Source: Eledone cirrhosa (taxonomy: Eukaryota). From it: a DNA stretch of 64,000 bases. The position numbers and the translations under genes were made by a program. How positions within the stretch are numbered: position 1 is the first letter of the stretch; each line of letters begins with the position of its first letter. The stretch covers positions 135,594,001 to 135,658,000 of the forward strand of contig OZ024741.1 of NCBI GenBank assembly GCA_964016885.1, written 5' to 3'. Shown piece after piece: positions 1-64,000 of this stretch. The notes under the pieces are model-generated. The model ran no database searches and was not told the origin of the DNA. It worked only from the letters and a program-made list of their open reading frames with translations.

Positions 1-537
1 GTTACGCGAGCAAATATATAGGTTTTGTCTTAGTAACTTTGTGGTTCAATACAAAGGGATGCAGAACAATTATATGAAAGACGTAAAAGAAGAAAATTAT
101 AGTAATTAACTTACTTACTTAAATTTCACTCAAAATAATTAGTTCTGAAAGGGGATATACATTGTTTTCAAATGGAGATCATGGAGAAGACTTTCTTCAT
201 CAGGGAGTCATTCTCGGCTAAGATTCCTGGCGATGCTTGGACACAGGAAACTTATACAAAATTAATTCAGTGGATGGAAAAGATCAAGCGTGGACTAAAT
301 TCCAAGACATTGAAAAAATCATTGCCTTCCTGGTCGGTGGCAAATTCAAAAGAATCAATCACGTGACATCGAGGTTAACCAGTGAGGAATGGGGTGTTAA
401 AAAGATAAAAGTAAAGTTAATACTATGAACCATAGTAGTAATTTAAGCAAATTTTTGCTCAACAAAATAATTTGGAGGTAATTATAAAGAATTAGTATAT
501 CTAAGAACATATTTATACAGATCTATACTTACGGTAG

Positions 538-603
<66 letters not shown>

Positions 604-607
<4 letters not shown>

Positions 608-3052
608 CACGGGGGTAGCCATTGGTACAATAATGGGCCCGAACTATGCCAACCTTTTTGTTGGCCATGTTGAGGCCAAATCTTTGCCCAGTACACCGGC
701 CCCACGCCCGAACTGTACGGTCGTTACATTGACGACTGTATCGGAGCCACGACCCTCACCCGAGAACAGCTCGATTCCTTTCTCTCCTTCTTCTGCTCCT
801 TCCACCCTTCCCTCCACTTCACCACCTCTATCTCAACCACCCACGTCCACTTCTTAGACATCTCCGTCGCCTTCGACCCCTCCCACCACTCCCTCGTCAC
901 CTCCGCCTTCTTCAAACCCACCGACTCCCACTCTTACCTCGACTTCACCTCTTCCCACCCCACCCACACTAAACACTCCATTCCCTACTTCCAACTTCTC
1001 AGGATCCGCCGCCTCGGTAGCCGAGATGCTGACTTCGAGTCCCAGGCCCTTTCCCTAGTCAGCCATTTCATCCGCAGAGGTTACCCCCCCCTCTCGTCCA
1101 CACCGCTCTCACCCGCGCCCGTGATGTCCACCGCTCCACCACCCTCACCGCACACCCACCCACCGTCTCCCCTTCCCCATCACCTACCACCCCTCCACCT
1201 TACCCCTCCACCGCACCATCCGCCGCCTCTTCCGACGGGATATTCGTCTCTGTGGTAGTTCCCCCATCGCCCGCCACTTTGGTGGCCCTGGACATTCCGC
1301 ACGCCATCTCACAGTCTGTGGCCTACTCCAATGCCACGGAACACCCGCCAATCGCCTTAGAGTCGAACAAAGAACTATCTTCATCTTACAGACCCACACT
1401 CCCCCCGGCCTGAACTCCCCACCCTTATTCCTTTAGCCTTCGACCGCCCCTCTCCCCCACACTTATCCCCCACTAACACCACTAACACACTCCTCCTTTT
1501 CACCGTCCACCCCACAGCTAACAATACTAACACCTCCACTCCACCCCTCATCCGACCACCCTTCCCCAACTAACATACTAACATCCTCCCTTCTTCTCCT
1601 CCTCCTCCTCCTTATCACACGCACACACACACCGGCACATATATACACGCACTCACACTAAACACACACCCTACTACCACCACTAACCCTCACCCCACAT
1701 CTTTCACCCCCACACCTCCATCCCACCACCCCGCAACTAACCTCACTAACACCCCCTGACCCCAAGCACACAAACACACGCACCCACTTACACCACCCAC
1801 CCCACACGCAACTAACATCACTAACACCCCCCAAAGACACGCACACGTACCCACACACCCTCGTACACCACCAACTCTACACACCCTACCACCACTAACC
1901 CCCACTCACACCTGCATTCAACCCTTCCCCACCTCCCGTATACTAACAGCCACTAACACCCATTCATCAAACTACACACACACCAGTACACCACACTCCC
2001 TCCATAGAACTACACACACCCTTCTCTCCCCGCTCCACCCATACCCTCGCTCCACACTCACTCATCCCACTAACACCTCTACTAATACACACACACACAC
2101 ACACACCCTCCTCACTCCAACTTTCACACCTACCCATCCTCGCCCCTTTACCATTCCACCGACTGCTGCTATGCCCTCTGACCACCTCCCAGCACAAACA
2201 GACACACAGCACTCCCACTGCTTGACCACTTCCTGTTGCGCGCGCACCCCACATCTCTCCTCTTCCGAACATCTCTTCATGGAATACTCGTATGTGGAAC
2301 TTGACCACCACAGAATCCACTAAACATCATAGGATTTTACCAACTTTTCAACCATCCTCTTACGGAATCACCTATATAACTCACCCACACACACACCCCA
2401 AAAAATTGTTTTCTCCACACGCCACCTACACCCACAACACGCTTAAACCCCACACACGTGCTTTCCACCACATATTTACACCCTCAGCCTCCTGATTCCT
2501 CTCCCCCCACCCCTCTATCCACACACGCAGAGACACTCCGACCTAACCCCCCCCCACACCTCTTCCTGAACATGCAACCCCGTTCTTCCCCCAACCCTTA
2601 CTTTCACATACACACACACACACACGTACACCTACACGCACACACACCACCTTCAGCCCTCCCCGCTCGGACACCCCGTCTCCCTCTCCCCACTCCACCC
2701 GCCACCACCCCTACACACCCCACACCCTTCCACCACCTGTTTTACTCCCCTTTTAATTTCAGTTTATTTTGATCATGCTTTTATATTTAATATTATTTCA
2801 TTCCTTGTATTTTGATCATGCTTTATTTTTATTTTTATTTTTAATTTCATTCGCACCATTTCTTTTCGCTATATGTCTCTCCACCACTCCCCTACACACC
2901 CTTTGAACTCTGTTCCCACACACTTCTCACCTGAGGAAGGGCTTATGCCCGAAACGTCGTTCCCCACCACCACTCCACTCTCCAGAGCGTGAAATTAATA
3001 AACATTCGTTGTACTGCCTCTCTGTTTTGTTCCTGTTCAAATTTTTCCATTA
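604..3052 (+). mobile_element. Neptune-type Penelope-like retroelement, 5'-truncated and decayed (copy A)
   Basis: Frameshifted RT C-terminal motifs: [55 protein letters not shown]. The GIY-YIG tail (PIARHF...EQRTIFIL...PPGLN) follows an internal deletion near 1238. A C/A-rich 3' UTR of about 1.6 kb ends in an HHR-like motif. Both ends abut (TA)n. Confidence 0.9.
2927..2961 (+). ncRNA. Minimal type I hammerhead-like motif in the Neptune 3' end
   Basis: CTGAGGA-AGGGC-TTAT-GCCC-GAAA-CG-TC; stem I is very short. The same motif is on the minus strand at about 6848-6882. Confidence 0.65.
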
Positions 3053-3204
3053 CATATATATATATATACATATATATATATATGTATGTATATATATATA
3101 GTTGGTGTGTGTGTGCATGCCTGTATACATATCTTTATATTTATTTATATTTTTGTGTATTCAAATAAGATGTATATACAAAAAACCACAACTCATTTTC
3201 TCGC

Positions 3205-3277
<73 letters not shown>

Positions 3278-4014
3278 TGTTTGTGTATGTTTGTGTGAAC
3301 AGAGCGATTCATAGATAGATATTTAGATAGATAAACGGTAAATATTTACTTAAACGTCATCATAAAAATATCAATTGATCTAAGTTCTAAAATCAGATAT
3401 CGATCTGTACACCGTTGCTCACGTTTGTCTGTACTTAGTATCAATGACTAACGGTAAACCCACACTGAGTCATGTAGAAAGATTGCCCTGAAGTGAAATA
3501 TAACAAAACGCCTGTGGCATCACATAAAATTTTGTGTATCTTTGTTTATGTGTATATATTTCCATATGATAATGAGAAAAGTGTATTGTTTCGCTGTCAT
3601 GCTAAATATATGGTGTTCAAGTAGGAAGTTCTCAAACGACAAAGTGGAAAGTGATAGGCAAGGGCTTAAAATAAAACAGAGAGAAATAGGTGTTCATTAC
3701 GCCATCCACGTACCCTTTACCTTTTACTCAACACTGAGTAAATGATTTTCATTCTTGTCGTGCTGCATTCAGCTGCAACCCTATGGAAATGCTGACAATT
3801 TTTACAACGTTGATGCCCAGGAGCATAAAATATTGTTTTGTTCAATAATAATTTTTTGGAGGGGTTCAAATGCATCATCACATTGTCGTATTATTACTCT
3901 TGACGTTTTGGCTGATGCCACTGGGTAGTATCTGATAAAGTAAGGTTCGAAGTATTTAGGCAAGAAGCTAACAGAAGGTTTCATTGTTCGTACTTTTTTT
4001 CCCGATATGTGTAC

Positions 4015-4121
<107 letters not shown>

Positions 4122-4245
4122 AATCAGGAAAGAAGAGTGACACGGTTTGCTATACAAAAAAGGGTTTTAATCTCATTGCTGACAATTGTATCTCTGAACT
4201 GGTAGGTCTATAACTGGACTGCATATAACTATTATTTGTTACCCC

Positions 4246-4299
<54 letters not shown>

Positions 4300-4303
<4 letters not shown>

Positions 4304-5027
4304 GGAAAACATGAAACGAAATTTCATTTCTCACTCTTAGTACGGCTGTTACTTAAATATAAGTATTTATACGTACATACATATATGTATACAGACGTAC
4401 AATAGTATGTATATATATATACATACATGCACACATATATATATATATATATGTATGTATGGATTTACCGAACATTTATTATAATGCTCGGTTTGTTTGT
4501 AAACAAACATCCCGAATTAAGCCGTACAGTATTTAGCCCCCATCGTTGCCCTTTTGTTCAACACTGACAAAGGAACGATGTACTAGTTTCAAGCTTATTA
4601 GCTATCGTCAGCACCGTATACCTTCCTGCCAGATGATTGAACGTCTGAAAGTATTTATCGTTTATCGTTTTCGGTACGCCCGGCCGATTAACTCACTCGA
4701 TATGCAAATTAGGCTGCTCAGCCGTTAATATGCATAAGGAGAGTATATACTTTCAGACGTTCAATCATCTGGCAGGAAGGTATACGGTGCTGACGATAGC
4801 TAATAAGCTTGAAACTAGTACATCGTTCCTTTCTCAGTGTTGAACAAAAGGGCAAGGATGGTTGCTAAACATTGTACGGCTTAATTCGGGATGTTTGTTT
4901 ACAAACAAACCGAGCATTATAATAGATGTTCGGTAAATCCATACGTACATATATATATGTGTGCCTGTATGTATATATATACATACTACTGTACGTCTGT
5001 ATACATATATGTGTGTATGTATACATA

Positions 5028-5030
<3 letters not shown>
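4300..5030. mobile_element. Dispersed, diverged fold-back copy of the 472-bp HHR element
   Basis: Two inverted arms homologous to the 25481-31319 unit. HHR on + at about 4784-4827 (acggtg CTGACGA tagctaataagctt GAAA ctag TA catcgt) and on - at about 4575-4618. Flanked by (TA)n. Confidence 0.88.
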
Positions 5031-6184
<1,154 letters not shown>

Positions 6185-6346
6185 TGTAGGTATATTGCGG
6201 TGCTTGTGAAAATGGGAGAGAGAAAGGGAGAATTAAAAAAGTAGCAATCCCAGTATCAATTCAACTTCAGATTAGATTTGATCATATATTTTGATGTATG
6301 TGACCACAAATATGTTTTGTAAACACACACAAACTCTCTCTCTCTC

Positions 6347-6383
<37 letters not shown>

Positions 6384-6385
<2 letters not shown>

Positions 6386-6577
6386 CGAAGGAAATGTGGT
6401 AAGGAACCAGGTGGACCATAACGCACCAAAGTACTCAATACTTAGGGTAGTAGAGTGGGTAATAGGAATGAGTAGGACCCCGACAGCTGAGCTCAAGCCG
6501 TTTCGACGGCTAATTCTGGACGCAGAATTAGCCGTCGAAACGGCTTGAGCTCAGCCATCGGGGTCCTACCCGTTCCT
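6384..6577. mobile_element. Fold-back 3' end of the Naiad-type family seen at 60149-61787
   Basis: Inverted arms of about 55 bp plus an 80-bp extension. The same sequence occurs at 49345-49549 and at both ends of 60149-61787. Confidence 0.8.
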
Positions 6578-6640
6578 ATATATATATATATTTATATATA
6601 TATATTTATATATATCTATATATATATGTATATATATATA

Positions 6641-6698
<58 letters not shown>

Positions 6699-6756
6699 TA
6701 TATATATGTATGTATGTATATATTTGTACTTATATATATATATATATATATGTATA

Positions 6757-9731
6757 TAATGGAAAAATTTGAACAGGGACAAAACAGAGAGGCAGTACAA
6801 CGAATTTTTATTAATTTCACGCTCTGGAGTGTGGGGTGTTGGTGGGGGACGACGTTTCGGGCATAAGCCCTTCCTCAGGTGAGAAGTGTGTGGGAACAGA
6901 GTTCAAAGGGTGTGTAGGGGAGTGGTGGAGAAACATATAGCGAAAGGAAACGGTGCGAATGAAAAAATAAAAATAAAGATAAAAATAAAAATAAAGCATG
7001 ATCAAAATACAAGGAATGAAATAAATTTAAATATAAAAGCATGATCAAAATAAACTGAAATTAAAAGGGGGGTAAAACAGGTGGTGGAAGGGTGTGGGGT
7101 GTGTAGGGGCTGGGGGCGGGTGGAGTGGGGAGAGGGAGACGGGTGTCCGAGCGGGGAGAGCTGAAGGTGGTGTGTGTGTGTAGGTGTACGTGTGTGTGTG
7201 TGTATGTGAAAGTAAGGGTTGGGGGAAGAACGGGATTGCATGTTCAGGAAGAGGTGTGTGTGTGTGGGGCGGGGTCGGAGTGTCTGTGCGTGTGTGGATA
7301 GAGGGGTGGGGGAGAGGAATCAGGAGGCTGAGGGTGTAAATATGTGGTGGAAAGCACGTGTGTGTGGGGTTTAAGCGTGTTGTGGGTGTAGGTGGCGTGT
7401 GGAGAAAAAAATGTTTTTGAGGTGTGTGTGTGGGTGAGTTATATAGGTTATTACGTAAGAGGATGGTTGAAAAGTAGGTAAATTCCAAAGATGTTTCGTG
7501 GATTCTGTGTTGGTCAATTTCTGCGTGTGGGTATTCCATGAAGCGATTGGTCGGAAGAGGAGAGATGTGGGGTGCGCGCGCAACAGGAAGCGGTCAAGCA
7601 GTCGGAGTGCTGTGTGTCTGTTTGTGCTGGGAGGTGGTCAGAGGGCATAGCAGCAGTCGGTCGAATGGTAAAGGAGCGGGGATGGGTAGGTGTGAAAGCT
7701 GGAGTGAGGAGGGTGTGTGTGTGTGTATTAGTAGAGGTGTTAGTGGGATGAGTGAGTGTGGAGCGAGGGTGTGGGTGGAGCGGGGAGAGAAGGGTGTGTG
7801 TGGTTCTATGGAGGGAGTGTGGTGTACTGGTGTGTGTGTAGTTTGATGAAGAGGTGTTAGTGGGTGTTAGTATACGGGAGGTGGGGAGGGGTTGAATGCA
7901 GGTGTGAGTGGGAGTTAGTGGTGGTAGGGTGCGTAGAGTTGGTGGTGTACGAGGGTGTGTGGGTACGTGTGCGTGGGCTTTGGGGGGTGTTAGTGATGTT
8001 AGTTGCGTGTGGGGTGGGTGGTGTAAGTGGGTGCGTGTGTTCGTGTGCTTGGGGTTAGGAGTCTTAGTGAGGTTAGTTGCGGGGTGGTGAGATGGAGGTG
8101 TGGGGGTGAGAGATGTGGGGGTGAGGGTTAGTGGTGGTAGTAGGGTGTGTGTTTAGTGTGAGCGCGTGTATATATGTGCTGGTGGGTGTGTGCGTGTGAT
8201 AAGGAGGGGGGAGGAGGAGAAGAAGGGAGGGATGTTAGTATGTTAGTTGGGGAAGGGTGGTCAGATGAGGGGTGGAGTGGAGGTGTTAGTATTGTTAGTT
8301 GTGGGGTGGGCGGTGAAAAGGAGGGGTGTGTTAGTGGTGTAAGTGTGGGGGGAGGGGGGCGGTCGAAGGCTAAAGGAATAAGGGTGGGGAGTTCAGGCCG
8401 GGAGGAGTGTGGATCTGTAAGATGAAGATAGTTCGTTGTTCGACCGTAAGGCGATTGGCAGGTGTTCCGTGGCACTGGAGTAGGCCACAGATTGTGAGAT
8501 TGCGTGCGGAATGTCCAGGGCCACCAAAGTGGCGGGCGATGGGGGAACTACCCCCGAGACGAATATTCCGGAGGTGCTCCGTGAATCGGTCCGCCAGGCG
8601 ACGTCCCGTCTGTCTGACATAAGTCGGTAGACTAGGTTGGAGGAGGTGCAGCGGAAAGCAAGCCGGACAGAGAGCGAGTGGCCGTTGGGACCCTGGAAGG
8701 TGGTGGTGTTGGTGATGTGGGGACAGGTGTTGCAGCGGGGCCTAGAACAGGGAAAGGAACCGGGGGGGGCAGGGAGCTGTGGACGAGGAGGGTGCGGAGA
8801 TTGCGTGCGTGTTTGAAGGAGGGGAGTGGTGGGGTTGGGAAGATGTGGGAGGAGGAGGGGTCGGACTGGAGGCGTCGGAAGAGGCGGCGGTTGGTGCGGG
8901 TGGAGGGGTGGTAGGTGATGGGGAAGGGGAGACGGTGGGTGGGTGTGCGATGGCGTGGGGTGAGGGTGGTGGAGTGGGGGACAGCATGGGCGCGGGTGAG
9001 AGCGGTGTGGACGAGAGAGGGTGGTGGTGGTGGTGGTGGGGGGGGGGTAACCTCTGCGGATGAAATGGCTGACTAGGGAAAGGGCCTGGGACTCAAAGTC
9101 AGCATCTCGGCTATAGAGGCGGCGGATCCTGAGAAGTTGGGAGTAGGGAATGGAGTGTTTAGTGTGGGAAGAGGTGAAGTAGAGGTAAGAGTGGGAGTCG
9201 GTGGGTTTGAAGAAGGTGGAGGTGATGAGGGAGTGGTGGGAGGGGTCGAAGGCGACGGAGATGTCTAAGAAGTGGACGTGGGTGGTGGAGATAGAGGTGG
9301 TGAAGTGGAGGGAGGGGTGGAAGGAGCAGAAGAAGGAGAGAAAGGAGTCGAGCTGTTCTCGGGTGAGGGTCGTGGCTCCGATACAGTCGTCATGTAACGA
9401 CCGTACAGTTCGGGCGTGGGGCCGGTGTACTGGGCAAAGATTTGGCCTCAACATGGCCAACAAAAAGGTTGGCATAGTTCGGGCCCATTCTTTTACCTAT
9501 GGCTACCCCCGTGACCTGTTGGTAAAACTCACCCGAGAAGCAGAAACAATTCAGGATGAGGACCAGCTCGGCGAGGCGATGGAGGGTGGGGGTGGAGGGA
9601 ATGGGGGAGGGGCGAAGGTCGACGTAGTGTTTGAGGGCGCGTAGGCCGTCGGCGTGGGGGATGACGGTGTAGAGGGACTTGATGTCTAGGGTGAAGAGGA
9701 AGAACTGTGGGCCGGGTGGGTAGGTGAAGGA

Positions 9732-9733
<2 letters not shown>
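6757..9733 (-). mobile_element. Neptune-type Penelope-like retroelement, decayed (copy B)
   Basis: Reverse-complement homolog of 604-3052. It retains the linker Zn motif (FPCSRPRCNTC) and GIY-YIG remnants (FRCTSSNLVY...RRLADRFTEHL). Frameshifts include one in the YIDD motif. Confidence 0.92.
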
Positions 9734-9768
<35 letters not shown>

Positions 9769-9834
9769 TATATATATGTATGTATGTATATATTTGTACT
9801 TATATATATGTATATATGTATATATATATATCTG

Positions 9835-9902
<68 letters not shown>

Positions 9903-10074
9903 TATATATATGTATGTATGTATATATTTGTACTTATATATATATATATATGTATATATATATCTATATGTATGTATATCTATATTTCTCTTTATATATA
10001 TATGTGTATGTATATCTATATATCTCTCTCTCTGTATATATATATATATAAATATATATATATATCTATATATA

Positions 10075-10151
<77 letters not shown>

Positions 10152-10179
10152 TTATATATATATGTATATATATATATAC

Positions 10180-10257
<78 letters not shown>

Positions 10258-10586
10258 GTACGTATGTATATATTTGTACTTATATATATATATGATTTAT
10301 GTATATATCTATATATCTATATGTATGTATATCAATATATCTCTCTCTCTCTATATATATATATGTGTATGTGTGTGTGTGTATGTGTGGTGTGTGTATG
10401 TGTGTGTGTGTGTGGTGTCTATGTGTGTGTGCAAAGTAAACAAAACAGCATTATTAATGACAGTCGACAGTTTCGAGAAAACTATGTGATCGCGTGACGA
10501 ACAATTGTTTAGATTTAATGAGTCTTGTTCACTGCTGGCCATGTCAGTCGCTGATGTATGTAGTCTGATCTACTGGAATGCAACAG

Positions 10587-10722
10587 TCGGCTGTGTGGTT
10601 AATACATCTGGTGGCCATTTGGTTAATACATCTGGTAGCTCTGTGGTTAAATATCTGGTGGCTGTGTGTTCAACATATCTGGTGGCTGTGTGATTAGTAC
10701 ATCTGGTTACAGTGTGCTTGGT
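10587..10722. repeat. Minisatellite, about 22-bp unit, about 6 copies
   Basis: Imperfect tandem of ggctgtgtggttaatacatctggt. Confidence 0.8.
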
Positions 10723-11056
10723 ACAACTGATACCTATTTGATAAGTACTACTGCTGGCCGTTCCGTTACTGAAAGTGGTGGTCGTTCGATTTTGATGATT
10801 TTTATAAGAGAAATCCTGCTGCTTGCTATCCTGGGAAAGTGTATTGAACTGTTTTCTGCCATTTAAAAAAGATCTGTCACCACCCCACCCCCACATACAA
10901 ATACATACATCCATACATATACACACACATGCATTTACATACCCATGTGCGAATGCACGTCTCTGATTATTCTTAATACCTTATGCCACCATAACCTAGC
11001 GGTTCGACAAATGAAGATCAATGAATTAAGTCCAAACTAAAAATACTGCAGTGGAC

Positions 11057-11105
<49 letters not shown>

Positions 11106-11117
11106 AAATATAACCTC

Positions 11118-11183
<66 letters not shown>

Positions 11184-11185
<2 letters not shown>

Positions 11186-12800
11186 AATTATATGAATCAA
11201 AGTTCAGTTTAAATCATTTATTTGCTTACAATTGTTTCCTCCAAACCGAGGTTTGGGTTATTCGGAGCAACTATTTAGTGATTTTTACATACTTGACCCC
11301 CTTTTCAACACAAGAGACATATAAAAAACATATGTATACATTGACCACCTAATAAACTGTAGGCACTGAATTGGTTGTGCTAACATTATCCTGTGCATGG
11401 CGTGCCACCATAGGATAGATAGATGATTAAGTAATTAATTCATTAATAGGGCTATATGTCCTGTATGCTGAATACAATGATTTATGTACAGACGATATAT
11501 GAGTTTTGAGTATAGGTGTGGCTTGATGGCCAGATTAGTGTCTTTGTATGAGAGAATTGACCTCTGGACCACACTGGTAATATTTAACTTGACCAAGCAT
11601 TCAGACATACAATGACCCGGAGCTTACCGGGAGTCATATATAGTAATAAGACCCTGCCAGGTTCTGCGGGTGGACTACAATTACAAAGATCTGGAGGTCT
11701 GACTCTTCTTGTAGAATGTTCGGTTGTGGCACTCCATGATAGAAAGTAATCATCCTGATACGAACACCTTTAGTACTTCTTAATAGACTACACTGTAATT
11801 TATAGATAAGATACTTACATTTAGAAGTTGTTTATAACCTGATAAAAGAGACTCATCTCAAACACCATTAATACACTTTAGAATAATAAATTTAACTATG
11901 AAAATCAGCCAGTTACCTCCCCTTACGAATTAACTCCCCTTAATCACACACACACTTCCGGAATATAATACAATGTCATCTCTCACAACATAAGCAGCCT
12001 GATCTATGAATCGAAGTATATCATGGTTCAACGGACACCCAATGTCGAATCATCATGGATTGTATAATGGACATGTAGTATATAAATTGCGTTTCCTGGA
12101 TTGTGTGAGTGGTGGTGGGTGCGAGGACAGTGGTGCTGTTTTGCTTCTCATGTGTTACATTTGTTATATTTTTGGTGTTTCTCTACAAACGGGCTTACAC
12201 GTATATATCGTACAGGTGTGTGTGAAAAATGCTTTAACAATACAGACCCCATGATGCTATTGATTGCCTGCTTTAACTGCTTGTTTTACATGTATCAATC
12301 TGCCGCACTATAATACTGTATAAATAAGACACGCGTGCATGCCACACGTGAGGATGTTTCGTACACTGACTACTCTAAACTTTCCTCTTGCTTTATCTTC
12401 ATAAACTGCCAATGTTTTATTTTTATTTTTATTTATTTTAATTTTAATTTTAACTTTAATTTTGTCTTTTAATATGAATGTATGTAAATCACCATATTAT
12501 TATATTATTATGATGGATGTCAACCCACTGTGGGTCAATATATACATATGTTTTTATATGTCTCTTGTGTTGAAAAGGAGGTCAAGTATGTAAAAATCAC
12601 TAAATAGTTGCTCCGAAGAACCCAAACCTCGGTTTGGAGGAAACAATTGTAAGCAAATAAATGATTTAAACTGAACTTTGATTCATATAATTTCTATATA
12701 ACTACTCTGTAAAACAACTGATGTTATTACATTGAGCTATTTATCTTACTGGTAATAGGATAGTAATGAATTAGTGTCTTCCACTATTTAGGGTTTAAAA
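11184..12800 (+). mobile_element. Old PLE remnant with inverted terminal arms
   Basis: 11184-11346 is the reverse complement of about 12533-12695. The interior has weak GIY-YIG-like traces (about 11610-11900). An HHR variant is present in the arms. Confidence 0.7.
12608..12656 (+). ncRNA. Type I hammerhead variant with CCGANGA core
   Basis: Stem I ttgct/agcaa; core CCGAAGA; stem II ccaaacc-tc-ggtttgg; GAAA; palindromic ACAATTGT; A at the cleavage position. Confidence 0.7.
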
Positions 12801-12879
12801 TATATAACTATATAAGGTTTTATTATATACATAACCATAAATAGTATCCTTAATACTATATATATATATATATATAATA

Positions 12880-13152
12880 TATAAGATCAAAAGATGGTTA
12901 AAAGAGTTCCATGTATTTTATTATGCGCATTTCAAAAACAAATATCATCATGCGATGACATTTGCGTTTTCGTCAGATAAAATAGGGAGACATGATATGA
13001 AGGTTAAAAAACACTTGTGAATAGTGCAGTTTTAAATCAACATATCAATATATCTTATATATTATTTATGCTCCAGTCCTACAAACTGTAGAGTGCTACT
13101 TATCCGATATCTGCATTGCTTTATTGTACTACAATAAAACTCACCTCCTACA
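12880..13152. mobile_element. Solo inverted terminal fragment of the Naiad-type family at 15601-18560
   Basis: Minus-strand 3' end with HHR (CTGACGA...GAAA TGCGCA TA) joined to the plus-strand tail ending ctcacctcctaca(TA)n. Confidence 0.85.
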
Positions 13153-13303
13153 TATATATATATATATATGCAGAGGTTATATTTAATTTGTTGGGATTCA
13201 ACAAGCTTAAACATTTTTTTATAACTGATATAAAGCACTCAACAGTTTAGTGGAGTAAATATAAAATATATTAAAAATGAAACTATATTTATAAAACCAT
13301 AAT

Positions 13304-13369
13304 TATTTTATTATATATATTTCAAGGGCAACCAAGGTAAATTATGGTGCGCTTTCATCAGATAAAATA
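13304..13369 (-). ncRNA. Minimal type I hammerhead ribozyme
   Basis: On minus: tattttat CTGATGA aagcgcacca...tggttgccctt GAAA tatata TA ataaaata. Related to 49126-49184. Confidence 0.8.
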
Positions 13370-13457
13370 CAGATTTGTTTTATAAATAAATATTGACATA
13401 CCCGGAAAAAAGACAACCTCAACGGTTGAAATTCGCTGGATAGTGAATTTCAACCGT

Positions 13458-13604
<147 letters not shown>

Positions 13605-13639
13605 ACGGTTGAAATTCACTATCCACACATATATATATA

Positions 13640-14601
<962 letters not shown>

Positions 14602-14637
14602 AACTGCTCATAGAACTCATATTCAATATTTAACAAC

Positions 14638-14676
<39 letters not shown>

Positions 14677-14844
14677 CGAACTGCTCATAGAACTCATATT
14701 CAATATTTAACATCTAATAGTTGATAAGATTGTTATACCAATCGAAACCGGTTGTATTTAATGCAACAATTTAAAAATGATTCATTATGGAGGATTAAAG
14801 AAAAATAATCTTAAGATATACTGCTGAGCATTTCCATCTTCACT

Positions 14845-14873
<29 letters not shown>

Positions 14874-14875
<2 letters not shown>

Positions 14876-15530
14876 AATATAAGTCTGCATGTATGTATAC
14901 ATATATATATGCACGTATCGGTTTACCGAACATTTATTATAATGCTCGGTTTGTTTGTAAACAAACAAACAGCCCGAATTACGCCGTCCACGTCACCTTT
15001 TTGTTCAAAACTGACACAGGAACGATGTACTAGTTTCAAATTTATTAGCTATCGTCAGTATCGTAAACCTTCCTGCCAGATGGTTGAACATCTGAAAGTA
15101 TATACTTTCCTTATGCATATTAACCGCTGAGCAGCCTAATTTGCATATCGAGTGAGTTTAGTCGGCTGGGCTCACCGAAAACCATAAATGGAATAGAATG
15201 AAACGAAATTTCATTTCTCACTCTTAGTACGGCAGTTACTTAAATGTAAGTATTCCTGTGTCAGTGTTGAACAAAAAGGTGACGTGGTTGCCTAAACACT
15301 GTACAGCGTAATTCGGGCTGTTTGTTTGTTTACAAACAAACAAACCAAGCATTATAATAAATGTTCGGTAAACTGATACGTGCATATATATATGTGTGCA
15401 TGTAAGTATATATATACATACTACTGTACGTCTGTATACATATATGTATGTACGTATACATACATGCATACTTACATTTAAGTAACTGCCGTACTAAGAG
15501 TGATAAATGAAATTTCGTTTCATTCTATTC
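14874..15530. mobile_element. Second dispersed fold-back copy of the 472-bp HHR element
   Basis: Inverted arms with an HHR on - at about 15021-15064. The left arm reads through the head-to-tail unit junction at about 15180-15195. Confidence 0.85.
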
Positions 15531-15553
15531 TCTCTCTCTCTCTATATATATAT

Positions 15554-15604
<51 letters not shown>

Positions 15605-15737
15605 GTAGGAGGTGAGTTTTATTGTAGTACAATAAAACAATGCAGATATCGGATAAGAAGCACTCTACAGTTTGTAGGACTGGAGTATACATAATATAAG
15701 ATCAAAAGATGGTTAAAGGAGTTCCATTTATTTTATT

Positions 15738-17426
15738 ATGCGCATTTCTGAGGTGATTGGCTGGTTCAACAAATTGGATAATAAAAACAAACTAAAATTT
15801 ATTCAATTTGATATTGCCAGCTACTATTCCTCCATTTCGCCTTCACTTCTCAGTAATGCTCTATCTTTCGCACTTAAATATTCTGACATCACCACAGATG
15901 AACTTCACATCATCCTCACCGCACGTAAAACCATCCTAGAGTTCAACAACGAATATTGGACCAGAGCCGATACCTCTAACAACTTCGACATCACAATGGG
16001 AGCATCCGATTCATCCCAATTGACTGATTTAATTGGTATCTTCATTTTGAACTCTTTGAGTCGGAAAATTCCTCAACTTCGCGGTGGAATTTATCGTGAC
16101 GATGGACTCTTTACTATCCTAAATTGCAATATAGTTAACCTTAATATTATTAAGAACAATATACGTAATCTCTTTAACCAACATAACCTAAAAATTGAAT
16201 TTGATAATAGTATCAAACTAGCTAATTTCTTGGATGTATCTCTTAATCTTGACACTGGCCTATATTACCCTTACCATAAAAACAATGAGAACCTAAATTA
16301 TGTTAACTTTAAATCTAACCATCCTACCAATATCAATAATGCTATAGTTAGTAATATTGGAAAAAGAATATCTAACATATCCTCTAATAAAAACATCTTT
16401 GATGCTAACGCCAATTACTATAATAACGCACTTTCTAAAGCCGGCTATCCAGATAAAATCAAATATAGTAAAGAAACAAATTCTAGAAAAACTTACAGTA
16501 GAATAATTAACCATGATCATTCCAATAATTTTAATAAAAGACCTAGATACAAAAACATAATCTGGTATAATGCTCCTTTCTCCATCTCTATTAATAACAA
16601 TATTCCTAAATTATTTTTTAGTGCCTTAAATAAATGCTTCCCTCCCTCACATATCTATAGTAAAATATTTAACAAACACACCATCAAATTTTCTTATTCT
16701 ACATCCTCCAATATTTCCAACATCATCTCTAAACACAACAATAAAATACTAAATACTAAATCTCTTCCTTCCAACATTGAATTTCATAATAACAGTAATA
16801 GTACTCCTGACGTCATTGTAAACCCTAGGCTAACTTCTGTAAACCCAAATACAACGTCAAACACAACTTCGCTAAATGTTCATAATCCAACTCTAAATCA
16901 AGAAACTATTATTCCTATTATTCCTATCGCAAACAACTTCTCCAATCCAATTCCTTCTATAGATAACATTAGGTCACTCATTAATAATCTCTCTAATTGC
17001 AACTGCCGCATTAAAAATAAATGTCCTCTCAACAACCATTGTCTCGATAAAAACTTAATTTATCAATGTAAAATTATAACTAGCACCAATTCCTTCACCT
17101 ATTTTGGCTCCACTTCCACCTCTTTTAAAGCTCGTCTCTATAATCATCATTCATCTTTCAAATCCAAACTTAAAAGAACCAACACTGCTCTCTCAGAACT
17201 CATATGGTCCTTAAAAGACAAAAACATTAAATATACCATCTTTTGGAAGAAGGTTTCTTCTGCATCCTCATACTTGAACAGCTCTCTATCTAAAATCTGT
17301 AATCTCTGCCTAAATGAAAAATTTACCATTATCTCTAATCTAGATTCTATAATAAATAGACGTACAGATTTGTTTTCTATCTGCCTGCATAAATTCCATA
17401 GGACTTTTCACAAAGTATACAGTTAA
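15738..17426 (+). CDS. PLE reverse transcriptase plus GIY-YIG endonuclease (N-terminally truncated, 562 aa open)
   Basis: RT motifs FIQFDIASYYSSI, FDITMGASDSSQL, IYRDDGL, NFLDVSL. Linker CNCRIKNKCPLNNHC. Endonuclease NLIY..C...YFGST..FKARLYNH, then CNLCLNEK and C-x-H. The ATG comes from the inverted terminal segment, so it is not the native start. Confidence 0.92.
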   Translation: MRISEVIGWFNKLDNKNKLKFIQFDIASYYSSISPSLLSNALSFALKYSDITTDELHIILTARKTILEFNNEYWTRADTSNNFDITMGASDSSQLTDLIGIFILNSLSRKIPQLRGGIYRDDGLFTILNCNIVNLNIIKNNIRNLFNQHNLKIEFDNSIKLANFLDVSLNLDTGLYYPYHKNNENLNYVNFKSNHPTNINNAIVSNIGKRISNISSNKNIFDANANYYNNALSKAGYPDKIKYSKETNSRKTYSRIINHDHSNNFNKRPRYKNIIWYNAPFSISINNNIPKLFFSALNKCFPPSHIYSKIFNKHTIKFSYSTSSNISNIISKHNNKILNTKSLPSNIEFHNNSNSTPDVIVNPRLTSVNPNTTSNTTSLNVHNPTLNQETIIPIIPIANNFSNPIPSIDNIRSLINNLSNCNCRIKNKCPLNNHCLDKNLIYQCKIITSTNSFTYFGSTSTSFKARLYNHHSSFKSKLKRTNTALSELIWSLKDKNIKYTIFWKKVSSASSYLNSSLSKICNLCLNEKFTIISNLDSIINRRTDLFSICLHKFHRTFHKVYS

Positions 17427-18452
17427 TATTCAATTCTTTATCAATTTAGAATCTTTTCTCAAAGGCACATATACATACACCTCTTTAAAATATACCCATC
17501 TTCCTACCTTACTTTAAAGGGCATTATACACTATACTTGTTTACTCATTACCCTCATTCTATCTTCACCTTGTAAAATCCTTCATAACATATACATTTGT
17601 TTTTTTGACGTTAGAATATTCATCCGCAATCATTATTATTTTTTCTCTCTATCATAAATCTTTTTAATCTCAATTTCATCCTTAATTTATTATTTTTTTC
17701 TCCCCATCAACGAACTCATTCTTAATACATATTAACTCTTTATTCGCATATATTATCAATTCCTTCAATATACAAACTTTAACTTCACATTACTTTTCTC
17801 AAATCCTTCTACACACAAACCTTAATAATTTTTCTCTTCGTTAATTTTGAAATTGCCACAATACTTATCAACATACACTTTTTTTGACGTTAGAATATTC
17901 ATCCACAATTATTATTTTTTTCTCTCTATCTTCATACATAAATTCCCTTCGTTTATTTTCAAATTCCTTTAATTTATACATTATCTTCCAACGGTTTTCA
18001 ACCTCTCTATGTAAAACAATATATCTTTTTCTCAGTTATAAAAACTATCTCTTTCTCTCTATCACCCATCTCTCCCTCTCCACCTTCACTCTCATCTCCT
18101 CCCCCTTTTTTCATCCTTTCCACCCCCCCCTCCCTAAATAAAATATTTTTTCCTCGCACATATCCTCCCTTCGTTAATTTTCAAATTTTTTAAATTTATA
18201 CATTATCTTCCAACGGTTTTCAACCTCTCTATGTAAAACAATATATCTCCTCTCAGTTATAAAAACTATCTCTTTCTCTCTATCACCCATCTCTCCCTCT
18301 CATCTCCTCCCCTTTTTCATCCTTTCCACCCCCCCCTCTCTAAATAAAATATTTTTCCCAATATCACACATCAATCTAAAACCACTTTTCATATGTTGAT
18401 TTAAAACTGCACTATCCACAAGTGTTTTTTAGCCTTCATATCATGTTCTCCT

Positions 18453-18518
18453 GTTTTATCTGATGAAAACACAAATGTTATTGCATGATGATGTTTGTTT
18501 TTGAAATGCGCATAATAA
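18453..18518 (+). ncRNA. Minimal type I hammerhead ribozyme of the Naiad-type family
   Basis: ttttat CTGATGA aaacacaaat...gtttgttttt GAAA tgcgca TA ataaaa; palindromic stem III. Also at about 53632-53698 (+), 49703-49768 (-) and 12917-12982 (-). Confidence 0.85.
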
Positions 18519-18552
18519 AATACATGGAACTCCTTTAACCATCTTTTGATCT

Positions 18553-18583
<31 letters not shown>

Positions 18584-18678
18584 GATGAGATTCTACAGGA
18601 CTAGAACTGTTTCATTCTTACTTACTGTGGTTACCTCCGATTCAACCCGGAATAACGTACTATATATATATATATGTG

Positions 18679-18799
<121 letters not shown>

Positions 18800-19121
18800 C
18801 TGTGTGTGTGTGTGGGGTGTGTAGGTGTGGGTGTGGGTGTGTGTGTATAAACATATACATATACAAGCTGGCCCTGTGCCGCAAAAAATGACGGCTAAAG
18901 GGTAGAGGTGTATTTGTATATATACCTTTCAACTGCGGTCGTTTTATATTCTTGATAATTTATTTCGATATTGCTAGGGACTTGTCTCATTGAACAACAC
19001 ACACACTCACACACTCACAAAAGTGTATCAAATCTAAGAACGCTAGTCAAAGAAATTATTACATACGCACACATCTACACAAACATACACATAAACCAAT
19101 AGACTCAGAGAAAATAATGGC

Positions 19122-19161
<40 letters not shown>

Positions 19162-19280
19162 ATATGTATACATTTATATGTATGAACAACACAGGCGTAG
19201 CGAACGCTGTTTTGTTTTCTATAGTTTGTCAGAGCCTCCTTCCCTCCACACTCATCACATACATGTGTGTGTATGTAATC

Positions 19281-19462
19281 ATTGGCAGTATCGGTAGAGG
19301 GTCGGACGCCATGCTTTCACGCATAGACTTACGGCACTTTCCAATCTGAGTTCAAATCCCGCCGAGGTTAACTTTGCTTTTCCTCCTTACGGGTTCGATA
19401 AAATGAAGTACCAGTAATGTACTGGTTAATTGCTGGCCTTGTGCCAAAAGTAGAAACAATTA
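19281..19462 (+). mobile_element. tRNA-derived SINE
   Basis: Same family as 13755-14155. Confidence 0.88.
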
Positions 19463-19477
19463 TATATTAGTAGATAT

Positions 19478-19525
19478 GCAGGGTGTCCCGCAAAATGTAT
19501 ACACACTTCAACAGCATTCTAATGA
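19478..19525 (+). mobile_element. Tc1/mariner-type terminal repeat fragment
   Basis: cagggtgtcc...aaatgtatacacacttcaacagcattcta, shared with 55608-55655. Confidence 0.55.
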
Positions 19526-20201
19526 ATATTGCCTCTACAGGTAATCAACGTGTGTATAGATCTTTTGGGAATCACTGTATATGATGTATATATGTATATA
19601 TATATATATCTATATATATATATATAGAGAGAGAGGGATGTTTGTGTGTGTGTGTCTGAGTGATGCTTAATCTCCTTGACAACTACGTTAACGACACACG
19701 TGTCTATGGAATGCTTAAACATATTTACTTTAACTTCACAATTTCACGAGCTGGAATTAAGATTCATACACACTCAAACACACTCACACAAACACACACA
19801 CACACCCACACACAACACACTCACACACACACTTAAATACACACACACATATACATACATAATACTTACAAACATCATACATACACACATACATACACAC
19901 ATACGTATGTACATACATACATAAATATACACACACACACACTCACACAATATGAACACATTTTATTTAAATTCCTTTTTTTGTGCATTAGATTCAAGCA
20001 ATAATTCTAAGACTGACATTAGTATTTATAGAAGTCATACATAATAATTTACATAGTTTTCCTCAAATGACAATTTTTTTTTTACAAAAATTTGCATAAT
20101 TAACAAGAAGCTGAAAACATTAAAATTTTATATCACACTGAACCCCCCCCCCCCCACCGAAAGAATCTATGCCATTTTATGAAATAGATTAGCTGAATAA
20201 T

Positions 20202-20666
20202 AATTGTTTCTACTTTAGGCACAAGGTCAGCAATTTGAAGAGGAGGGGAAAGTCGATTAAAGGTGCTTTATTTTATCGACCCCGTAAGGATGAAAGGTAA
20301 AGCTAACCTCGGCGGGATTTGAACTCAGAACGTAAAGAGCCGTAACTCTATGCTACAAAGCATATTGTCCGACGCTCTACCGATACTGCCTATCCATTAA
20401 TAATAATAATAATAATAATAATTGTTTCTACTTTTGGCACAAGGCCAGCAATTATCCCACTACATTACTTTATTTTATCGACCCCGTGAGGATGAAAAGC
20501 AAAGTTAACTTCGTCGGGATTTGAACTCAGACTGTAAAGGGCCATGACTCTATGTTGCAAAGCATGGCGCCCAACCCTGATTTGCAGCATAGAGTTATGG
20601 CCTTTTACGGTCTGAGTTCACATCCCGCCGAGTTTAACTTTGCCTTTTATCCTTACGGGGTCGATG
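20202..20666. mobile_element. Cluster of three SINE copies (two on -, one partial on +)
   Basis: About 20202-20395 (-), 20419-20577 (-), 20581-20666 (+), with (TAA)n tails. Confidence 0.85.
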
Positions 20667-22611
20667 ATAATAATAATAGAATATGCTTCAGAAAATTATT
20701 GATATCCATCCTGGGGTTTGGTAATGTAAAGATATTTATTGATTTTCTTGTTGTTTCTTATGTTTCAGAGTTGGGTGGGTTTTTATTGTTGTTGATGATA
20801 CTCTAGTTTTTGTTGTTGTTGTCGCCGTTGTTACTCTCGTTGTTGTTGGTGTTCTTGTCTTGTTCTTGTTGTTGTCGTTGTTGTCTTGTTGTTGTCGTTG
20901 TTGTCTTGTTGTTGTCGTTGATGTTTGTTGTTGTCGTTGTTGTCGTTGTCGCTGTTTATATTGCTGCTATTTTTGTTGTCTTTGTTGCTATTGGTGCTGT
21001 TATTGTTGGCGTCAGCAACGTAGTCTTCGTTGTTGTTGTTGTTGGTTTGTAATTTGTGAAGTTGGTTGGGCGTCACATTGAAAATATTAGCAATATTAAG
21101 GACGTTGCGAAGTCATTTGAAACGGAAACAGAAGTTCCGTCTCTGTTAGTTATCACTGGATATTTGCATAGTTTTAATGGTGAACGCCATTAAGATTGAA
21201 GTCTCGCCTTCAATCAACGGCAATCGAAAGAACTTCAAAGGCCAAAGAATGATCAGTTATAATAACTCACATGTAGGGACACGTAAGCTAAGTGCCATTA
21301 TATGCAGATTGTGTCAAACGACACATAGACGATGAAGTAGATCGGTTTGTTTTTCACCCACTCACTCTGCTCTGCTGTCTTATATTCTCTTCTGATATTC
21401 TCTTGGGTTTTGCGATGAAAGAAAGCTTCAAACTTCAAACAGTTAACTGACCGTACATTGTCTGTCTGTATTTGGCTTGCTTTGATAATTATTTCATAAG
21501 AAATTGTATTAATAATCATCTTTAAGCAGAGAGGGAGAGAGAGAAAGAGAGAGAGAAAGAGAGAAAGAAAGTGAGAGAAAGAGAAAGAAGGAGAGAGAAA
21601 GAAAATGAGAGACAGAGAAAGAGAGGGAGAGAGAAAGAGAGAAAGACAGAGAAAGAGAAAGAGAAAGACAGAGAGAAAGATTGTCAAAGAAATCTCTCTG
21701 TTGGATAACGTATTTAAAATATCAAAATAAAAGTTGAAAAATTCAAAGATTTAGTCTTTATTACCAATCCTAGCGTTTATTCCTCCTCTCTCGTATTATT
21801 AGATAAGAGACATAACGAAACTTGAAAGAAAAACAGCGTTAAATGAGGAAAATGACATTCAAAACCTCCTGGAACACAAAATCAATTAAACGAAACAAAT
21901 AACTTTATTTTGACTGGCGAAACATTTTCCCCTAATCGATAATTTTGGGGAGACGAAATAAGTTTTCATCAATAGATTAACAATAACATTTTCGAAAAAA
22001 TCAACTCACGGGAATATACACAGTATATACCACGCATAAATAATACACACGCACAATATACAATGCACAAACATACACAATACACGCAGATACAAAGACA
22101 AGCATACAAAACACACATGCTCACATACAAAATACTGAAATAAGCTATATATATATACATACATATATATGAGTAACAGTCGATGAAAATATGACAATCG
22201 AAACATAGTCAGCAGAAATGTGTGACCGCCATGGCAAGAAGATTAAATCTTCTGCTGAGGACAAATCTCTCCATATATAAAGAAATAAAAAAACCAAAGA
22301 AAGATAAGCGAAGCAGATTCCATCTGAATATCTAAATATACGCATCAATTATAATATTCCCCGATAACAGGTTTTTTTTTGGGGTGGGGGTGGGCTTTTA
22401 TTTTTTTATTGCAATATTGATTATCTTTGTGTGAAACAAAAGACCAATATTTGCATTGTCGATCAAACCAGAGACAATTCATGACTCTTACATATTTTAT
22501 CGAACCTTTAGGATAAGGTTCATACTCAACTGCCACTGGATTTATATTGAAAACGTCATAGATGGAAGGGTATTAAATACTGAAAGATATTTGTTTCGAT
22601 ATTGTATTACC

Positions 22612-22745
22612 ACGGGTATGTGATTAAGGTGTTGGGCTCACAACCATAAAGGTTATGAGTTCGATTTCCGGTCGTGCGTTGCATTCTGGAGCATGACACT
22701 TTATTCATGTTGATATAGTTTAGTCAGCTGACAAAAATAAGTTGC
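22612..22745 (+). mobile_element. Degraded tRNA-derived SINE of a second family
   Basis: A-box-like tgtgattaagg, B-box gagttcgatttcc, followed by gagcatgacacttt. Confidence 0.5.
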
Positions 22746-24714
22746 CCCTGTAATACAAATGCTTTTTATTCAATAAATGATTACCAACTCTTCATGAGAG
22801 CTTCATTAAGAGTGTACATCCGTGTGATATAAACAACCATTTGCAGGTTAACTTCGATCCATGGATCGAACACTCGTTGATGGAGCTAATGGAGGCCCAA
22901 CAATACAACGACATTTATCAGGACTGCGTTTCTCTATGCGGTGAATTGACAGGAGTGTTAAAAACTTGCAGGGATTGTTTAGTTTCCTTAAATTTCGTGT
23001 TCGAAAGTCAATAATCTCAAGCGTCGTGTGTGGCTAGTAAACAGGCTTTGGGTGCTTGCATGTTTGATGGCATCTTTGTTTGGGATTTGGTTTTGCTATT
23101 TAATGCCCATGATCTGTGTCAAGCAGAACATTTGGAAATCATTTAGGTGGCGTTCCCGAGCACATAGGCCTACTAGACTTTCATATTTGTACTAATCTTG
23201 TTACACAGTAACTTATAGGCGTTACATTTAATCTATATACAGGTAAGGAGAAAACATACAGAAAACAACGAGAATGACTTGCATGCATTAATATAGACTC
23301 CTATAAACAAACCCTAATTTAAAAAAAAATTAGAAATCCAGGTTGAGCCTGGCTGACAACCTATCAAATCAAGGATTGTGTTGCTTCACCCCGTTAGATA
23401 TATCGACTGTGCCTATAATGACCCCACATATGAGATACAAGTATAATACGTGAAAGTCTGATTCGGTGACAAACCGGATAATGGATGAGAGACCATATTG
23501 CTGCTGTGAGATGAACGAATTTTACAATGGTGATGAACTGATCTTTGATCATTCAGTTGCTTGTGCATTCAGCTTCGAACTGTAGTACACCATCATAGAC
23601 AACTCTCTACACCTTCCAGCAGGAATGGCAAAGGCTGTGAAGATGCACTTCAGTTGGCCTTACCCATGATTCCTCTGGCCACCAACTTGGTGAGAACCTT
23701 TAGTTTGGGCCCTATACAACTCTATTTTTGGCAGCTGGGACTTAACCATACAGATTACGTTCCTGGACCATCGTGGAATGTGTTTTGTTATTGTCTGGCA
23801 GTAAAAGATTTCACACGCCTAACAAATTTAGTAAGATAAAGTTTCTCCTTCTCCTTGATTCCAAAGCTAAGGTGCAGACAATGAATGTAAAGGGCTTTCA
23901 AGATTATTTCTTCGATATAGCTGCACCCTATCAAAACAACGATATTCCAATAATCATCGTTAATCCTTAATTACATTAATTTGTTCATGCCCCGATTATA
24001 AAAAATCATAATGAGCAGAAAGAAATTTAAGCAAAGATATAAAAAAGGAAGGAGTAAATGATCAGGACGGACCGAGGAAGCAATGTATCCATTCGTCATT
24101 CTATTATTGCTGATAGTATCTGTTGGTCACAATTCTTGGTTGATTTGAACTTAAAACGCACAGGGCTACATAAGATACCACAAATCATCACATATGCTTC
24201 TTTAAAAGTCATACCATCTCTCAACCCCTACTGAATTAGGACTTTATGTTTCGGCATCGAACAGATGCAAGTAAAAGATGATTGCGGCGGAATTTGAATT
24301 CAGAGCCAGAAGAACTGGAGAAAATAACGACGCGTTTAATACCGCATATGTAATTAACTAAAACATAAACTAAAAATAGTTTCACAATTTATATGTATGC
24401 TATACGACAGAAACAAATCTCGATTCTAATTTAACGATCAGTATAGACGTCAACGATTGTTTAAGAGATAAATTACAACAATTATACTATCTACAAGAGC
24501 TTTCCACATGAGATCTGAGTTGTTGGCGACACACAGCAGCGCAAGAATTTTATCTGAAAATTATCTCTGTAATGATCTTATTGATTAATGGACAGCATAT
24601 ATGTAATCATAACGCATTTGTTTATCAAGTAATCCCCGAGTTTCTGTCTTATTGTCTTATTGGGAAACTTTGTGAGGATACTCCCAGTCTTCAGTGTCGT
24701 TAAAACGGTGAAGA

Positions 24715-24855
24715 AGCAGATTCATTAGACTGTCGGATAGAATGCATAGCGGCATTCAATACGACTCACAGTGCTTTCTGAGTTCAAATCCTGCCGAGGT
24801 CAACTTTGCTTTTCATCCTTTCAATGTAGATAAATAATGTACCAGTTAGCTACTG
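24715..24855 (+). mobile_element. Degraded SINE
   Basis: gagttcaaatcctgccgaggtcaactttgcttttcatcc core. Confidence 0.75.
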
Positions 24856-25040
24856 ATGTCAAGTTTCCGCCTATATATCTTACTCACTTGTGTTTTCTAT
24901 CACTCGCTCTGTTTCTTTGGAAACAATTGGTTCTGTTCATATCCGCTATGTTTAAATGATCTAGACGCGCAGTGTGTCAAGATGGTCTTCTTACGACTCC
25001 GACAAGAGGTAAGGGGTATATTATATATATATATATATAT

Positions 25041-25387
25041 AGAAAGATAAAAAGATGAAATTGAAAATGCAACTGGAGTCTTATTTAAAAAAAATATATA
25101 TATTTATTTGGTTCCTTTACCGGTTTCGCAGTTCTTCTGCTTTTCAAAAGTAGAGTTGAGATGGAGGGTCTGTGGTTTTTCTCACGTGAGAAAAACCACA
25201 GATCCTCCATCTCAACTCTACTTTTGAAAAGCAGAAGAACTGCGAAACCGGTAAAGGAACCAAATAAATATATATATTTTTTTAAAAATAAGACTCCAGT
25301 TGCATTTTCCATTTCATTTTTTTTTCTTTATACTTTCACTCGTGTAGGACATCTCGGTTATTTTTCATTTTGTAAAAAAAACTTTAC

Positions 25388-25393
<6 letters not shown>
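25041..25393. mobile_element. Fold-back element with a non-canonical hammerhead-like motif
   Basis: Inverted arms of about 145 bp centred on cacgtg (about 25186), with the right arm extended. The family recurs at 45789-45990 and 63818-64000. Confidence 0.85.
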
Positions 25394-25484
<91 letters not shown>

Positions 25485-25726
25485 AGTATGCATGTATACG
25501 TACATACATATATGTATACAGACGTACAGTAGCATGCACATATATATATATATATACATATATACATACATATGCATACAGGTACACATACATATATGCA
25601 CGTATCAGTTTAGCGGCGCTTATTATAACGTCGCTTTGTTCGTTTGTAAACAAACTGAACAGCCTGAATTTATGCCATACGGTGTTAAGGCAACCACGTC
25701 ACCTTTTTGTTCAACACTGACACAGG

Positions 25727-25771
25727 AACGATGTACTAGTTTCAAGCTTGTTAGCTATCATCAGCACCGTT
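25727..25771 (-). ncRNA. Type I hammerhead ribozyme, first of 5 minus-strand copies (period 472)
   Basis: Reverse complement of the 28134-28178 motif. Copies start at 25727, 26199, 26671, 27143 and 27615. Confidence 0.9.
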
Positions 25772-28133
25772 TACCCATCTGCCAGATAGTTGAACGTTCG
25801 AAAGTATATACTTTCCTTATGAAAATTAACGGCTGAGCAGCCTAATTTGCATATTGAGTGAGTTAAATCGGTCAGGCATACCGAAAGCGATAAATTGAAA
25901 CAAAATGAAAACGAAATTTCATTTCTCACTCTTAGTATGGCACTTACTTAAATGTAAGTATGCATGTATACGTACATACATATATGTATACAGACGTACA
26001 GTAGCATGCACATATATATATATATATACATATATACATACATATGCATACAGGTACACATACATATATGCACGTATCAGTTTAGCGGCGCTTATTATAA
26101 CGTCGCTTTGTTCGTTTGTAAACAAACTGAACAGCCTGAATTTATGCCATACGGTGTTAAGGCAACCACGTCACCTTTTTGTTCAACACTGACACAGGAA
26201 CGATGTACTAGTTTCAAGCTTGTTAGCTATCATCAGCACCGTTTACCCATCTGCCAGATAGTTGAACGTTCGAAAGTATATACTTTCCTTATGAAAATTA
26301 ACGGCTGAGCAGCCTAATTTGCATATTGAGTGAGTTAAATCGGTCAGGCATACCGAAAGCGATAAATTGAAACAAAATGAAAACGAAATTTCATTTCTCA
26401 CTCTTAGTATGGCACTTACTTAAATGTAAGTATGCATGTATACGTACATACATATATGTATACAGACGTACAGTAGCATGCACATATATATATATATATA
26501 CATATATACATACATATGCATACAGGTACACATACATATATGCACGTATCAGTTTAGCGGCGCTTATTATAACGTCGCTTTGTTCGTTTGTAAACAAACT
26601 GAACAGCCTGAATTTATGCCATACGGTGTTAAGGCAACCACGTCACCTTTTTGTTCAACACTGACACAGGAACGATGTACTAGTTTCAAGCTTGTTAGCT
26701 ATCATCAGCACCGTTTACCCATCTGCCAGATAGTTGAACGTTCGAAAGTATATACTTTCCTTATGAAAATTAACGGCTGAGCAGCCTAATTTGCATATTG
26801 AGTGAGTTAAATCGGTCAGGCATACCGAAAGCGATAAATTGAAACAAAATGAAAACGAAATTTCATTTCTCACTCTTAGTATGGCATTTACTTAAATGTA
26901 AGTATGCATGTATACGTACATACATATATGTATACAGACGTACAGTAGCATGCACATATATATATATATATACATATATACATACATATGCATACAGGTA
27001 CACATACATATATGCACGTATCAGTTTAGCGGCGCTTATTATAACGTCGCTTTGTTCGTTTGTAAACAAACTGAACAGCCTGAATTTATGCCATACGGTG
27101 TTAAGGCAACCACGTCACCTTTTTGTTCAACACTGACACAGGAACGATGTACTAGTTTCAAGCTTGTTAGCTATCATCAGCACCGTTTACCCATCTGCCA
27201 GATAGTTGAACGTTCGAAAGTATATACTTTCCTTATGAAAATTAACGGCTGAGCAGCCTAATTTGCATATTGAGTGAGTTAAATCGGTCAGGCATACCGA
27301 AAGCGATAAATTGAAACAAAATGAAAACGAAATTTCATTTCTCACTCTTAGTATGGCACTTACTTAAATGTAAGTATGCATGTATACGTACATACATATA
27401 TGTATACAGACGTACAGTAGCATGCACATATATATATATATATACATATATACATACATATGCATACAGGTACACATACATATATGCACGTATCAGTTTA
27501 GCGGCGCTTATTATAACGTCGCTTTGTTCGTTTGTAAACAAACTGAACAGCCTGAATTTATGCCATACGGTGTTAAGGCAACCACGTCACCTTTTTGTTC
27601 AACACTGACACAGGAACGATGTACTAGTTTCAAGCTTGTTAGCTATCATCAGCACCGTTTACCCATCTGCCAGATAGTTGAACGTTCGAAAGTATATACT
27701 TTCCTTATGAAAATTAACGGCTGAGCAGCCTAATTTGCATATTGAGTGAGTTAAATCGGTCAGGCATACCGAAAGCGGTTTGTTTACAAACGAACAAAGC
27801 GACGTTATAATAAGCGCCGCTAAACTGATACGTGCATATATGTATGTGTACCTGTATGCATATGTATGTATATATGTATATATATATATATATGTGCATG
27901 CTACTGTACGTCTGTATACATATATGTATGTACGTATACATGCATACTTACATTTAAGTAAGTGCCATACTAAGAGTGAGAAATGAAATTTCGTTTTCAT
28001 TTTGTTTCAATTTATCGCTTTCGGTATGCCTGACCGATTTAACTCACTCAATATGCAAATTAGGCTGCTCAGCCGTTAATTTTCATAAGGAAAGTATATA
28101 CTTTCGAACGTTCAACTATCTGGCAGATGGGTA

Positions 28134-28178
28134 AACGGTGCTGATGATAGCTAACAAGCTTGAAACTAGTACATCGTT
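28134..28178 (+). ncRNA. Type I hammerhead ribozyme, first of 7 plus-strand copies (period 472)
   Basis: Stem I aacggtg/catcgtt (one G-U); CTGATGA at 28141; stem II agct-aaca-agct; GAAA; palindromic ACTAGT; predicted cleavage after GUA at 28171. Cores at 28141, 28613, 29085, 29557, 30029, 30501 and 30973. Confidence 0.9.
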
Positions 28179-31100
28179 CCTGTGTCAGTGTTGAACAAAA
28201 AGGTGACGTGGTTGCCTTAACACCGTATGGCATAAATTCAGGCTGTTCAGTTTGTTTACAAACGAACAAAGCGACGTTATAATAAGCGCCGCTAAACTGA
28301 TACGTGCATATATGTATGTGTACCTGTATGCATATGTATGTATATATGTATATATATATATATATGTGCATGCTACTGTACGTCTGTATACATATATGTA
28401 TGTACGTATACATGCATACTTACATTTAAGTAAGTGCCATACTAAGAGTGAGAAATGAAATTTCGTTTTCATTTTGTTTCAATTTATCGCTTTCGGTATG
28501 CCTGACCGATTTAACTCACTCAATATGCAAATTAGGCTGCTCAGCCGTTAATTTTCATAAGGAAAGTATATACTTTCGAACGTTCAACTATCTGGCAGAT
28601 GGGTAAACGGTGCTGATGATAGCTAACAAGCTTGAAACTAGTACATCGTTCCTGTGTCAGTGTTGAACAAAAAGGTGACGTGGTTGCCTTAACACCGTAT
28701 GGCATAAATTCAGGCTGTTCAGTTTGTTTACAAACGAACAAAGCGACGTTATAATAAGCGCCGCTAAACTGATACGTGCATATATGTATGTGTACCTGTA
28801 TGCATATGTATGTATATATGTATATATATATATATATGTGCATGCTACTGTACGTCTGTATACATATATGTATGTACGTATACATGCATACTTACATTTA
28901 AGTAAGTGCCATACTAAGAGTGAGAAATGAAATTTCGTTTTCATTTTGTTTCAATTTATCGCTTTCGGTATGCCTGACCGATTTAACTCACTCAATATGC
29001 AAATTAGGCTGCTCAGCCGTTAATTTTCATAAGGAAAGTATATACTTTCGAACGTTCAACTATCTGGCAGATGGGTAAACGGTGCTGATGATAGCTAACA
29101 AGCTTGAAACTAGTACATCGTTCCTGTGTCAGTGTTGAACAAAAAGGTGACGTGGTTGCCTTAACACCGTATGGCATAAATTCAGGCTGTTCAGTTTGTT
29201 TACAAACGAACAAAGCGACGTTATAATAAGCGCCGCTAAACTGATACGTGCATATATGTATGTGTACCTGTATGCATATGTATGTATATATGTATATATA
29301 TATATATATGTGCATGCTACTGTACGTCTGTATACATATATGTATGTACGTATACATGCATACTTACATTTAAGTAAGTGCCATACTAAGAGTGAGAAAT
29401 GAAATTTCGTTTTCATTTTGTTTCAATTTATCGCTTTCGGTATGCCTGACCGATTTAACTCACTCAATATGCAAATTAGGCTGCTCAGCCGTTAATTTTC
29501 ATAAGGAAAGTATATACTTTCGAACGTTCAACTATCTGGCAGATGGGTAAACGGTGCTGATGATAGCTAACAAGCTTGAAACTAGTACATCGTTCCTGTG
29601 TCAGTGTTGAACAAAAAGGTGACGTGGTTGCCTTAACACCGTATGGCATAAATTCAGGCTGTTCAGTTTGTTTACAAACGAACAAAGCGACGTTATAATA
29701 AGCGCCGCTAAACTGATACGTGCATATATGTATGTGTACCTGTATGCATATGTATGTATATATGTATATATATATATATATGTGCATGCTACTGTACGTC
29801 TGTATACATATATGTATGTACGTATACATGCATACTTACATTTAAGTAAGTGCCATACTAAGAGTGAGAAATGAAATTTCGTTTTCATTTTGTTTCAATT
29901 TATCGCTTTCGGTATGCCTGACCGATTTAACTCACTCAATATGCAAATTAGGCTGCTCAGCCGTTAATTTTCATAAGGAAAGTATATACTTTCGAACGTT
30001 CAACTATCTGGCAGATGGGTAAACGGTGCTGATGATAGCTAACAAGCTTGAAACTAGTACATCGTTCCTGTGTCAGTGTTGAACAAAAAGGTGACGTGGT
30101 TGCCTTAACACCGTATGGCATAAATTCAGGCTGTTCAGTTTGTTTACAAACGAACAAAGCGACGTTATAATAAGCGCCGCTAAACTGATACGTGCATATA
30201 TGTATGTGTACCTGTATGCATATGTATGTATATATGTATATATATATATATATGTGCATGCTACTGTACGTCTGTATACATATATGTATGTACGTATACA
30301 TGCATACTTACATTTAAGTAAGTGCCATACTAAGAGTGAGAAATGAAATTTCGTTTTCATTTTGTTTCAATTTATCGCTTTCGGTATGCCTGACCGATTT
30401 AACTCACTCAATATGCAAATTAGGCTGCTCAGCCGTTAATTTTCATAAGGAAAGTATATACTTTCGAACGTTCAACTATCTGGCAGATGGGTAAACGGTG
30501 CTGATGATAGCTAACAAGCTTGAAACTAGTACATCGTTCCTGTGTCAGTGTTGAACAAAAAGGTGACGTGGTTGCCTTAACACCGTATGGCATAAATTCA
30601 GGCTGTTCAGTTTGTTTACAAACGAACAAAGCGACGTTATAATAAGCGCCGCTAAACTGATACGTGCATATATGTATGTGTACCTGTATGCATATGTATG
30701 TATATATGTATATATATATATATATGTGCATGCTACTGTACGTCTGTATACATATATGTATGTACGTATACATGCATACTTACATTTAAGTAAGTGCCAT
30801 ACTAAGAGTGAGAAATGAAATTTCGTTTTCATTTTGTTTCAATTTATCGCTTTCGGTATGCCTGACCGATTTAACTCACTCAATATGCAAATTAGGCTGC
30901 TCAGCCGTTAATTTTCATAAGGAAAGTATATACTTTCGAACGTTCAACTATCTGGCAGATGGGTAAACGGTGCTGATGATAGCTAACAAGCTTGAAACTA
31001 GTACATCGTTCCTGTGTCAGTGTTGAACAAAAAGGTGACGTGGTTGCCTTAACACCGTATGGCATAAATTCAGGCTGTTCAGTTTGTTTACAAACGAACA

Positions 31101-31313
31101 AAGCGACGTTATAATAAGCGCCGCTAAACTGATACGTGCATATATGTATGTGTACCTGTATGCATATGTATGTATATATGTATATATATATATATATGTG
31201 CATGCTACTGTACGTCTGTATACATATATGTATGTACGTATACATGCATACTTACATTTAAGTAAGTGCCATACTAAGAGTGAGAAATGAAATTTCGTTT
31301 TCATTTTGTTTCA

Positions 31314-31381
<68 letters not shown>

Positions 31382-31566
31382 TAATAAGCAAATTACTTAC
31401 AAGACCTCATTATAATTGAATAAATGCCACTGAATACAATATGTTTAAAGAAGATATAGTAATAAGGTTTAAAGGATACATTTACTCTCATCTTTTTGTT
31501 TTCATTCTCGTCTTCTTATTATGGCAGTTGTTTATAACATGAAGAAACGAAACAAATATCAGCTGC

Positions 31567-31642
<76 letters not shown>

Positions 31643-31789
31643 GAAAGTCAGTGTGAAATCTTTCGTTAGGCTCGAAGCCCCTAATAATCCAGTCAGTAGT
31701 ATAGCTTCAGAGCTACAATATTATACACACACATATATATATACCCACAAACTCACACACACACGCACGCACCAACACACAGACACACA

Positions 31790-31856
<67 letters not shown>

Positions 31857-32368
31857 ATGTGTGTATGTGTGTATGTGTGTGTGCATGTATATATTTACAA
31901 ATCCATTAGACACGTTTCGAAAGAAAATAAATTCTTTGATTTTACATAAGTTATTTTTCAATCTTATTGTTATATTTGGCTCAGACATTTCTTTTATAAA
32001 ATCTTTTGTCCAATTGTTTGAAGAACGTACAAGGAAAGCAAAATCTGATTACCCAATCACGTCTCAATATCAGCCGATGTGCATTAAATTTTCTAGATTT
32101 TTAAATGCTTTTAGTTACGGGTTTCAATCATTAGACAGCAGCCGTGCTGAGACTCCAATCTGATTTATTCAATTATATCAACCCCAGTAATTTTAAAAAA
32201 CAAGTGTGGTATTCATTTTATTGACCTGTTTTTGTTGAAACTATAGGTTAACGAACATAATCTCAGATGCAGATGCAAAACAGACACGTTTATCCCCCAC
32301 ACACCCACACTCATTTCCACACTCACACAGGCATATATATATATATATATATAACCTGACATGTCTAC

Positions 32369-32410
<42 letters not shown>

Positions 32411-32631
32411 GTAGACATGTCAGGTTAAATTTCGTTTGTGTGAATCAAATATGCAAACAAAATAAATATGTTTTTCCTGGTACTATACCTTTTACTATTA
32501 TATATATATAAGAGAAACGGGGTTTAGCTTCAAGCATAGCTGTATACAGATATGTATAGACATTTCGTATTTTTTAAGAAACACGGTATTATATATATGT
32601 CTCTCTCTCTCTATATATATATGTGTGTCTA

Positions 32632-32663
<32 letters not shown>

Positions 32664-32664
32664 C

Positions 32665-32805
32665 TCAAGTCGCTCTGGTGAGCTTCTGGCAACGTGTAAC
32701 TCGTCTCATCGTCGGTTCGTCGGCGACTAAAAAGGCTCTCCACCAAGCTTACTTGGTGAAGATCGTGATTTTTGGACATCCAGCGTGATGAAAGGCAAGA
32801 CCAGA
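32665..32805 (+). mobile_element. Degraded RTE-like 5' UTR fragment
   Basis: tcgtcggcgactaaa...cttggtgaagatcgtgatttttggacatcc matches the minus strand of 5380-5560. Confidence 0.45.
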
Positions 32806-32929
32806 CAAACGCCTGAGGAACAAATATGAACCAACGACCATCCATTAGTACAGACATATGTATATATAAATATATGTATTGTGTGGGACTGCGTACGATT
32901 GGGTATATATATATACATATATATATATA

Positions 32930-33236
32930 TATTGTTATTCTTGGGGAGGGTCATATTTGTGTAATATTGCCAGAATTAATAACAGAACACACTCACTGTT
33001 TGGTTGGTTTTCGTTTCTCGCTTCTGTGTCTTTTATATCGGTAATCTAACTTACTCGGTCATCAATGTTGCCATTGACTGACCGACGGTCAAAAATAATA
33101 CAGATACAATATAGACACAAACATATGTTATTAATTCTGGCAATATTACACAAATATGACCCTCCCCAAATATAACAATATTTGTTTCGACACACGATTT
33201 CATATAAAAAACCTCGCAAAACTAATTCATCGCCGC
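32930..33236. mobile_element. Fold-back element in (TA)n, no HHR seen
   Basis: Inverted arms of about 55 bp (tattgttatt...gccagaattaataac / gttattaattctggc...ataacaata) plus a right extension. Confidence 0.7.
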
Positions 33237-33370
<134 letters not shown>

Positions 33371-33858
33371 TACATATATATATATCCTATCTGGCCACTT
33401 TCTGAAATAACACAGACAACCGACCACTACACACCATTTGATCATATACTTTGATCAGAAGTTCTAGATTCTACTTATAGCCTCTCATTTGATACATTCA
33501 ATTCGAAACACAATCACAAACACACTGGATTAATATAAAAATGTTTGTTTTAAGTTGAAAAAAGTGGGTAAATTATCCCTTTTTTTCCGTCATTAGGGGT
33601 AATTTTCCTGACATATTCAACTATCATGTGAAGTTCAATAGCATTGTGGTGGTTTTTTTTTTTAAATGCACGCACACACACACACGCACAAACACAGACA
33701 CACATACAGACATACATGTCCATACATGTACGTAGACTCACACATATATTCTATTGACAGAATGCGCTGCAGTACATTCCCTTCATCAGCTGTTGACTGG
33801 AGATCACAATGGTTCCGGTACCATATAATAATATCGCCCCTTCAAGTAATGCTAAGTA

Positions 33859-34725
33859 GCGTGGATTGGCAGTATCGATAGAGGGTTTAACGCCATGCTT
33901 TGCAGCAAAAAGTTACAGCTCTTTATGGTCGGAGTTCAAATCTCGCCAAGGTTAACCTTACGGGGTCGATAAAATAGAGCAGCAATACATTGGGATAATT
34001 GCTGGCCTTGTGCCAAATATAGAAACAATTAATATTACTACGGAATGCCCTGGCTTTATGCTCAAATTTGTAGCAGGGTTTTCCTAGTTATCTATACATC
34101 TATTACCAGAATCGTTTTGCTGTTATAATCAATCACATTATAAACGCATTATGATGGATCGGCAGTGGATTGACACTAAAATTAGAGCGTCGGACAAAAT
34201 GTTTCGTGGTATTTAGTTACGTCCCTTTACATTCTAAGTTCAAGTCCCACCGAAATTAGTTTTGTCTTTAATCCTTATGAGGTCGATAAAATAAGGTACC
34301 AATAACGCACTGGGGTCGATTTAATCGGCTTTCCCCTTCCCCAAAATTGTTGACTCTGTGCATAAATCAGGAGCCATTATGATGTTCAATTCTTGTTGAG
34401 ATTTTGCCCTTTACTCACTGTGCTGCTCGTCCCACTTAGATACTTTTGCCACAGTAGTTGTATACTAACAGCCACTGTTAAAGGATTCACCATTGGGTTG
34501 GTCGACAAAAATAATGGGTTCTGATTTAGGCACAAGGCCAACGATTTTAGAGGAGAGGAAAGTCGATTAAATCGACGACAGTGCGTTACTGGTCCTTTAT
34601 TTTCTTGACTCAGTATGGACGAAAGATAAAGCTAATCTCGATGCGATTTGAATTCAGATAGGAAAGGGACGTAACTATATGACACAAAGTATGTTGTCCG
34701 ATGCTCTAAAGATACTGCCAATCAA
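33859..34725. mobile_element. Three SINE copies
   Basis: About 33859-34030 (+), 34161-34378 (+), 34513-34725 (-). Confidence 0.85.
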
Positions 34726-35229
34726 CCAGCCTAGTCGACGAAAATAATGATATTATGAACAACATTATAATATATTGGATTCCTTACTTCTGTACACTCT
34801 TTCCATATACATTAAAACCACAATAATACGAGGCTGAGGCATCTAACCACATTTATTTTAATGTAATACATGATAATATTATTATTGGCGTCAAGCTGCG
34901 TAGAATCATTTCATAGAAAGTAGATTTTTAGTTTATATCTAGCCTATTATATAGAAGTTCGTCTTTGTAAAACATTTTAACAAACGCTATGTTATAATGC
35001 AGAGCTAATGAATCACATTTATTTGAAGGCAACGCATAGACACACATACACATTTATGAAGAAATATGGATTTATTCAAACACACACACACACACACACA
35101 CGCACACACACACACACACTCACACGTATATATATATATATGTATGTATATAACCATATATGTATGCCTATATCTATCTATATATACTAAACATATACAT
35201 GTATGTATAATTACACCATATATATATAC

Positions 35230-35840
35230 ATGGCGGCTGCCAACTCGTTTTCGAGTACGGCCACTACTTTATATCCATGTAGGAGAACCCTTACCGATGC
35301 GCTGAACGAATGTGACTTTTTAGTCCGGCCAGCGACTTGAAAACTCTGGTACAAACACTACACTTGTGACAATTATTGACACATAGTGCTGGGCCCATGG
35401 TACCATGTGACGACAAGTGCAGGGAGATCTCCAGATATAAAGCAATGCCTGTGCCGTGAAGCTTTTATAGTGAGCAAAGGCACTGCACAAAGCCAGTCCC
35501 ACTCTCTTAACCAAGATGATATTTACCAAAAAGAAGAACAAGTCAACATCATTGGATACCATCAGAGTTGCAGGTGTTATATCAGAGTTTTCCTTCTCCT
35601 AGAATTCTGCCTTGAAAAAGGCTAAGGGGTCATCTCTCCCGGTGATTTTGGATGGCCATTGACACTTAAGAGCTCCTTTTCCCTTTGACAGGTTTTGTTT
35701 TTAGTCCTGCAGGATATCCAAAATCACCCTCCTCACCAAGAAACCTTGGTGGGGTTGCCAGTTTAGTCGCCAACGACCCGACCATGAGACAGGTTGTACT
35801 GGGATACATGTTACCAGTAGCACCAACTGGTGACCTGACA
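35230..35840 (-). mobile_element. Probable RTE-clade LINE 5' UTR fragment
   Basis: Homolog of 5060-5565. The minus strand has ctaggagaaggaaaactctga, which I recognise from RTE 5' UTRs. Confidence 0.5.
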
Positions 35841-35843
35841 TAC

Positions 35844-35876
<33 letters not shown>

Positions 35877-36157
35877 AGCAAACACATTATCGCGAATTGG
35901 CTTTGCAAAGCAAGTTCATGGAGATGGCTGATCACGTTAGCACCGGCCTGACAGATGACTACCGAGGCTAATGAGGTAGGTGTCTGCCTATCTGTTTGTG
36001 CGTTTATCTATCCGATCTCTCAGCGCACCAGCCGGGGTGTATGTCTGTCCATCTCACACTTACAATCACCACTTCAAGGTTCATGCAGACGCACATATTA
36101 CACAAACTTATATTTATACGCGCAAAATATTTTTATATAAATATTTCTGGCTGTAAT

Positions 36158-36405
36158 AATTGTTTCTACTTTTAGCACAAGGCCAGCAATTATCCCAGTG
36201 CATTACTGGTACTTTATTTTATCGACCCCGTAAGGCAAAGTTAACCTTGGCGGGATTTGAACTCAGAATGACAGGGGCCGTAACTCTATGCGTCAAAGCA
36301 TGGCGTCCGACCCTCTACCAATACTGCTAATCCAGCTGTAATAATTGTTTCTACTTTTGGCACAAGGCCAGCAAATACCCAGTACATTACTGGTACTTTG
36401 TTTCA
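36158..36405 (-). mobile_element. SINE plus duplicated SINE tail
   Basis: Same family as 13755; ctgtaataat repeated at the boundaries. Confidence 0.85.
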
Positions 36406-36539
36406 TCCAGCTGTAATAATAATGGTTCATCGTATCTGGGTGAAAAATTGCATTAGCTAACGTACCATTTTTTCATCGATAATACATACTCTAATGGACA
36501 TAACTGAGCTAGCCAAAAACATCTCCTTATTCCATATAC

Positions 36540-36642
<103 letters not shown>

Positions 36643-37843
36643 CATGTTCATATATATAGATGAGTAAACATCTAATGGCGTTATGTTTTTGAGGTTAGGT
36701 ATAACTTGTTTTGAAATGTTATAACTGACAATTTAATCCCTATTTATCACGTGTAACTTAGAGTTATGTCAATAATGCCGACAGACTCTTCTTCACTTCT
36801 AGTTTACGTGTCATCTGATAATGTATGCCAATTTTTAAAGCATATGGAAGAAAATTGCATCACTTTTTAATCCTGTTTTCATCTCTGAACTAGTAACAAC
36901 TTTCATTGCGTTCAACGTTTCCTCTCATCCTTTTGAATTTGATAAATAACAAAACAGTCCAGTACAAGTGTAGACTTCTCCTCAATCTCTCTGGAAAAAA
37001 TCTTATATCTTCAGACTTAGAGAGGGATTACTGCGCCAGGCTTAAATGCACAAAACATATGTCACGAAGGCGCCCCTTACAGCTCTATTAACAGCCAAGA
37101 CCCTGTGGTATGTCATACTTATTTTATGGTCCCTCTCATTAGTAGAGTATCTGCAAGCTATGCTTTTTTCCGAAAGCAAATTTTATATGTGAATAATTAT
37201 ACCCATGAATAAGTAAAACACATTTTTTTAAGACGTTAAAAGCCAGCTTCGAAACAGTCGCAGTTTGTGAAATGTATTAATGAAGTTTGCTTGCCAATAA
37301 GATTTTAGTTTTAACTTTAATTTTCTATAGCTTGTGTTTTAATGTCTACGTGTTATTTGTGTATATACAACTTTTCGTTTGAAGAATATATATGGTTTCT
37401 ATTTATTTATTTATATATTTATTTGTTTATATATATATATTTTTTTAATAACTGACATCGCTAAATGTAAGTCTAAAATATAAACAGTGAATTCCTGAAA
37501 AAAACTCTAGGCTGTTAGATATTTAATGAAAGCGTTTCAAAGTAAAAGCTAGTACTAAATATTACGCATGCACTTATATGTGCTTTGGAAAATCTCGCTT
37601 TGAACTGCCCAGGAAAGAGTTCTCATAAATATTATATACGTATTAGTACATATATATATATATATGGTGGTACATATATACATAAATTATATATATATAT
37701 ATTTTTTCCTATATATATATATAGATTTGGTAGCACATAAACAGTTGTTTTACAAACGGTACAAGTAATATTTGGTTTGATCATATGTTATTTTTCACGA
37801 AACTGTGAACCAAATGTAATGACTGTAGGCTATATATGTACAG

Positions 37844-37904
<61 letters not shown>

Positions 37905-38451
37905 CTGTGTGTATATGTGTGTTTGTGTCTGTGTGTGATATGTGTGTGTGTATGTGTGTGTCTTTATAGTGAAGACAGGTATCTTTGTGGTTAGCAGTGG
38001 GCACATGATCATACCTTTATTACGAATGAAAATTAATTGAAATAATGGTAATTATTAGCAATTATGGTGAAAAGTAGAGGTAATATATTAATTAAGCACA
38101 AATTCTTGATTTAATAATATCGCATTTGATTGAGTTTAAGATTCTATTTCAACACTCATGCATATATCTATATATATATAAATTATTGAAGTGCTGGGAG
38201 TATTTGAAAATGTGAGATTTAGGTCAACATTGCCACTAAAGTGAAATATATAGCATCATAATTAAGGCCAGAATTGCCTGTCGCACCTTAGAATAATGGT
38301 AATGCACGCTCACGGTAGTTGAGGGAAACGTGTTTCGATTCCTAGTAGACGCCTCTGACAACTCTATTCCGTCTGTAATTACAATTTACCCCCTTTTCTC
38401 CAGCGACTGTACTCGCAGTTATTTTCTGTGTCTGAGTTCCTCACATTTCCA

Positions 38452-38484
<33 letters not shown>

Positions 38485-38671
38485 TTATATGAGTATGTAT
38501 TTATATATGAATATTTATAAAGATATAGAAAGATCTGTAAAATACCGACCGCGGCGCCAAGCGGTTTCGGCGTGTGTTCAACAACCCTTTTAAATGAGGT
38601 AGTCTCTCTCTCTATATATTCGGAATGCGGCGGAGCTAGATTATATCTAATTGTCTAGCTCGTTGTAATTA

Positions 38672-38792
<121 letters not shown>

Positions 38793-39642
38793 GATAGAGA
38801 GAGAGGTTGATTATAACGAGCTAGACAATTATATATATATACATATCGGCATGGTGTAGCAGAAAGAAACATTGATGTCGCTGTCCATCGCCGTTGCCTT
38901 TCTTTACGTTTCATTGGCCTTAGATTTTGTCATACATCTTTGTCGATAAAACACGAATCAGATAATATACTAGAGTGGAAATAACCGATTAACGCAACAC
39001 TTGAAGTCAATGTCCTAGTTTGGCCGCAGTGAATCTAGTGAAAGAATAAAGGAATAAGAGAATGTAGTTCACATTTCATTAACTCTCCCGATTCTTTGAT
39101 TCTCTATCATGTCTTTATTCTTCTGCTATTCACTTTCAGAATGTATTATCGTATAAATATCATGTTTATTCTTTTATTCTTTTATTCTTTATTTGTAATA
39201 GTAAAGACTCAATGAAATGGACGGCAGATAAGAACACTTTATCATTTAAATATGAACATTCAGGAATATCTTTGTTATTAGAGACTCTATACAAAGTATA
39301 ACTGTTATCTTTTTATAAAGATCAATTAAACCAATTCAAATGTATAGTGATCGATATAAATAAGAGTAAAATAATTGAATACAATGACACACACACATTC
39401 ATACAGCTGCACACAAACACACTCACGCACTCACACACGGAAGCGCAAATATTCACGGACACATCCACACATGGACACATAAACAAATCGAGATATATAT
39501 ACACCAGCACATACACACAACGACATAAATACACAAAGTGATACATACACATATGCATACACACACATGCAAAGAAAACACATTAACACGCACACATATA
39601 TATATATATTGGAAACATACACATACATATATATACATGGAA

Positions 39643-39697
<55 letters not shown>

Positions 39698-39989
39698 CAC
39701 ACGGATAAAAACACAATAAACTAACAAATACTTACAAATACACACATGTCTACATACACACACACACACATACAACCACCCGACCCCACAACGAAGTATA
39801 TGCGCACGCATGACTTCATATAATCATATTTATGTCTCTAGATCCAAATGAAAGATATATTATTGAATGCTGTTGTGAAATATACAGTTTGATTGTTTTG
39901 GTAAAACCGACACAATGTTATGAATTATAAGATTTTGGTTGTTAATCTCCTTGTAATATATAACCAGCAATTTCTCTGTCTGTCTGTCC

Positions 39990-40450
39990 GACGCGTAGAG
40001 AGAGAAAGTGAGAGTGAAAGAAACAGACAGACTAAAAGAGGGGGATAACGGGAGAGAGAGAGAGAGAGAGAGAGACGCTGGAAGAAGGGAAGGAAAGTTA
40101 TATGTCTTGCTGTCTGCATTACGATACATATATATATATATACACACACACACTGAGCGCGACATAATGACGTAATGCAGACAGCCAGATATACAGACAG
40201 ATATTATAAGGGCGCAACGTTATATCTATCTAAAAAGAAAGACTAAGAATTATACAGAGAGAACGCTAAATCGCCTAATGCGGTCCCTAGGGCATTGAAA
40301 ATTTGAAATAATATTTGCTCAAAACACTCACATGTCTAAAGTTTGAAAACAATCGGTTGGATGGTTCTCAAGTTTTAGTGAGCTGACAGACAGACAGACA
40401 TTCTCTGTTTTAGATATATAGACTAGCAGAAAACCGCCCACGTGGTTGCT
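39990..40450 (-). mobile_element. Non-autonomous Helitron-like element, partial
   Basis: Reverse-complement homolog of 41250-41590, starting TCTATA immediately after a ...ttttctgCTAG end. Confidence 0.65.
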
Positions 40451-40660
40451 ATCTCTCTCTCTCTCCAGCTATCCCTCTCTTTTAGTCTGTCTGTTTCTCT
40501 CACTCTCACTCTTTCTCTTTGTAACACACTAACATTCCTCCCCTCTATCGCTGTGACGAATGGGGAGATGGAGGAGGAGGAGGAGAGAGTCACTTCGTCA
40601 CTTCACCTCTGTCTTTCTTTCTCTCCCCTCTCACTCCCTCATTACGTACAGACATTAGGA

Positions 40661-40850
40661 CGGTAGATTGGCAGAATCTGTAGAGAGTCGGACACCATGC
40701 TTCATAGCATGGAGTTACGTTCCTTTACGGTCTGAGTTCAAATACCGCCGAGGTTGACTTTGCCTTTCATCCTCACGGGGTCGATAAAATAAAGTACCAG
40801 TAATGTACTGGGTAACTGCTGGCCTTGTGCCAAAAGTAGAAACAATTATT
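40661..40850 (+). mobile_element. tRNA-derived SINE
   Basis: Full-length member of the 13755 family. Confidence 0.88.
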
Positions 40851-40967
40851 AGAAACATTGCTTCATTTTTACATATCTAAGCATTAGTAAAATAACTAAT
40901 AATTTCAAAAGTAATTTTTCAATTCCAATTGTTATGAACAGCAAAACATTAATAATAATTTTGTTCT

Positions 40968-41210
40968 AAGAAATATATATACATTTCTGTGTGTGTAATA
41001 TATATATATATACACCCACAAAAATATATATACATTTCTGTGTGTGTAATATATATATATATACACACAGAAATATAAATACATTTCTGTGTGTGTAATA
41101 TATATATATATACACACACAGAAATATATATACATTTCTGTGTGTGTAATATATATATATATATACACACAGAAATATATATACATTTCTGTGTGTGTAA
41201 TATATATATA
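40968..41210. repeat. Self-complementary minisatellite, about 48-50-bp unit, about 5 copies
   Basis: agaaatatatatacatttctgtgtgtgtaa(ta)ncacac repeated. Confidence 0.8.
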
Positions 41211-41249
41211 TACTAGCAGAAAACCACCCGGTGGGTGGTTTTCTGCTAG

Positions 41250-42116
41250 TCTATATTACTAAAACAGAGAATGTCTGTTTGTCTGTCTGTCTCTCTGCCT
41301 GTCTGTCTGTACAATCACTAAAACTCGAGAACCACCCAACCGATTGTTTTCAAACTTTACACGTGTAATACTTATGGTGCTATTGAGTGTTCTGAGCAAA
41401 AGAGATTTCAAATTTTCAATGCCCTAGGGACCGCATTAGGCGATTTAGCGATCTCTTTCTCTCTCTTTTAGACTTTCTCTTTTTAGATAGATACATATAT
41501 ATTACGTTGCGCCCTTATAATATCTGTCTGTATGCCTGATTGACTGCATTACGTCATTATGACGCGATCAGTTTGTGTGTGTGTGTATATATATTCTTAT
41601 GCCAGGGAACATCTACGCGAACCAAAGTATCGTCTTCCTGTTTTCCTTCGGTTGCAACGTTTTTCGAAATATTTACATTTGCGTTCACAGATTGATTTTT
41701 TTAAATTTTAGTTTCAGAAGATCCCGTTAAGGGTGAAAGCAGCGATTCTTTGCTTAAACTTTAATATAGTATTTTAATATAGATATTCGTGTACAGATAG
41801 TTTTGCATACACAAAAACAAAATATAAACAAACAAGGCCAACGATTATATCAGTTAGTCTTAGTGTACTTCATACTGCTTTTAGGTAAAAGATCCCGTTA
41901 AGGTTGAAAGCAGCGATTCTTTGCTTAAAATTTAATCTGTTATTTTAATATATATATGTATATATAATTGTATATTCGTGTACAGATATTTTTGCATACA
42001 CAATAAAAAAATATAAACAAACGTATTTATTTCACGAGGCTCGATAAGGATAAATATATATCAAATATATAAGAACCCTAGAGAAAATCCCGAGCATCGC
42101 CGGACCATTGTGCTAG
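41250..42116 (+). mobile_element. Non-autonomous Helitron-like element
   Basis: 5' TC, (GTCT)n near the 5' end, internal duplication (about 41720/41890), 3' GC-rich hairpin ccgagcatcgccgg followed by CTAG|T. Confidence 0.7.
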
Positions 42117-42149
42117 TATTAAACTAAAATAACGTAGTGTTACGCACGT

Positions 42150-42202
<53 letters not shown>

Positions 42203-42364
42203 TATTTATTGCTCTGTGAAATTGCAAAACTATCGTGATTGGAAATTTCCCAATTGGATTAAACTCTGAACTGTCTCTTACCTATCTTGTTATGGAATAC
42301 AAAATCACATTGAGCTGTAAAATGTTCTTTGCTTTTATATGGTTGTATTATCAACTCATCTAAA

Positions 42365-42463
<99 letters not shown>

Positions 42464-42474
42464 TATATATAAAT

Positions 42475-42772
42475 TTTGAGTATATGTTGGTTGTATACCA
42501 ACACAAGTATGCAGATTGGAGCACTCGACGAAGTGCGCAGGTTGGTTTGGTTACTCCGGAGTAGTGTAAAATAAAATAAAAAGTCAAATGTTTTAAATTT
42601 GTCTTCGTTTATTACTGCTATATATATATATTTCGGTGACAGCCATCTTTGGCTGTCACCTCTTCAGGCAGTCCGAATTAGTGTGGTAGAGACGAGTACA
42701 CATGTTGTTGAGGTGTTTAACTTTGTCAATACTCTGATATGCCCAGTTCCTGGTTGGGTTGTTATTTCACTG
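42475..42772 (-). mobile_element. Solo 3' end of the 46033-47950 family with HHR
   Basis: HHR at about 42614-42672 on minus, with a longer tail than the other copies. Confidence 0.8.
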
Positions 42773-42773
42773 A

Positions 42774-42825
<52 letters not shown>

Positions 42826-43009
42826 TAGTAATTGAAATATTTATATTTATATATGTTTGATATAACTATAAATATGTAGGGTAGTACTGAGTGCTAGCCG
42901 GTTACCTGTATGACAGAAGGCTGAATGCAAATTTTCAAGTGTTTTACAGACCCGAGATACACAGTGTTAAAACGTTCAAATTTTACTTTAGAATTGTTTC
43001 TTTTAACTG

Positions 43010-43052
43010 AGAATTGTTTCTTCCAGAGGGAAGTCTGGAATCATCGGAGCAT
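43010..43052 (-). ncRNA. Hammerhead variant with CCGANGA core, 3' side damaged
   Basis: On minus: tgct CCGATGA ttccaga-cttccc-tctggaa GAAA caattc. Confidence 0.55.
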
Positions 43053-43239
43053 AAGGAATGTCGAAACATGTAACTAAAGTCCTAGTCATTTAGAACATTT
43101 AGGGTACATAATTGTTATTAGTGTCAAAGGCATCATGTGCTTGAACGAACGCAATTACAGGCAGCACTGGTTGGAAGTGTAATAGGTATAAGTAAAAAGC
43201 ACGAGCAAAAAAATCACAAGCTAAAAAACAGGCAAAAAA

Positions 43240-44950
43240 TGTCTTAATTAGGTAGTTCCTATGTAATGGGCATGTCTTGTTAGGCCTACAATTACAATTG
43301 TTTTGGTAACTAGTATACTGGTTAAGGGGGTATGCATTTGAGTGGTTGTTTCTGTTTCTACTTCTAGTATTATGATTATGGTGAGTACTATTATTATTGG
43401 TATTAATAGTGTGATTTGCTGTATGGTCTTGTATTGTGTTATTGTTCAGGTTATTTCCATGCTGGACATTATTACTTTGGGGTAATTTGAAGTAGTTTCT
43501 AATATGTCTCTTGTTCGTGCTGGCTATATGGTCTGCTATTTTAGGTGTGGTGGAGTAGAATATTTTAATTGTGTTTTTGTTAAATAGGTTGTGGTATTTA
43601 TGGTTAGTTGGGAAGTTTTTGTCTAGAGTAGAGAAGAAAGCTTTGGATATGTTTGTTGAAACATTTAAGTTGAACGGAGGGTTAAGAAGTGTGCTACTTC
43701 TTCTTCTATTCTTCTTATGGTTGTTATTCATACTACTGTTTAGTGTGGTGTTAGGTTCCTTCTTATCTATATTTTTTCTGTGGTGTTTCTTAGGATTGTT
43801 GCTGTGGTGTGATTTAACTTTTTTATGTTGCCCTTTGTATAGCAGTCAGGATTTTCAATACTATGATAATATTTACTTTTATTCATGGCCATGTTGTGTG
43901 AAATTATATTAGGTTGTCTATGGGTGGTTGACGATTTAGGTTTAAATTTAATTTATCTCTATGACCGGAACGGGCTCAGGCTTCATTATAGTATTGGGAG
44001 TTACGATTAAATGTATTCTCGTTGTAAGAAAGGCTAGAGATTCTATTAGATACCCCTTTAATGATTGAGGTCAGTACAGATTTAGGGTGGGTAGAGTTGG
44101 TATCAACATAGAAAAGTTTTTCATTAGGTTTATGATAAGGTGTGTATTCTTTAGAGTCTAAGTAGAGAGTGACGTCAAGGAAGTTAACATATTTGTTGTT
44201 TTTATCTAAAGTGATACCTAAGTTATAGTTTTTAAATATTTTATGTAATTGTTTTCTAGTTCTTTCTATATTGACCTTTTTATAGTCTAAGAGGAAAAGC
44301 GCGTCGTCTCGGTAGAGGCCACCGTTGAGGTAAGGTAGGTTCTTGTGTATTTCGTTTAAGAGAAATAGACCGACTAAGTCGGTTACCTGTGCAGAGTCAC
44401 TAGATCCCATGGTGATATGGAAGTTGTTGGGTGTATTCCTGCGGGTCCATAGTTGGTCTTCAAATTTAATTATTGTTTTCCTGGCCGCAAGGAATATATC
44501 TACCTGGGATCTAGTGAGTTCACTATTGTTCATGGCCATTATTAATGCTTTATTTAGGAGGATAGGTAAAATAGAGGTGTAGTAGGAGTTTATATCAAAT
44601 TGGATGAATTTCTTCTACTTATTTCATTAATACCATTAAACCATTCGATTACTTCACTAGTGTTTCCCCAGAGGTTAAAATGAATTTTTTGTTTAATTTG
44701 GGGGATTATTTTATCTAAAATGTTTTTACTAATAATACCAATGTCGGATCTGGATGGGCAAATAAGTCTAATTGAGGGGTTAGTATTGAAGTCATCCTTA
44801 TGGTCTTTCACAGAGAATCGTGGGGGATTAGGGGTGTACGGCTGAGTATATCTCTCTAGTCCTATTTTACATATTAAACTACGGGCTTCAATATTTATGT
44901 CATCCAGGTTTTTATGAGATGTTTTTTTGTAGTTTCTATAAAGTTCTTTA
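43240..44950 (-). pseudogene. Diverged Naiad-type PLE RT, fragmented
   Basis: KDHKDDFNTNPSIRLICPSRSDIG, FHITMGSSDSAQVTDLVG, LYRDDAL, NFLDVTL, NPPFN, CNCRPNKTCPL. Contains frameshifts and breaks off before the GIY-YIG core. Confidence 0.9.
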
Positions 44951-45159
44951 TATATACATATGTTACTCTAAAAGATATAAGTACAACCATATTACATGGA
45001 CAGTCGGTCCCTGATGATTTCTCCCGAATGAAAGAGTTCTATATATACACACACACACGCACACACACACACACATGCACGCACACGCACACACACACAC
45101 ACACACACACTCACACACACATAAACACACACACACACACACACACGCACACACACCCG

Positions 45160-45280
<121 letters not shown>

Positions 45281-45281
45281 G

Positions 45282-45326
<45 letters not shown>

Positions 45327-45337
45327 ACACACTCGCA

Positions 45338-45398
<61 letters not shown>

Positions 45399-45788
45399 AC
45401 ACACACACACACACATACACACACACACACACACGCACACATATATATATATATAGCATGAAATGAATTAAATGGCAGAGAAAGGACATTTTTGAATACA
45501 TATATTTACTGGCTCATTTGTCCACATATTAATAGTGTATATATGCAAAAATCCGTTACGCTGTCGGGGTAATGGCGGTTAGAGAGGCTGATGGAAGTAT
45601 TCAAATATGACCAGACGTGCGATTGCCAAAGGGGGATAATTAGTAACCATGGGAGATAATGTAGAGCTAAATGTTAACTAAATATAATTAAAAAAAATTT
45701 ATATTAAGTTAAGAGGGGTAAAAAACTAAATATTACATTAGAAATAAAAGATGCAAATGATAAGGTATAAGAAATATATTACTGGATG

Positions 45789-45990
45789 GCAGTTCTTCTG
45801 CTTTTCAAAAGTAGAGTTGAGATGGAAGGTCTGTGGTTTTTCTCACTTCTGAGAAAAACCACAGACCCTCCATCTCAACACTATTTTTGAAAATCAGAAG
45901 ACCTGCTAAACCGGTAAAGGAACCAAATAAATATATATATTTTTTAAAAAATAAGACTCCAGTTGCATTTTCGATTTCATCTTTATTCTA
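45789..45990. mobile_element. Fold-back copy of the 25041 family
   Basis: Same sequence, inverted around about 45848. Confidence 0.8.
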
Positions 45991-45997
45991 TATATAT

Positions 45998-48161
<2,164 letters not shown>

Positions 48162-48192
48162 TATATACGTATATATATATATATATATATAC

Positions 48193-48266
<74 letters not shown>

Positions 48267-48304
48267 GTATATATATACGTATATATATATATACATATAT
48301 ATAC

Positions 48305-48371
<67 letters not shown>

Positions 48372-48904
48372 TAAGAATGGAAACAGCACGGAAATATATT
48401 TAAAGAATCTATTTCTCCTTTTGTCTTCTTTGATCTGTCAAATGACATTATTGAAAAAAGAAGAACAATATTTTTATAAAAGGAGTTTTATAAAGTATAT
48501 AAAATATAACCGGTTTCGATGTAATACATTTTATCGAATATTAAACATTACAATTACAATTTAAAATTTAAAAATTAAGTGTTGAAAATGTCTCTTCATA
48601 ATTCGTGATGGGAGGAAAATTGTGTCTTCGAAAAAGAGCCTATTATACATATAATGGTAGTAGTAGTACTAATCGTGTCTTTTCACAAAACAAAAGCGCT
48701 TTAGGGAGAGGAATATTTTTATGTATATGTGTGTGTATCTTAATTGTGTTAAAGAACTGGTCTAGAGTGCAGTTGGGGGTGGCGAAGAGGGAAATGTAAG
48801 CTAGGGACAATTGCTTTAGGTTCAGCTATAACGTGCGGTAAGGGAGGGGGGGGGGGATATAGGATTCAAAGAAATTCTATGTCAGGAATATGTTTTGAGA
48901 GGAC

Positions 48905-48949
<45 letters not shown>

Positions 48950-48951
<2 letters not shown>

Positions 48952-49283
48952 ATAATATTAATAAATGGAAAATATCTTTATAAAACCATATTTATTATTT
49001 TATACGTATTTCAAGGGTACTAATATTTTAGTACGCTTTCATCATATAAAATACAATAATTGGTGTAAAGATAGTGACATATTAGTGATATGAAGATATG
49101 TCACTATCTTTACATTAATTATTGTATTTTATCTGACGAAAGCGTACTAAAATATTTGTACCCTTGAAATACGTATAATAAAATGAATATGGTTTTATAT
49201 AGATATTTTATAAAGATATATACTCCGGAAAAATATGTTGTAAATTAACTTTGTTGAATAATCAACAAACCAAATAACTCATT

Positions 49284-49290
<7 letters not shown>
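48950..49290. mobile_element. Fold-back HHR element
   Basis: Inverted arms around about 49090. HHR on + at 49126-49184: attttat CTGACGA aagcgtac...gtaccctt GAAA tacgta TA ataaaat. Confidence 0.8.
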
Positions 49291-49344
<54 letters not shown>

Positions 49345-49346
<2 letters not shown>

Positions 49347-49549
49347 CGAGTAGGACCCCGACGGCTGAGCTCAAGCCGTTTCGACGGCTAATTCTGGACT
49401 AAAAAGAATTAGTCCTGAATTAGCCGTCGAAACGGCTTGAGCTCAGCCATCGGGGTCCTACTCGTTCCTATTACCCACTCTACTACCCTAAGTATTGAGT
49501 ACTTTTGTGCGTTATGATCCATCTGGTTCCTTACCACATTTCCTTCGTT
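49345..49549. mobile_element. Fold-back 3' end of the 60149-61787 family
   Basis: Mirror image of 6384-6577. Confidence 0.8.
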
Positions 49550-49569
49550 ATATATATATATATATATAT

Positions 49570-52500
49570 AATGTAGGAGGTGAGTTTTATTGTAGTACAA
49601 TAAAGCAATGCAGATATCGGATAAGAAGCACTCTACAGTTTGTAGGACTGGAGTATACATAATATATAAGATCAAAAGATGGTTAAAGGAGTTCCATGTA
49701 TTTTATTATGCGCATTTCAAAAACAAACATCATCATGCAATAATATTTGTGTTTTCATCAGATAAAACAGGAGGACATGATATGAAGGCTAAAAAACACT
49801 TGTGGATAGTGCAGTTTTAAATCAACATATGAAAAGTAGTTTTAGATTGATGTGTGATATTGGGAAAAATATTTTATTTAGAGAGGGGGGGGGGTGTGAA
49901 AAAATGGGAGGAGATGAGAGTGAAGGTGGAGAGGGTGATAGAGAGAAAGAGATAGTTTTTATAACTGAGAGAAGATATATTGTTTTACATAGAGAGGTTG
50001 AAAACCGTTGGAAGATAATGTATAAATTAAAAGAATTTGAAAATTAACCAAGGGAAAAATATGTACGAGGAAAAAATATTTTATTTAGAGAGGGGGGTGG
50101 AAAGGATGAAAGAAGGGGAGGAGATGAGAGTGAAGGTGGAGAGGGAGAGATGGGTGATAGAGATAAAGAGATAGTTTTTATAACTGAGAAAAGATATATT
50201 GTTTTACATAGAGAGGTTGAAAACCGTTGGAAGATAATGTATAAATTAAAAGAATTTGAAAATTAACGAAGGGAAAAATATGTACGAGGAAAGAGAGGGA
50301 GTTGATATGTATTGAGATTAAAAAGTTTGAAGATAGAGAGAAAAAATAATAATTGCGGATGAATATTCTAACGTCAAAAAAGGTGTATGTTTATAAGTAT
50401 TATGGCAATTTCAAAATTAACGAAGAGAAAAAAAATTATTAAGGTTTGTGTATGAAGGATTTGAGAAAAAATAATGTGAAGTTAAGGTTTGTATATTGAA
50501 GGAATTGATAATATGTGCGAAGAAAGAGTTAATATGTATTAAAAAATTATTAAGGTTTGTGTATTGAAGGATTTGAGAAAAATAATGTGAAGTTAAGGTT
50601 TGTATATTGAGGGAATTGATAATATGTGCGAAGAAAGAGTTAATATGTATTAAGAATGAGTTAGATGATGGGGAGAAAAAAAAAAAATTAAGGATGAATA
50701 TTCTAGCGTCAAAAGAATGTGTACGAAGAAGGAGAGGGAGTTAATGTATTGAGATTAAAAAGTTTGATGATGGAGAGAAAAAAATAATAATAATTGCGGA
50801 TGAATATTCTAACGTCAAAAAAATTTGTGTGTGATTTTACAAGTATTATGGAAATTTGGAAATTAACGAAGAGAAAAATTATTAAGGTTTGTGTATTGAA
50901 GGATTTGGGAAAAATAATGTGAAGTTAAGGTTTGTATATTGAAGGAATTGATAATATGTGCGAAGAAAGAGTTAATATGTATTAAAAAATTATTAATGTT
51001 TGTGTATTGAAGGATTTGAGAAAAATAATGTGAAGTTAAGGTTTGTATATTGAGGGAATTGATAATATGTGCGAAGAAAGAGTTAATATGTATTAAGAAT
51101 GAGTTAGATGATGGGGAGAAAAAAATAATAAATTAAGGATGAATAAACTAACGTCAAAAAAACAAATGTATATGTTATGAAGGATTTTACAAGGTGAAGA
51201 TAGAATGAGGGTAATGAGTAAACAAGTATTATAGAGTGTATAGTACCCTTTGAAGTAAGGTAGGAAGATGGGTATATTTTAAAGAGGTGTATGTATATGT
51301 GCCTTTGAGAAAAGATTCTAAATTGATAAAGAATTGAATATTAGCTGTATACTTTGTGAAAAGTCCTATGGAATTTATGCAAGCAGATAGAAAACAAATC
51401 TGTACGTCTATTTATTATAGAATCTAGATTAGAGATAATGGTAAATTTTTCATTTAGGCAGAGATTACAGATTTTAGATAGAGAGCTGTTCATGTATGAG
51501 GACGCAGAAGAAACCTTCTTCCAAAAGATGGTATATTTAATGTTTTTGTCTTTCAAGGACCATATGAGTTCTGAGAGAGCCGTGTTGGTTCTTTTAAGTT
51601 TGTATTTAAAAGATGAATGATGATTATAGAGACGAGCTTTAAAAGAGGTGGAAGTGGAGCCAAAATAGGTGAAGGAATTGGTGCTAGTTATAACTTTACA
51701 TTCATAAATTAAGTTTTTATCAAGACAATGGTTGTTGAGAGGACATTTATTTTTAATGCGGCAGTTGCAATTAGAGAGATTATTAATGAGTGACCTAGTG
51801 TTATCTATAGAAGGAATTGGATTGGAGAAGTTGTTTGCGATAGGAATAATAGGAATAATAGTTTCTTGATTTAGAGTTGGATTATGAACATTTAGCGAAG
51901 TTGTGTTTGACGTTGTATTTGGGTTTACAGAAGTTAGCCTAGGGTTTACAATGACGTCGGGAGTACTATTACTGTTATTATGAAATTCAATGTTGGAAGG
52001 AAGAGATTTAGTATTTAGTATTTTATTGTTGTGTTTAGAGATAATGTTGGAAATATTGGAGGATGTAGAATAAGAAAATTGTATGGTGTGTTTGTTAAAT
52101 ATTTTACTATAGATATGTGAGGGAGGGAAGCATTTATTTAAGGCACTAAAAAATAATTTAGGAATATTGTTATTAATAGAGATGGAGAAAGGAGCATTAT
52201 ACCAGATTATGTTTTTGTATCTAGGTCTTTTATTAAAGTTATTGGAATGATCATGATTAATTATTCTACTGTAAGTTTTTCTAGAATTTGTTTCTTTACT
52301 ATATTTGATTTTATCAGGATAACCGGCTTTAGAAAGTGCGTTATTATAGTAATTGGCGTTAGCATCAAAGATGTTTTTATTAGAAGATATGTTAGATATT
52401 CTTTTTCCAATATTACTAACTATAGCATTCTTGATATTGGTATGATATTGGTAATTTAGGTTCTCATTGTTTTTATGGTAAGGGTAATATAGGCCAGTGT

Positions 52501-53732
52501 CAAGATTAAGAGATACATCCAAGAAATTAGCTAGTTTGATACTATTATCAAATTCAATTTTTAGGTTATGTTGATTAAAGAGATTACGTATATTGTTCTT
52601 AATAATATTAAGGTTAAGTATATTGCAATTTAAGATAGTAAAGAGTCCATCGTCACGATAAATTCCACCACGAAGTTGAAGAATTTTCCGACTCAAAGAG
52701 TTCAAAATAAAGATACCAATTAAATCAGTCAATTGCGATGAATCGGATGCTCCCATTGTGATGTCGAAGATGTTAGAGGTATCGGCTCTGGTCCAATATT
52801 CGTTGTTGAACTCTAGGATGGTTTTACGTGCGGTGAGGTTGATGTGAAGTTCATCTGTGGTGATGTCAGAATATTTAAGTGCGAAAGATAGAGCATTATT
52901 GAGAAGTGAAGGCGAAATGGAAGAATAGTAGCTGGCAATATCAAATTGAATAAATTTTAGTTTGTTTTTATTATCCAATTTGTTGAACCAGCCAATCACT
53001 TCAGAAGTACCAAACCATAAATTTAGGTTCAAAATTCATCCGCAATTATTATTTTTTCTCTCTATCTTCAAACTTTTTAATCTCAATACATATCAACTCC
53101 CTCTCTTTCCTCGTACATATTTTTCCCTTCGTTAATTTTCAAATTCTTTTAATTTATACATTATCTTCCAACGGTTTTCAACCTCTCTATGTAAAACAAT
53201 ATATCTTTTCTCAGTTATAAAAACTATCTCTTTCTCTCTATCACCCATCTCTCCCTCTCCACCTTCACTCTCATCTCCTCGCCTTCTTTCATCCTTTCCA
53301 CCCCCCCCCCTCTCTAAATAAAATATTTTTTCCTCGTACATATTTTTCCCTTCGTTAATTTTCAAATTCTTTTAATGTATACATTATCTTCCAACGGTTT
53401 TCAACCTCTCTATGTAAAACAATATATCTTCTCTCAGTTATGAAACTATCTCTTTCTCTCTATCACCCTCTCCACCTTCACTCTCATCTCCTCCCCTTAT
53501 TTCATCCCCCCCCCTCTCTAAATAAAATATTTTTCCCAATATCACACATCAATCTAAAACTACTTTTCATATGTTGATTTAAAACTGCACTATCCACAAG
53601 TGTTTTTTAGCCTTCATATCATGTCCTCCTGTTTTATCTGATGAAAACACAAATATTATTGCATGATGATGTTTGTTTTTGAAATGCGCATAATAAAATA
53701 CATGGAACTCCTTTAACCATCTTTTGATCTTA

Positions 53733-53735
<3 letters not shown>
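49570..53735 (-). mobile_element. Naiad-type Penelope-like element with a 700-bp inverted terminal copy (copy 2)
   Basis: Near-identical to 15601-18560 on the opposite strand, with an expanded 3' UTR. 53033-53735 is an inverted copy of the 3' UTR end. Confidence 0.92.
51341..53032 (-). CDS. PLE reverse transcriptase plus GIY-YIG endonuclease (N-terminally truncated, 563 aa open)
   Basis: Same motifs as 15738-17426, with a small in-frame lesion (YVNFKSNHPTN to YQYHTN). No native start codon. Confidence 0.92.
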   Translation of the reverse strand: MNLNLWFGTSEVIGWFNKLDNKNKLKFIQFDIASYYSSISPSLLNNALSFALKYSDITTDELHINLTARKTILEFNNEYWTRADTSNIFDITMGASDSSQLTDLIGIFILNSLSRKILQLRGGIYRDDGLFTILNCNILNLNIIKNNIRNLFNQHNLKIEFDNSIKLANFLDVSLNLDTGLYYPYHKNNENLNYQYHTNIKNAIVSNIGKRISNISSNKNIFDANANYYNNALSKAGYPDKIKYSKETNSRKTYSRIINHDHSNNFNKRPRYKNIIWYNAPFSISINNNIPKLFFSALNKCFPPSHIYSKIFNKHTIQFSYSTSSNISNIISKHNNKILNTKSLPSNIEFHNNSNSTPDVIVNPRLTSVNPNTTSNTTSLNVHNPTLNQETIIPIIPIANNFSNPIPSIDNTRSLINNLSNCNCRIKNKCPLNNHCLDKNLIYECKVITSTNSFTYFGSTSTSFKARLYNHHSSFKYKLKRTNTALSELIWSLKDKNIKYTIFWKKVSSASSYMNSSLSKICNLCLNEKFTIISNLDSIINRRTDLFSICLHKFHRTFHKVYS

Positions 53736-53804
<69 letters not shown>

Positions 53805-53899
53805 ACTATAAAGTTCAGTTACTGTAGCAGCTCGAACCTTCAGCTGATCAATAACGAAACGCGCGTCACTACTCAATAAACGTAATAAAGACATAACAT

Positions 53900-54815
53900 A
53901 TCCTCCTTATTATTGTTCTTTGAGTCTCAGTCATTGGTGTTATTTAACTGGAAAGTTTTTTGAAATGAATATCAAGCCGCTACCTGCAGCATCAGAAATC
54001 CAGGACGTATCGGAGGGTACTTGCTGTTCTCAGCAAGCATGCCTCTTGAAATGTTCCAAAAAGGGGTCTGGACTAACCTTCTTTAACCATCCTTGGAAAC
54101 TCTTTGAGATAGTACATATTGCGCCTATGACAATCAGGCGACCTTGATTTCATGGCAGTTCCAAATCCTTTTTAACTCCCTCTTTAAATCCTGGTATCAG
54201 TTAATTTTCTCCCTCTCCTTTTCTCGCACTCTTGTGTCAAATGGGCAGGCTACTTCTACAATCAGGCACTATCTTTTTCCTTGTCCAAAACCACCAGGTC
54301 AGGCCTATTGTGTTCTCATTTCTTGTCCGTCTGCATCCTAAAATCCCATAGCACCTTCACCTGATCGTTTTCTATCACCGACTCTGGCTTATGCTCATAC
54401 CACTTCTCAGAATGTGGTAAATTGTTTATTTTGCATAGAGACCAGTGGATCACCCTGCCTAACTCATCATGTCTCCAGCCTTTATAGTGAGTCCGGGCTA
54501 GGTGTTTACACTCGGATACAATGTCAGTCATAGTCTCGTCTCTCTCTCCACAGAACCGACACAGTGCGCTAGCCTCCTCCCTGTCAATATGGTGTTTCAC
54601 CCACTTCGTTGTGAGGGCTTTCTCTTGCGCAGCCATTAGCATTCCTTCTGTAGCTTTTTTAAGGTCTCCACTTTTTAAACAGTTCCATGCCTGTGGATCT
54701 CTAAATTCCGTTTTCTTAAAGAAGGTGCTATGAAGGGTTTTTTCATGAAGGTTGCTCTTCCTCCTTGTTGTTATTTCCTCCTTCGACATCACCTGGTCTA
54801 GTGAGCCAATACTCA
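53900..54815 (-). mobile_element. R4/Dong-clade non-LTR retrotransposon, 3' fragment
   Basis: TEGMLMAAQEKAL, CRFC...ETMTDIVSEC zinc knuckle, WRHD, VLWDF and restriction-like endonuclease remnants; frameshifted. Confidence 0.85.
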
Positions 54816-54842
54816 AAATTATACTGAAGGAGAAGACAATAG

Positions 54843-55327
54843 ACCTTAAAAAAGCTACATAAGGAATGCTAATGGCTGCTCAAAAGAAAGCCCTCAGAAC
54901 GAAGTGGGTGAAACACCATATTGACAAAGAGGAGGCTAGCTCACTGTGTAGGATCTGTGGAGAGAGAGAGAGAGGAGACTGTGGCTCACATTGTATCCGA
55001 GTGTAAACACCTAGCCCAGACTCACTATAAAGGCTGGAGACATGATGTGTTAGGCAGGGTGATCCAATGGTCTCTATGCAAAGTAAACAATATACCATAT
55101 TCTGAGAAGTGGTATGAGCATAAGCCAGAGTCGGTGATAAAAACCGATCAGGTGAAGGTGCTATGGGATTTTAGGATACAGACGGACAAGAAATTACAAC
55201 AGAATAGGCCTGACCTGGTGGTTTTGGATAAGGAAAATAGATCGTGCCTGATTGTAGATGTAACCTGCCCATTTGACACAAGAGTGCGTGAAAAGGAGAG
55301 GGAGAAAATTAACCGATACCACGATTT
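54843..55327 (+). mobile_element. R4/Dong-clade 3' fragment, inverted relative to its neighbour
   Basis: ETVAHIVSEC, WRHD, LWDFRIQTD, NRPDLVVLD...IVDVTCPFD...EKINRY (PD..D endonuclease). Confidence 0.88.
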
Positions 55328-55403
55328 ATTGTTGTTGTTATTATTATATATATATATATATGTATGTATATATATATATATATCATAAAATATATATATA
55401 TAT

Positions 55404-55496
<93 letters not shown>

Positions 55497-55607
55497 TTGA
55501 AAATAAACGAACAAAACAAGGGAGGCAATTCTAAACAGTTATATCAGGTGTACGTTTGGTTGGAGTGGAGGAGGTTTCAACGTTTCGGATATAAGTTGTT
55601 CACAATA

Positions 55608-55828
<221 letters not shown>

Positions 55829-55979
55829 CAGTTCAAGTGTAACCAATCTTAAAGAGAGAGATGGAGATAAGGTAAGAGAATGGAGATTGGTGACAATGAT
55901 CGTGTCTCGAGCTCTCCGCCGGCGAAACAATTGTAACACACAATAAATTGACTTCAGATGCATCATTGATTTTTCGTTT

Positions 55980-56096
<117 letters not shown>

Positions 56097-56141
56097 GGGG
56101 AGAGGGATATATATATATATATATAGTTTTAATATAGATGA

Positions 56142-56190
56142 GATTCTACAGGACAAGAACTGTTTCATTCATTAGGAATCATCAGGAATC
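56142..56190 (-). ncRNA. Type I hammerhead ribozyme with a true stem III
   Basis: On minus: gattc CTGATGA ttc-ctaat-gaat GAAA cag-ttcttgtc-ctg TA gaatc. Confidence 0.85.
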
Positions 56191-56208
56191 TGGGTATCAA
56201 AAAATAAA

Positions 56209-56408
56209 NNNNNNNNNNNNNNNNNNNNNNNNNNNNNNNNNNNNNNNNNNNNNNNNNNNNNNNNNNNNNNNNNNNNNNNNNNNNNNNNNNNNNNNNNNNN
56301 NNNNNNNNNNNNNNNNNNNNNNNNNNNNNNNNNNNNNNNNNNNNNNNNNNNNNNNNNNNNNNNNNNNNNNNNNNNNNNNNNNNNNNNNNNNNNNNNNNNN
56401 NNNNNNNN
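56209..56408. other. Assembly gap (200 N)
   Basis: Run of N. Confidence 1.
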
Positions 56409-56659
56409 GAAAGATGATGATGTTACATAATTCGTTTACTCCTTAAATCATAAATCGTTTATTAAACGGTTCTCCCATGCAATCAAGGTGTAATTCATGC
56501 ATTGGTTGTTGTTATGAGAACGGTATCCTTAGATGAAAAACGATATTGTGATATGCCGCCGGCAGGAAACTCACACCCCTTTACTCGTGCGCCCGGCAAA
56601 CATATGAATTCGTAAAAGAGTCTCCCACCTGTCGTGTTTTCTGCAATAAAGTGTTAAAT

Positions 56660-57210
56660 ATAGATATATTTACATGTATGTAAAGTTTGTAAATCGAATA
56701 TTATATATGTTTGTGAATAAACATTTGAAATCCTTTAGCTATGAATTTTAAAGATGATGACTGACATCATCTACCTTTTTCCAGCAGAAGCAAGGGGAAG
56801 CAACTGACAGCTGGGTTTGGCTGTGGGGACGTCGTCAAGCTTACGCACACCTTTGTCGCCTCATACTGGATCTCAAATAAGCTTCAAACATAGTTTTAAT
56901 GTTTATGTATATGGGCTGATTAACCTGATTTGTACACGAAGCTTTAGACTCGTTCAGCCTGAACAATAAATATAATTAAGATGTTCGCTCCAGCATTTGA
57001 GTTCCAGTACGAAGCAAGGAAAGGAGCGTAACCTTGACAATGGTTACACAGTCAGAAACAGCTGTTTGTTGTTTCCCCTTGCTTCTGCTCGAACAAGGTG
57101 TGACGTCAGTTATCACCTTTAAAATTCCTAACTAAAGGCTTCCAAATTTTTGTTCGGAAACATATAGTATATTACTTGATATACAAACTAACTTTACTTA
57201 CATGTATGTA
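56660..57210. repeat. Old diverged inverted repeat (MITE or fold-back)
   Basis: tttaaagatgatgactgac...agcagaagcaagggga (about 56747-56830) matches tccccttgcttctgct...gtcagttatcacctttaaa (about 57045-57125). Confidence 0.65.
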
Positions 57211-59143
57211 CACAGCTATTTTGGGACGAACATCCTAATTCTCTATATATGTATATGTAGGTAAGGGAAAAATTATTCGCTCTTTCACCATAACATATCT
57301 TTAAGTTTGTCGCACTGCCTTCCGCTCTTGCTTGCTTATATATAGGTTGTACTACTGGGGTCACATGATAGAAGTTTCAGCTTGATCGCGCTTGTTGCGT
57401 TGCTGTTGTTACAGCAAATGTTGTTCATACAAATGAAACAGTTCTAATCCCGTAGAAGTCATTTCTATATATATAATAATGATGCCTATAGTCTACCAAC
57501 GTATTCAGTTCCTTTCTTGATTGTGGTAAGCACACAGACACCTTTTTTTCTCTTTCTCGCATTCTCTCCCTTTACTCAGGAGGAAATCAACTGTGTTCAT
57601 AACTAGAGAGGACGAGTTTTATTCTATCTTTCTTTAACACCTTGTCTCTCTTTCTGTCTTTTCATTACCCCCCCCCTCCCCCCCTCCGTCTTTTCCTGGA
57701 AGAACCCGACTAAATTTAGATCTGGAGACGGATGCGCACAACCAGTTTTAAATGTCCAAGAAGGCGCCGCTACGATTTCAGTAGGAGTTAATAGATTGCA
57801 TTGAAATATTCAGTGATAATCTAAATTAATTTATAATTTTAACGACTCTTTAGACGCGATGAAATCTTCGAATTCTGATCCCTTAAGTATCTTTATTCAT
57901 TTGTCCTTAGTTCACGAGACTTTGCCGCCATTAAAATACACCAGGAGGAAAATTAACAAGAGGTTATTGACAGCAATAAGTCAACAGTTGATTCTAAATA
58001 TCCAGTCTTTAGTAATTCCGATATATATATATACATATACGTTTATTGCGTCATAAACCGCACCTCAGGTATCTATATAAACACACATATGAGATATCAT
58101 ATATTTCATTGGTTTCATTATCACCAGAGCTAACACTTGTTCCTTTTCAGGTGCAGATATTAGTTTCTGGAGTGTGAATGCAGAATATTTCTCTCACACA
58201 AAATATGCGATAACTATGGAGTTTATCGATTATTTTTTCTTTAACAAATGCAAATAATCTCTAGTTTATAAGATGTAATAAAGTAAATGTATTTTTCTAA
58301 TATCGATATATAGAATTTATTCATAATCATATGTTAGTTCATATTTTATTCACTTTCTTTGTTTGTACTCAACACCCTGTTTATGAAGCATTTTCATGTT
58401 TACTGTAGCATATATATCTTTCTCCACGCTGCCATTCAAAACTGACTGGTTTTGGTTTTTATACTCTCGGAAAGAGATATATCTTCTGATAAACTGATCC
58501 GAATTGTTATCTATTTGTTGATATTGTTGTTGAAGTTATTGTTAAAGTTGTTGTTGCTTTTTTTGACATTTTTGTTGCTTTTATTTTATTGATTTAGAAA
58601 CTTTGCTTCATAATATTCCACCGTATGAATTCCAATAGTCAACTGATCAAACATAACACGAATTAAAGTGGTGTCAATGCGTCCGAGTTTAGTAATTATG
58701 TATATTAATTTACATGGCCACTCTGTGTATGTGGCATAAAACGTTCATGGTGGAGTCACTGCCTTCCACACTTCAGTTACGCCCACTTGTCGTCCGCATT
58801 TACTCACCATATCATTATCTCGTTTCGCCTATCTATAGTTATTTATAACATTCTCCCCTTTACATGACCGGTGCAACCAATAGGACCAACTAGGTAGCTG
58901 CATAACACGTAGAGCTCAGAGAGGCACATTACTGAAACATAATGGTTTACATTTTTATCCAGATTGGTATAACGCAAATAAATACTCTCTATATCTCTCT
59001 CTAATATGCACATACATACATATATACATGCACACACACAAACACGCCCCCCACACACATATACACACACATACACACACACACACACATATATGCAACT
59101 GGTGCATGTGTTTCTAATTGGCAACATGATCCTCCCAAAGTAT

Positions 59144-59437
<294 letters not shown>

Positions 59438-59654
59438 ATGAAAACATGGCGTGCTGCGTGGTTGCAAATGGGTTACATATGAATAAATTTAGTCCTTCAT
59501 CAGTGATCTTCCAACCTTCATTGGTATTTCATCGCTTTAAAGAACATATACCTCCGGTTGGTGCGAGCAACGGCTAAAGAAAGTCGTTGGGACACGTAAA
59601 TAAAGGGAACGAGCGAGACTGTAAACAATCAAAGATGGTAATGCAACGAAAAGT

Positions 59655-59920
59655 GAGGAAGAAGGAGTCAAGTCCCAGAAATCGATGAATATAAGTTCTG
59701 TTAAATCGTGGACGAGAGAGAATAAAGACCATCAAACCTGGTCGAAATGTGAGCAAGGAAAGAATTTCGCCCAGGTCAAACGGGAGGAAGAAGGAGTCAA
59801 GTCCCTGAAATCGGTGAACATAAGTTCTGTGAAATCGTAGACGAGAGAGAATAAAGAACAACCGACCTGGTCAAAGTGTGCGTGAGGAAAGAATTTCGCA
59901 CAGGTCAAACGGGAGGAAGT
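59655..59920. repeat. Tandem duplication of about 129 bp
   Basis: gaggaagaaggagtcaagtccc...ggaaagaatttcgc.caggtcaaacgg occurs twice. Confidence 0.8.
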
Positions 59921-60036
59921 AGGAGAGGGAGTAGCAGAGAGTGAGTGAGTGAAAGGTGAGGAAGAGGCTAACAGAGAGAGTGACTGTTAGAGGGGGTAAA
60001 GGGAAGTGAGAGATACAGAGAAAAGAGGAAGCAGTA

Positions 60037-61787
<1,751 letters not shown>

Positions 61788-61802
61788 ATATATATATATA
61801 TA

Positions 61803-62216
61803 TTAAAATATAAATATTTATAAAATAGATGTTCTTTTGATCAGTTACATTTTATTATACCTATTTTGGATGTACAACAGTACGTCCTCATCAGACAAAA
61901 TATAATGATACATGACATACCCTGAGATGTTAAATGGTTAAGATTTAATCAAGGTTAAGATTAAATAAGGTTAAGATTAAATCTTAACCATTTAACATCT
62001 CAGGGTATGTCATGTATCATTATATTTTGTCTGATGAGGACGTACTGTTGTACATCCGAAATATGTATAATAAAATGTAATTGATCAAAAGAACAACTAT
62101 TTTATTAATATTTATATTTTAATATTAATAACTCCCGAAAATTATTTTATCGTAGAGTGCTTCCAATCTACTGTAAAACTAATTTTATGACATACTCATT
62201 GAATATCGTTTAACAC

Positions 62217-62218
<2 letters not shown>
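61803..62218. mobile_element. Fold-back HHR element (family of 13640-14443)
   Basis: HHR on + at about 62024-62076: attttgt CTGATGA ggacgtac-tgtt-gtacatcc GAAA tatgta TA ataaaat. Inverted arm 61803-61945. Confidence 0.85.
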
Positions 62219-62262
<44 letters not shown>

Positions 62263-62268
<6 letters not shown>

Positions 62269-62832
62269 GTGAAAATAAAGCGAAACTAAAATGAAATTGA
62301 AAATAAAACAAAGTGAAGTGAAACTAATGTGGAAATGAAAGTAAACAAAACGGGAAATTGAAAGTGAATCTAAAATGTGAAAGTGAACGTGAAACAACAG
62401 TGAAAGTGAAACTAAATTCAAGGTGAAATTAAAGTAAAACTAGCGTGAAAGTAACGTGAAAGTGAAACTAAAGTGATAGGGAAACTAAATTAAAATATAT
62501 AATTATCTTCACAATCATCATCATCGACAACATTATTATTGCCTCAACTACTATTATCAATAACACCACTACTAAATGTGAAACTAAAGTGAAAGTGAAA
62601 CTAAATTGAAACCAGAATGAAAGGGATACTAAAATGAAATTAAAGTGAAACTGAAGTGAATGTGAAACTAAAGTGTAAGTAAAACTAAAGTGAAAGTGAA
62701 ACTAAAGTTAAACCAGAATAAATGTGAAACAAAAGAGAAAGTGAAATTAAAGTGAAACTGAAGTGAATATGAAACTAAAGTGTAGGTGAAACTAAACTGA
62801 AACTAAATTGAATGCGAAATTAAAGTGAAATC
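62263..62832. repeat. Degenerate minisatellite (gtgaaactaaa / gtgaaa)
   Basis: Many imperfect 6-11-bp units. Confidence 0.8.
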
Positions 62833-63019
62833 TAATCAACGATAGCATTGAAAAAGGAAAAAAAACAATAATATTCAAATCCTCCGAGAAACAAAACCCT
62901 AAAATTAAAAATTAGTAGTACCATACACATATACCCCCACCCCCCCAACGCAGATATCTATAAACACATACACCTAAACCTACATATACTACAAAAAGAC
63001 CCCAAAAATAAAAAAACGT

Positions 63020-63735
63020 CTTACAAATATATTTTATCCTAACGGGTAAATGATAGCCGAAATCATAAACAGTTACTGACAATGGCATAGCTGCAAACCA
63101 CAATTATAGAATCTCATGGGAAAAGATGCGGAATGTGCTATTACCTATTGGAAGACCATGAATTTCAATTCAAAGACGGACCCACCTTTAATATTAAAAA
63201 TAACATCTCGTGCAACTCGGAAAATTTAGTTTATCTTCCGAGGTTGCTATGAACATTCTTTTGACAGACGGAGCTGAAACGCTGACAAAGAATCGCAATC
63301 CATAGGTATCAAATCAGAACCCCGTATACTGGAAAGATCCCTCTAAGCAAGCATACAGAAGAATGTTTTCCCATTGTACCAATGTGGTTATGAAATCACA
63401 GAACAAGGTATAATTAATAAAGAGAAAATGTTTATCAGAAAATTCAAACACAGCATAATAATATTTTCAACACTAAAGGAACGTAGACTTACGCCCCTTG
63501 TTACAGATTTAAAAGAATTGTTTTACACACAAGCAGCAAAAAAAAAAGAAGTTTTTTTACCTTACTTTAGTAAGGACAGAAGCGACCCAAACCATACAAT
63601 TGAAAACCAGCATGCAGGAGTTTTAATGAAAGGACAATTTAACCTAATAAGCAATGTTTTGAAAACTTAGAACGGACAAAGCAAGCTACGCTAATTTGTT
63701 ATAAAGATCCGTTTCTAAAAAATATATACCAGGTC
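63020..63735 (+). pseudogene. Degraded PLE linker and GIY-YIG region
   Basis: KRCGMCYYLLEDHEFQFKDGPTFNIKNNISCNSENLVY, then RIAIHRYQI...PLSKH and EKMFIRKFK; stops and frameshifts. Confidence 0.7.
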
Positions 63736-63779
63736 CGCTTCTCTTCATTTTCCGTATATATATATAATTTTATATGCGA

Positions 63780-63817
<38 letters not shown>

Positions 63818-63821
<4 letters not shown>

Positions 63822-64000
63822 AAAGAGATGAAATCGAAAATGCAACTGGAGTCTTATTTTTTAAAAAAATATATATATTTATTTGGTTCCTTTACCGGTT
63901 TCGCAGTTCTTCTGCTTTTCAAAAGGTGAGTTGAGATGGAGGGTCTGTGGTTTTTCTCACATCTGATGTGAGAAAAATCACAGACCCTCCATCTCAACTC
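63818..64000. mobile_element. Fold-back copy of the 25041 family, running off the window end
   Basis: Same arm sequence, with centre tctcacatctgatgtgaga. Confidence 0.8.

Follow-up and report, generated by a model that had tools for sequence, protein, structure and literature searches.

Metazoan non-LTR retrozymes carry a type I hammerhead in each unit and occur as tandems ranging from the monomer to dozens of units (PMC7229834; 10.64898/2026.07.22.740005). As described in the same reports, they have low GC, no coding capacity, a self-paired unit, and thousands of copies, and PLEs are co-resident with them. PLEs have been named as candidate movers of animal retrozymes, with a circle as the template (PMC7229834), and a preprint favours local amplification for tandem arrays and calls the mechanism open (10.64898/2026.07.22.740005). 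PLEs with an inverted pLTR are arranged head-to-head, carry a tail at one of their ends, insert into AT-rich or (TA)n DNA, terminate downstream of a hammerhead, and have junctions at self-complementary sites (PMC8557442; PMC3846280; PMC11167929). The presence of the tail at a single end marks PLE insertion (PMC8557442; PMC3846280). The anole PLE protein cleaves AT-rich DNA on both strands and extends both; the two internal sites at which it starts delimit the tail, and its start site in vitro was the same on the two strands (PMC11167929).

Here, we analyzed a window of 64,000 nt from contig OZ024741.1 of Eledone cirrhosa, which contains a hammerhead repeat with a 472-nt unit. The repeat shares the listed sequence features of retrozymes and the listed insertion marks of inverted-pLTR PLEs. 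Its unit is slightly longer than retrozymes of 150-450 bp (PMC7229834) and falls inside the range of 51-972 bp (10.64898/2026.07.22.740005). The hammerhead has a U-U at the base of stem II, like axolotl HHR_Amex2, and a short palindromic stem III, like HHR_Amex1 (PMC7229834). Unlike PLEs, the repeat has no RT or endonuclease frame, is itself the entire element, and forms arms of up to many units; its tail is 60 nt, compared to 30-40 nt in published PLEs and 87 nt in a neighbouring PLE. In frogs, 24 of 57 retrozyme families match known elements (10.64898/2026.07.22.740005), whereas we found no parent pLTR for the 472-bp family. Head-to-head arms, (TA)n targeting, and the rule described below, by which each insertion ends at two fixed sites, A and B, were not found in the accessible parts of the retrozyme literature; the words 'inverted' and 'microsatellite' are absent from the accessible text of PMC7229834. 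For the A/B rule, the search covered literature beyond whose reach most subscription papers lay.

Results

A decayed, inverted copy and two further insertions in the window

The original prediction held that 14875-15530 is a diverged copy that preserves the unit-to-unit join of the 472-bp unit, and this was confirmed. The copy is approximately 80% identical to the array unit (80% over 421 columns) and reads through the join. The join 38-mer lies at 15175-15212 on the minus strand (boundary 15185/15186) and represents site A read through internally. The array version of this 38-mer starts at 25881, 26353, 26825, and 27297 and, on the opposite strand, at seven places from 27985. The copy is an inversion inside a TA repeat, with two arms pointing apart and with B as the left and A as the right outer end. 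Its B arm (14875..15253, minus strand), whose outer end is the fixed end B in the TA repeat, crosses the hammerhead and the A join and then site B again, thus covering just over one full unit; it has internal deletions. The A arm (15253..15530, plus strand) starts, at its 5' end, 5 nt past the predicted hammerhead cut; its 3' end lies ~5 nt before the usual position of site A and is followed by (CT)n(TA)n. The arms overlap by 1 nt at the inversion point (15253). On the left, the (TA)n target spans 14846..14874; on the right, the (CT)n(TA)n target (15531..15602) is common to the neighbouring PLE insertion.

The hammerhead of this copy (15019..15069, minus strand) is of type I, with CUGACGA at 15058-15052, GAAA, and GUA, and its predicted cut falls between 15028 and 15027. 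Changes affect stem I at its closing pair and stem II at two positions, and judging from its letters the motif is likely inactive. Position 15059 is T in this copy and C in the sequence runs X5 and X6. An octamer-like motif, ATGCAAAT (15139..15146, minus strand), is conserved in the family and was found in two sister families. Its role as a promoter element would be a guess; an snRNA-type promoter has a precedent in the newt.

Two other insertions show the same two-armed layout. The young array consists of a B arm (25477..27777, minus strand, 4.9 units) and an A arm (27778..31319, plus strand, 7.5 units). The head-to-head insertion at 4298..5035 has an A arm at 4298-4657 (minus strand) and a B arm at 4661-5035 (plus strand), and merely touches the join. 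It is the third of the three insertions in 27 kb from which an abundant family had been proposed, a proposal upheld by 17,638 core matches genome-wide. The copy at 14875-15530 is an old, decayed, and ordinary member of a very abundant, protein-free hammerhead repeat.

The unit and its hammerhead

The unit has 472 nt and a GC content of 36%. The longest ATG frame in the unit dimer encodes 114 aa, and no frame of 150 aa was found in the array. The predicted fold of the monomer RNA reached −158.7 kcal/mol (z −7.65), to which an internal TA-rich hairpin contributes part. The arm maps showed no terminal direct repeats other than the unit itself.

In the orientation of the right arm of the array, each unit reads AACGGUG-CUGAUGA-U-AGCU-AACA-AGCU-U-GAA-ACUAGUA-CAUCGUU, a type I hammerhead. 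An intact example lies at 28128..28184 (plus strand), with the predicted cut after 28171, a U-U at the stem II base, and a palindromic ACUAGU stem III with a 2-nt loop. The core, three stems, and GUA site of a type I hammerhead were all found in the unit and are damaged in the 14875 copy. Among 58 aligned motifs, which were selected by the core, the core letters are invariant, and 90.4% of the stem cells are paired, compared to 28-44% in slid controls. Six of 15 pairs were altered on both sides in these motifs, in counts that are inflated by shared ancestry. An older subfamily has one stem I pair switched from G-U or A-U to U-G, and a sister family has stems I and II rewritten. On this comparison, the unit carries a predicted type I hammerhead with covarying stems. 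Because its stem III is palindromic, the hammerhead would probably be cut as a dimer; in amphibian retrozymes, a short palindromic stem III goes with dimer cleavage (PMC7229834). A narrow Rfam search returned a weak match to Hammerhead_HH9 (E 0.043; 18.5 bits versus the family threshold of 52), and the isolated motif folded no better than shuffles (z −1.43, −0.84, and +0.38). An Rfam search over 3500-32000 was set aside, its 150 listed of 308 matches being chance microRNA-type matches on TA hairpins; the hammerhead came up in the narrow search alone.

Further hammerhead repeats were observed in the window and at the fetched loci. A second repeat of 310 nt occurs in tandem and inverted (L069:6300-8001; L116:4380-5650). 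Its longer end has the TTCCAATTT motif, as does site A of the 472 family, and in L116 it is inserted in the internal TA tract of that family. The sister family with rewritten stems has a unit of ~430 nt (L096:4440-4893; L018:1-940), an identical palindromic stem III, and two ends of its own. A distant cousin family combines octamer-like motifs with a hammerhead (L112:5800-6126; L061:1790-2335), and three more hammerhead families show a short and a long end in head-to-head pairs (L066:4300-5450; L084:450-900; L105:4900-5700). In the window, a small palindromic cassette in a TA repeat (14180-14420) has the hammerhead-type motif CTGATGAGGACGTAC and belongs to another family.

Genomic abundance and read-through

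In the genome of 3.0 billion bases, the 17,638 core matches are those of a 21-mer spanning the hammerhead cut, and a 42-mer of the youngest subfamily matched 5,946 units. The motif just 5' of the join had 23,056 matches, of which 11,492 (49.8%) read across the join; 17,442 of the 19,251 matches (90.6%) to the motif just 3' of the hammerhead cut reached back across the cut, and the read-through counts for both join and cut include inner array units. Reversed control patterns gave 0 matches genome-wide, compared to 17,638, 23,056, and 11,492, and the join read-through is therefore not due to chance. The 14875 copy thus belongs to a non-coding family of hammerhead repeats of 420-500 nt, with well over ten thousand genomic units.

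We fetched 60 loci from the matches of the cut 21-mer and 35 from those of the join motif. A sample of 73 insertions was formed by the join-motif carriers among the matches listed on contig C1 (101 matches). Of these sampled insertions, 42 crossed the join, nine of them twice or more; the cut was spanned in 56, and 49 were two-armed. The fraction of copies crossing the junction, which had been proposed for tabulation, therefore amounts to 11,492/23,056 among genomic matches and 42/73 among sampled insertions. Very long arrays also occur, such as one that has at least 39 units and terminates at site B (C2:150346000-150364440; L158 and L156).

A cluster of the unit extends over ~30 kb at C3:12290000-12323000. 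The sequence run X4, aligned to 27985-28760, gave one contig of 470 nt that is 99% like the youngest subfamily and closes on itself with a period of 466; older copies are absent from this run, and a tandem array would likewise assemble into a self-closing contig. A C at unit position 3, seen in single units of other arrays, was rejected as a selection effect of the first query.

Fixed ends A and B, the join, and the cut

The original prediction had regarded the join as the unit-to-unit junction of a tandem or circular template. As claimed, the join is common and dispersed; however, the junction of a circle would be the predicted cut, and the join corresponds to the fixed end A. Site A is 314 nt past the previous predicted cut and 158 nt upstream of the next, and site B is 254 nt after the predicted cut, such that A and B are ~60 nt apart. 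The join is a preferred insertion end and, we infer, the start of reverse transcription. The 5' ends did not pile up at the cut: nine of 122 fell in that 20-nt bin, compared to 2-13 in the others. Copies that span the cut could not arise from a linear monomer cut at both ends and would therefore derive from a circle or an uncut multimer. Read-through of the hammerhead cut would be a better indication than read-through of the join that the template was circular or multimeric.

Outer ends were typed by strand-specific landmarks. Among 119 groups, 45 insertions had both ends callable, including three from outside the C1 lists; 44 of them were A/B and one was B/B (p ~1e-12). The lone B/B call (L095), which on inspection runs on to an A end, was kept in the count. 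Of 20 fresh loci of the youngest subfamily, both ends could be called in 13, every one of them A/B; the remaining loci comprised four single-armed, one cut by the fetched range, and two unclear. The first end-typing by HMM, applied to 59 two-armed insertions, gave 39 A/B, 1 A/A, 2 B/B, and 17 other; the ends that it placed inside the TA tract were mostly B ends beyond a long tract. A regex end-typing (44 AB, 41 AA, and 5 BB of 90) and its TA-flank count were discarded, as the hairpin at the A end is matched on either strand. When read by eye, 26 of the 26 ends of 13 young two-armed insertions enter TA-type repeats. Both insertion ends thus sit in TA repeats, where a target-site duplication would be illegible.

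Fold-back of the cDNA was rejected as a general source of the inversions, as neither arm is nested in 10 of 38 A/B insertions or in the 14875 copy. In L1 twin priming, both strands of the target prime cDNA on one RNA, which leads to inversion; the position of the second start varies, and there is hardly any overlap between the arms. In contrast, the present repeat has both starts fixed and overlapping arms, and either arm can be the longer. In L124, L134, and L141, near 3010-3030, one inversion junction recurs where the unit is self-complementary.

Variants within and between arms

Private variants, absent from the other 27 young insertions, were present in all units of both arms in seven of 28. 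One of the seven is the window array (25477-31319), in which a T>C variant occurs in all 12 covering units and is fixed in only this one of the 28 (1/28). The patterns of the TA tract are uniform inside most arrays and differ between arrays; uniform private tracts were observed in the window array (13/13 tracts), L173 (9/9), L175 (6/6), and L160 (8/8). Across 43 insertions, the median divergence was 3.5% from arm to arm, compared to 12.3% to other loci, and 24 of the 43 passed a strict test of arm closeness. In several older insertions, the arms differ from each other at least as much as they do from other loci, for some of which short-arm misalignment is possible.

Unit variants in the young insertions were singletons in 71 cases and partly shared in five. 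Partly shared variants occur in L169, in three neighbouring units of six, and in the 39-unit stretch L158+L156, where one variant repeats 10 units apart. In L168 and L171, unit differences are in register on both arms. All 11 insertion-fixed variants are transitions, compared to 31 of 71 singletons (p 0.0005), and A>G accounts for five of the 11 fixed and seven of the 71 singleton variants (p 0.008), with T>C accounting for three of the 11. The all-transition spectrum of fixed variants suggests a separate source of change, for example RNA-level error. A-to-I editing would be a possible source, although these counts do not establish a strand bias, with T>C (3/11) standing beside A>G (5/11).

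That private variants are fixed on both arms points to a single RNA template for each insertion. L168 and L171 point to multimeric templates, since a monomer circle does not explain unit differences that are in register on both arms. In at least some insertions, therefore, the template was multimeric, the arms underwent conversion, or the array expanded at a later time.

The neighbouring coding PLE and the search for a partner

A coding PLE outside the repeat (15603..18560, plus strand) served as a comparator. It is 5'-truncated and has an open frame at 15717-17426 (569 aa), its own hammerhead near 18453-18522, an inverted long-tail end at 15603-15745, and a short end at 18560. Its assignment to the Hydra clade was made by motifs alone (a CxCX5C linker, and CxxC and CxH around E and N), and no Pfam or PDB match was found for its protein. 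A pattern search with its 3' end gave 8,000 genomic matches, where a DNA search had returned none. Among 30 fetched loci plus the window, we found 12 head-to-head pairs of this family, and all 12 consist of one end with the 87-nt tail and one untailed end. Since this coding PLE follows the same rule of one tailed and one untailed end, and since the marks agree with those published for PLEs, the repeat bears the footprint of a PLE enzyme. Neither the 87-nt tail nor the hammerhead of this PLE resembles the 472-bp unit.

Other elements in the window include another head-to-head copy of the 15717 family together with frames of a related PLE family, within the 49600-53730 and 43099-44614 regions, and a 9-kb inverted pair of an RT-bearing element (674-3100 and 6709-9644) with YIDD-type and endonuclease-like frames. 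A degenerate tandem tract of 11/17/28-nt GTGAAACTAAA repeats lies at 62264-62852.

A coding-PLE 3' end, which the original prediction had set as the competing source of most copies, was present in 0 of the 73 sampled insertions, and in none of the 73 did the repeat flank a frame with RT and GIY-YIG, as would define an autonomous PLE. Of 103 fetched stretches, 25 contain PLE frames, and an arrangement of frame, 3' UTR, and unit was found in none of the 103. Those nearby frames were rejected as partners, as they are neighbours in shared TA tracts. The 57 single-arm 5' ends had no upstream extension in common, and the PLE ends inspected, from a few PLE families, yielded no autonomous PLE whose terminal repeat resembles the unit. 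The unit splits a PLE frame in L083. At L102:4254 and L112:3535, the unit is directly fused to a broken frame of the 15717 PLE family, the family involved in both unit-PLE chimeras found; these fit a nested insertion with deletion, or template switching.

Discussion

The reading that we hold with high confidence is that this family is likely a non-LTR retrozyme, whose RNA a PLE enzyme would copy into (TA)n targets. The original prediction had proposed that the tandem arrangement is a property of the mobile template and not of a local satellite, and the thousands of dispersed sites, fixed ends, and shared private variants support it. Unlike a local satellite, the family occupies thousands of sites, has fixed ends, and has mostly singleton unit variants; signs of stepwise expansion are present in L169 and L158+L156. 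In the mechanism that we propose, the transcript would be cut by its hammerhead, probably as a dimer, and then either ligated into a circle or left multimeric. A PLE protein would cut both strands of a TA repeat, and the two 3' ends would prime on a single RNA molecule, one at A and its counterpart at B, 60 nt away. From there, each reverse transcriptase would travel round the template for a variable length, and the two cDNA ends would be joined at short self-complementary sites.

The same element and enzyme could also have worked mostly on a linear uncut multimer, with the hammerhead and circles playing no part in copying, which we regard as possible and distinctly less probable than a copying route that includes them. 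The unit-specific variants of L168 and L171, in register on both arms, agree with such a template, and so do published data: hammerhead mutants of the anole PLE still insert and uncut RNA was the main in vitro substrate (PMC11167929), and eight of nine frog retrozyme dimers were uncleaved in vitro (10.64898/2026.07.22.740005). However, the private variants and TA tracts that are uniform across most young arrays need a bottleneck of one unit somewhere, and compensating changes keep the hammerhead stems. Alternatively, a PLE enzyme might insert only monomers, from which arrays then grow locally by unequal crossover, as proposed for vertebrate retrozymes (10.64898/2026.07.22.740005). The very long arrays (at least 39 units at C2:150.35 Mb, with a variant repeated 10 units apart) and the variant in three neighbouring units of six in L169 would be expected from such growth, and some later local expansion may have occurred in very long arrays. 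As the general origin of arrays, however, local growth is very improbable: copies shorter than a dimer, such as 14875-15530, already read through the join, which 42 of 73 insertions cross and only nine cross twice or more; multimeric arms with uniform units occur on both sides of a single inversion; arrays stop exactly at A and B; and singleton unit variants outnumber partly shared ones by 71 to 5.

We further considered that the unit is the pLTR of an autonomous PLE, in which case the copies would be partial tandems and truncated 3' ends of that element. Every insertion mark of the repeat is indeed a PLE mark, PLE frames lie a few kb away in 25 of 103 stretches, L102 and L112 join the unit directly to a frame of the neighbouring PLE family, and our sample would miss a master copy that makes up less than ~1% of copies. 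Nevertheless, none of the 73 insertions runs on into a frame plus 3' UTR, the 57 single-arm 5' ends lack a common upstream extension, half of the A-proximal matches enter the unit's own start, and nested insertion with deletion or template switching accounts for the two chimeras, making this origin very improbable.

Returning to the preferred reading, a retrozyme copied from RNA by a PLE enzyme, the 11 of 11 transitions among fixed variants and the A/B ends can be taken one step further: each insertion may be the fossil of one circle-templated RNA copied by a paired PLE enzyme, to which we give an even chance. At the DNA break, one active site would always be placed at A and the other always at B, and each would roll round the ribozyme-made circle for up to dozens of turns, with the insertion-fixed variants recording RNA-level errors or editing of that molecule. 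The way in which animal retrozymes move has so far been a proposal; this family adds countable evidence from A/B ends that parallel those of a coding PLE in its own genome, read-through of the cut, and one template per insertion, and it supplies a small RNA with two mapped start sites. If the paired-enzyme copying of a circle is correct, the family would document, directly in the genome, that PLEs drive the rolling-circle insertion of retrozymes, and would reveal a strict strand-to-start-site rule in PLE integration.
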